A stretch of DNA of 63,143 nucleotides, filler included, from Reticulomyxa filosa (GCA_000512085.1; 15 parts of 15 records of this genome joined end to end with filler, not necessarily neighbours in it), one strand, 5' to 3'. Numbered from the whole stretch's first letter, positions 1 to 63,143 are shown. Made by a program: numbers and translations. The notes: a model not told the origin generated them from the sequence alone.

Positions 1-37
<37 letters not shown>

Positions 38-66
38 TATTTGCTTGATTAACCATATATTAATTT

Positions 67-460
67 TTAAAAATAGAACTCTTTCGTATAAGCAGCAAGT
101 GAATTAAAATAATAATAAGGAGAGACTTCGAGGGAAAATTGTGCCATAAAAAGGGCTAAGCATGAGTTACTATTTGCTGCCAAGTAAAATACAAAAGGTA
201 TCATCCAAGAAAATGGAAGTATCAGTAAAAAGCACGCGATTTTCATGTGTATATAAGCTGACTCACAATATTTTCTTACAAATGTTACACAATATGCCAG
301 TTGTGTCATTAATATTATTGCCAAGCTTAAATAATAAAATGTTAGTCTCTTTTTTTCATAGAATTCTATCAATATGTACAAATCAATTATAAAATTCGCT
401 ATATTTATTGCTATATTCGTAATATCGTACACCTTGTCCCACAGCGTGTCTTCTTTTTTT
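67..460 (-). CDS. Internal exon of a multi-pass membrane protein, possibly XK-related family (partial)
   Basis: Hydrophobic helices with a D-x3-D-like N-terminal pattern (VYDITNIAINIANFIIDLYILIEFY...FYYLSLAIIL); the gene runs off the contig end. Confidence 0.35.
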
Positions 461-2044
461 ATTTTTCGGCAAGATTAAGGTAAAATATAAAACAAAAAAA
501 AAAAACACATTTTCTTTTGAATACCCTCATTGGACATTCTTCAAAGCTGCTGTAATCGATCTATCTGTAATATTAAAATCCCTTCCTTTTTTTTTTGAAA
601 AAAGGACCTTTTCACATGGTTCAGTACATTTTATATTATAAACGATGTGTTTAAAGAAATTGAAATTCTACAAGATTACAATTTAGACTTCGATTTTTGT
701 TTTGCAACAAGTTATAATTTTCTTTTCTGTCACGTTAGTTCACTAATATATCAAGAAAAGGGCAGATATTGGATTTACATATATTTCTTGCAAGTCAACA
801 GTCGTTTAAGCTGTTAGAGAAAAAAGGGAAATCTCTAGGAGTGAAAAATAGAATAAAAGAAGCTTAAGAAATGAATAACTTCTTTAATCAAAAGATAAAT
901 CAATGCAAGTTCAGTGTATAGATTTATGCACACGTTTTTTTGTTATTATTCTTTTCTTTTTTTATTCAGTAACAAAAACTGTACACAACACTATCATTTT
1001 TTGAAATATATATTTGCACAATGAGTTAAACACGATACGGAAAAAAATTTTTGTAGCCTTGAGAATATTGTCTGTTTCTTCTGGTTCAGTTTCTCTAAAC
1101 ACAATGTTTTTCATTGATGTCCATTCGTAGTAACTTTTTTCAATAAATCAAAATGTGATATCATCATCTAACAATCTTCAAATTTTGTACAGTCGCTTCC
1201 GCATAAAAGTCTACATCTTTTCAAAAGTAACTGCAACGTTTTATAAAGTAAATATTGAAAAAAGTATATTTGTTTCAACTTTGGTAACAAAACAAAAACT
1301 TAAATGAAGTTTACTTACAAACAAGCAATTAAATTTTTTACCACTTTGTTTCGCTAGCAATTGTTGTTACTACATCAAACACTTTGTATTCTTCCAAATG
1401 ATGTTTTTATATTCTAGTCTTGTTTCTCTAAAATAAGAAATAAATTTTAAATCAATTAAAAATTAAATTCTTTATATATCGGTGGAACATTCTTCGAACG
1501 CTTGAATTTGACTTCTGATAACATATGTCGCAATTACATTATTTAGCATGATAATATTTTGTATAATATGAAGAGAATTTCACCTGAACTGTTTCATAGT
1601 GATGTTCTTTTAATATTAAAAAGCTATTTTCAAAAGACATTACAATACAAAGTGTAGTATTTGACTTGCAAAAGATAAGTTTGGAAGAATAAAAGAACTT
1701 TCCATTTTTATTGAATTTCAAAGTAAAAAACTTTTAACGTATCTTGAGCTCTTTGGACGCCTATTGTTGATACACATATAGTATAATTCAAAAAAGACTA
1801 CTAAAAAGTGTTATAATGAGACAGTGTGAAAAGTATGATTAATTTATGAGCACGCATTTTCGAAGGAAAAAAAATTATTTACATGGAGCTTGTAAAATTT
1901 GATGAAAAAAGTTAAAATATAGGAAATTGTATGTCAACATTTTTTAGCCACTTATTTTAATCAAGGCTACTTTTACGGAGTCTTTTCAGTGGTTTTTTTT
2001 TAAAAAAAACCACCGTTTAATAAAATTCAAAGTTGTACTTAAAT

Positions 2045-5000
2045 ATGTCCTCCAGAAAAGTTTTGCAAGTTGAAGGTGGAAAAGCAACCGAAGTGACAAG
2101 ACAAAAGCTGAAAGATTATTACAAAACCCAAGACAAATTGATTACATTATTTGACGACCCTCCACAGCCGATTGAGAAGTGTTATATACGACTAGTCCTT
2201 TTGACGCAACACCAGTTTCAAGAAAGAAAAAAGCAGATGACGAGCAAGAATCGAAGCAGTGAAGAAGAACAAGGAAAAGATTGCAGACAAATAAGAAATG
2301 AGGAAGATAGAAAATGGCCAGATACACTGGATTATTCATTAATCTATAGTGGCGTACAAGAGACGATAGAGTTAGATGATATTTGGAAAATAAAAGGGGA
2401 AGACGGTGAACCAGAAGTGCGCCACATTAGTATCCGTGGCGAAGCAGGGACAGGAAAAAGTGTATTGACACAAAGAATTGCATATTTATGGGCAAATAAG
2501 CAAATGTGGAATGATCAATTTCAATGGCTGTTGCACATTCCTTTGAGAAAGATTGCGAATATTTTCGAAAAGACAAAAGAGCAGAAATAATGATGGCATT
2601 GAGGCTCAATGGTCGAGCATCATGAATGAATTGGATATTCCATATTGGGATACGAATGATACAAGATGTATTGTGTATCCAAAAGGTGGGATGTTGTTAG
2701 TGTTGGATGGATTTGATGAAATTGCAAATGAATTGCATATAAAAGCAAGTTTGAGACAGTGGTTGCAACATTGTACTGAAAGTAAAAATTATTGTGTGAT
2801 AATGACAAGTCGTCCCAATTCGATATGTCCCTATTTAGATAAGAAAGCAAGAAGATTGAATGTGATTGGCTTTCAAAAGCAGGACATTCAAAATTATGTT
2901 CGTGCGTATTTTCAAAACATTTCGAGCAATGATGACAATAGCTATGAAGCAGACAGACTGATAAAGACATTGATCAATAATCCGAGCTTACAGCTATTGA
3001 GTCACACTCCGTTGTATTTACGCTTGTTTTGCTATCTTGCAAGCCAACAAATGATCGAAATGAAAGAAGAAAGAAAGGAAGATCCAATCGAAGACAAGTC
3101 ATTTGATGAATTACATGGGATGTCTGTTTCAAAATTGTATGAGAAATTGTTGGTATGTTATATGAAATGGAACTGGATCAAACTGAATGGAACAAAAGAC
3201 AAGCCAAATGAACAGGCAATGTTCAAAATTTTTGAAATGGAAATGTATTATTTGTCACAACTTGCATGGAAAGGATTGAAATGTGGACAAGTAGTAATCT
3301 CTTCTGATATACAAGAAAAGGTGCTGAATGCGACGAAAATAAAATATCCACGCAAACATATTTCAATTACATCTCAATGGTCTCGAATTCATTCATTTGG
3401 CTTTTTACAAGGACAAGAGTCTGTTAATGTATCTTATCCCAATGATCCAGTGTATTTTCCTCATTTGACATTTCAGGAATGGCTTGCCGCTTATTATTTG
3501 AGTCATTGCTTATATGGATCAACTGGCCATAAAGAAGCGCGTTCCATTTTGATCGATGAACAACTCACTCCCAAATATTCTATTATGATACCATTTATGG
3601 CTGGGATATTATATGGTTACATTGAAAACAAAAAAGATGTTGACGGATCTGGTTTGTTATATTTTTGGAAACTGTTGCATTCCTCACTTCCTCCACTCAC
3701 TTCCAGTCATCAAATGATGTTACATATGCGCTGTCTGGATGCTTGCAAAGCAGATACAAGCAGTCCATTTCTTCCATCCCAACTTCAAACATGTCACAAG
3801 GCTCTCATCCATTTGTTCAAATCATTTCTCATTGCCTGGATCAACTTCGACAAAGAGAAGCCTACGCCTATGGCGATGGATATCGGATTGTGCATCGACC
3901 ATTCGATAGAGTGATAGAATTGCATTTACCCAATCTGAGATATGTCTTACTCCATCCAGATATACATGAATGTATCATGGAACAGCTCAGTCAATTCCAA
4001 ACGCGATTGAACAAATTCGACAAGGGTAAGTTAATTGATCGATTGAGACTATTGCCATACTTGTGTGTCTCTGCAAAGACAGCAGAAGTTATAATGGAGT
4101 ATTACCACAAAGGCTTTCAACACCAAGAAAAGTATATTCGAGACATTTATATGGATGCACTTGAAACAATAGCATTGAAAGTGAGTGAATTACAAGTGGA
4201 CAATGTGTTTGAAGTTGTGATGAATGGATTTCATGACCAGAATATATACATCCATAGGAAATGTGCTAAAGCACTTGAGAGGATATCATGGAATATGAAT
4301 GAAGGACAATTGGATACTGCTTTTAAACATTTGATAGATATATTTCGCAATGGACAAATGTCTCTTTGCGACATATGTGCAAATACACTTGGAACGATTG
4401 CAGTAAAATTGGGCGCAAAACAAGTGGATTGCACTCTAGACTATATCATGTCCGGATTGAATGATAAAGATGTCAACATTTTTGTAGCCAGTGCAATAGT
4501 CCTGAAAATGCTTGTAAGGAAATTGGATGGAAGTCAATTAAGTAATATTTTTAAGCATTTGTTGAAAGGGCTGAAGAGTACGTCTAAGCATTTTCCTTTG
4601 CAATGTGCGAAATTACTTGAAGCAATTGCAATGCAATTGAATGAAAAACAATTGGATATTGTGTTCCAATTTTTGATGGATGGATTGCAAGACAGACGAA
4701 AGGTTATTCGTCGATGCTGTGTAAAATTGCTTGGGAAGCTATCAATGAAATGGAATCAGGTGCAATTGGGCAATGCTTTCCAATGTTTGATGGATGGATT
4801 AATCGATCACAAAGACAAGTATGTGCATTGGCCACATCGGGGATCATATCAGGCTATTTTGACACAATTGAATATTATGCACTTAGATGTCGCTTTCAAC
4901 TATTTGATGAGAGGTTTGAAACATGAGAAACGACGTGTTCGCAAATTATGTGTTGACTTTTTGGCAGCAATGTCAATGAAATGGAATCAAATACAATTGG

Positions 5001-7811
5001 ATACTCTCTTCATTTGTTTGATAAAGGATATGTCCAAAGACGAACATAAATACGTTCGCTATTCATGCGCACAGGCAATTCAAAGACTTGTATTGTTGCA
5101 ATTTCGATGGAATGACAAGTCATTCCGCAATGATGTTTTCGACTATCTGATGGATGGACTCCAAGATGCAAATAAGAATTTGCAATCGTCATGTGCAGAA
5201 GCAATTGGAAAGATAGCGACGAAATTGGATAAACGACAATTGAATATCGCCGGAGGATGTTTGAAGAATAAACTCAAAGATAAGCGCGAAGATATATTAG
5301 TGCGTATGTCATGCGCGGAATCGATTGGAAGGATAGCACTGCAATTAAATGCGAAGCAATTGGATGGCATTTTGAAATGTCTGATAGACGGGACAAGTGA
5401 TAATGAAAGCAACACATTTGTGCGAAAATATTGTGCATGCTCGCTCGAAAGATTGCTAACGCGATGGACTAAAACAGATCTAACAAAACATGTTCGTAGG
5501 CTGTTTGGTGAATCACCCGAAACGATACTAACGAAATGTAAGGAAAAACAATTTGATAATACCATTAACGGCTTGGTCCAGGGATTCGAAGAAAAAGATG
5601 AAGGTATTCGTCATCATTGTGTGGAGTCACTTGCATACCTATTGACAAACTTGCATGGCAAACAATTGGATAATGGGTTTCGTCGTCTAATGAAGGGACT
5701 TGATGCTGGGAATTGGTACTGTGCCGAAACGATCCGAAGAATAGCGCTGCAATTGGATGCAACACAATTGAAGGATTTGCTTCATCGCTTGGAATATGGA
5801 TTCCATGAAAAAGATTATTTGGTCCGAAATTCATGTGCAGAAATATTGCGAACCATATCCGCGCAATTGGATCAACGACAGATGGCCAGCACATTCAAAG
5901 TGTTCATACATGGATTCAACAATGCAAAAGGCAACATTCGCAATTCTTGTGCAAAGGCGCTGGTAACCATTATTATGAGATTGGACGACGAGCAATTGTG
6001 GGAATTGATGCAGAATTTTTTGCAAAGTTTGAAAGTGAGCGATTGGGAGATACGCAAATATGTAAATCAGAAAGCTTTGGAAATATCAGACGATATGTGG
6101 CAACGTGTCACAATGGCCGCATTGAAAGAAAACATTCGAATGAAAAGGGAAAAGAATAGCAGTCAAATGGAACTATTGGCATTTGGTTTGCTAACTTATA
6201 ATCCTCGTATTCAATTCCATTGCAATGATTCCTATGATCATGAAAATATTATCACTCCGGATGCGATCGATGGATTGAGGGGCTGTTGCAATAAACAGGC
6301 CATGGAATGGAATTTTCCAACTCAACAAAAATGGAGTGATCATGATACTTTACAAATTAAGTTAACATTACAAGATTCAAATGATAATGAACATAACGAG
6401 CGCTATGCGACTGTTCATGAGGCAGCAAAATTGGGTGACATATCACGACTGAAATCTGCATTGGAATGCTATTGCATTGACATCAATGATACATTTAATA
6501 AACATGGACAAGCCCTATTGCATGTAGCGATCTACAACAGTCAATGGAATGTTGCTCGCTACTGCATTGAACGCGGTGCGTGGATTGATGTCAGAGGGGT
6601 TGCCCCGAATGCGACCGCTCTACAAACTCCTTTGGAATATATCATTGGACTTATGAATGATAACAAGACGACGAAAAATTTGGTAGAAATGTGCAAATGG
6701 ATATTGAGGAAACGAGTGATATTTCCAATGAGACAAATTGAATATGCTATTGATTATGTCAAGGATAGATTAATGGAAAGTTATGTCGGTCAATCCATTA
6801 ATCTTGAAGATTATAAGACGTTGATGCAAGAAGGTGCAAGTTTCTTGTTGGGAGTGCATCAAGGACAATTGCAAAAGATGTTGATCAACTGTAATTTACA
6901 CTATTGGGCCACAGCCCGAAATGTTACGTTAATTAAAACAGAAAATTCCAACAAAAAAAGATTTGATGAAGGATGGTACCCAATACAATTCTTAAGATAT
7001 CGAATATTTTTGTTGTTTGAAATATGTGTGCGATTGAAACGAGAAGGAAGAACTTTCATTGAATTACCAAAGAATACAACATTTGAACAATTGTATGAAA
7101 AGGGAACTAAAGAATTACAAGTGCAATTGACAACATATTGGGATCACATCACGGCCACAAAGATACAAAACAAGTGCCCAGAGTTACTTGATGACTGGAG
7201 TTGTAATGTGGTTGATCGTTTAGTTCGTTTAAAACCAACGTCGTTCAATAATAATTGTTGTGAAATGAGCTTAATGGTCGGTCATAAAAGCCATTCTATT
7301 TATTTGAGTTTGTGTAAAACGTCCTCTTTTATTTTAGTGCGGATTGATAATCGATGGATGCAAACTGTACCGTCCAATACTCCTCATCCAAGCATGACTA
7401 CAACAAAGGACAATAATTTTAAATTGATACAACCTTATGTGGCTGCATACTTCCCATGTAATAGCGTAAATATCAGTCAAAATAAGAAATGGTTGAAAGA
7501 TTATATCAAAAAGGCATCAAAATTGAAAAATAGCAAACATAAACAGAGCATGGCACATTTGTATTGTAGCAATACTCAATCCCCAAAAACATATTCCTCC
7601 TCGTGAGGGAAGTTTACCATCGATCGCAAAAGATTGGCCATATCGTCCAGTGCAAACCGATGCAAACAATTGTTATTTGCGGGGACATAATGTCGGATAT
7701 CGAATTCGTTTGGGCGGTGATGGCGCTTATGAATGGTTTCGTGATCAGGAAGGCAAAAGCTTTGTGTTCAATAGGAGCCATCACAACAAAGGCATCAACA
7801 AAAAAGATTAA
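2045..7811 (+). CDS. NLR-like STAND NTPase: NACHT + HEAT repeats + ankyrin repeats + putative C-terminal cysteine-protease-like domain; intronless, three frameshifts (pseudogene or sequencing errors)
   Basis: Walker A GEAGTGKS (2438-2461), Walker B LLVLDGFDE, VIMTSRP, PLYL and winged-helix FPHLTFQEWLAAYYL; ~40-aa HEAT units; ankyrin motifs VHEAAKLG and LLHVAIYN; frame changes near 2585, 3855 and 7585. Confidence 0.88.
4080..6100 (+). repeat. Coding HEAT-repeat array (~40 aa per unit)
   Basis: Recurring LDxxFxxLMxGLxDxxxxVRxxCAxxLxxI units. Confidence 0.85.
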
Positions 7812-8274
7812 TTAAAATTAACTAAGACAATACAAATAAATCCTAAAAAGGAGAAATGTCACAATGCAATACATATGTATTTTTATTCTCATTTTCTCGA
7901 ATGGAAATCTTAGAGGAAAAGAATAAATTACTTCATTAACTTATCTTTTCAAATGTTTTCATTTTTAAATTATGTTTTTGATTTTGTTATCACATAAAAA
8001 TTTTTCAATCAGTCTAAAGTGTAAAATTTGTACATCCTAATTTTCGTTCCAAATAACAAAAAATTTAACTGAGAATGAGATAATTTTTTTATTATTATAT
8101 CATGGTCAAAGCTGGTCGCCAATCTTATATTCATATGCGCCACCCCAGAAAATGTTCTTTATTTGTGTAATATTATGAAATCGAAAACAAAAACAAAGTG
8201 AATTAAATATCCTAATTTCTTATCTATCCCTTTGCAAAATTTTGCAAGCACCACATGCATAAGGCGATGAAATA

Positions 8275-8402
8275 CAGTATGTTGCAAAGAAAACTGAACG
8301 CCTAAAACGATATCTTATGCTGATAATTGATTTTCTCCATGAAAAATCAATTATCATCATAAGATATCGTTTTAGGCGTTCAGTTTTTTTTGCAACCTAC
8401 TG
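8275..8402. mobile_element. Palindromic MITE, Tc1/mariner-type
   Basis: 128-bp near-perfect inverted repeat with CAGT...ACTG termini, flanked by TA on both sides (8273-8274, 8403-8404). Confidence 0.8.
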
Positions 8403-8690
8403 TACTTTTAATCATACTAACTTGTCTATGACTTGGACACGATAAAATACTGCATGTAAGAAAATTGTATGTCCTTCCTTTTTTATTCCAGATCTACTCT
8501 TCTTAAACTTTTGTAGATTGAAAGCACTTTTTTGTTTGAACTTTAAAAATGTATCGAATGCAGTTTGATAAAGAAGCTGATATGTGTTTTTATTAGTTTT
8601 CTTTTAATGTTTCGCTTAACATTACTCACGAACATAGTTTTCATTTTTATTGATGCTTTGTAAAGCATTAAAAAATAGTTTCTGTAATTT

Positions 8691-9626
8691 TCACCTCCAA
8701 ATCTGGATTGTTCGGTCATAAGATGACGACACAATAGTATTCCCATCTGCCGAAATATCTATGGCTGTTACACCTTCAGAATGTCCAATTAATCTCTGTA
8801 TTTCCCGCCCTGATTCAATATTCCATATCCGAATTGTTTTATCCCATGAGCTGGACACAATAGTTTGACCATCACATAAATATTTTACATCGCTCACAAA
8901 ATTTAAATGTCCCTTTATTTGTTTTACTTCTTTTCCCAACGTTACGTCCCATATGCGGATAATATTATCTTTTGAACAAGAAACAATAGATTGACCATCT
9001 GGAGAAAAGTGTATCTTTTGCACGGCATTCCAATGTCCCTTCCATTCATTTATTTTTTTTTTGGACTCCACATCCCAAATAATAATAGTGCCATCAAAAA
9101 CTGACGCCAGAGTTTGACCATTTGGTGAAAATTGTATGTCATAGGGCTCACCGTGATATTCCCATAGTTGTTTTACCGACATCTCGGATTCCACATCCCA
9201 CAATCGAATTGTGTTATCACATGAAATTGATACTATTTGTTTTCCATTTGGTGAAAATCTAATCCCACTTATTGCTTCTAAATGTCCTCTGAATTCTCTT
9301 ATTATTTCTAGTGTGTCTAAATCACACAATTGAATTCTATCCCTTATGCAAAGGGCAATCATCTTGCCATCTGGTGAAAATTGTCCCCCAAAAATTCCAA
9401 TGCCATAATGTCCAAAAGAATGGATACAATGTCCTGACTCAATGTCCCATATGCAAATTGTGTGATCATCCGATGAAGAAACAGCCATTGTGGCATCTGG
9501 TGATAATCTTATACTCCTTACCACATTAGAATGCCCTCTCAAAATTTTCAATGATTGCAAATAACGTATCTTTATGTCCTCAATGTAAACGCATGGATTC
9601 ATTGCGTTAAAGGAATAATACAACAC
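8691..9626 (-). CDS. WD40-repeat protein (5' part lost at the contig end)
   Basis: About 7 GH...WD repeats, e.g. GHSNVVRSIRLSPD...TICIWD and GHLEAISGIRFSPNG...TIRLWD. Confidence 0.92.
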   Translation of the reverse strand: MLYYSFNAMNPCVYIEDIKIRYLQSLKILRGHSNVVRSIRLSPDATMAVSSSDDHTICIWDIESGHCIHSFGHYGIGIFGGQFSPDGKMIALCIRDRIQLCDLDTLEIIREFRGHLEAISGIRFSPNGKQIVSISCDNTIRLWDVESEMSVKQLWEYHGEPYDIQFSPNGQTLASVFDGTIIIWDVESKKKINEWKGHWNAVQKIHFSPDGQSIVSCSKDNIIRIWDVTLGKEVKQIKGHLNFVSDVKYLCDGQTIVSSSWDKTIRIWNIESGREIQRLIGHSEGVTAIDISADGNTIVSSSYDRTIQIWR

Positions 9627-9663
9627 ATTTGTCTCATTTCGGACTCAGAAAAAAAAAAAAAAA

Positions 9664-9763
9664 NNNNNNNNNNNNNNNNNNNNNNNNNNNNNNNNNNNNN
9701 NNNNNNNTTAATTAATTAANNNNNNNNNNNNNNNNNNNNNNNNNNNNNNNNNNNNNNNNNNNN
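9664..9763. other. Artificial contig linker N44-TTAATTAATTAA-N44; also at 15412-15511, 21843-21942, 23889-23988, 26197-26296, 30754-30853, 33324-33423, 35654-35753, 37582-37681, 38865-38964, 41305-41404, 47462-47561, 52306-52405 and 53643-53742
   Basis: Identical 100-nt spacer with stops in all six frames, repeated 14 times. Confidence 0.98.
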
Positions 9764-9805
9764 TTGGGGATCTTGATTGTTGTACTTTTTTTTTTTTATT
9801 TTGTT

Positions 9806-11010
9806 TTATTTTATTTGAATTTGAATTTTATTAACCCTTCTTTTTTTTTTTTTTTTTACTATTACAAAAAAGGGAGGAAAAAAAAAGTATTCGTATTCAA
9901 AGTTATTCGTTTGTGTGCTTTCTTCATTCTCCTCTCCCCCTTTTTTTTTTTTTTGCTCAACTTTGGACAGAATTTCTTCCACATTCACTGTTAGTTTGTA
10001 GTCTGAACTACTACGCTGTTTCAATACTTGTTGTTCATCTCTTCGCAATGCTATATTCGTTATCCATTTCCATGCCCTCATCACCAGATTCAATACTATC
10101 TCTTTTTTTATTTATTTATTGTGTTGGTACATGCATTCTCTTCTCGTTCCGGGAAAAAAAAAAAAAAGAATGACTTGACAGATCGAAAGAACTTTTTTAA
10201 AAGTTCTTTCGATCGCACAACCTTTTGATCCTTTTTTTTTTTGTTGGTTCTTTTTTTTAAAAAGAAATTATTTACCTTGAATGGTATACGTCCTTTTTGA
10301 GGATTGGGAGTAGATGGGATCATATGTGTGTGGATGCCCCCAGACAAGTGCCACTTGTGTCATAAAGTATAAGCAAAGTAATCGAAGAATGATTGACACA
10401 GAACAATCCAATGTGTCATAGTAGACATTCCACAAGCGTGCTGTCATTTGGGTTACAATGTCCGTTGGAACGCTTACGCTTTGAGAAGCGGGTGTGGTGG
10501 TGACTGGTGGTACTGCCAAAATCGCAGCTACTGCTAGATCAATAGCAACACAGAAGAAGAGCACTTTTTTTGTTTGTTCTTTGTGTCTTTCTGTTTTTTC
10601 TTTCAATTTCAACATATCATCTGCCATAAATTCACTACCCAATTCGTCTTTTTTTTTTCCTTGTTCTTCTTATTTTTGTCTTTTTTTTCTTTCTTCTCTT
10701 TTTTTTCCTCTCCTTTCTTGTTCTTTTCTTTTTTGACTTCTTCCACCCTTTCTACGTTGACATCAGTCAACGAAGACGGGCTTATCATATTCAACGCGCT
10801 AAAAATCCAATCCAAGCCATTCATCTTGTTAATGTTGTATTCGTTAAGATAATAATTCCCGAGAGATAGCAGTTTTATGGCTCTCGGAGAAAGGAGGGTT
10901 TTGCGGAATTTTTCTAAAAAGTTTAAGACAGCTTTCTTTGCGCCCTTGTCGAGTACAACTTTGGGTATAAGAGCTTAATCGATAAGAGAACAAGCAGTGT
11001 TGAATACATA
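9806..11010 (-). CDS. Multi-exon hypothetical protein (3' end truncated)
   Basis: Coding-like blocks (VLDKGAKKAVLNFLEKFRK...NGLDWIFSAL; LWNVYYDTLD; VWGHPHTYDP; NLVMRAWKWIT) separated by A-rich introns. Confidence 0.5.
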
Positions 11011-11295
11011 AGTAATTTACGAGTAAAATGCAAAAAATTCAATTAAAAAATGATCAGATTTGTGAACAATTTATTCTCCTCAATACGATATGTTTTTTGC
11101 AGATAAGTTAGAGCTACAATAGTCACGATCCTTCCTCGAAAGACAAAAAACAAAAACGTAAAATATGATGCCAGCAGGTTAATAATTTGACTTGAAAAAC
11201 TTGTGGCCAACGAGTGATTCAGATGGCTTACTTAAAGACAACAAAACTTAAGAACAAACGGAGAAAAAAGAAGGAAAAAAAATAATGATGTTAAT

Positions 11296-14114
11296 TCATT
11301 CGCTGTCTTTGCTTTCTGATTCCTCGTTTTGTGTTCGCATGGAAATGAGTGGTACAGTTTTTAGTTTTTGGTCGATGTTGAGTGTCTTATATTTGTCACC
11401 AATTTGTTTACGCAACAAGTCTCGAAATGGACGGAAAATGTCTCCATTGACATAATCATTTTCGACAATATTCACCAAATACCAGGTTTCACAAATATTT
11501 TCGATCAATCTAAGCCAAGCAATTGAGTTCATCAACCAAAGTAAAAAGATAGCAGAATGTTGAATTGTGTTCTGACTTCAAATGTAAAAGAAAAAAAAGT
11601 ATCAAACTTGTATGAGGTGGAATCCTTAGGATAAATGCTTTGCCAATATGATTTCCATAAATCAAAAGCTTCCACTTTCCAAACCGGAACGACACGCTAT
11701 CAACAATGGTTGGTTGCATGATTTCTGAACTTGGAAATACTCCCCATGTCACGGCGTTAGTGTGATTGTTGATGCCACTGCTGTTATTATTGTTGCCATT
11801 AGCGCTTCTACAATAACTGCTAAAATCTCCCTTGTTATTCACTGCCATGAACGCCAAGGTGGGATACTTTGATTTCATTATTCCAACCAATTCGTTCAGT
11901 TGCTCTTTGCTACAAAAAAATTCCAGGTATGCCTTCGTATTATATTGATTAACGTGTATTGCATGCAGCAAACATATAACAAAAATATTACGAGTTTGTG
12001 AGAGCAAACAAACAAACAAAAAAACCCTAAACTTTTTGATACACATATCCATGCTTTTGGCCCCAACCAACATTAATGTCATCCGATGTTGCACCATTAA
12101 TTTGGGGTTGACTATTGATGGTGAGCAAATTGAATTGATTGAGTATCAATAGCGGCTCTAGCATATAAATAGTAGTCTCTCGATCGACACTTTCCATACA
12201 CCATGGCAATTTGGAGATTTTTTGTGACAGATATTTGACAAACACTTTGCTGATGTCTTCAATCGTGTCCAGTTGTTTTCCCCACATTTCAAGTCGCTCT
12301 TTTTTCTATTTTCGTACAAATTTTTGGGGGGAAAAAAAAAAAACTTTACAAAGAGAAATCGAAATAGGTGGGGATTAGTTAACTGTCATTTTTTGTTGTT
12401 GGTACAACAAATGGTGATGAGGAAATTCGCCAAATGCAGGCGACCGATTGTCTCCCCAGCGGCCATTGGGGAAGTCATCCCAATGTTGCGTTCGTCGAAT
12501 ATAACTGCTATCTCGATTCGACCAAAATATTGGTCGAACCGTTTCTGTCTTCCGTCGATGCGCCCCTCTCGCCTGCTTCAAACACAAGCCCGACAAAGTT
12601 TTGTTCTTTCATTTTTTTTTTCTGTCCCTTTTTTTTTTTTTTTTAAGGAACTGTCTTCCAAGGAAATTCGTTGGAATCTTCTTTTTTAACAAGACCCAAC
12701 GCTTCCAATGCCATTGTCACCGAACGTTCCAAATTAAATGTATAAAAATGAAGTGTCTATTTTGTATGTATAAATTGTTCAGCAGTTCACAGTCCAAACC
12801 GTGTCATCACATACCGTACAAAAAAAAAAAAAAAAAAAGACGCACGCACGTTAATCCCTCGTTGTAATATTTTCTTGCACATTTGCGTGCAATATTCAAT
12901 TCCAAATGCTCTGACTTTTTCATCGTCTTCTTTGATGGCTTCCAACTGCTTCCACACCTCATCTGGAACAGTAACATTGCTAAACGACACAATGCGCACA
13001 AAGCTGTTGTATGTTTGAATAGGCATCAACCCGGGAATGATCGGGACATTGATCCCATTCGCTCTACAAAGATCATAAAAATTTAAAAATTTGTCCACGT
13101 CATAAAACAACAGCGTTGTCACCCAATCCGCCTGTCCATTGATCACTTTCTGTTTCAAATACTTCAAGTCCTCTTCCAAGTTTTCCGATTCCACATGACC
13201 CTCGGGGTAGCCTGCGACACCAACGCTAAACCAATCGCCGTAATGTTTACGGATCAGTTTCACTAAATCGATTCCGTGTTCTAGTCCATGTTCCGTCGGT
13301 TCCCAAGTATCTGTGCCTCGAGGTGGATCTGCATTTTTTCCGTTATTGATGGTGTTTATTTTTGCGTATTTGCTATTAATGTTTATTTTTTTTTTTTTAT
13401 TACAAAACTCAAAAAAAAAAAAAAAATAAAGTAAAATAAAATGCGAAACTTCGCAAAGAGATTTAAAAAAAATAATTTTTTTTTTTAAAAAAAAAGACAA
13501 ACCCCCTCTCAAAGCCAAGATATTTCGAATTCCAAGGACCTTACAGCGATCTAAAAAGTGTAATAGCTCTTTTTTGCTCATTCCTGTCATTGATAGGTGC
13601 ACTACTATATCTGCACAAGATTTGGGGTACACATCAAAAAAAAATAATTTCGTAGAATTTTTTTTTTTACATTTGTTTTAAAATGAAACTGATGTGAGAG
13701 AAACAACAACAAAAAAGTGCAGTTTTGGATTGAAGGAGTGATAAATGTGTGCATACCTACCAACAGCTGTGCTTTCAAGCAATTGCTCCACCAATTCTAG
13801 TGTCTTGCCACCGCGGGTAAATGTGATATCAATAAAAAGGGGATCATATTCGGCCATTCTACAAATTCGGTCTCTAAGATATATGATACCGGAATTGTTT
13901 TGCGGAGGAAAAAATTCAAATGAATACAATGGACAGTCTCGATAAGTCGGCTGTGCACAAGTTGTTTTATTTTTTGCCCCTCCCAATGTTCACAACTTGC
14001 TATTCCCCTTTTGGCACAGTTTAACTAATTTCAGCTTGTCTGTTATTTTTTTTGTTCTGGACGTGATGTCGCAGGTGTTACAGTTGTGTCTATATCTGTT
14101 GTAGTTTGTGACAT
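11296..14114 (-). CDS. MTHFR: Methylenetetrahydrofolate reductase, eukaryotic two-domain type, multi-exon
   Basis: SFEFFPP, NILALRG|DPP, GVAGYPEGH, IIPGLMPI, VRPIFW, WDDFPNGRWG, LTINSQP, GWG..GYVYQKA, NAVTWGVFP..EIMQPTIVD, WYLVNIVENDY; one A-run near 14050 is a base short. Confidence 0.96.
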
Positions 14115-14423
14115 GACAATTTAGGGGCGTAAGGAAGAAAAAAAACTTGTAATCAAGAGCACTCGTGTCTTGACGGAGAAGTTATTTTTCAGTTGCATAT
14201 AGTACATCTCTCGTTAAAAGGTAACTAATTGAATTTCTATCCACTGTTGTAAATTATTTCTATCTACTGTTGTACATTGTTTCAATTTGAGGTTATAATT
14301 TTTGTCAAGGACAAATTAAAAAAAAAATTGGAAAATTAGATACGAAATGGCCGTGGAGAAATTTTAGCTGTTCTAAGCAAACAAATATGTTAGGTGATTT
14401 TTAAAAGTTCCTGTGAATAGCTC

Positions 14424-15320
14424 ATGTCTCGTTTGAAATTTTTAAATGGTAAATCACTGCTTGATCGTCATATTGGTCGTAGTACATTTGAATATTCTAG
14501 AGCCATTAAACTACCAGCGTCACCCCCAGTGCAGTATGCCGGATTTGTAGGCGCTTTGGAAGAACAGAGCAAATCTCTTCGCAATCCTCTCCTATGGCGA
14601 ATAGTCACTCCATTTGGCCGGAGCGATTATGACCGAATCAACTTAGGAAGTTGTCGCAAAGTGATTCGACTGTATGGGGAAGAGGACAATGAGAACACAA
14701 AAAAGGGAGAAAACGAGGATATGTTAATGGAGATCTATGAATACTCGGTTGGCTATATTCGTCCGACAATATTTTCATTGATCCCATTTCCAGCGTTTCT
14801 CCAACAGCAATTTCACAAATTGCAATTTTTGGTGACAAGTTTTTTATTCGACAAGCTTGGAAGTGGACGACTACTAAGTCAAATTGGTTACAGGAATAAC
14901 ATGACAAAAAATTTGACCAAAGACAACTTTACGAGTAGTGAAGGTAATTACTTTGCAAAATGGAACTCGAGTATATATTTAATTAAAGTATTGCACACGC
15001 CAAAAAAAAGCCAAGAGACTCAACAAGCCGAATGCAAAGAGCAATATGTTGTGTTATCGACAAGATGTCTTGTCCCTTGGAGTGATGATAACAAATATCA
15101 ACCTTTGTTGATGAGAGTGTATCATCGATTTGTCAAGTATATTTGTTATGGGCCATATTGGCATATGTTCATTACCCCTTTAAGTAGATATGGAGACAAC
15201 ATGCTTCAGCAACTGCACACCAAAATGTGCGAACTTGACAAAGAAAACCAAAGAAAACAAACTGTCCCAAAACCAACCACACATACAATCAAAAGACAAC
15301 GTAAGAATCCAAAACATTGA
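14424..15320 (+). CDS. Hypothetical protein (298 aa, intronless), divergent from MTHFR
   Basis: Long ORF with ATG start and normal composition; no motif recognised. Confidence 0.6.
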   Translation: MSRLKFLNGKSLLDRHIGRSTFEYSRAIKLPASPPVQYAGFVGALEEQSKSLRNPLLWRIVTPFGRSDYDRINLGSCRKVIRLYGEEDNENTKKGENEDMLMEIYEYSVGYIRPTIFSLIPFPAFLQQQFHKLQFLVTSFLFDKLGSGRLLSQIGYRNNMTKNLTKDNFTSSEGNYFAKWNSSIYLIKVLHTPKKSQETQQAECKEQYVVLSTRCLVPWSDDNKYQPLLMRVYHRFVKYICYGPYWHMFITPLSRYGDNMLQQLHTKMCELDKENQRKQTVPKPTTHTIKRQRKNPKH

Positions 15321-15370
15321 TTCTCGCAAAAGACTAAAAAAGATAAACAGATAGCCATTTCAGAAATTTT

Positions 15371-15411
<41 letters not shown>

Positions 15412-15511
15412 NNNNNNNNNNNNNNNNNNNNNNNNNNNNNNNNNNNNNNNNNNNNTTAATTAATTAANNNNNNNNNNNNNNNNNNNNNNNNNNNNNNNNN
15501 NNNNNNNNNNN

Positions 15512-17267
15512 TATATATATATATACATATATACATATATATGTATATATGTATAAGACAACGAACCAAGTGGTCTTTGATAGCATTAGACAACTTCTGC
15601 TGGCCTGTTTGTAGTTGTGATAAGGTCAAACAGGCCCAATGTAGTCGAACCATGTTCGTTTCGGAATAGGGAAAATCCGAACATGCAATGATATCTTTGA
15701 TAATCTCTGTTTCTATTTCTTCGTTCAGCAATGATGCTATCTTGTCTTTCATTTCGGTTACGTCACAAGGACCTGTCACACAAAGTAATTCAAAGCGATT
15801 TGCACACGCATACATATATATGTTTATATATATGTATATGTATACGTATGTATGTACAAATAATAATAATAATAATAATAATAAAGATTAGAACATGTTG
15901 ATTCATTTGCGTATTTGTCGAAGAGTATCTTCACGCAAGAGATCCAATTGAATAAATCTTTGTAGCATAGAAGTGCTTCATTGGCATTGTCCGACTGTTT
16001 GAAATTGGCGATGACTTGAAGGAGGGTTTTTGGAGCGGGCTTGTCGGGTGGTAATCAGTGATTTGAGTATGCTGACAACACACTCTTCATCGCCTTTCTT
16101 TTCGTCAATGTCGTTGAATCCGTATCCCAAGGATTGCGTCGTCGTCATTGTCGTCATCATCGTCATCTCCGAAAGTAAGGTGTTGCCCAAAACTGTACTT
16201 TGAATATCATTCACCCAATCCTTTGGATCGCACTCTTCGGGTGTTAGTTTGTAACGTTGATGTGGCAATAGCAGAATAAACCGTTTATTCAATTTGTCAT
16301 CCTCTAACGTCACACCCTTTATCTTATTTAGGTCATGCGCTTTTTTTTTTTTTTTTTTGTGTGTATACGTATATCATGTGTGTATATGTATACGTACTTA
16401 TCAAAGTACTTTGATTTATTTTTTTTTTTTTTTTTTTGAATAAAACAAATATATATACATATATGTATATACATTTCTTTTCGTTTGTAAAGCATACTTT
16501 TGCATATAATCTCATTGCAAGACGTCAGCTCTTTGTTTGTGTTGAGCACGTAGAAACGACGACATGCCTGCGCAAATAGCCCTTTGCCCTCCTTCATCAT
16601 ATACCCCGATCGCACCACCTTCACCAAGGATGTGGGTTCGACCATGCAACACGAAGTCATCAAAGTTGGCAAGGTGGTTTTCACCTCCAATAAGTGAGGG
16701 CCGCGACACAGCATCGGTGACCTAATGTCTTTACCCAATGTCGGTTGCGAGTATATTGCGCCTTCAAGTGGAATTAAACGAGAAGAGTTGTTTTTCCAAA
16801 TCTGATAGCGAGTTCTTATCTTCTCGCTTCTTTCGCCATCTATTTATTTATACATACGTATACATATTTACATATATGTAAATATGTATATGTACGTGTA
16901 TGTACAAATAAATAGATAGATTCCTCTCAAAAAAAAAAAAAGAAAAAAAAAGATTACTTTGAATATACTCTTCCACAACATCAATGTCGACACTGTCTCT
17001 GGTTTCAGGATACTCTCTTTTTTTGATGCTCTTGATCACTGATACGTAGTCTTTCTTCACGCATCTGTATTCAGGAAAGTTGTGAGATGAGAGTTCTACA
17101 ACAGTGTTTTTTTTCTCGTCAATCGGCAATGCAATATCCCCCAATGCCACATAACCTTCTGGCGGAATAGCTCTCCAAAAGCTGCAACTTGACACGTTTT
17201 CTGTGCTTATTGCTATTCAAACCATTACAAAGCAACTCCATCTTTTGTTATATGTGTACATATACAC

Positions 17268-17299
<32 letters not shown>

Positions 17300-18810
17300 G
17301 TATACGTATACGTGTACATATATGAAAATAATATTAAGTGTACATAAATTGTCAATTCCATAACAGACAATATACACAGCCATATACACACACACAACAC
17401 GTAAAACAAGAGTCATGATCCCGACTCTAATGTTTTTACAATCCTTCTTTTTTTTGTTGTTGTTGCTTACATGTACTCGCGGCAAAGAACGAAGAGCCGC
17501 GAGATGGTTTTTTCAAAGAGGGCGAACGGGCGCTCCAAAGACATTGAAATTTCACCGGCGGCTTGAAGGCGTCTGGATCACTTCCCCCTGTTTTCAAAAT
17601 GAGCAGCTTCGCTTTGTAAGGGTCCATGCACGGGTGATGCCAACTGCCGAGAGCCAAGTGACCGACCATGTATTCCCCATAGCCTAGCTTTGGCTCCCAC
17701 ACAGAGCACCTTTGTCCGGAAGACTCGAACGACTCTTGTGACGACCAAATCAGAGAAAAATCGGTCGCCGCTCCGACGATCAACGGCGGTGCCGATGATA
17801 TGTCTTCCTTCTGCTCTGTGCTATCTCTGCTCACCTCTTCACGTGTTTGCACAAGACTCCATCTCCTTCGTCTCACACATTGTTCCTTGTTGCACTCCGA
17901 ACTAAACTCTTTTCCTTCAAAGTCTTTTGCATATAATTTGGTGAACAAAAAAAAAAATGGAGGAGAAAGATTTCAAATTTTTTATACTAAAAAAAAAAAT
18001 CAGAGTCAATTTTTTAAAACTACTTTTTTTTTTTTAAAAAAAAAAAAAAATGTAATACCAGTGCTATATTGCCATCCTTCCTCATCAGTAGTTATATCAA
18101 CGACAACTTGCCATTTTGTTGTCTTCAATTCCATGCCATCGAACACTCTATCCATTTACATTATATACATATATTCATATATATATGTATATATGTATAT
18201 ATATATATATATATGTGTACATATATATATATATATATATAGGATGAGGGACAAAATAAAAAAAACGAGGGCGTGTACTTTTCATTGCCATATTCATCTA
18301 CGTAATGTGGTGGATTCGATTCTACTATTGGTGGGGTCCAAAAATCAGAGTCAAATCGCACTTGATGCTCAATCACATATTTAGTCTGTTTTTCTCTTTC
18401 AATGGCTCGCACACGAAATCTTTTCCACACGCGTTGTCTCACTCTGTGCCCTGGTGGCTCATATTCTCTATAAACAGGCTCAAATGAAGAGCCACCTTTC
18501 CAATTGGAACACTCCCAGTCACCACACCATCTCCATTTGTTTTCTACACTTTCGATGTATGGCAAAACTGTACGTGAGGGCTCACTACATTTTTCAAAAT
18601 TTTTGCTCGTAAAGTTATAAGGATATTGCAACTGATCTGGCGCGGTCCATTGACTTTCTTTTGCATCTGTCATTGACTCCATTATCATACACATACCCAA
18701 AAAAAAAAAAACGCACCTCTTCCTTGTTGGGATACTTTCTATCCTTTTTTATTTTCGTATATTCTTACCAAACACTCGTTTTCAAAAATTTCTGTCTTTT
18801 CTAATTCCAT
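15512..18810 (-). CDS. Multi-exon protein: two Dysferlin (DysF) domains + Vps62/DUF946-like repeats + PH domain (3' truncated)
   Basis: EIFENE...WRWCGDW...RVRQRVWKR; DEEGWQYS...VRRRRW; SVWEPKLGYGEYMVGH; SFWRAIPPEGYVALGDIA; VVRSGYMMKEGKGLFAQACRRFYVL. Confidence 0.75.
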
Positions 18811-19402
18811 TTTTCAGATATTGACACTTAAAAAAAGTGCTTTGCAGAATGAGAAGTGCTCAAACTCTCAATATAATGAAATATACACTAAATTTGACGC
18901 GTTTGTTTGAAGAAGATGTTTTTTTATTTAGAATTTCAAACATCCTAACTCTTTTTCGCTCACTTTTTGGATTGCACTTACAAATTTGCACGTGTAGATA
19001 TTCTTTCTTTTTACAGATTGCTTTACTTTTAATGTGTACGTTTTTACAAAGATTAAGTAAACCTTGAAATTTTTTTTTCCTTTATATTAAGCACTGGATT
19101 GGGCCGTTATTATTCCATTTTACTATCATTGTCAATCTATTCGTTTATTGCATCTTCTTTAGACAGTTCTATCACCACAAAAGTCCAAGCACAAAATCAA
19201 GTAACACATTCTAAAATTGATGTGTTGGCAGCAAAAAAAATTACGGAAAAACCCAGAAACAGAAAATAGCTCATTGTTGAGAGATTGTGAGTGTATTTTG
19301 GTGAAAGTTGTGTTGTTCCTTTAGACTAAACAAACTATTTGTAAAGCCAAACAAGGCGAAAAAAACTCTGAGTTTGCGTCGTATCAGCATCTATATTGAG
19401 CA

Positions 19403-20885
19403 ATGTCATTGAAAACACCAATTGTGTGCGATAATGGCACAGGTTTCGTGAAGGCAGGATATGCAGGCACCAATTTCCCGCAGTTGAACTTCCGTTCACT
19501 GATCGGTCGACCAATGATGCGAGCCGACGAAAAATTATCAAAAAAAAGGGATTGTGTTGAAAGACATCATGGTAGGAGACGAAGCCGCAGAAGCGAGAGA
19601 ATTTTTGGAAATATCGTTCAGTACCATTTTATTTTTTTTTTTTGCGTGTGTGGTTCAGCATTACCTTTCCCCTCCCCCAAAAAAAAAATACATATACATG
19701 AAGTGAGTACAAGCATAAAACTAACAAAACGAAACAAATAGTTACCCGTTAGAAAACGGTATAATCCGCAACTGGTCCGATATGAAAATTTTGTGGGACT
19801 ACACATTTGTGGATTGTCTAAAAATCAACCCAAGCGAGCACAGAGTACTGTTGACTGAGCCACCAGGGAACCCAGCAGAAAACCGACAAAAAATGTACAC
19901 ACATATGTTTGACGTGTATGGCTTTGCTGGCGCGATGGTGGCCATCCAGGCAGTGCTGGTATTGTACGCCCAAGGTCTTCTCACCGGTGTCGTGTTGGAC
20001 AGTGGAGATGGAGTATCCCACGTGATTCCAGTGTTCGAAGGTTACGGAATGCCAAACATCATTCAGCGAGTCAACGTCGCAGGACGACACGTTACAAAGT
20101 TTAAAACAGTAACCTTTATTTTTTATTAGTTGTTCAAAAAAAAAAAGGGGGAAAAAATTTACTACGTATACTATAATGGGGTTTTTTTAAGAAGAAGATA
20201 GAAATTAATTTTTAGTAATTTTTTTTTTTATGGTGTAAACTTTTTTTTATGTATTATTGTTTTGTTTAGACAATTGATAAACTTATTGCAATTGCGAGGA
20301 TACAACTTGAACCGAACAGCAGACTTTGACACAGCACGTCAAATCAAAGAGAGTTTGTGTTATGTGGGCTATGATTTGGAAATTGAACGACGATTGGCAT
20401 TGGAAACGACCACGTTAGTTCGACCATTCCAATTGCCAGATGGGCGTGTCATCAAGGTTGGCCGTGAACGATTTGAGGCAGCCGAAGTGTTGTTTGATCC
20501 TTCGAAAGTAGGAGTAGAGGGAAAAGGGTTGGCCGAGTTGTTGTGGGCAGGCATTAACAAGGCGGATATGGATTTGAGACCACAATTCTATAAACATATT
20601 GTTTTATCTGGCGGAACCACAATGTTTGCAGGTCTTCCTTCACGATTGGAACGAGATATGAAAGAACTGTGGGTGGAAAGAGTTGCCAAAGGTGACCGAA
20701 ATCGCCTTAGTAAATTCAAATTGAAAATTGAAGATCCACCAAGACGTAAGAATATGGTGTTTTTAGGTGGAAGTGTGTTGGCTGACATTATGAAAGAACA
20801 ACCTGACTTTTGGTTATCAAAGGAAGAATGGAAAGAAAAAGGACCTCAACGAGCAATGGCGGAAAAACACAAAAAAGGAACATAA
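19403..20885 (+). CDS. ARP2: Actin-related protein 2 (Arp2/3 complex), 3 exons
   Basis: [55 protein letters not shown]; introns ~19616-19741 and ~20099-20269; one extra A in the run at 19540-19547. Confidence 0.96.
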
Positions 20886-21942
20886 ACAAACGAAATTTAA
20901 ATTTGAGTTTATTTTTTTGTTACAGTCTTGCTCTTTTTTGTTTCCCTTTTGCCTGTTTAAATCAAAAAAAGAAAGGGGAAAACAGTAAAAACTTCCAAAA
21001 TTGAAAACTTTCGTTTTTGGAAAAAATGTGTATGTGATATTTCAACTTTGAAGCGTTGCACAGTTTCTTTTGAAAAATATCTAAGTATTAAACATTTCAG
21101 AATAATGCAAATGAAAAATTATTATAATTGTTTCGAATCTGTTTTGTAATAGTGTTCCAAGCAAATCATTAAATAAAAAAAATGAAAGATTAACAAATAA
21201 TTTTTTAAAAGTCTTTTACAATACATAAATATTATAAATATTGGACATAAGATACTGTAATTCATTTATCAATAAATAACTCGTATTATTAAAATTAAAT
21301 AAATTATTTTTTTTAAAAAAAAAAAAGTGTGATTCATGTGCAAATTTTTACTATATCATAAATATATATTTACAAATTCAAAATTATTTTTAAAAATCGA
21401 ATTTTTAAAAATATTGTTGTAAAATTCATTTTTATTCATTTTATTTATTTGATTTAATTAAAAATTTTAATAAATAATTCAAACATAAGTACCATTTCAT
21501 TGAACATTCATAACACTTCTTTTTTAAAAAAATTTATTGTTTTTTATTTAAAAAAAAAAAGAAAATATTTAGTTTTGATATACAAGATTTTATATATGAT
21601 GACAATGACAATATTAAATCCTTTAAAATTGCAAATAATAAAAATTATTGAACAAAAGGAAAGTATGTTACAAATCGCTGAAAGGCTTCAAAAAAAAAAA
21701 AAATATGATAATGACAAAAAAAAAATTTTGTTATGCTTTTTGTTTTTTGGAGAAATTTGCCTTCACATTTTTCAATCCAGTCGATAAAATAATTGTCATT
21801 TTGTAAAATTTCAACAGGTTCAGCTTTTACAAGGTGAATATCNNNNNNNNNNNNNNNNNNNNNNNNNNNNNNNNNNNNNNNNNNNNTTAATTAATTAANN
21901 NNNNNNNNNNNNNNNNNNNNNNNNNNNNNNNNNNNNNNNNNN

Positions 21943-21979
<37 letters not shown>

Positions 21980-21980
<1 letters not shown>

Positions 21981-22832
21981 CATTGGTTGTGCATAGATCC
22001 ATTTGCGATAATGTCTCCACAAATGTAAGAATTGAATATTCAGTTTGTAACACCAATTTCCATTTCCTTCTTCAAATCCAATTTTTTCCAAGTTATTTTC
22101 TACCTCTCCCAAAGTTTGATCAAATTTTGCATTCTGCCATTGACACTTGCATTTCAGGATATCATCCAAAACGTAACCACAAATTTGATAATTTTCGCAG
22201 AGTAACATCCACAAAACATGCAAACATATTTCTCTAACAATTGTTGATTCTGCACTTTCTTTTGATCTATCTTTTGTTAAATTCCAAACTATATTTTTTT
22301 GAGCAAGTTTTTCTTTGAAAAAAAAAAAAAAAAATGAAAGAAGCGTATTGTGATATTAATAAACTCTTCGCTGCAAAGAGCAGAACAAATTTTGTCCAAT
22401 TCCGATCTCGTTTCATGATACTTTTTTTGCATTTTAGCCAGACTTCTAAAAATTTCTTTTTCGTCAATTAGGAAGTCAAAGTCTTCCAATAACTTCATTA
22501 AAGATTTTGCTGTTCATGAGATGCGCTATTCAAAGATTGCAAAAAAAAAAAAAAAAAATGCCAAAATTAAGCATCGCTACTTATAAAGATGTCTCCTTGA
22601 TATATGAAACTTTTTGCAACTTATTTCGGGTCATAAAGTTCAAGATTGTTGTTATTTGATCACTTTGTTTGTTATAATATTCCCACATTCGCAAAATAAC
22701 GGCGTTTTCAATATTTTTGAAAGATTGTTGCAAGTCTAGCAGTTTTTTGTCCTTTTCTTCGCTGCGTAATTTTTGCTGTTGGTTATTGAGAGATCTTCTC
22801 GGGAACATGTCTCGCTTGCGATTCACGCTCAT
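21980..22832 (-). CDS. Multi-exon hypothetical protein with a possible CUE/UBA-like N-terminal helical motif (partial)
   Basis: LQQSFKNIENAVILRMWEYY pattern; further coding blocks at 22289-22498 and 21980-22260. Confidence 0.4.
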
Positions 22833-23268
22833 TTTGATTTCAAGTAGATGCAAGAGCAAAAAATATTGCTTGAGGATTACGCGTAGTGTTACGAAAGGAT
22901 TTTTCAGATGTTCTCTATTTTTCCGAAAACTCAACAATTTTTTCTCAGTTCTTTGAAAATATTATTTCAAAAGATTAGTAAAAAATGATTTATTTCTGAA
23001 AATATCAATAAGCGGTTTTTCTATTGAAGATAGAAGACCTTTCGCCCGAATTTATTTGGAAATTATAAAAAACATCAAAACAAGAGTCTGTTTTTTGCTG
23101 CGTTTTTTTTTTTTTTATTGAAGTAAATTATGTTAAAATGTACCGAAAATACATTGGATGATGTGCATGCATTTTTGTCGTGGTTAACAACAAAAAACTT
23201 TTATATTCACATCACGACAAATAAACAAATTCAAAAAAAAAGGACAATTTTTCCATTAAAATATTTTC

Positions 23269-23825
23269 CTAAAAGGCATCGCTTCCTTTATCATCATCAG
23301 GCTGAGATCTGTTCAACTCAGAGTCACCATCGCCACCAGGTTTGTCAGAACCATCGCCACCAGGTTTGTCAGAACCACCGCCTTCTCCTTGTTGTAAAGC
23401 TTCCCATTTGTATTTTTGAGGTCTCAAATGTTTTGGTAATATCGTCTTCGGGAAATCAATGTAAAGTTCTATGAACAACATTACACACATTGTGTATATA
23501 TAAATAAATGCAAATACAAATATATACATAAACATATATATTTGTATATAAACGAACCGAAAATATTTTCCAAATGTTCGTTTGGATCTCTTGACAAGGC
23601 AACTAATTTTTCCAAAGCACCGACGACCATTTCAAAATGAAATGGCTCATATGCCATAATGCAAATCTGTTTGTAAGCAGGAGGACGCAGCCCAGTTGCA
23701 CCTTGTGTGAACGAACGAGCTCTCCCTTTTTGGCCTTCGCTTCGCGGTTTGTGGTTCACGTTATACGTTATCGTAAGCGTGCAAGATTTACGATCAGTAG
23801 GAATGAATCGAACATTTCTGACCAT
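23269..23825 (-). CDS. 3' exons of a hypothetical protein with a GGDGSDKP repeat tail
   Basis: Two coding blocks split by a TA-rich intron; 24-bp tandem duplication near 23327-23380. Confidence 0.55.
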
Positions 23826-23993
23826 TTATTTTATTTATTTTTTTTTTGACAAGTTAAAACAAAAAGAAGAAAGAGGTATATGTAATATNNNNNNNNNNNN
23901 NNNNNNNNNNNNNNNNNNNNNNNNNNNNNNNNTTAATTAATTAANNNNNNNNNNNNNNNNNNNNNNNNNNNNNNNNNNNNNNNNNNNNATATA

Positions 23994-24027
<34 letters not shown>

Positions 24028-24086
24028 CTTATATTTATATTTATATAATACAATACATACTTCAAAAAGACCATCCTCTCGGGCAA

Positions 24087-26196
24087 TGTATATGAGCTCG
24101 GACCGGAGACAAAAGTTGCTGCGACAACACACGCAAGTGAACAAAGAATTTTTGCATTCGATAAAAGACCAATCCCAAATTGAAGACATACTGAACGAGT
24201 ATATGGACCGGACTGTGACGCCTTCACCTCAATATCGGCGATCGTTGCAATCGCTGTCGAGTTTGATGAAATCGCAGACTATGGACCCTTCTTTGCTGAC
24301 TCGACGCGTGACCAATGCAAGCAACAGCAGTAGCAGCAGTAGCAGCGGAGGAGCAGGAGGAGGAGGAGGAGGAGGAGGACTGAGCAGTTATCGACAAATG
24401 TTTCCAAAAGGCAATGGATTGGTGATCTCGCCTCTGACTTTGTCGTATCTCGATCACGAAAACTCGCTAGGGTCGATCGATAGCGACGGCAGCAGCGACA
24501 GCGAATCTGCGGGCCCCTCTTCGATCAAGTTCGCGTTATCCCATCGCGGCCATACCAACGCCAACAACCATATTAACCCCGGTGGCCACGAGATCATTAG
24601 CAAAACGGCGTCGATGATATACATTCCACAGCAGTTGTCCCCAGACGGTGGAGACGAAGACAGCAAAGGCAAAGAATTGAGTTTGCATTTGGAGTGTGAG
24701 TTTTGCCAAGAAGAACTTGACAATATGGTCCACTCGACCTCCAATAGTACTTCCAACAGTACTAACAATAATAACAATAATAACAATAATAGCAGCTTAT
24801 TAAGCAATAAAGACGACAATTCAAACAAACGTCAACACAATCAAGACGACTTGTCTTGGACGACGTATCCACCGTCATTTGTGATCAACCCATCCATCAC
24901 TCGCTCTCAAAGCAGACCGCTCTCCTCTGCCAAGAGTGTGCCGTCCGATGTGATTCACAGTAGTAGCAAGAGCAGCGATAACCATTACAAAAAGAAGAGC
25001 ACTACCAATGGTACTGTCAGCACTGCCATCACCACCACCACCACCACCATCACGGCAACATCAGCCGTTGCAAGCATGTTCGTCATGGACAGTCCGGGTA
25101 GGGCCAGTAGCGTATCTCCTGTCAAAAGTCGCGCCAAGGCAAAGCCAACTGCTGCGTTGCATCAAAGTCAAAGTCAAAGTCAAAGTCAAAGTCAAAGTCA
25201 AAGTCAGAGACAAGCCAAAAGCAAGAACAAGACCCACACTAAGATGGTTTCACTGACTGGTGACAGCAGCATGATGCACGACTACTATCGCACGAAAGCC
25301 AGTTTACATGCAGAAAGTCGACAACACAACAAAGCCGCCAAACAGCATGTTCGAAATACTCACACGTTCGGCCAGGGGTCGTTATTTACCGTAAATGGTA
25401 ACTCCAATGCCAATGCTAATGCCAATGCTAATGCCAATGGCAATGCTATCCATTATCCTTCCAAGTCGACTTCCACAGCCAACGCAAAGTTACCATCGCG
25501 ACAAAATGGTCACGTGAACGGCCATTCTGCTAATGAAAAATCAAACGAAATTGCGGTCCACAAGAAGAAATCGCTGCCAACAAAAAACACAGCTGGTGAC
25601 AATAACAACAATAATAGAAATGACACCAAACACAGCAACGGAAAGCATTTGCATGGAAATGAGGATGCTGCCAAAAAAACACGTCCGAAAAATTCGACAA
25701 AGGCCGTGAGATTCGAAGTGGACACTTTAACTCGAAGTGCAACTGAAACTCGTGATACGCCGATTCCCATGCATACTACCACTCTCACCACCACCAAAAA
25801 AAAAGATGGCTTGAAAATCGGTTCAAAGGGACAACCACGCCAACAACAGCAACGTGGTAAGAAAGAGGTCCTTTCCCCGTCCATTCCTCGTTATACTCTT
25901 GCTTCGACACCGGTCGGCAAGCCAAAAAAGAAGTCTCCTCAAGTTGTGAACGGAAATAAAACAACTACCATGAACAAAAAAAAAGAGGTGTTCTCTTCCT
26001 TGATACATTTGGGTCATCCTATTCCTGAAAGTCATCCCACTAAAAAAAGTTTGCTGACTCGTCAAAAACGAGATACGCTACGTCGCACTGCTACATATAG
26101 AACCCCTTCAGGTATTGCTGCTGAAAATGACGAAGAAGAGGACGTGGAAGCAACAGAGGACGATGAAGAAGAAGAAGAAGAAGAAGAAGAAGAAGA
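24087..26196 (+). CDS. Large low-complexity, intrinsically disordered protein (partial)
   Basis: More than 2 kb open frame with poly-S/G/N/T/E runs, (QS)n and (NA)n; KAVRF is a possible PP1-docking motif. Confidence 0.7.
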
Positions 26197-26328
26197 NNNN
26201 NNNNNNNNNNNNNNNNNNNNNNNNNNNNNNNNNNNNNNNNTTAATTAATTAANNNNNNNNNNNNNNNNNNNNNNNNNNNNNNNNNNNNNNNNNNNNATAC
26301 CCCGTAATTCTTCCTTCATCCCCCATTA

Positions 26329-26511
26329 CAGTACTCCAAGGCTAACCAAGTGGCGTTTTAAAAAAAAAAGCCATGAAGACAAAATCAAAAAGAAAATGAT
26401 AAATTGGGTGGCGTCACAATGTTTCTGAGGTGCCGCCTTATTTTTCTATTTCGCTTTTTCCTTCATTGGCTTTTTTTAAAATGTGGTGGCATTTAAGTTT
26501 TGGAGGTACTA
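26329..26511. mobile_element. Degenerate palindromic MITE-like element
   Basis: Starts TA-CAGTACTCCAA and ends TTGGAGGTACTA; TTTTAAAAAAAAAGCCATGAAG mirrors CTTCATTGGCTTTTTTTAAAA. Confidence 0.5.
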
Positions 26512-27233
26512 TTTTTAATTTTAACTAATTATATTTATTTTTTTATTTGTGTTATATTTTTTTTTTTGACTTATCTAACCTAAAAAAAAGTCATTTAAAA
26601 ACCAATACTATATTTAAAAACTCCAAGATTTGTAGATATTTAAAAAAAAAATTTAGATTAAATGTTGTTTCTTTATGGAGAAAATCAATCATTTCTATAA
26701 GGTGCCATTATATGTGTCAACTTTCTTTTGCATTCTATTGTATAATGAAAAAAATAAGGACAAAAGATACTGTATAAAAATGCTAACAATAAGGTTTTCT
26801 TCTTTTAGAAATACAAAATCCAACTACAGTTGTTGAAAACTATAATACTTAAGACCTATTTTTTGCTAGAATGATAATTAATTATCATTAATTATCGTTA
26901 TTGTTTTCAAAAAAAAGCGAAGTCTTAGACTTTCTCTTGCTGGATTGAAACTGAAAACAACTTTTAAAATTGCTTCTTTTTGTCTTTCTACAGCAAAAAT
27001 GCAAAAGAAAGTTGACATAATTATAGAGATAATGTCTCTATGAAAAAACGGCATGTAATCAAAATTGGTTAAAAAGATATCTATAAACCTTTTAGTTTTT
27101 AAAAATGAAATTAATTTTTTTTTTGTTTTTGCTATTTTTTTATTGCTCGATAGAATTTTTTACTAAAATGAACTTTTTTTGTTAAATTTCCAGTCAACAT
27201 TTTTTAAAATAGCATCAACAATTGACTATCACA

Positions 27234-28107
27234 ATGAATGAGTTAAAATTGGATTCTAAATGTGGACATGGTGCAAGGTATTTAGAATGTAATTGTGTTA
27301 AAGCACATCCTATTTGTCGAAGATGCAACGTTAAAAAAATGCACGATCTGCGTCTTAACGCTAACGAAGAACAAAAACTTAAGTTTTGGGAACATATTCC
27401 AATATAATGGACACATTCGGACGGTTATTGAACTATTTTGCGAGCAAACACCAACATATTGTGTTTGCTTGTCACACGTATGCAAAGCATTTCGTAATTC
27501 TTTTGAACTTGCTGGGCAAATTCGAAATGAAAATTATGTACGAATGGGTAATTTCAAACATAAACACAGTAAAATGATCAAAACTATGAAGCAAGAAATG
27601 GAAAAGTATCTCAAAGGTGGAGAAATCGACAAATCGTTTTTGCGTGTAATTGAAAATAGCAATGAAAAAATGAATCCTGATTTAGACATTTGCAACAACA
27701 ACACCAGTGAAGAAGTAAAGGAACCTGATTTAAGCAGTTGCAACAGCATCAATCAAAAAACGATGAAACATGACTTAAACATTAGCAACAATAGCATCAA
27801 TCTAAATTCGAAAATACAAAATGAAATATCATTATATAATGAAAAAGATGAAATCATCCAACGGCAGTAACAACATATCGACAAATTAGAAAAAGAAAAT
27901 AAGGTTTTGCACACTAAAATTAAAAAATTGAATAGTAGACTTACTAAATTGCAAACAAGATTAAGCGTAATAAACGAGATTTCTGGAAAGAAAAGAGGCT
28001 TATCAGATTTAAAATCAACAAGTTCATCTGAAGATTTAAGTGATACTGGTCAAATTGTTAAGCATGTATCAAAAAAACAACGAACAAAAAAAGACAATGA
28101 TGAATAA
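27234..28107 (+). pseudogene. Disrupted RING-like zinc finger + coiled-coil gene
   Basis: Joined frames give CNCVKAHPICRRCNVKKCTIC (shift in the A-run ~27333-27339); in-frame TAA at 27868-27870 within a continuing coiled coil. Confidence 0.55.
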
Positions 28108-28439
28108 ATTTTGGTGTATTTTCAACATTGTCATCACGGAAATATTTTTTCAAAAAACATTGTGTTTTGAAACAAAAATATACATTTTTTCATTTTAATC
28201 TGATGAGAAATATTTTCATTATAATCATTTTCTCTTGAACTTGAATAAGTATTTCAAATCCTAAGTTTTGGCAATGTGTATAATTTGAAATGAAGCCAAA
28301 TAATCCCATAACAGTATTATCGCTTTTTTTTTTTAAACAAGTTTTTTTTTAGTAGATTTTGAGACAATTTTTTTGCATTCATTTTTTCTCTCAAGTCAAT
28401 TTGGATACTTGCATATAATCACATTCCTTTTTTTCTAAA

Positions 28440-29230
28440 TTAGATAATTGTACTCATTGCACTGTCGTCGCCGTAGAGTTACCGTAATTGTTATATTGGT
28501 TATTCACTAATTGTCTGTTCCTTTTTGAACATTGAAACACTTCCCATCGATGCCAAGATATTGTAAAACGATATGTACACTCCTAATGCCGGGTAACATC
28601 TTGTCACTGCTCATAAGGCTTTACATATAATGACACCAACACAATCATCGTCCAGCCGTATACTGTATAGTCTTTGTGCCATGACGCCACTAGTATACTG
28701 GAGTCCCATGCAATTGTTGTCTTTTTTTTTTAGAAATATGTGTATACGTATATACATATATGTATGTATATACAACTTGAAGAAATATACATCAGTGTAT
28801 AGTATACGTTATGAAAAATTTTTAAGAAAAAAGAGCGCAAAGCTCCAAAAAAAAAAGATGGAGTATTACCAAAAAAAGTAGAGTGAGTATATACAAATAT
28901 ATACAAAAACAAACTATTATTGCATTGATCCCGGATTTTATACGGACGCTGATTGAACTCATTGTAACACGTGTTATCTCCAAATTTATGCTCACATACA
29001 CTCCATCCCGGTCGAGTTCTTCTGTTTATGCTTTCGTCTTGTGCGTTGACTAAACAATAACAACATTGATCTTCGTTGTTATAAAAGCTGTTCAACAAAT
29101 CTTGTCTTTTGAATAACGCGAGCAATACAAATATTCCAATTGCCAAAAATTGGACTATGTTCCATATTGTGTACAGCGATTGCTGTTTCAAGGTCACCCG
29201 TTCTTCTACAGGGTATTATTTCTTCTCGTT
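28440..29230 (-). CDS. Hypothetical membrane protein exons, possibly decayed
   Basis: TM segment IWNIVQFLAIGIFVLLALF followed by a Cys-rich loop (CCYC...C...C...C); downstream blocks contain stops. Confidence 0.4.
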
Positions 29231-29369
29231 ACTTGGGGTCTTCGTGCACGACACGTTTTCTTGTAGTTCTAGTTTCCCATAAAATATGTATTTCCGAAGC
29301 ATATCTTGGCTTATTTGCTATTATGTACGTATATATATATACATATATAATTAACTCCACCGATGACAG

Positions 29370-30130
<761 letters not shown>

Positions 30131-30869
30131 TCTCGTAGACATAAATGTGGCCATGCAACTGCTGCACTTACGCAATCAGATTGTCTAATTCTCTGCTAGG
30201 AGCCATAATATCCATATCTTCCAAGCTGGATTCGTCGTTTTGTTTCTTTTGAAACAACTTTTTCGTTCAAAGTAAGTATATGCTTACGCAAATCCTTTCC
30301 CGAGCCCTTCCAGCCATTTACTATTTACATTTGTAAATCTATTTAGTACGCATATGAATACATCAAAATTTTTTTTTTTTTTTTTGACTTTTTTGCAAAA
30401 AAACAAATGTTTTGAAAAGGGATTGTTGAGCGAGTGGTGTTCCTTCGAAGACATCGTGGTAGATACAAAAGATTGAACGGTCAGGTATATTGGTATCAAA
30501 GGTTTTTGCGTTAATATAGATAATATATCAAAACAGTAAACATTATTATCAAGTGCTATCATTTAGCGTTTTTTTAAATAAGAGCGATTCATAGTAAATA
30601 TATACCATGATTTGTTCCGGTCAAATCTCTGAAATTCGATATGTTAAATATCTCAGTGGATTCTTTCCATTTTCAATGCAAGCTGACACAAATTGTATCC
30701 AAATTGCACTTGAACTTAAGTCAAACACAGACCGATAAAGTGATACTGGCCTTNNNNNNNNNNNNNNNNNNNNNNNNNNNNNNNNNNNNNNNNNNNNTTA
30801 ATTAATTAANNNNNNNNNNNNNNNNNNNNNNNNNNNNNNNNNNNNNNNNNNNNAAAAAAAAAAAGTGAT

Positions 30870-32722
30870 AATTGTCACCCAATCAAATTGTGATCACATC
30901 ACTCAGCCAATCAAAAACAGTCAATGTGCAATCCAACGAAACAATAGCAGGAGCGCCCCGTTCAGTCTCCAGATCGGTGATTGAGGATAAAGACAGACCT
31001 GCAACAGCTTCAAGTTGGTGTCGCTGCAATCACGGAGCAGTAGTCTAAGTCAAGACGCCGTTTTGTATGACAGCCAAGTCCCGTTACCGGCAATGAAAGA
31101 AGACAACGAAGAGGCGATAGTGCCCGCCGCAGTTAGTGGGAAACGAGCAAAGGCATGGCAGCCAAAAATAACAATAACACGGATAACGGTGGGTGGGAAT
31201 TTGTTGTCCAATACTCGTGAAATCGATCGTGGCAATGTATTCATGTTGAGATAGTTCTTTTGGCCGACTGTTTATTTCGAAAAGGAAGAAAAAATTGGAC
31301 AAGATAAGTTTACGTTGGAACATTTGAGCAAAATTGTTTACCCGTCCAGGATTTATGGAGCCGCCTATCTTGGTGAGTTACAGCCTCTTTTTTTTTTTTT
31401 TTGGTAAGGTTATTTGAGTTGAGTGAAGCTAGAAAAGACCACTTTCAATACATCCGTCACTACTTTGATAGGTTTATTGGGTATCTTGGGACAGGTATAT
31501 ATCTTTCGCTATTGGTATCGTCGTGTCGGCAACTTCATCCAGAACGCGAAAGTGTACAAATCGCAGATCGAGGCCTTACAGCCGCCGAGCAATCCCATTT
31601 TGCAAGAAGACTACTCGTCCGGACAACAGTGGGCAATCTCATCAAACTGGCCGATGCATTGCATCAAGGTCTTTTGTGCGGTGGTATCTATGGAATCATC
31701 TTTGCATGCTTTTATTCCGTATATAGAAAAAAAAAATGGTCAATTTACGAAAAGGTATACTTACTTATTCATGGGCATATATGTATTTATATTTATGTTT
31801 TTTTTTATTTAAAAAGAGTTGGGGTGGTGGGATAAAAAGGCACGCCATTGCATCGCTATGAACCGAAAATGTTTCCAACTTGGGCGACGACCCGTTTCAT
31901 GTCAACAATTGCTTCGTATATCGCCACAGGGGCATTTCTGAATGGCTTGATGCTGTGCTTCTGGGCGACCATGTTTGGATGGAACTCGTTTTGGAAATGG
32001 CTGAATGGATACACACAAATGATCATTGGCTATTTTGTTTACATTTGCATCGACCATTTTGCCGTGAGGGGATGGCTTATCAATAAAATCATGCTTGCCA
32101 AAAATGGCAGCGTCAAACGCGAATACGAAGAATGGTTCCAGTACTTATTGCCGTTGCTTGATTTTATGTATTTGCCATTAGCTTTGTTATATGGAATGTA
32201 TCGAATGTTGAACTGGTGTGATATCTTTTTTTTTTTATTTTATTCATTTTCAATTTATTAAGCCTTCCTATGAATCAAAAATAAAACAAACAAAAAAAAA
32301 GGACAATATTTGCACTCTTATCTTATGCGAGACCTGACTTAAATATGTATCCTCGTGGCATGGAAAATTTCGATTATGGACATCTCACATTTGTGTCCTC
32401 CATTCGACTAATGGTCGAACGAGAGGCAGTGTATTTGAGTAAAGAATTTGGCCCGATGATACACAAAAAATATCCACTCAAAGGCATGCCCTCTGGTAAG
32501 TCGGTTGAATATTGTCACAGCCACTGCTGTAGTTGTTTGTTGTATATTAGTTCATTAATTCGGCTTCACAATGATTTGTTGTCTCTTTTTGTGCAGGATT
32601 ATTGGACCAAGACCATGTTGGAGCAAAAAAGAAACAGACTAAAGTTATGTCCTCCGATATTCTTGTTCGACAAGAATTATAATCCTTTAATGATTTTTTT
32701 TCAATTTAACATATTTCGGTAA
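30870..32722 (+). CDS. STRA6-like (RBP-receptor family) multi-pass membrane protein, C-terminal exons
   Basis: IVYPSRIYGAAYL, TM segments, RFMSTIASYIATG, and RPDLNMYPRGMENFDYGHLTFVSSIRLMVE resembling the conserved STRA6 R-x-D...D-x-G-[YH] segment. Confidence 0.6.
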
Positions 32723-34499
32723 AAAAGTGTTCTATCACTTGTTTTATTTTTTGGAGGACCTTAGTTTTCCAAGTCACAGTTCTTTTTCGCATAAATTGGT
32801 CTACGTAATCTTATTTTCTAATTATAACTCATACAAAGGAGAAAATAATCTATTGAAGAGCATGCTGTGATAACAGCATTTTGCAATCGCTTTACTAATT
32901 AGATTTACCAACAGATCAATATCTTCCAGACACAAAAAAATAACCAAATTTGTAAAGGATCTTTGAGTGTTCAATATTTGACAAATTAGTCCAGCGCAGT
33001 AATTCAAATGAATGAAATTTTTAAAAAACCAAAAAACGCTGTTTAAATAATATACTATGAGTTGTCGTTACTTACTTTTGTTGTTTTTGTGCTTTTAAGT
33101 TTCTAAACTATTGGAGAAAATCAAACTTCAAAAACCGAATCCCTTTAATTTTGTTATTATTTTTAACTCTGGAAACGACAGAATATCTTGGAGTCGTAAA
33201 TATTAAACATTATCATGTATTCCAAATGAAACTGCGGCTTTTGATCTATTTTAAAAAATTCAATGCAAAGGATTACACACTGAAATTGAGAAATAAAATA
33301 GTTTTGTTAAATTTGGGTAGTTTNNNNNNNNNNNNNNNNNNNNNNNNNNNNNNNNNNNNNNNNNNNNTTAATTAATTAANNNNNNNNNNNNNNNNNNNNN
33401 NNNNNNNNNNNNNNNNNNNNNNNTTTTTATTTTTTTTAAGTAAAGCAAAAGACGAAACAAATAGAAAGACTGCTTTGGCAAGATTTCGTCCAAAAAACGA
33501 TTGAATAACTTGCAATTGAAAAAGAACACATCGTGTTCGGTTCTCTTTGTGTTGATGAAGTAGTAGTTGTTGGAGCAAAATGATGGAAAAACATATAGAC
33601 TCGCGCATCGCTCTTTCATTCGGTCCACAAACTCTTGTGTGTAAATTTTTTGCTTGACTATTGTCTGATAGTTCAAGAAATACATCAACGCACATATCAC
33701 GTTGATCGCCACAACATTCCTTTTCATCGCGCTTGCACCTATCAAACATTTGTTATCACAACATCAACTTGAAAACAAATAAAGAAACAAAATCAAACAA
33801 ACATAAAAAAGAGTTTAGAGAGTGTTGGCTTAAAATAAAGCCATACAACTAAGGTTTTGACCTTGGTGAGATGATGGAAAACACTTAAATTTTCCATATT
33901 GCCGAAATGCGGCTTCACCTTTTTTTTTTCCAAAAAATGGAAAAAAAAACATAAGTTTTTAAGGGTAGACTTAGAATTAAATTCTAAGCTACCCATTCGG
34001 GTCAATGTGTGAGTTTTCTGAGTAATTTTGTATTTAATATATACATATACATTCATCAAATGGATATTATTCTTGATATTATCAACAGGTTTGTAAATAT
34101 ATTGAACTTTATTAGCACAACTTTTTTTTGACTTGATGATTTGTTAATAGTATTAAAGATATTTTTGCAAAAGAAAAAAAACTTTTGAGTTCAAACATTA
34201 ATAATGTTATATCTTTTAAGACAATGTAAATTAAATTAATATTTGTGTTGAAAGTGTGGATTGGTGTGTGCTGAAATGCATTTGAGTATTACTAGTTTGT
34301 TTACATTCAACGCTAGTAACGACAGTATTAACAGTAATGTCAATTGATAAAGACAAAGAGATTGTTTCATGTTCTTTTTTATAACAACAAATGAAAATAA
34401 AAATATTGCAGGTTCAAAATACAAAGAGGAAAGTGTAAAAAAAAAGTGCACCTTTTTTCCACACGCACAGAACGAAGAGGAGAAAAAAAAATTTATTGA

Positions 34500-35119
34500 T
34501 ATTTCTTGATGTTCCAGAAAATCAAACATATCAGGAAACACATCGTAAGGCTCCTTGCTTCCAAACAGCGCATAAATTCGATTAAAAATTTTAGTGAATT
34601 GTGGAGAGTCTTCACCATAGTTATATCTTGCGCAATCAAACGATTTATGTACACACTTTTTCCACCATGCCTTTGTTTCCATTACTGGTGTTTCCAATGC
34701 ACCAAAATATGGGTGATATGTTTCCATATAACTCTTGTATACTTTATTATATTTTTTTTGTTATTTCTTTATTTTTTTTTTTTAATCAAAAAAAAAAAAA
34801 GTAACTTTTATCAAAATCAGGACATTCCTGACCAACTTCACCAGGAGTTGATTCAAAAGACAAAAGAAACATACAAACATTTGTTGTTATGATTACAATC
34901 TCCCTCCCCCCTTTAGCTTTTTTTTAATACCTTTTTTGGCACTTATATAATATATGTCTCCGATGTGAAGCTTGTAGCGGGTCACTGTAAGTTTGTGGGG
35001 AGTGTTGCAGGAAGTGAGAGAGAGAGAAGAAGAATTAGAAAACATGTCAGCGCAGACTGCACAGTACCTGTTCCAGTGACATCAAAAGTGATTTATTTTA
35101 AAAGTTTTTTTGAACTCAT
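34500..35119 (-). pseudogene. HDHD3-like HAD hydrolase, N-terminal exons, with a premature stop
   Basis: MSSKKLLK*ITFDVTGT (HAD motif I; TAA at 35093-35095); later HPYFG...WWKKCVHKSF...YDVFPDM; no C-terminal motifs found. Confidence 0.7.
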
Positions 35120-35821
35120 TTAATATTTTTTTTTTTAGAAAAAGGAAACTGCAGATCAAACCAATACTCAAGTAGCTCAGATTTTATTTGTTATTTATTT
35201 GTTCATTGGTTCAAATATTACTTATTTTTCTCAATTTAATACAGTTCTTTTAGTGATTGATATTTGTATATCAAAATATTTTAAATTTTTGTTTCAATTG
35301 ATAGTTTATAAAGAGAGGAAATGTGAACGAAAGTACTTGTGATCCTCTTAAAAAAAAGCAAACACAATAATAAGTATTGAAACGTGAGAGTATAATTGCG
35401 TCAGCAAAAATAATACAATAATCACATGTTAACATGTTTAATGCAACAGAAGTGAATGTAAAAGGTTCAGCAACAAATCATAACATTTAAGGACATTGTG
35501 AAGAGGTTGCGCCTTCCATCTCATTTGGAAAGTGAGAGTGATCGTACGAGTAAGATCACTGGTAACTCGTAAATTGGGACTTAAGCCAATCTAGAAGGAT
35601 TGTTGGATCAACAGCAATGAGTGAACAGAACTCACGTTCTCACAGTATACTGGNNNNNNNNNNNNNNNNNNNNNNNNNNNNNNNNNNNNNNNNNNNNTTA
35701 ATTAATTAANNNNNNNNNNNNNNNNNNNNNNNNNNNNNNNNNNNNNNNNNNNNTATGCAAATCTTTCAAATATCACAAATGTTTAAATGCTGTAATAAAA
35801 CCAAAAAATAATGTTTGAAAA

Positions 35822-36509
35822 GGTTGTGTTGGCCTTGAAGTGTTTGCACGAACGGGGCATTGTTCATCGCGATGTCAAACCAGAAAACTTAATGTTTGAA
35901 AGCAAACAGACTGATTGTAAGTTGAAATTGGTGGATTTTGGATTAGCTGTTCAATTGCAACCCTTGTCAACACAAAGTGAGCAAACAGACTCACAATTAC
36001 AATCGCAATCGCAATCATCCCAACCACAACAATGGGAAAAAGTTAAAAAATTTGCTGGAACGCCCGAATTTATGGCCCCTGAAGTTTGGAATGACTCGCT
36101 GTATGATACAAAAGTGGACATGTGGTCCGCGGGCTGCGTGCTGTATGTGCTGCTGTGTGGTGTCATGCCGTTCCGATTCGATGAACACCGAAGCTTTGAT
36201 GTGTTTGGGAAAAATATCAACTCACCCAATTTCGATGCGTTGATTGATAATAACCCCTTTTGGAAGGAACATGTGTCGGACTCGGCCAAAGATTTGGTGA
36301 AGAAACTGCTACAACCCTCTCCCGATCTTCGCATTTCTGCAGATGAAGCGATACTTCATCCTTGGCTGAAAGACGCCAGTGATAAAATCGTCAATGACTT
36401 TCATTTCTATCAATTGCGTGCCACGCGCATTCGTGCTAGGTTTATACGTAATGTTGAAAGAGTTTTGGCCGTCGAGCGAATCATTGCGCTCTTGTCCGCC
36501 GAAAGTTAA
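35822..36509 (+). CDS. CaMK-group Ser/Thr protein kinase, last exon
   Basis: IVHRDVKPEN, DFG, GTPEFMAPE, DMWSAGC, HPWL. Confidence 0.93.
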
Positions 36510-37075
36510 AATGCACCTTTCCTTGCGACATTACTATTTTGCTTTGTAGTCGTGATAATCACCTTGTTAAATATCAATTTAATGATATTTTTTTTTTTTT
36601 TTTTTTTTTTGTACTTTTGAAAAACTTATTCATTAATGTACGATTTTGGACAACAAACAAGTTATAATTTTTTTTTTTGTTTTGTGTTTTCTCATTTCTC
36701 TTTTCTTCTCTCCTCTTTTTTCAGAAATGTAGTTTTGTTCAGGCGAGATTTGGAAAGGAGGAAGCAACATGTTAAATTTGATTTTCTTTGTCTTATAAGA
36801 AATCGGTAATTTTGGTTTATGGTTGCTTTTTGTGATGTTCAACTTTATTTGATTTTTTTTTGTCGTGTTTCAATAATCCTTCTAAAGCTTCCAAAGTCAC
36901 CACAATAAATTCGTTACTTGAAGCAAAACCTAATATAGCCAAGTTTATCTCTTCAATTTACTTGACTCATATTTGTATCAACACTTATTTAAATGACACT
37001 TTTATGGTACCTAGTTTATATTTGCAATTCTTCAATGTCAACTTTTTTTTTTTTTTTAATGCTTCCCCCCAAATA

Positions 37076-37556
37076 ATGATGATGAGCGCTTTTTGTGCAA
37101 GCCTACGAAAAAATAAATTAGGGAATTTAGGAGTTAGAACGTTTTACACAGTCAAAGTCTGTATTCTTCTTTGTCTTTGGTTTGTCTCCTTTTCAACATA
37201 AAGAAAAAAAAAAACAAAACAAAAAACGAACAACGTTGAGACGGCAATAGACAGAGCTACCACCGCTGGTAACAGGAAGCTGGTTGGAACAGCAACTCGA
37301 GCGCAAGAATGTGAAAGTGGTCGACGGGTCTTGGTATTTGCCGTCAGTGTCGCGGAATGCAGCAAAGGAGTTTTCACAAATGCGCATTCCAGGAGCAACC
37401 TATTTTGACTTGAATGAAATTGCAGACAAAATTAGCCCCTATCCGCGAATGATGCCATCGCCAGATGAGTTCGAAGTGCACATGTCCCAGCTCGGACTTA
37501 AAAATAGTGACATTATTGTAGTGTACGATAATGTTGGAATATTCTCGTTTGAGTAG
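37076..37556 (+). CDS. Mitochondrial thiosulfate/3-mercaptopyruvate sulfurtransferase (rhodanese), 5' part
   Basis: Basic targeting-like exon 1 (MMMSAFCASLRKNKLGNLGVRTFYT), intron ~37151-37250, then VVDGSWYLP, RIPGATYFD, MMPSPDEF, IVVYD. Confidence 0.9.
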
Positions 37557-37681
37557 TACATTTTTTTTTTTTTTTTTTTTTNNNNNNNNNNNNNNNNNNN
37601 NNNNNNNNNNNNNNNNNNNNNNNNNTTAATTAATTAANNNNNNNNNNNNNNNNNNNNNNNNNNNNNNNNNNNNNNNNNNNN

Positions 37682-38864
37682 GTTCTTTGGGTATTTTAAT
37701 AATTGTTCGAAATCTTTGTAACATATTCCTGGTTTTTCAGCAATTGTTTGCCTGATCTTTTTGGAGTATGCAAAATGAGATTGAGGAGTAACAGAGAAGA
37801 TAGGGTTATCAGGGGTCAAATCGTGTATGGTCTTGCTTTCTAGGACTGTACAAAGTTGCACATTACAAGGTTTTGTGGATGATGATAACAAATCATTCCA
37901 GTATGTAATGCTTTGTGAATATCCAATCTTCAACCAACCAATTTTTAGCATTGCTTCGGTCGGCCATTTGATAAAAGAAACCCTATCATCTTTTTTTGTA
38001 TACTAATTATTTCATTTTTTTTTTGTACAAATTTAAAAAAAATATTAGACCTAATCCATTGATACGCTTGCATTGAGTTAAATCTAGTTTAATATGATAT
38101 GGACCACCCCAATTGTGTTCATCTATTACCAACCACTCCAATGTGGATGGAATTTTGAGCATCTCTTCTGAATTGCTTTGTCCACTAATGTAATATAGTG
38201 CCAACAAGTTTGGACAAGATAATATCAAACTATTAAGAAATTCAATTTCGGAAAATATCCATAAAGAGTCATTATCATCGTCAAAATCACACATTTCAGG
38301 AGCTTCGAGTATTTGTTTCCAATTATGATATGGTTCTTTGGACAAATTTTCTACTTTGAGCGTTTTCAATTGTGGCATCAACCCTTTCACATCAATTGAT
38401 TTGAAGCAACTACTAATTTTGATGTTACTCAAATTTAAATGAACCAAATTTGGAAGTACTGGAAAAACTGTTATTTGATCAAATGCATCACTTATTGTCA
38501 ACGCTCGAATTGACTTATGTGCTTTATTTAACATTGAAATAAATAAATCTACTTGTTCTTTTGCATACTTCTATATAATATACATTATATATATTTTTTT
38601 CTTTTTAATTTTAAATAGAAATAAAAATAAAAAATTGACCATTTTTTCTTTCCAAAATAAAATACTTTTAGAGAATATTGCGCTAAGTTGATTTTTTTCA
38701 ATTTCATCATCAGCATTCAACAAATTAATAATATTCCATCCATTTCCATCTTCGTTATTTGTCCTTTGATCTTCATTTGTGAAATCAATAAATTCACTAG
38801 ATATAATATACTGAGTTGCATTACTCATTGCTGATTGTCCTTCACGACAAATATATACAAATTC
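37682..38864 (-). CDS. Leucine-rich-repeat (F-box/RNI-like) protein, internal exons
   Basis: LPNLVHLNLSNI, MPQLKTLKVENL, CPNLLALYY, PSTLEWLVI. Confidence 0.6.
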
Positions 38865-39453
38865 NNNNNNNNNNNNNNNNNNNNNNNNNNNNNNNNNNNN
38901 NNNNNNNNTTAATTAATTAANNNNNNNNNNNNNNNNNNNNNNNNNNNNNNNNNNNNNNNNNNNNCCATTGCATTGTTTTGCATAATAGACATTGCAGGCG
39001 TATTAATTAGCTTTGTTTATTCGAAGTTTCTACTTAATCTTTGTTGTAACAGTCTTCAAGCAACAAGATTGTTAACATACTAACTCTATTTTTTTTTTAT
39101 GAAAGTGGAGTAAAAATTTTTATTGTAATTTCAACTCTTTTTTGAGGCATTTGATAAAGTTTTGTTATTGATAAAGAGTAAAAGTGATGAATAAACATTT
39201 TTTATAGCTGTATTTTCAAAACACAGGAATCGACAAGATAATGTACAAATATTTGAAAAGCATCATAATCAAAAAAAGAAGTGAAGAACTTGAGTAATTA
39301 ATTGAAAACTAAAATAATCTCATTCGAACAAAAAATATTTGCTGCTTTGCAAATAAAACAATTAATAGTCTTATCCCAAAAAAAAAAGAAAGTGTATGAA
39401 GTTGTAGATGAAATAATATGGACATATATTTAATGAATTATCCTTGTGGTAAA

Positions 39454-40570
39454 TCAAAAAACTTTATTACTTTTATTCATCTCCAAACACGAAATTAAAT
39501 CGCTGCATCCATAATATAAATTAACATCAGTTGTTTTTTTCTTTCTTTTCAAAGATACAAATTTAAAACATGTCATTTCATCATTTCCTTCGATCACATA
39601 CGATTCATTCTTATTCGATCGAATATCCCAAAAACGAATTGTACTTACTTTTGAATAACTACCAGCTTTAATATTATTTACTATAAAGAGTGAATATTCA
39701 ACATATGTCACAAAATATTTATGTTCATTGAACAATTGAATTTGTTGACCAGATCGAATATCACACAAACGAACACTGCTATCCCATGATCCAGATAATA
39801 TTGTATTTATTAATTCATTTGATCTTTTTTTTGTACATATCGCACTATTGTATGTCCTTTAAATCGTCAATTGTTTAGTTGTCTCAATATCTCATATTCG
39901 AATGGTTTGATCAAATGATCTAGAACAAATGGTATATCCATTTCCACAAATTACACCAATTTTATTACTTTTATTATTATTGCTTTGTAATGGTGAAATA
40001 TCCACACATTCAGCACAATCTTTATGTTCATTGAAAACATGTAATGATTTGTACTTGTAATTTTTTATCTTTGATATCCCAGAAATAAATTATATCGTCA
40101 CTTGAGAAAAACAATTAATGCATGTCTAATATGTTCAGTGAATATTTTGAGTAATTTGGTGGACGAATGAAACTTGTTGCCTGTGTGAATAGTAATTATG
40201 ATTATAACAGAGAGTAAATGTTTTAACATTGCAATTGATATTAAATAATAGAATAAAATAAAGTACATAACATAATTGACAACGAGCTTGTCAAAATCAT
40301 AAACTCATCCCATTTTAATCGTTAATGTTCGAATTCAATGCTAAATAATTATTTAAATTCCTTTTTTGGAAATTAAAAAACATTTAAATTGTGACATCTT
40401 AATTTAAAACAAATTTTTATGTTGATAAAAAAAAATAACTTTAATTTTTTCAAAAGGATCCCCCTCCTTAAAACAAAAGCTAAACAACATGGATAATCGA
40501 AACACGACATCCTTTCAAACTTTGAAGACTTTGGCCACTCCACTTTATCAAAACACGAACTCCTCATTTA
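39454..40570 (-). pseudogene. Decayed WD40-repeat gene
   Basis: Fragments ILSGSWDSSVRLCDIRSGQQIQLFNEH and TIRFWDIRSNK, plus an N-terminal YDFDKLVVNY remnant; many stops and shifts. Confidence 0.8.
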
Positions 40571-41499
40571 TAGCTGTTGGAACAAGAGAGCTTGTGATCT
40601 GTGAGTATCCACACGATATTACATTGATGAATCTTTACTAATAAAGAAACAAGCATCAATGATGAAATACGTTAGTGTTTTGGAGTAATAACAATACAAT
40701 AATGACAATAATAATGTTAATGACAATGAAATGACCAAATAAATACATTTCAATTTATTAAACATGAAATATCATTTCATTGCTTTGTATTGATGTCAAA
40801 AAATGAACAAGTACAAGAAATGATGAAAACAAATAAAGAAAGAAATAAAAAAAATTGTAAAATGATATTATTTTGTGAACAGCAATGAATTAAATTATTT
40901 CAGGTTAATTTATTTAATGCATTAACAAGTTTTTGTGAACTCTCCATCTGTTGATGTATCAACTTTTTTACTTTTAATCCCTTGCTGCAATTGAACCTTT
41001 AAATTATTTGTTGAACACAGTTAAATAAGAAAATAAGAGTATTTGAATAAGAGCAAATGTGTTTGTAATTATTTTGACTTTAACAGCAAATGTCTGATAT
41101 ACTTTTCATTTTAAAAAAATTAAATTCGCTCAACACAAAACTTCCCCAGTTAAAAAACTCAAAAAAAAAACTTTAATCTTCATCTACATAAAGAAAACAA
41201 GCAAAAAAAAAGTCTAAAGAAAAGAAACTGAGTAAGATGGAAGAGGAAAAAAGCAAAGAGAGTACGAAGACTACTCTAAAGTTAGTTCCGCAACAGAAGG
41301 CTTANNNNNNNNNNNNNNNNNNNNNNNNNNNNNNNNNNNNNNNNNNNNTTAATTAATTAANNNNNNNNNNNNNNNNNNNNNNNNNNNNNNNNNNNNNNNN
41401 NNNNAAAAAAAAAAAAAATAAATAAATAAATTATATATATATATATATTTATACATACATATATGTACATATACATATATGTGTATATATTTGAAAATC

Positions 41500-43768
41500 C
41501 GAAATTTGTGCAATAGGACAACCCGCACGAAGAAAAGACAGATAGAAAAGAAAACGCTTGCACAAAGGACACCACGCATGTTGCAAAGACGCAGACTGCT
41601 TTCGCCATTGCTGACTGTGGTCCTCTCGACAACAATTGCATCGTCATCGAACAACACGATATCAATACAGCAGGTTCTTTTTTAAAAGGATAAGTTGTTT
41701 TGTTTTGATATCTGTATTTGTAATTTTGAATATATGTATAGTGCAACAAGAAGACATGTCAAGTGGACCAGAGAAGACTACAACAGAAAGAGATGAGATC
41801 AACATAAATGGAAGAGGAATCACAACACCAAAAAAATTGCGTGTGGACAATTCGATGATGTGCTGTCTTCACAATGGCGATGAGAACAAAGACATGGAAG
41901 AGTCGATTGATAAAGAAAATAACCCCCCTCGTTTTGATTTCCATTCCGACTGTGTGGCAATGGCAATGGAGGAAAGCGGAAGATGCGATGTCGATAAGGA
42001 CTGTAAAATGGACGAGGTTGATCATGCAGCACTCACAACGGCTTCCGTGCAATCAAACGACTCACAAAAGTCCACGGATAATCAATCATTGTCCTCTCTT
42101 TCTATTGTTATCCCTCACATATTGCGTAGTGAGCATTCAACTGCATTTCAAGATGATTTTGTCATCGCGAAAGTTACCATTTTATTGCTTTTTTTTAAAA
42201 AAAAAAAAAAAAAAAAAAAGTGTTTGTAATGTGCATCAAAACGTATCACATGTTGTAATGTTTGTGATAGACTGTGACATTGGAACAATATCGCCAGGAG
42301 TAACAGATGACGTCACAAAAGACGATACTTTTGACTCCATAAATGTCACGGCGAGTGAGTCCGTGGTGACACATAATTGTGGCAATTCTGAAGAGCAAAC
42401 ACCTGTTGCTGCAGACATCATTGCCGATCAACTGTCACAAAGTGCAAACAGTTTTGTGTTGATCCTGTGTTCCAAAAAAAAAAAAAAAAAAGAAGAAGAG
42501 CAAGAGTAATTATATTTCTTTGATTCCGTATCTATGCATATATACATATACATATATATGTATATATATGTATATTGCAATTATATTTGACCCACTCAAA
42601 AAAAAAAAAAGAGGATATGATGGAATGCGATAATGGGCTAACAGCCAAAGGAAAGGTAGAGTCGATCCCTCCCTCTAGTGATAACACAAAAGACAATCAA
42701 AAATCGAGTTCTAAAATACTGCCATGTCCGGATGGATCACAAGGTTTGGCTTTGGCTTTCCGTTTCTTTGTGTTGAATTGCAAACATTAACAAAACAAAA
42801 TAATTATTAAAATAAAAAATAAAAAAAAGGAAAGCACGTAATGCACACAGCAACAAAGAATAATACAAAAAAGCCATCTTCTCCGTTCACAAGTCAGCTC
42901 AGCAAAAAAGTTGAAGAACTGACACATACACACAGAAAGAATGATATACGTGCATGCATATAGTTTGATATGTTTTACGCACAAATTGTTGTTTATGAAA
43001 ATTTCAGAAAATATCAGGCAGTGAGAAATTGAGCTCCGGCAAGTTGAAGCTTTTCGACAGAGATTGGGCAACGCCGACAGTGAACCAAAATTTGAGTATA
43101 GGCAGAAGAAGCAACAGCAGTCGCTGGAGCAACAAAAGCTCTACGCCGTTGGAACGCGTAGACACGCCTGTGATCCAAAAAAGCCACAAAAAATACTTTC
43201 GTCCAAGTCTTTGCAATGGGTCATTACCGTCAATCGGAGAAGATGGAACCACTGTTCCAGCCTCATTATCGCCAATTGCACAACGCAAACAAGACGCTAG
43301 TGTCAAAAATAACTTGCAGTTCACATTTTCTTTTTTTGTATTTTTTGCTGTTTTTGACATTTACCCCTTTTCTTTTTCATCTCAAAGCTATCTTGTGTTT
43401 TCATAGGCCTACCCCACAATCTAAAAAAAAACTTGTTCTCGAAAGCAGAAAGATTGATTACTCACATATCAAGTCTAAAACAGACAGTGGTTTAAGGAAA
43501 TTGCCTGAAACAAAACAATTAAAGCCTCAAGAAACGCAATCTCTTGTTTCCAGTAACAATCATACTCAATCTCGGCTTTCCTCTACTAAGTTAGTTGTTT
43601 GTCTTTATTATTCAAAATCTCAAGAATCAAAACACTTATTTTAAAAAAATAAAAGACGGCCTATCAAAAGGGCATTTGGTTCCATTACGGACAAAGAGCT
43701 AACAAACAACATTGACGAACGCAAACGAAGAAGAGTCGAAGAACAAAAAAATCTGACTAACCTTTGAT
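41500..43768 (+). CDS. Multi-exon low-complexity hypothetical protein with a tau-like C-terminal motif (5' truncated)
   Basis: Ser/Thr/Asp-rich coding blocks separated by GT-AG introns; KIDYSHIKSKTDS near 43449-43487. Confidence 0.6.
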
Positions 43769-44197
43769 AGTGTGGTGGGAATGGGTGTTTTTTGTTTACA
43801 CTTCTGTATCATTTTTTTTAAGTTTAACAATTATTAACCTTATTTAACAATTTGAAATCGTCTTCAAAAATTTTCTCGAAACTAATGTACAACCTCACAC
43901 CCTATATCTTCCACCTCTAAAATTTAGTCAAAGACTGTTACCGAAAACCTGCAAAAGGTTGTAAATTAGCTTGGAACAGAAGCAGCAAATGAAAAAGAAG
44001 TTTTTAAGAACAGTTAATAGTCGGATATTTTCGTAAAAAATGTTCACAAATACCAGTTGAAATTTTTTTTTGCTTTTCCGCGTTGAACTTTAGCAACGCA
44101 AATAGATTCAGGAAAAAAAAATTACAAACCACAAATCCCCGAACAATTTTTTTTCCAAAACCACCCCTTTTTCAAGGAAAAAGGAAAACCGAGGGTT

Positions 44198-45019
44198 TTA
44201 TTTTACTTTGGACGATTCAACCCACCCTTTTGGGAAGCAGTCCACATCCCACACTTTTTCACATTTTTTCATTATTTCCTTCAACGTTGACTCATTATAG
44301 CATCCGTCTTGATACGTTTTGGCTAATTCAGCGTATTTTTTTTCATCAACTCCCTTCAGATCATCCATAAATTTTTCAAAAATTTCTAAATAGGCGTCAC
44401 TGCTGTGCAAAAATACTCCCAACACGTTCGGACCTTCAGGTTCTAATTTTAAAAACAACCATCATAATTTGCCACCAATCAAAAATAAAAACATAAAATC
44501 CGAACCCCGAAACATGCAAGTGCAAAAAACCTCTTTTCCCCAAACAATTTAAATGCACTCTAAAAAGTCCGATTTTTTTTTAAGATAGTCAACAAAAAAA
44601 AAACAAATACCGCTGTTTGCTTTTGAGTTATCAATTGGTGGCAGATACAATGGCACGTGAACTTCCAAATCTGAAGCTCTTGATTTCTTTTTCTTTGGAT
44701 TTCGCTTTGCTTTTTTTTTTGGCTGTGCGTCAATTTCTCCTCGAAGGCGTTGGAAGAGCACATCTTTTTTTGCGGGACTGAAATCCAAGCCGCGCATTTT
44801 CAACTCTGCCTTCAGTTGATTCGCTGTCAATTCATCTTTCAACTCTATTTCAATATCTTTTGTTTTCAACAGTTCTTCAATTTTTTCACGTTTGGTTGGA
44901 AGATCTTTCTTTGTCACTCCTCTTGATTGCAGTAATACTCGCATATCTAATTGGGTCAATCTTTTCAAGTCAATATCGGACCAAGCCAATGTTTCTGGTT
45001 TCTTTCTTTTGTTCGACAT
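44198..45019 (-). CDS. Protein with two SAP-like DNA-binding domains, 2 exons (45019-44611, 44442-44198)
   Basis: LKRLTQLDMRVLLQSRGV..KREKIEELL and LTANQLKAELKMRGL..KKDVLFQRL; basic NLS-like stretch; splice phases match. Confidence 0.8.
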
Positions 45020-45705
45020 GTTTCTATTTTTTTATTTTATGGTGAGCATTGCAGTTTTTCCATTTTCTTGGCACATGCTAAAAAAGCACGAAACCTCTAA
45101 AGCTACATAAAACGCAAAGTACTGAAACATACTTTGAGGTTAAGATTTGTATTAAATTTAAACACTGGAAACAACAAAAGTTTTAAAACTGTTTATAAAG
45201 TTTGAACAAAGCTTTTCAGTGAAAGAGTTTTTTCTTGAGTAGAACAAAGAAAGGACCCTTGTTACTACAAACTCTCGTACAAACTTTTTCAAGTACTTAA
45301 CAAACAGTAGACAATAAGACATTATTTTGATATCTTTGTCAAGAAGTCATGAATGTACCATAATAAGAAACAATTAAAAGAGATCACTTGTCAAATAAGA
45401 AAGTCAATAATTTCGAGTTTCAAATGAGTTTGTAATATTTGTATTTGTTTTTTTAATGTTTTTAAGCCTTGGCGTTCAAGTTTAGCTGAAATTAAAGATT
45501 AAGTTTTAATACTGAAGAGTGTTTTAAAAATGTGTAGTGCAATGTTGACATTTACGTATACTAAAAAGATATAGTCAAATTTGCAAAAGTTACTTGATTC
45601 AAGTGGTTTGCAAAATGGTTTCTGTCCCCTCGACAATTGTTTCACAAGAAGGAAATAATATAGCAAAGGGGGAGGGGGGGGGGGAATATGGAAAAATTCT
45701 GAATC

Positions 45706-47439
45706 ATGTCAATGCCGTCGTTGAAACGAAAGTTGAATGACTTATCAAAAGAAACAATTGAAATATTGAGTGATACAGAGGATGAGATCTCAAAACCAGA
45801 AGAAAAAAAGATTGAAGAAAATAGTAGTTGTCTTCGTCCAAAAAAAAGGATAAGAGTAGCGGACGCAGAAACGAAACCGTCAAAGAAGAGAGAAGAGCAA
45901 AGGGTGTGCGACCAACAGGAGCGAGCAAAAGTGATATCTCCAGAATTGGCATTCAAAGTAACAGACAGCACAGCAAATTTAGAAGATTTTGAGTGTCCAG
46001 TGTGTTGCCGAATCCTTTGCGATAAAATCTATCAATGTTTTGAAGGGCATTTATTATGTGAAGAATGCCACGAAACAATGACTAAATGCCCGCAATGCAG
46101 CAAGCCATTACCAAATGCAGCGGACAATCCCAACGCAACGAATCCAAGAAAGCAAAGCGAAACAGCAAGCCAAAAAGGATATGGCATCCGCAATCGCGCA
46201 TTGGAGCAATTGTTTCGTAAAAAGTTCTGTTGCACTTCAACGACGAAAGAGGACCAATGCAATGACGACTTAGGAAAGACATCAACATCACAATTGGAGT
46301 TACAAGAGACCAGAGATATTTCCCAACGATGCATTTTCCAGACGTTTGGATGTCCCTTCATAACGTGTCCGAAAGATGGCAGTCACGATGCCGCCCTCGC
46401 GCATATTCGCAACTGTCATTACCGTCCGTGCAAGTGTTTCCTGTATGCCACGTGTTCGTGGATTGGGACGTGGAATGAGTTTCCTCAGCATTGCGTAAAA
46501 GATCATCATGTCCGAGAAATGTCTTGTTTATCTCCGTTATCTCCTTCTTCTTCTTCTTCTTCTTCTATTGCTAACGCTGTTCCATGTGCTAATGGGAAGC
46601 AATACGAATTCGATTATTCCCTTCAGTTTCCCGATTGGTTTGTCGAGCAGGTGATTCAAAGACTATCTACTTTGGATCTCAATCATGTAATGCTCACCAC
46701 AACACCTAAACAGCAACAGCAACAGCAACAGCAGGATCAAGCCAATGACGCGAGAAGTGCGGACGACGAAACCAAAGATTTACTTTGGCTGAGAATGTTT
46801 GAATTTGCTGACGGTGAAAAATTTTTGGTGTTTCTATGGACGAATGAAATGGAATTGGCAGTATGCGTGCGAAGTCTGACGCTGCAGGCGATTCCCGAAG
46901 AGGAAACCGACTTTGTGATAAAGATCCTTGAGCCGTTCATTGTTCGAAATGAGTCGCAGTTGAAACGCGTGTGGATGAGGTTACGATCGTCGTTCCATGG
47001 CGATCTTGGCGGCAATGAAGAGACTTGCCAGCAATACCATCGCTTGTTCATGGACCAGTTGCTCATGCTGTTGAAACACTTTGGTAAAAAGGAGAGACAT
47101 GCTGAGTGGCTGCAGAATCGAAGAGATGGAACTTGCTTGGTTCAGTTGAAATCTAGTTGCAACGGGTCGTTGGCTCCCTCTTTTCTTCTCCCTCGTTTCA
47201 TGCATCTCATGCCGAGGCTTGTCTGGCCAAGTAGTTTGTATCCTGTTAATATTGGGCTGGACTGCGAAAAACGAAATTCCGAGCTGTGCACAATTCCCAT
47301 TGGGGTCGTTTGCAAGTTTTGGAGTTTGTCTCAAGGGCTTGTCAACCAAAGTTCGGACCAGGCTTCTGCACGTCTTCTTCATACTCAAACTGCTGTTTTG
47401 AACGTACATTTTCAAATTAGTGTGCAACGTAAGACTTAA
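45706..47439 (+). CDS. SINA/Siah-family E3 ubiquitin ligase (intronless)
   Basis: RING FECPVC..IYQCFEGHLLCEEC..KCPQC, IRNRALE, two SIAH-type zinc fingers (GC..H...CHYRP; C..CSWIG..HCVKDH). Confidence 0.88.
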   Translation: MSMPSLKRKLNDLSKETIEILSDTEDEISKPEEKKIEENSSCLRPKKRIRVADAETKPSKKREEQRVCDQQERAKVISPELAFKVTDSTANLEDFECPVCCRILCDKIYQCFEGHLLCEECHETMTKCPQCSKPLPNAADNPNATNPRKQSETASQKGYGIRNRALEQLFRKKFCCTSTTKEDQCNDDLGKTSTSQLELQETRDISQRCIFQTFGCPFITCPKDGSHDAALAHIRNCHYRPCKCFLYATCSWIGTWNEFPQHCVKDHHVREMSCLSPLSPSSSSSSSIANAVPCANGKQYEFDYSLQFPDWFVEQVIQRLSTLDLNHVMLTTTPKQQQQQQQQDQANDARSADDETKDLLWLRMFEFADGEKFLVFLWTNEMELAVCVRSLTLQAIPEEETDFVIKILEPFIVRNESQLKRVWMRLRSSFHGDLGGNEETCQQYHRLFMDQLLMLLKHFGKKERHAEWLQNRRDGTCLVQLKSSCNGSLAPSFLLPRFMHLMPRLVWPSSLYPVNIGLDCEKRNSELCTIPIGVVCKFWSLSQGLVNQSSDQASARLLHTQTAVLNVHFQISVQRKT

Positions 47440-48599
47440 CATTATCGTTGTTTTTTTTTTTNNNNNNNNNNNNNNNNNNNNNNNNNNNNNNNNNNNNNNN
47501 NNNNNTTAATTAATTAANNNNNNNNNNNNNNNNNNNNNNNNNNNNNNNNNNNNNNNNNNNNCTTTTTGGTCGTTGTAAGATTTTGTGTGTCTTTCTTTTA
47601 TTTTTGTGTTTCTTTTTTGAGTACTGTGTTCTATTCCTTAGAACGAGGGCTCTTTTAACTAGAAAGACCTGAGTTTGTGCAGGTAGAGAGTGCAAAAAGA
47701 AGTGCAAGTTGATGATGAAGCGATATAGTAGTCCGACGCTTGACACGCCCACTTAAACCCATCAAAAAAAAAAGGTATCGATTCGCTGCATGAAGGCAAT
47801 ACAAAGAATTTATTCACACAATTTAAAGCATCGAACACCAATAAGATTTATATTATTCCAGTATTTGTGAATAAGGAGACCAATTCAGTGGCAAGATCAG
47901 ATTCGAATAAAGCATTTCTGTTGACAAAGACATTTACAGAACCACCTCAGCCTCCAAAAGATGTTGATGAAAAACATTATGTAAAATGAAAACTTCACCT
48001 CTTCTTGTCTTCGTCGAAATTTAAGATGATGAAGTTGGGAAATAACATTGACTTTGTCATAAGCAGTCTGGTTCATTACACCAAGAATTCTACACATTGC
48101 AATACAACTTGATTCTTTTCTTTCTTTGCAGTTTTATCAGTTAATCCGTCATCTGTCGTTTTTCGTTTTATGGCTATTCGCCTTGTGTCATTTGCGTCGA
48201 CGTCCATATCATTGATCGACGTCATTTTGGATTGTCTTGATTTGTTTCTAGTGTCAGTCATATCAATACTATATCCAATTCCATTTCCAATGCCATGATA
48301 GTTCACTAGTGGCTGACATGTTCGAAAGTGTAGTTAACATGGATTCTTGATCCAATTCCATGTGGAGTATTTTGTCCCTGGCTTGCAGTATATCCGATTA
48401 TGGTAAAAACACCTTACCTCTGCTGTCCGGATCAGTCCTTGTTATCAGCTAGTGTGTTTCGGTTTTGCCCGAAGTTCAGTAGAAGTTACCCGACCATCGT
48501 AGTTCTACCAAACAGAAAAAACCGGGTATTTGCCTCGATATTGCCAATTTCTCAAAGGTGTCAAACACTCTTACGGTAAGCAGATTCGACCTTCTCCAG

Positions 48600-49650
48600 C
48601 AAGCAATATATTTGTATTCCAGAATAATATCAACTAATTTTATTCTAATTCTCAACATTATAACAAAACTTGCATCATAAGCAGTACGATCTCTGTTTAT
48701 TGAAATAATGATTCAGATAAAAGAAAGAACAACATATGTTATAATTTCAGTATCTTTATGTTTATCACTAAATTGAAACAGTAAGATCTGGAGTTTTGTT
48801 TTTGTATAGAATAGATAATTGTCCAATAATCCAATGATCTGTACAATGACTTGTCTTCATTTGGTATAGAACACCTGTCCATTCATCTTTAGTTATAAAA
48901 TATTTTTAAATATCCAAGCTAGCATATCTGTCTAGGACTCTCCACCAAATAATAAGATAATATCGATCAATTATTCTAATGATTTTGCAAACACTAACAT
49001 TTGAGAATTGTAATGCGTTGCTATGCCATTGTATTCGATTAATAATCATGTGCTTTTACAAAACAATGATCATATATATCATTTGTTGGTAATTTATCGT
49101 TATGTATAAACTTTATGTTTTTAGACTGAATACACTATTGCTGTTAGTACGATAAGTAATAAATAACTAATGATTATTTCTTCTACCAATTATTGCACGA
49201 ATTCCCAAAATTATATCCTTTTTTCCCTATTATGATTTTCCATTAATTGCTGTCTTGTTTTATTTTCAAAATCACTTACAGAATCAATAAAATTTTCACA
49301 ATCACATTTACATTATCACTTTTATATCACTGTCATTTTCATTTTTATCATCCCAAACACTTAAATATTTCATCACTAATTTATGATGTTTCAGAAATCC
49401 ACCAATATATAATAAAGTTATTTCATTTATATTTTTGTTGTTATTATCAATAAGTTTTACCACACAATGACCAACCGATGAAGTGTTTTTTTGATATGAA
49501 CATATATGCTTGTATTTATTTTTGATTGTATGTTACGATTAACAATAGTCGTCAAAGATAATTTCGTCTTTGTATGCCACACATTGAACAAAATAGCATC
49601 GATCAGATAAATTTTTCAAAATTTCAAAGGGATTACCAAACGTGTGTAGG
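48600..49650 (-). pseudogene. Decayed Kelch-repeat gene
   Basis: Minus-strand remnants QCVAYKDEII, HTIKNKYKHICSY, GHCVVKLIDN, EITLLYIGG, VMKYLSVW, GIRAIIG..N.LFITY, HCFVK, with many stops. Confidence 0.7.
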
Positions 49651-50082
49651 ACAAGTCCCTACTATAAATACTTGAACGTAAATGGAACTGAAGAATCCCC
49701 AGTATGCTAAACTTTCTTCACAACTTACTTCTTTCTCCTTTGTTTCTTTCCTTTCATTTCTTCTCAATTTACATTTTACTTATTTAATTTGATTTCGTTT
49801 CACGGAATTTACACTTTCTTTAAGTAGCAAACCTCTCGTATTACAGGTAGTGTGGACTGTTAGAAGCAGACGTCCCACATCGTGGACTTTTTAAAAATTA
49901 AAATTATCATAATTAAAAGAAATTTCAGTTTTTTTCTGTATACTGTATGGTACACTATTTTTGTACTATGCAAATGAATATTGAGAGATAGTGTTAACAG
50001 TGACATCGACTTAAAAAAAAAGGTAAATGTATCAGTTTTAATTTTTATTTCAAGGAAAGACTTGAAAAAAAGAATGACTTAT

Positions 50083-52305
50083 TCAGAATGAATTTGCTCT
50101 CCAAAAGCCTTTACATCCATCGTTTTTTTCATTTGCATCTTTATTGCAGCATGACCACACAGCTACACAACCAGGAGAGCTTGTTTTGTCATTGCAACAA
50201 CCATAGCGTTGAATACAGCCAGGGCTTTGACCAACTTTTTCATGACAACAGACACGAACACAGCTTTGAGTTTGAGCTCTAGTATCTAATCCACAGCACG
50301 TATATTTTTGAGAACAACCAGTGGTCATTTCTTTTTGATTACAGCAATTGAACAATCGGTCAGTGATGCATCCCAAAGAATCAACTGGTTTTTTACAATT
50401 TTCGCATTGTCTAGTACATCCTTGTTCTCCCTTATTTCGATCACAGCATCCATGTTTTTCTTGATACGTTGTTTCTACATAACATCCAGTGCTGGAATCA
50501 TGATAGTTTTTTGTTCCACATTTTTTACACACATTTTTGCGCTCTTCAAAGCATTTTTTGCAGTATTGCAACATACATCTTGTACATTTGTGTCTCCAAG
50601 CTATATAATATCCAGCATTAGAGTTATATTCTATACGACCTGCCAAGTATCCACATACACAACAGTTACCTATTCTTTGGATGTCTTCTTCTGCATCACT
50701 CCGATCTATGTTATATCAAAAACATATTTATCTTACATTCTATGTCGATTCGAGATAACAAATGAAAATGCCATTGTCTAAACTTTTAAGGTTAGGGCCA
50801 AATTCACTTGGACTTCCATCAGAACAAGAACATCTGAAGAAGATGTATTGATGGTACTTTGTAATAATAGGACATTTTTGAAAAGAGCTTGATGTATGAA
50901 CCCAAGAAGTATTATTACAATGAGAATAAACAGAGCGCGTAGATAATGGATGATAATTGACTGTATCCCCATTATGACACAATTGATCACAAGGATGTAA
51001 TTGTATCAATGGCATTGTATGCCGATATTGAATAACACCGGGATGAAAGTAAGCCAATTTGGCAGTTGCCACATTGGTAAAAAATGGTTTGCCCTCGTCG
51101 TGATACCATTGATTCAATCCGGAGCCACTACGAATCACAAATGTTTTCACAGGTCCATTGCACCACTTTGCAGCTCCAATTGAGGTTGACCTCACGAATG
51201 GAACTGTATCTTCACGAAGCCATTGAACAAAGTGTGATGAGCTATTTTTAGCAAACGTTAGTCCGGTATCGTTCCACCAATGACTTAATGGTTTCTCCAA
51301 TGACATCATTGGACTTGCAGACCAGCCATTAATACGTATACAACTTGTAGTGTGTGACACAAATGTTTTCAATTCTTCGTTGATCCAAGAGTGTGATCTT
51401 TTAAATGTTTGAGTCACAAAACTGGCCGCAGAATCATCAATCCATGTTTGGAGACCATTTATCGTATCTTTTGCAAAAGGTGTCACTGTATGTTTCATCC
51501 AATTGCCAACTTGTTGTGACGCACGTTCAGTAAAAGGTTTCCCACTATTATCCCACCAATTTGTGACCTTATTTTTGACTGGAACTACGTTTTTGTCCGA
51601 CCAATTTGTGAACCCATTTTTGATTGAGGTTACGTTTTGGTCTAACCAATTTGTACATTTATTTTTGATTGGAGTCACATTTTGATCTAACCAATTTGTA
51701 CATTTATTTTTGATTGGGGCTACGTTTTGGTCTAACCAATTTGTGAAATTATTTTTGATTGGAGCTACTTTTTGATCCAACCAATTTGTACATTTATTTT
51801 TGATTGGAGTCACATTTTGATCTAACCAATTTGTAAACTTATTTTTGATTGGGGCTACGTTTTGGTCCAACCAATTTGTAAACTTATTTTTGATCGGAGC
51901 TACGTTTTGCTTCAACCAAGCTCCAGCCTTTTGTCCAATAGTATTCCCAAAATTCATGACTTTTGGTAATAATAGACTGCCTCCAAAGTTTATTAAATTT
52001 TCTCCAATGCTATTCCAATTGTTTGTTTTCACTGCATTGTACACAGTCTTTGCAGTATTTATCAATTTGCTTGCTCCCAGTAATACTGTACTTGCTCCTC
52101 CGCTCACAAAACATGCACCCAGTTCAAGTCCTTTTTGTAATGAGCCCCATGGATCCTCTTTTATTGCTGTCCAACATTTTTTTATTGTCCCTATTGGATT
52201 TGTCACTGCTTCCCATGCACTTTTCACTGTCTGCTTTGCCATATTCACTACTCCTGTCGCCATGCTTTTTATTGTTTCTACTGGGTTTTTCACCATATCC
52301 CATGC
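50083..52305 (-). CDS. Amphipathic-repeat + Cys/His-rich zinc-ladder protein, 2 exons (5' truncated)
   Basis: 518-aa and 187-aa ORFs can be joined in phase by a short GT-AG intron (~50707-50783), giving ...PNLK|NRSDAEEDIQRIGNCCVCGYLAGRIEY... Confidence 0.75.
51562..51921 (-). repeat. 45-bp coding tandem repeat, 8 units (NWLDQNVAPIKNKFT)
   Basis: Directly visible repeated units containing ccaatttgt...tatttttgattgg. Confidence 0.95.
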
Positions 52306-52405
52306 NNNNNNNNNNNNNNNNNNNNNNNNNNNNNNNNNNNNNNNNNNNNTTAATTAATTAANNNNNNNNNNNNNNNNNNNNNNNNNNNNNNNNNNNNNNN
52401 NNNNN

Positions 52406-52700
52406 GCCGTTTTTAACATCATCAATTACGTTCGGTTCTAAGTCAACCTTTTTTTTCTTCTTTGTTATACGTATCACGGAAAAACGGTTCATAAATAGAG
52501 CATTTAACTGCCAGATTACGATGAACAAATTGTCCACTACCTGTCTCTTCAAAGAAAACCTTAAAAGAGTCGTCATTTACTGCACTTTCTTTTCTTTTGC
52601 CACCGTTATCAATTGCGTGTTCTGCGCAATATTGTTCACAAATGGCATTTCCTAATTGTATACCGGCTTGGCCGACTTCAATTGTGAGAACTTCTCTCAT
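52406..52700 (-). CDS. Divergent alpha-tubulin (foraminiferal alpha-2-like), 5' fragment
   Basis: MREVLTIEVGQAGIQLGNA...DDSFKVFFEETGSGQFVHRNLA|VDLEPNVIDDVKNG. Confidence 0.85.
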
Positions 52701-53509
52701 TTTAGTTGTAAAAAAAACAACAATTAAAGGACAATTAAAAAAAAAACCAAACGAACGAGCAAAAAAAAAAGGAACTCAAAAAACTCCAATTCTTTTCAAA
52801 AACTAAGGGAGTTCTTCCAGATTGAGACTCAACTGCACTGTTGTTTGTTTCATACAACTTAAAAAAAAAAAATACTTTTTCAAATACTCTTTCACGTAAT
52901 AATTAACTACAAAAAAGGAGAAACTTTAAAGAAAAGCCAACATTACATTTGTAAGACAAGATCACACTTGTACGTTGAATAAAAAATTAATTTAAAAAGG
53001 AAAATTAATATTTAAAGATGAATTGGTCAGTAAATATCTGGTTTTGGAAGGTCGCCATGTTATGAAGCAATGCAATCATAGCGCGATCGCACAATGAACA
53101 GAATAAAGTACATTAAAAGATACTAGAAAATGCACCAAGGTTTGTGGTGTATGCACTTGTCATGTCAATACCAACTGCACTCATTAATGCACACAGCCAC
53201 AGTCCGAACGCTATTTCAAACTTCAGCCCATACAAATTTTTTTTTTTGCTTGAAATCTCCTTATTTCCTTTCTCACGAGTACTAGCACAGCAACTGTAAA
53301 GAAAATTAATTTGTTGTTGAAGTTTGACAAAAAAAAAAAAAAAACCAGCTGATACCCAAAGTTTAAAAAAAAATGCAATATGCATATCAAGCAATATATC
53401 CCATATTTTTTCAGAGACTGAGAAAAAAACTGGAGTTAGCTAAAAACTAAATTATTAACGACAATTGCATTTTTTTTTTTGAAGAATTTTTACAAACTCA
53501 ACGATTACC

Positions 53510-53642
53510 TTTCGTGAGTGGCGCATAAGTGGTGAGATCCTTTTTCCAGCAATGAATGCTATGGAAAGCTCTGCTGTATCATCGATGGTTCGAGTACAAC
53601 ACGACAGCCAAGGATGCTTTAGCGCGTGAGCAGCAGAGGCAC
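53510..53642 (-). CDS. C-terminal end of a protein kinase domain (fragment)
   Basis: ASAAHALKHPWL (kinase subdomain XI end) followed by a GT donor. Confidence 0.55.
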
Positions 53643-53869
53643 NNNNNNNNNNNNNNNNNNNNNNNNNNNNNNNNNNNNNNNNNNNNTTAATTAATTAANN
53701 NNNNNNNNNNNNNNNNNNNNNNNNNNNNNNNNNNNNNNNNNNTTTTGAAGTGTTGAAGTCTCAGTGAATATTGAGATTCAATTCACCCTCTTTTAACAAA
53801 TTAAAGAAAACTAAAACAAAAAATAAAATTTAAACACTTATTATTAAAGAAAGCATATTAATGTGGTTG

Positions 53870-54830
53870 CTTTTTGTCTTTCGCCATTTGCTTTTCTGTA
53901 GTTGTAACGTCATTGTTTTGATGCTGCGAATTAATACTATTGTGTTGTTCTTTATTTACATCATTTCTTCTTATGCCAAATTTTTCCTTAAATGTAAATT
54001 ATTTTCTATATCCTACTTATTTTTCTGTCTATAATACATTTTGTTACCTTTGAATATCTTTTCATTGATGTCGTTTGTGCCAATTTTTGTTCCGATTTAT
54101 CATGTGTTTTGCTTGTCTTTCATCATCGAACATGTTCTGTGTCTTTTACATTGCTATTTTTACTTCATTCAGTGTTGCCTGATTTTATTTATACACAAGT
54201 CTTCTCAAGATTCCAACCAATTCTCCCATTAACACTTCATCCGAAGGTTTTAACCTCTTTCTTGCTGGAACATTACATTCGATCGGGTATTCTAGTCCCA
54301 ACTTTAATGCAAAATTTGCTTGTTTAAAATATCGGCTGGTCCCTCGTTATGTCTCGTGCTAAATTGTTCTGAAGTTCTTTCTTGTATTTGATGTTTGCCT
54401 CCAAATATTTTATACATCCAGTACATCAATAAGTTAAATTTGTTATAAGTGCCATTTCTTGAACATCGCTCGACATATATTGTGACGCTACGTATTTCTT
54501 ACAAAATTCATCATGAATTTGATATGTAGATTTCCACGCTTAAAGTTGTCTTCGCCAACGTGGAAAATCATCTATGTTTCAATTGAAGATATATCGAAAG
54601 TGATTGGATTTTCAATTGCCAACTTCATTACCTCGTAGTCTGAATGGCGAATATCAAGGTCTACTATAACATCATTTCATAATTACATACTGTTGATTCC
54701 TCCGTTCCATTGACGTTCAAATACTTATAATATGGACTTGCCCACACGATTTTTTTTTGTTGTTATTCGTTCGCTAAACAGTTGGTGCCAAACGCGGGAC
54801 GTTTGATGCTAATAAGATACTGCGCTAAAT
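53870..54830 (-). pseudogene. Decayed coding sequence of unknown family
   Basis: Protein-like fragments (IDDFPRWRRQL*AWKSTYQIHDEFCKKY) interrupted by many stops. Confidence 0.3.
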
Positions 54831-55266
54831 GTAATACAAAAAGGTTTACTCAAAAAGATCGGTTTTCGTCAAAACAAAAGTAAAATAAATAAAATATAAA
54901 TGACCCAATAAAAGAAAGAAAACATTGAAGAAAATTATTGGATAAGTTTAACCCAATGTGGGCTCCTCGACTCTTTCATAGTTCAGCCATCTATAGTATG
55001 GACTTGACGTACATATTTATCTTATTTTCGTTGCTAATCAGATTTTTGCAATTACTAATATTCATACAAAAAAAGCAAGCTAAACTGAATTAAAACAATG
55101 CCAACATATCAATCTTAGGATAAATCAGCATATCAAAATCAAATTTCCTCAACGTGTATTGTGTGAGTTAGTACACTTTTGTTTGAGCAGTCGTGTTTGG
55201 GTCGTTGAGAACTATGGAATTTTTTAAAATAAAATTATTGGTCTAGAAAATAAATAAAAGACAGCA

Positions 55267-56834
55267 ATGAGCAATTCATACCAAAGTACAACAGCTATTT
55301 CAAATTCAAAATCCTCGAATAAAACAACCGTGATTGCTGTGGTTGTAGCTGCAGTGGGTTTTGCGCTCTTGGCTGTTGTTGTTATGCTAGTAGTACGCTG
55401 GATTCGTGAGCGTGCGAGAAAAGTTGAAGAAGCAACCAAGGGAATTGATCTTCCAAAAGTTATAAACAACTACCATACATCTTCGAAAAGATACATGCTG
55501 TGTACGTCATGCATAGTAATTTACTCTACGAAAAACTTAATGTGCCAAAACAAACAAAAATTAGGCAATGTCACAAAAGAGTTTGGACGAAACAGAGAAT
55601 GATCGAATATTGACCAATATATTGGACAAAAACAAGAAAGATCCCACCTTTACGACAGGAGTGAATTTACAAACCCAAAAAGCAGCGGTGAGTCAGATAT
55701 TTTTGGACGTTTTGAAGGAAATAGTGTGACTTGTATCGTCATAAATAAGACTTTGTAATAGCCATTATAAAACATACATGTACAATTGATTTTTTTTTTT
55801 GGGTGATGTAATTGATGTCTGTGGGAAAAAAACAAGAATCAAAATGGTGAAACAAATGCGACGATGGCTGAAATAAGAGCAGTAACAGTGAAAGCATCAG
55901 ACCCTCCACCGGTAAATCCAATCGAACAGCCGTTGGAACAAATGCCACAATTGGCAGAGGATAGTAGCGAGAGTGGCGGAGAAAATGGAGCAGACAATGG
56001 AGGAGTATTCAAAAAAAAGCGTTCGCAGAAAAAGATGGAGGAACAACAAAAACAGGGCCAAATCAATAAAAAAGAAGTGCATAAGGATAAAAGCAAGGAC
56101 AAGAAGAAAGATAAAAAGAACAAAGAAAAAAAAAAGATAAAAAGGATAAGGACGAATCAGAATCCGATTTGGAAGAAGATGGTGGTGAAGAGACTGATTC
56201 CTCCAGTTCTGCGATTCTTGCTGCTGTGACTGCAGCTACTGTCGTGGCTGTTGATAAAGTTGTGGATGTAAACACATCCAATAAACCAATCGATTCGATA
56301 GAACAAGAGAAGGGCAAGCACAATGATCGAGAAAATCTGCCTCAAATGCAAGATCTTGGTCGTGTTGGTAGTGAAGACACTGAGATTGAAGAATTATATG
56401 AAAAAGACAGTGAGCAGAATAATAACGACAACAAACACAATCCCAATAATAATCACAGTAATAATAATCACAACAATAATAGTGATCACAAGGGAAATGG
56501 AGTCCCGGTAATGATTACAGTCGTGTCAATGGACCACCTGCCCGAAGAGAATGCAAGTCCAGTTGACAACGGAACAAGCTCTGTTCGAATATCGATGGCA
56601 GTGGAGGAGAATGCACCTCAGCAACACTCACAACAACAAGATAATCCGCCCTCGTTACAGAATAATTTCGTTTCAGTGGCCAATGTTTATAAGAGTAGAA
56701 CGCCTGGCCAATATCCCCCTAGCTCCTCTGATAATCCAAAAAATAAAGGTAATCGTGATAGAGCCGATGATGATATCGATGGCTCGGATGACAGTGAAGA
56801 ACAGGATGAATACGAAGAGATGTACAAACAATAA
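55267..56834 (+). CDS. Single-pass membrane protein with a long disordered cytoplasmic tail, multi-exon
   Basis: TM VIAVVVAAVGFALLAVVVMLVV then RWIRERARK; Lys-, Asn- and acid-rich exons; frame change near 56130. Confidence 0.65.
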
Positions 56835-57254
56835 TTTTGTTCTTGTTCTGTTGTTTTGTTCAGCCTGATTCGATTTGTTTCGGTTGTATTTTTGTTTTCG
56901 TTTTATTTTTGTTTGTTTTTATTTTCTGGGTTGACAACTGCCCACAAAAAATTATTTGAATATCAAGAAAATCTTTTCTCCACTTTGTTTAATTTGTGGG
57001 TCGTTGTTAACCCTTCTTTTTCTTTGGTTTAGTCAAACAATATAGTATGTTTTGTAAATATCTGATCTTTTTTTCTCTTACCAAGTAGGACTTGACCAAC
57101 ATTCAATAGCATTTTCACGTTGAAAATTCAAATTCGTCTTTCAGAATTTTTTTTTTTCAGATTTGACAACTTTTGGATACCCTTTTGCAAATTTTGAAAA
57201 AGATAGCCCTGAGGTTTTGTTTGGTTTTGGGGCACGTGGAGTTCTGATTTATTT

Positions 57255-59496
57255 ATGAAAAATACAATGAGATCAACATTGAATATAGTATTACTTTTCG
57301 CTATTTTTGTACAATGCATGCTACAATCCGTAGATGGAGCGAGTATGTTTTGTCTCTCGCTTGTCTAGTAAAACAGTGTGCAAATACGTATACTTTGAAA
57401 AACTGAATAGATAACACCACAACTACCGAAGCGTCAACCTCTTCGACATCTATCTCCTCGACATCTACCTCCTCGACATCTACCACAGCAAGTGTTGCAT
57501 CGTCCTCGTATTGCGTGTCTCCATTAGTGTTTTCAAAGTATCAACCAAATCCAATATCCGACGCGGGAAGTTTGTAAAGATAAACACGTTTTATTTGTCT
57601 TTTTTTTTTGGAATGTTGCAACAAATGAAAGAATGCACCTCTATGGTTTGTTAACATGGCTATAGAAAAGTCAAATCTTGGTGTATCGATAGCCGGTTGT
57701 GGATTAGAATGTGAAAAAGGGGCACTAGTATATGGTTTATCAAGCGCTCAACAAGATGCTGTAGACGGATTTAAGATTGCAGGGACAGTTGGAATATTTT
57801 TGGCACTATTGTTTTTGTTTTTAAATCAATCCTTCGATCATGCGCAATCCACCGAACCATTTTGGAGCAAGCCGCTGATCTATCACATCCCTTATTTCAT
57901 TTCCGTCTCAGTCTTTTTCCTGTTCGTTTGTTTTTTTTTTAAGCTTCAAGTACCACCTCAGCTGTGTGTGATGTGTGTTTGAACTGGAAAAGTGTGTTAT
58001 TGATGACACTTGGCGAAGTCACTGGCAAGTCGGCGATTCTTTGCAATAAAGGAGAAAATTCATTTTCATGTTTTGTGAAAACACACATCTTCAATAAAAA
58101 AAAGAACAAAACACAATATAAATAACAAAATAACAATCCTCATTTAAAAAGTTTGGAATCCAGGAATCGGTAAAAATGGGGGATGCACAACTCATGCATT
58201 TTTTTTTTATGGATCACTAATGTTTTATTTCTGGTATACGGTATTGTTGGGATTTGCTATATTTCGACAGTTTTACAATCCCTTGAATCCTTTTTGGGGC
58301 GTACCCAAATGGATCTGGCATGCATTAGTTGTTGTCATTGTGATCACTTTTGAAATTGCGGCACTGTCTACGGATTCCATTGATGGAATATGGCCCATGG
58401 GAGTGTGTTTACCGGGGCCTTCCGACAAGGATTTACTATTAGCCTATGTAGTCATTCCAACCACTGTCTGCACGTGTTTGGTGTTCTTCTTTCTCCTTGC
58501 GTGTTTATATTTGATGCGCAAAAATATCAAATCACAGAGACAAGTATCCAATTCTGGTATCGTTACACATGTCGCTGATTTAGCGAAACGAATGGTGTGG
58601 TATGTCGCTTTCCACAAAATATATATGATATATTTTGTAACTTTTTAAAGGGGAAGGAAGGAAAAAATGTAAATGACAACTATTAATTTCACGGTGGGGA
58701 ACAAGGTACACCGTTGGAGTCATGTTGGCAATGATATTGTTAACAATAACGGAATGGGTGTTTTGGAGCAATCACACTGCGCTGCGTTCATCAATGTTCT
58801 CTCAAATTAAATGTGAGTTGGAAAATCATTATTATACTCAAGCCTATGCCGCTTTACATCTCGTGTACCCAGCTCAACCCTGTGCCCGTACACACACAAT
58901 AAGTCCATTTTGGTTTATTTCTTGGGTTATTTCTTGTGCGTCTGCTGTTTCTGCACAGCTGATTTTGTCTTGCCATGCAAAGACTCGCTCACGTTTACAA
59001 CGTGTCACCACCAAAATATTTGATGAAATTAACTTGTCCAAGAAAAAGTCGACCGTTGATTTTGATGACGATAATAGTTTTGTTTTATTTGCTCATTTTA
59101 TTTCAAAAAATATTCACTGATGTAACATAGCTGTCTTTTAATGCTTTAACACTCCAATCATGTTTACTAGTTAAAAGCGGTTCCGATCGTGACAATCATG
59201 GCCGAAAAATTACAGAATTTGAGCCTGAGATTCAAATGAATGCAGTCAAAACTTCAACTCAAGATAATATCAATACTGCTAACACAAATGTTGACAATAC
59301 CACCACTAATCCTCCACATTCAAATATTGCATCAGCTGGCCAAGGGTCAGATCGCACACAAGAAACTGATCCCACTTCTACACAACCCACTTCTTTGGAA
59401 GTCAATCCAAGCGGAGGCCAGGAAAGCCTGAGCCCTAAAGAAGAAGAGCCGCAACGCCTTGATGAAAATGCAAATGAGTACTCAGGAACTGATTAA
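57255..59496 (+). CDS. Frizzled/Smoothened-like 7TM receptor lacking the cysteine-rich domain
   Basis: Signal peptide MKNTMRSTLNIVLLFAIFVQCMLQSVDGA, Ser/Thr stalk, CVSPL and GCGLEC linker cysteines, GCTTHAFFFYG, IDGIWPMGVC, seven hydrophobic segments over several exons. Confidence 0.75.
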
Positions 59497-60545
59497 AAAG
59501 CTGCCACCATGTTGTAATAAAAAGTATTGGCATAAAAAATGAAAATAACAATAAACAATGCCATTTGTTGTAATCTTTTGTTTATATTGAAAGTTTTTTA
59601 TTAAACACTGAAGGGCATTGTAGTCTTGTGATTGTGTTTATTTTTTTGGAAAGCTGATGTTTGTGGTATAAGAGAGACAACATGTACGACAATCCGTTTG
59701 AATTTTGAAAATTGCAAAACTAAGAAAAAAACAGTCGCAACTTGCTTTCACAATTATCTGTTTAATCTGTAACGTTTTTTATCATTTTTTGAGAGTGGTT
59801 ACTTTTCTGGCGTAGATATGTTGCCCGAAATCGTAAGTAATGAATAAGATAGATTAGTGATATAAAAAGAGTTCATCCATAGAATTATGGTACGCACATT
59901 AAAATAAAAAGTGAAAGCCTTTATCAAGGCGTTGTGTGTTGTTTGGTATGATGCTTGCCTTCTCGAAACCAAAATTACAAAAACACACAACCCACATCTT
60001 CCTTCTCCTTCAAAAAAATAAAAAACAAACGAAAACAACCCAAACAAAACATATCAAACCAATGACACATAAAATTTATAGTAGGATACAAAATAAAAAG
60101 TTCAGATTACTCCATAAAAAGTATGAAATGAAACTAGAATACGTAGGTCATTATTTATTATCGCATATGCTTTTTTTATCACTAAAAAAGTGATTCAAAT
60201 AAAACATATTTACACACAAAAAAAAAGGCAACAATATGTTGCATGTAGTGATTCTCTTCCCTTTTTCCAAAACAACCATTCTTGTCTTTATTACTTTAGA
60301 AAAACTCTGGCAAACGAACAAACTTAACTATTATCCACTTTTTTATGTATTTACTCGTTCATTCTTTTGTTTTAGTTTGAAGAATTAGCGGAAGAAGGAG
60401 AAGAGGAAAACAAAAAACCAACTTATTGTTGTGTTTCGCGAATGTTGAGTTGCTAAACAGTGTATATGTTTGAACAAATACACAACATATGAATAATAAA
60501 AGTTAGTTTTTTTAACACCAGTAAAATAACAAACAAAAAAGGAAA

Positions 60546-63143
60546 TTAAGTAACTGAAGCAATTTGGTCAATTTTGGCTTTAAACTCAGATGCATTTTCA
60601 AGCATTTTCAAACAAGCATCCATATTATAACGTTTTAATAATTGTCCCGTAATTTTAGCAGTGTTGTTTGGATAGTATTTGAATACCGAGGCAAATACTT
60701 TGTCACCAATTTTTGGGTCAATGTTGTTGATGACAGTTGAATTAGTGTCGGAAATGTATAATGTTTCAAGTGAGGCGGTTAATGTCCGATCGACATCATC
60801 CACGTTTTTGTTATTGGCATGGGTTTGATTGATAACCATTGGATCAAATAATTTAATTGAGTTTCCATTTTGATTAAATCCCAGAGCGATACCATTATTT
60901 GAATGCATACCAACCTGACCTGGACTTGAAGGCAATTGCGTTTGTAAATCCAGCACTTGTTGAGAACCAGGAGACAAATATCGTTGGGTTTTGTTTCCAG
61001 TGTTTGGAGGTGCCATGTTCGGTACTTTGTTGGTCGAAAGTGTAGAAGGAGCTATATTCGCAAATGATGTCGATCCAGTGGAAATCACGGAAGAGTATTC
61101 ACTCCCACCACCAGGGGAAAAAAACAATGGATGATTAGGCATTCCGAATTTTGGCACTGTTACACCTTTTTAAAAAAATTGGAGAGTTGATTCACATGTG
61201 CACATACATTTTTTAAATCATTTCGAAAATGAGTACATCAATTACTTACCTGGAGGGTTGAACTTACCAATAGATTGAATCGGCTCTGTGGTGCCATTGC
61301 TCGTTGTTGTCATTGTTTGTGATCCACTACGAATTGAGTCTTTAAGTACGCTATCTGTTGTTGTTTTTTTGTCTTTTTCCCTTAATAACCAAAAAGTATC
61401 TTTTTCAGATATACGAAAAATAACCTTGAGAATTCATTAAATTCAGTTTGGGTTGACTTGTCTTGAGTGAAGTCAGTTCCTTTTGATTGACAAAAAGCAA
61501 TGACGAGTTATCCAAAGACAATGGATGATTACTTGGAGTGAGAGATTCGGATGCTTGAGTTTGCAATGGCAATGTGTCTCTTTGTGTGTCCATTACTTCT
61601 TCCAGAGGATTGTCCATGTGAATATTGGACGCCAGTTGCATATACGATGCGAAATCCGCTGTTATGTATATATGTACACTTTACAGCGAAGACCCACGAT
61701 CGCAATCAATATGCACAACGTGCACATTAGATTCATTCGAGAGAAATATTTTTTTAAAAAAAGCATGACTCAACAATTTGGCAAACTTGTTTTGCCTGTG
61801 GAAGGCTGTGGCATGTTGTATGAGCCATTGATCAAATCGAGAGGAACGCCTTGAATGTTGTTCGACAAATATGGATAAGGAGCACCTACGCTGCTACTTC
61901 CATAATAACTAGCATTGGGAGTATTGCTCGTTGTTTCTGTGGATGGAACTGCAGTTGTGTTTGCATTTATATCCGAGGTCGTCGTATTTCCAACGGTAAA
62001 ATCGTAGTAGGGATATCCCATCGATGCTTGATATGCATACATAGCAGGGTCCATCATTCCATACGCTGTTCAAAACATTTCATTTATTTATTTCATACAT
62101 TTTTACAAAAAAAAAACACGAAACTTTGTGACGATTGAAACAAGTCTGAGTTATTGATTAAATGAGGATGATTGGGCATTCCGACATTTCCCAAGTTTAG
62201 GCTGGTCGAAATATTGTGATGAAAGTCATTGCCGATAGGATGACCATTTACAGTATTATTAAAATGCTGTTGTGGATATTTGGATCTATTGTTGCTATTG
62301 CTGTGGATGCTTTTATTACGTTCCATGCCATTGTTCGGATTGGCATAGTGACTGTTATTAAGACGATAGTTTTTTCGTCCTCGACGACGCCCCATAAACG
62401 CATTTCCATTTCGATTGCTTCCACCCATGCTCCCTGGCGTCGAAGTGATTCCCGTGCCTGTTGTCGGGATTGCAGAATCGGCCATGCCAGCATTCGAGTC
62501 GATCAACTCATGAAAATTACTTCTTTGTTGAACGTGGTTATGATTGTGACTGTGATTGTGATTGTGATTGTGATTATAATTGTGTTCTTTGCGTCGATTA
62601 TGACCTGGAAATGTGTTCCACATATCATCGGTCATGACATCAGAAAGATTATTATCATGTCCTGATTGTCCATGCATTTGATGCTTGGCCGCTTCCAATA
62701 GCACCGCTGTCATGCCTTCGTCTTCGATCATTCTTACAGATGAGTTGTCGTCTGCTTCATCCATACTTCGAGCACGAAATCCAATTTTTGGTTGAAATGG
62801 ATCTCTTTTGCACACATTGGCAATATGTTGTTTTTTTAAAATTGTATTCTTTCTCTCAATACATAAATAGAAATACAAACGAGTTGGCTAATTTCGCGAG
62901 CAAAGGTCTTTGAGAACCAGAAATGAGCTTTCCATTGAGCTCTCGAATGGCTTGTTGAGCATTTTCAGGTTGTCTAAAACGAACAAACGCAACACCATTT
63001 TCACGCACACGCGTGCATGTCAATTGTCCAAAAGGGCTGCACAATTCGGTCAAGTCTTTCTCCGTGAAGTTTTGCGGCAAACAACGCAGATACACATTAT
63101 TCGTATTTTTGTTCATTATCATTTCCACGTCCTTTTCGCACAA
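60546..63143 (-). CDS. RRM + long disordered linker + C-terminal MLLE (PABC) domain protein (5' truncated)
   Basis: RRM NVYLRCLP...GVAFVRF...PLLAKLANS; MLLE-like KIGDKVF...TAKITGQLLK...MLEN..FKAKIDQ. Confidence 0.85.

Follow-up and report, generated by a model that had tools for sequence, protein, structure and literature searches.

The bNACHT and other prokaryotic STAND defence proteins are composed of a central NACHT domain, repeats and an attached enzymatic domain. In fungal NACHT NLRs with HEAT, ANK or TPR repeats (e.g., Schizothecium vesticola P0016), NACHT and HEAT are found together in large paralogous repertoires. An output domain that is located C-terminal to the sensor repeats has precedents in the animal proteins NLRP1/CARD8, with LRRs and a FIIND-CARD output, and in bacterial MalT, with SUPR/TPR repeats and a LuxR HTH output. 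Legionella pneumophila AnkH (PDB 6MCA) and LegA15, also named AnkD (PDB 7EW8 and 7KJ6), are free-standing secreted effectors of ~460 aa, in which ankyrin repeats directly precede a helical part and an alpha/beta domain; reports disagree on the chemistry of the fold. Clan CE proteases (Ulp1/SENP, XopD, NopD, adenain and the YopJ family) have their site residues in the order His, Asp/Glu/Asn, Gln, Cys, with the Gln of Ulp1 and adenain placed six residues before the Cys.

Here, we describe a gene of the foraminifer Reticulomyxa filosa, located at positions 2045-7811 of the window, i.e., the whole analysed stretch of 63,143 nucleotides of joined genome records including filler; all features lie on the + strand. 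It is one member of an intronless STAND NTPase family of at least 100 copies and ~1,900 aa; in the genome, NACHT and tail are matched at least 102 and at least 129 times, respectively, and the copies are spread over more than 100 contigs. Family members share a short leader, NACHT, a helical arm, a variable HEAT array and two to three ankyrin repeats with a 360-aa domain; in the window gene, a 131-aa leader is followed by NACHT, ~16 HEAT units, two to three ankyrin repeats and a tail of ~386 aa. Taken as a whole, the best explanation, which we hold to be somewhat more probable than not, is that of a STAND family with an AnkH-like tail, exchanged with bacteria and working as a ligand-gated switch.

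The window gene is a single gene whose reading frame is broken into four pieces (2045-2584, 2586-3857, 3860-7585 and 7596-7808), from an ATG at 2045 to a TAA stop at 7809-7811, with ~1921 codons by frame translation. An intact, intronless paralogue of 1888 aa on contig C11739 (L012:1533-7196) is collinear with it across all breaks in four HSPs, and the frame breaks were placed where homology to this paralogue switches frame. Exactly three single-base breaks were found (+1, -1, +1), as the first-pass annotation had counted, and the elements which it had described are all present. Break 1 (2584-2586, net +1) coincides with an AAA run at 2585-2587 with two AAAA runs close by, break 2 (3857-3860, net -1) lies outside any run of at least three identical bases, and break 3 (7585-7596, net +1) is found at CCCC and AAAAA runs spanning 7581-7589. 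The GenBank model on the window contig (P0009, "NTPase", X6MND9) misses the P-loop and bridges two of the three breaks with false introns: a 35-nt GT..AG intron ~140 nt upstream of break 2 hides that break, and break 3 is likewise covered. The reading as one gene, and not as separate transcripts, is borne out by collinearity with intact paralogues of 1795-1977 aa; the intronless state holds for the family, with the 5.7-kb ORF on C11739 being uninterrupted.

The breaks may be either assembly errors or the mark of recent pseudogenisation, and the window copy may be a pseudogene. That they are real mutations in a dead, decaying duplicate and that the locus is without function is, in our judgement, only slightly less probable than the opposite. 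Such decay would fit three breaks within 5.8 kb, one of them outside a homopolymer, as well as the internal stops in 42 of the 129 tail matches, the split state of paralogues L013, L017, L019 and L024, and the lack of a ~140-aa C-terminal extension that some paralogues and bacterial homologues possess. However, once the three shifts are followed, the ~1,921 codons are free of in-frame stops, all conserved NACHT and tail-site residues are intact, and the dN/dS of the tail, 0.17-0.43 overall, amounts to 0.25-0.30 between the window copy and its closest paralogues. Furthermore, two of the breaks fall at A or C runs, as is common for sequencing errors, and the intact C11739 ORF is also of the short form without the extension.

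The N-terminal leader (2045-2437) carries the motif KLKDYYK..DKL..LFDD and is without a match to any Pfam family. The R. filosa paralogues begin at this same motif, which is also N-terminal in bacterial homologues (Jidaibacter P0098 is aligned from residue 2); in line with the earlier annotation, neither an N-terminal effector domain nor an upstream exon is visible. The NACHT NTPase domain (2423-2918) matches PF05729 on two pieces (E 1.2e-8 and 1.5e-8), since break 1 splits the match into halves of 35.4 and 35.1 bits, each to be read against a gathering score of 26.7 bits and the 59.4 bits of the intact paralogue. Walker A (GEAGTGKS, 2438-2461) is preceded by 131 residues and followed by Walker B (LLVLDGFDE, 2694-2720) and an IMTSRP motif (2799-2816). 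With a Walker A P-loop, a Walker B motif and a Pfam NACHT match above the gathering score, the domain has the sequence features of the NACHT clade of STAND NTPases. Pfam finds no leucine-rich repeat family in the window gene or its paralogue, the repeats being HEAT and ANK; judged by its sequence, the protein is thus NLR-like only and lies outside the strict animal NLR definition (NACHT plus LRR).

A helical and winged-helix arm (2919-4084), conserved with the bacterial proteins P0098, P0136, P0086 and P0049, follows the NACHT domain and contains the family motifs HLTFQEW (3462-3482) and RCLDACKAD (3729-3755). The motif HLTFQE.FAA is shared with the fungal NACHT NLRs, but these lack the ANK-tail module and their NACHT is more distant, with 79 bits for the best fungal domain as compared with 128-211 bits for bacterial-type relatives (P0049, 211 bits). 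The HEAT array (4085-6058) comprises 16 units of ~38 aa according to a repeat HMM built in this analysis, which counts 12-30 units among paralogues; Pfam HEAT-type matches (PF02985, E 3.3e-18; PF13646, E 1.7e-11) reach 6058. Paralogues differ most in this array, with ~38% identity versus 57-61% for NACHT and tail. It is connected to the ankyrin repeats by a linker (6059-6406) that is conserved in part with Jidaibacter (motif CCNKQA.E..FP). The two to three ankyrin repeats (6407-6646) give weak Pfam Ank_2/Ank_3 matches (Ank_2 17.9 bits versus a cut-off of 27.3) and directly abut the tail; they pass the threshold in the intact paralogue L012 (Ank 23.0 bits, cut-off 21.1) and are strong in bacterial homologues (E 1e-8 to 1e-27).

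The tail (6650-7808) is without a match in Pfam, including its peptidase families, NCBIfam or PADLOC; a chance ORF is ruled out by its conservation at no fewer than 129 sites of this genome. From alignments (A1/A2), a structural model and a fold search, it is predicted to consist of a helical part and an AnkH/LegA15-like, cysteine-protease-like domain. An alignment of 57 tail sequences, which are only ~20% identical, shows no variation at H210 and N229 and at least 90% conservation at each of D228, Q319 and C325. In their order and their placement on secondary-structure elements, these most conserved residues (His, Asp/Asn, Gln, Cys) agree with clan CE, and the Gln precedes the Cys by six residues. 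In the window copy, the His (7292-7294), Asp-Asn (7346-7351), Gln (7653-7655), Cys (7671-7673) and a second His (7686-7688) are all intact; where a copy of the family has lost the Cys, the His five residues later is lost as well in three of four cases. In the tail model, which was built on the intact paralogue and used the 57 homologues as alignment (pLDDT 91.4, pTM 0.92), the His begins a strand, the Asp ends the following strand and the Cys lies at the N-terminus of a helix. Searched against 48,161 chains, the model exceeded Z 5 only with AnkH (Z 13.3; 240 residues, rmsd 4.5) and AnkD/LegA15 (Z 11.1; 214 residues, rmsd 3.8), which are, hence, its best and only strong structural matches, while Foldseek gave AnkD a probability of just 0.66 (TM 0.33). 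Next came a low but coherent block of clan CE proteases (XopD, Z 4.9; SENP8, 4.5; NopD, 4.3; SENP7, 4.2; Ulp1, 3.6); with Z of only 3.2-4.9 for this clan, the R. filosa tail differs by a large insertion between Asp and Gln.

With AnkH and LegA15, the tail has in common the preceding ankyrin repeats, the order and placement of His, Asp/Asn and Cys, and similar short motifs (GH, D/N-R, N-C). In contrast, the Asp-to-Cys spacing is ~97 aa in the R. filosa tail and 66-71 in AnkH/LegA15, and the foraminiferal module is fused to NACHT-HEAT and encoded by a eukaryote. Sequence-profile similarity was not detected: the A1/A2 profiles, run with hmmsearch against all PDB sequences, gave no AnkH or LegA15 match at E up to 10, so that the link is structural only. 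For this reason, we state that the modelled tail shares the fold and site layout of AnkH/LegA15, and do not claim family membership as proven. The earlier proposal of an enzymatic tail thereby gains support from an enzyme-like predicted fold and a conserved catalytic-type site.

As to the chemistry, the modelled domain may be either a candidate protease or a LegA15-like GTPase. LegA15 has been described, in one report, as an atypical GTPase that needs C361, Q356, R291 (beside N290), K/R367 and R408, with the H268A mutant showing little effect. By analogy, the tail could be a nucleotide hydrolase or nucleotide-binding switch in which the Cys activates water and Gln and Arg residues close to it bind phosphate. 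LegA15 as the second-best structural match agrees with this view, as does the dependence of its GTPase on C361, Q356 and R291 and not on H268; the family likewise keeps a DNR motif with its Arg, a Gln and an Asp upstream of the Cys, and arginines after the Cys (R226 and R337, plus R328/R335 in R. filosa). However, the invariance of His210 is more in keeping with a catalytic base than with a bystander, every structural match of lower rank is a thiol protease, and the LegA15 result rests on a single report. In AnkH, the best match, a triad of the same order with the motifs rGHa, D/NRg and GNC is required in vivo, even if protease activity was not seen in vitro (PMC6712400). On balance, we consider the hydrolase reading unlikely.

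Collinear full-length homologues of the family are present in protist-dwelling intracellular bacteria (Jidaibacter, Midichloriaceae and a TLC/Hc1 contig), in gene neighbourhoods that are bacterial; in GTDB, loci were located in Holosporaceae, Midichloriaceae and Jidaibacter. For P0098 of Jidaibacter, collinearity covers leader, NACHT and arm (26% identity, E 3e-33) as well as ANK and tail. A restriction of the layout to protists is contradicted by these bacterial NACHT-(HEAT)-ANK-tail proteins. They belong to this very clade, which resembles bNACHT in its layout; however, no PADLOC defence model matches either the NACHT or the tail, and the bacteria that harbour these proteins are obligate intracellular symbionts. 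The ANK-tail output module is new for the bNACHT/STAND class. Two relatives deviate in domain layout: in P0086, the ANK-tail is N-terminal to NACHT-HEAT, and P0118 carries an additional N-terminal TIR, a classical output domain, together with a C-terminal ANK-tail.

The TIR-bearing relative leaves room for an output other than the tail. The ANK-tail might instead be a sensor, bait or regulator, with the signal passed on by a different partner, or the family might be what is left of a symbiont gene, amplified but with no role as a receptor. Such readings would suit the protein-binding nature of ankyrin repeats and the few R. filosa copies that lack the Cys and His yet have remained open. On the other hand, the module in P0086 holds the N-terminal effector place that is usual in NACHT proteins, the R. 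filosa proteins are devoid of any other candidate output domain, and the site residues are strongly conserved; this explanation is, therefore, given somewhat less weight still than a LegA15-like hydrolase.

That HEAT and ANK form two independent sensor arrays followed by a separate effector, in an inverted, protist-specific NLR as originally proposed, appears very improbable. The domain order is as described; effector-after-repeats, though, is not without precedent, as NLRP1/CARD8 and MalT demonstrate, even if their repeats and outputs differ from those of the R. filosa family and homology is limited to the NTPase. Ankyrin repeats precede the tail domain in 11 of 14 homologues scanned outside R. 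filosa (among them P0086, P0091, P0094, P0095, P0097, P0098, P0110, P0118, P0121 and P0136), and the pairing recurs in AnkH and LegA15. Because of this recurrent association, we regard ANK and tail, on sequence grounds, as one module and not as a second sensor array. It travels without any HEAT or NACHT in P0091 (U-box-ANK-tail), P0097, P0110 and P0121, and the architecture as a whole is one that bacteria share.

In a midpoint-rooted quick tree, which includes many branches of unknown origin, the R. filosa copies fall together in one clade with bacterial sequences around it, and this suggests horizontal transfer with subsequent amplification in R. filosa. A single exchange in the direction from bacterium to foraminifer is the more likely course, as far as this tree allows its direction to be read. 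One paralogue adjoins a G-alpha gene; hence, the family is nuclear. Bacterial contamination of the assembly (e.g., by an endosymbiont), to which the bacterial nearest relatives outside Reticulomyxa and the intronless gene might point, has next to no probability in view of more than 100 diverged copies across more than 100 contigs, a ~2 kb flank of 26% GC without long ORFs, and WD40 and G-alpha genes on contigs shared with family members.

Returning to the preferred reading of an AnkH-like STAND switch, this gene type would have been exchanged once with an intracellular bacterium and then amplified in R. filosa. The protein would act as a ligand-gated switch, whose fast-evolving HEAT array binds the ligand and keeps the protein inactive. 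Ligand binding would lead to nucleotide exchange at the NACHT domain and to oligomerisation, and the clustering would, in turn, activate the C-terminal ANK-enzyme module. This module may then act on a protein that the ankyrin repeats have captured, by cleavage or deconjugation, or may alternatively hydrolyse GTP in the manner of LegA15.

The size of the family, its varying repeat number and the decay of the active site in some copies are consistent with a role in conflict (immunity or symbiont control), an immune or cell-death role being suggested by analogy only. More tentatively, and with a probability that we place well below even, the foraminifer took a complete NLR-like gene with an AnkH/LegA15-type output from an intracellular bacterium and amplified it to more than 100 diversifying copies as an immune or symbiont-control repertoire. 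If true, a module known from a core Legionella effector would be an ancient conflict-system effector under the control of a STAND switch, and the R. filosa proteins would constitute the first family with this fold that is encoded in a eukaryotic genome.

The gene at 2045-7811 (+) is located on contig C19654 (positions 1-9663; assembly of 101.9 Mb in 50,809 contigs) and is composed of four long open segments, spanning 2024-7811 (+) and alternating between two frames (2024-2587, 2547-3911, 3644-7603 and 7527-7808), with a GC content of 34-41% versus 26-30% in the flanks. The first in-frame ATG after a stop is found at 2045 (+), followed by 131 residues up to the Walker A motif (2438-2461, +), Walker B (2694-2720, +) and, finally, a TAA stop codon at 7809-7811 (+). 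In Pfam searches, the NACHT domain is split across the first two segments with ~35 bits each (cut-off 26.7), the third segment returns many HEAT-type families (E-values down to 3e-18), and weak ankyrin (ANK) matches lie near 6400-6610. For the last ~390 residues, no family match was obtained in Pfam, NCBIfam or PADLOC. Every element of the layout described in the first-pass annotation (a lead of ~130 residues to Walker A, NACHT, HEAT, ankyrin repeats and a tail of ~390 residues) is, thus, correct. The NACHT and tail residues conserved in the family are all intact in this copy. With Walker A, Walker B and the Pfam NACHT match present in its sequence, the predicted gene product is a STAND/NACHT protein; lacking an LRR, it falls outside the NLRs as strictly defined.

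On the same contig, a 135-aa open frame at 70-474 (-), rich in hydrophobic residues, with 26% GC and without a Pfam family, may have arisen by chance. Positions 8691-9644 (-) encode the C-terminal portion of a WD40-repeat protein (six or more repeats; PF00400, E 1e-62), whose gene converges on the NACHT gene and is truncated by the end of the contig. The paralogue locus L019 (C27964) also adjoins a WD40 ORF, but on the same strand, and, given these differing orientations, there is therefore no fixed synteny.

The frame breaks of the window copy become evident upon comparison with the paralogue on contig C11739, whose 1888-aa ORF (L012:1533-7196) is uninterrupted and has its parts in the same order. 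Its protein is collinear with the window copy in four pieces, with junctions at 2584-2586, 3857-3860 and 7585-7596 and net shifts of +1, -1 and +1, respectively; two of these three junctions lie at A or C runs, the remaining one does not. After following the three shifts, the window copy contains no in-frame stops. The four pieces were searched separately, and the intact C11739 paralogue stood in for whole-protein analyses. The public GenBank/UniProt model of the gene (P0009; X6MND9, "NTPase", 1677 aa) begins at Walker B, hence without the P-loop, and steps over the second and third break by short GT..AG "introns", at the cost of conserved residues that include a piece of the tail immediately ahead of the Cys motif. 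Because the paralogues show that conserved coding sequence is removed, both "introns" are artefacts. The breaks themselves are either assembly errors or real mutations. The intact conserved residues together with dN/dS values of 0.25-0.30 between the tail of this copy and its closest paralogues indicate constraint at least until recently.

The annotation had also noted no recognisable effector domain at the N-terminus, and this holds. The 131-aa leader has no Pfam family, the paralogues begin with the same leader motif immediately after in-frame stops, and the bacterial homologues align from residue 2. An upstream exon supplying an effector was rejected, with the 2 kb 5' of the gene, at 26% GC, holding just short ORFs.

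In the R. filosa genome, the tail has at least 129 matches, some of them within open frames of 1,800-1,900 aa, and the NACHT module at least 102, the closest among the matches listed being 70-72% identical; public annotation of the tail is limited to "hypothetical protein". The HEAT copy number, which was proposed for checking, does vary among paralogues, with 16 units in the window copy, 17 in C11739 and 12, 15, 19 and 30 in others, and the HEAT region is the most divergent part (~38% identity; NACHT and tail 57-61%). A subset of paralogues, i.e., L011:8394-8867 (C15901), L006, L009 and L015, possesses an extra C-terminal domain of ~140-160 aa with the motif VY.GIAVEQA.V and without a Pfam family, which shares 40% identity with the C-terminal end of P0136, a bacterial MAG protein, the other domains being less similar. 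This extension is absent 3' of the window-copy stop; its first 16 residues alone match, and these precede the stop. C11739 also lacks it. One paralogue adjoins a G-alpha gene and the window copy adjoins the WD40 gene, which argues for the family residing in nuclear DNA.

Composition is strongly heterogeneous inside this one gene family. GC3 of the tail domain forms a continuum of 0.10-0.39 across the window copy (0.34) and 25 paralogues, and the intact C11739 gene has only 21-27% GC, below its own flanks. In the paralogue loci L014 (1369-2574) and L017 (1186-2478), low-complexity runs are inserted in the arm after NACHT, comprising alternating Asn-Asp, Ile-Met and Lys runs and long Glu/Asp runs, often followed by frame changes.

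A profile built from 13 R. filosa tails (6650-7808 in the window copy) and searched against 1.84 billion representative proteins yielded 153 matches at E ≤0.001, many of them outside R. filosa. In a wide alignment of 57 sequences at ~20% identity, numbered after the C11739 tail, E152, H210, N229 and Y294 are invariant, and the residues conserved to at least 90% include D228, Q319, C325, R226 and R337. Among 29 R. filosa copies, C325 is kept in 25 and H210 in 27, and three of the four copies without C325 have also lost the His five residues later. Altered tails occur among the loci L022, L027, L035, L039 and L017, with Ser or Gly in place of the conserved Cys in those that lost it; L035 is also without H210, and in L027 the Cys is kept and the His five residues after it is lost. 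The pair L022/L027 shows relaxed constraint (dN/dS 0.62; 0.17-0.43 elsewhere), and altered-site copies may be pseudo-enzymes or decaying members.

The AlphaFold2 model of the tail from the 57-sequence alignment (pLDDT 91.4, pTM 0.92) has H210 where a strand begins, D228 where the following strand ends and C325 at a helix N-terminus. It superseded a first model from the 13 R. filosa sequences (pLDDT 74, Cys region disordered), with which Foldseek found no match and AnkH scored no higher than Z 7.4, a value inside the noise. In an exhaustive structural comparison with 48,161 PDB representatives, two chains only exceed Z 5, both of them Legionella effectors, namely AnkH (Z 13.3, 240 residues aligned, rmsd 4.5) and AnkD/LegA15 (Z 11.1, 214 residues, rmsd 3.8). 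The next-ranked chains are clan CE proteases (XopD Z 4.9, SENP8 4.5, NopD, SENP7, SENP3, SENP5, Ulp1, poxvirus I7L, ASFV pS273R, the YopJ-family members HopZ1a and AvrA, CidB and RavZ). The tail Gln six residues before the Cys matches the oxyanion Gln of Ulp1. Foldseek on the PDB with the 57-sequence model gave nothing at E ≤0.001, AnkD and LegA15 appearing only at ranks 15-24, and the tail profiles matched PDB sequences only by chance, to designed helical proteins. Neither AnkH nor LegA15 is reached by sequence profiles, and the link to them is confined to structure. In the ESM Atlas, the shape search with the tail was uninformative (TM below 0.3), and the feature search with the L012 tail led to unnamed clusters, one of them mostly eukaryotic (Haptophyta, score 0.93); a weak lead (0.79) pointed to the ShET2/Toxin_15 N-terminal family.

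AnkH has four ankyrin repeats, a cysteine-protease-like domain with the triad H243-D258-C324, and the conserved motifs rGHa, D/NRg and GNC (PMC6712400). Its triad sits on exactly the same secondary-structure elements as H210, D228 and C325 of the tail, whose motifs are GH..H, DNR and NNC. AnkH showed no protease activity in vitro, and its authors proposed a closed pocket that opens on substrate binding (PMC6712400). LegA15 was reported as an atypical GTPase that relies on its Cys, on a Gln and on Arg/Lys residues, whereas mutation of the His changed the activity little (PMC9757750). The tail is, thus, predicted to have an enzyme-like fold with a conserved candidate site; to this extent the idea of an enzymatic tail is supported by the model and the 57-sequence alignment.

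Of 14 homologues scanned outside R. filosa, 11 have ankyrin repeats directly before the tail domain, as do AnkH and LegA15. The repeats are thus part of the terminal module; this co-occurrence contradicts the earlier suggestion that they form a second sensor array. The module is shuffled among relatives. A Holosporaceae protein has the order U-box-ANK-tail, several metagenomic proteins contain ANK-tail either by itself or joined to TPR, and NACHT..ANK-tail is seen in Jidaibacter, Midichloriaceae and a Pseudomonadota MAG. P0118 (L041) reads TIR-NACHT-HEAT-ANK-tail, with the TIR N-terminal, and P0086 (L044) reads [ANK-tail]-NACHT-HEAT, with the module at the N-terminus. Judged from these sequences, ANK-tail can occupy either end of the same NACHT-HEAT clade. 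An ANK protein neighbouring P0086 has a weak match to glucosyltransferase-88, the Legionella Lgt/SetA-type family. Outputs that follow the repeats have precedents in NLRP1/CARD8 and MalT.

The whole architecture recurs in intracellular bacteria. P0098 from Jidaibacter acanthamoeba (1882 aa) aligns collinearly with the R. filosa protein, from the leader through NACHT and the arm (26% identity, E 3e-33) and again in ANK and tail, and for the NACHT module the metagenomic P0049 scores 211 bits versus 79 bits for the best fungal NACHT. P0118 adjoins minD, minE and valS, and P0037 and P0086 have bacterial gene neighbourhoods. P0042 (L042) adjoins efp, HU, RNase E, ATP/ADP translocase and Hc1, a gene combination that suggests a Chlamydiae-like source; it has tandem paralogues, on a TARA contig also carrying TLC and Hc1 genes. 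A pattern scan of GTDB genomes with the bacterial-subset alignment A3 found the tail domain in Holosporaceae "Namur", Midichloriaceae, Jidaibacter and a Proteobacteria MAG.

In a maximum-likelihood tail tree, midpoint-rooted, with many branches of unknown origin and protists poorly sampled, the 13 R. filosa sequences group in a single clade (support 100). It is nested next to P0037/P0039, with P0042/P0049 and then P0071 branching further out, and this whole group is sister to a Rickettsiales/Holosporales group (support 97). The sole named eukaryote found with the family is R. filosa. The simplest reading is that the gene passed once between an intracellular bacterium and the foraminifer and was then amplified. 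Bacterium-to-eukaryote transfer is slightly favoured, because all branches of known origin around the clade are bacterial and the genes are intronless.

If the protein works like other members of the STAND class, its variable HEAT array would bind a ligand and keep it closed; NACHT would then exchange nucleotide and oligomerise, and the clustered ANK-enzyme modules would act on a substrate that the ankyrin repeats hold. The closed-pocket proposal for AnkH would fit such switch control of ANK-tail. High copy number, repeat-number variation, many broken copies and decayed-site copies would fit a conflict-related repertoire.

NLR-like STAND receptors have been reported from animals, plants, fungi and bacteria but, to our knowledge, hardly from Rhizaria; the searched literature yielded no mention of Reticulomyxa filosa together with NACHT. 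As far as this literature shows, the fold assignment of the tail, its predicted place in an AnkH/LegA15-like module under STAND control, and the architecture common to a foraminifer and protist-associated intracellular bacteria are new. A fold and a candidate active site are now given for a domain with at least 129 matches in the R. filosa genome, linking it to the Legionella core effector AnkH and to LegA15, on whose chemistry there is disagreement. The foraminifer is free-living and the bacteria are obligate intracellular inhabitants of protists, and the whole-gene architecture that they have in common offers a concrete example for studying host-symbiont gene flow of immune-type receptors; the intact paralogues are a natural system with ANK-tail under switch control, which may help in finding the substrate.
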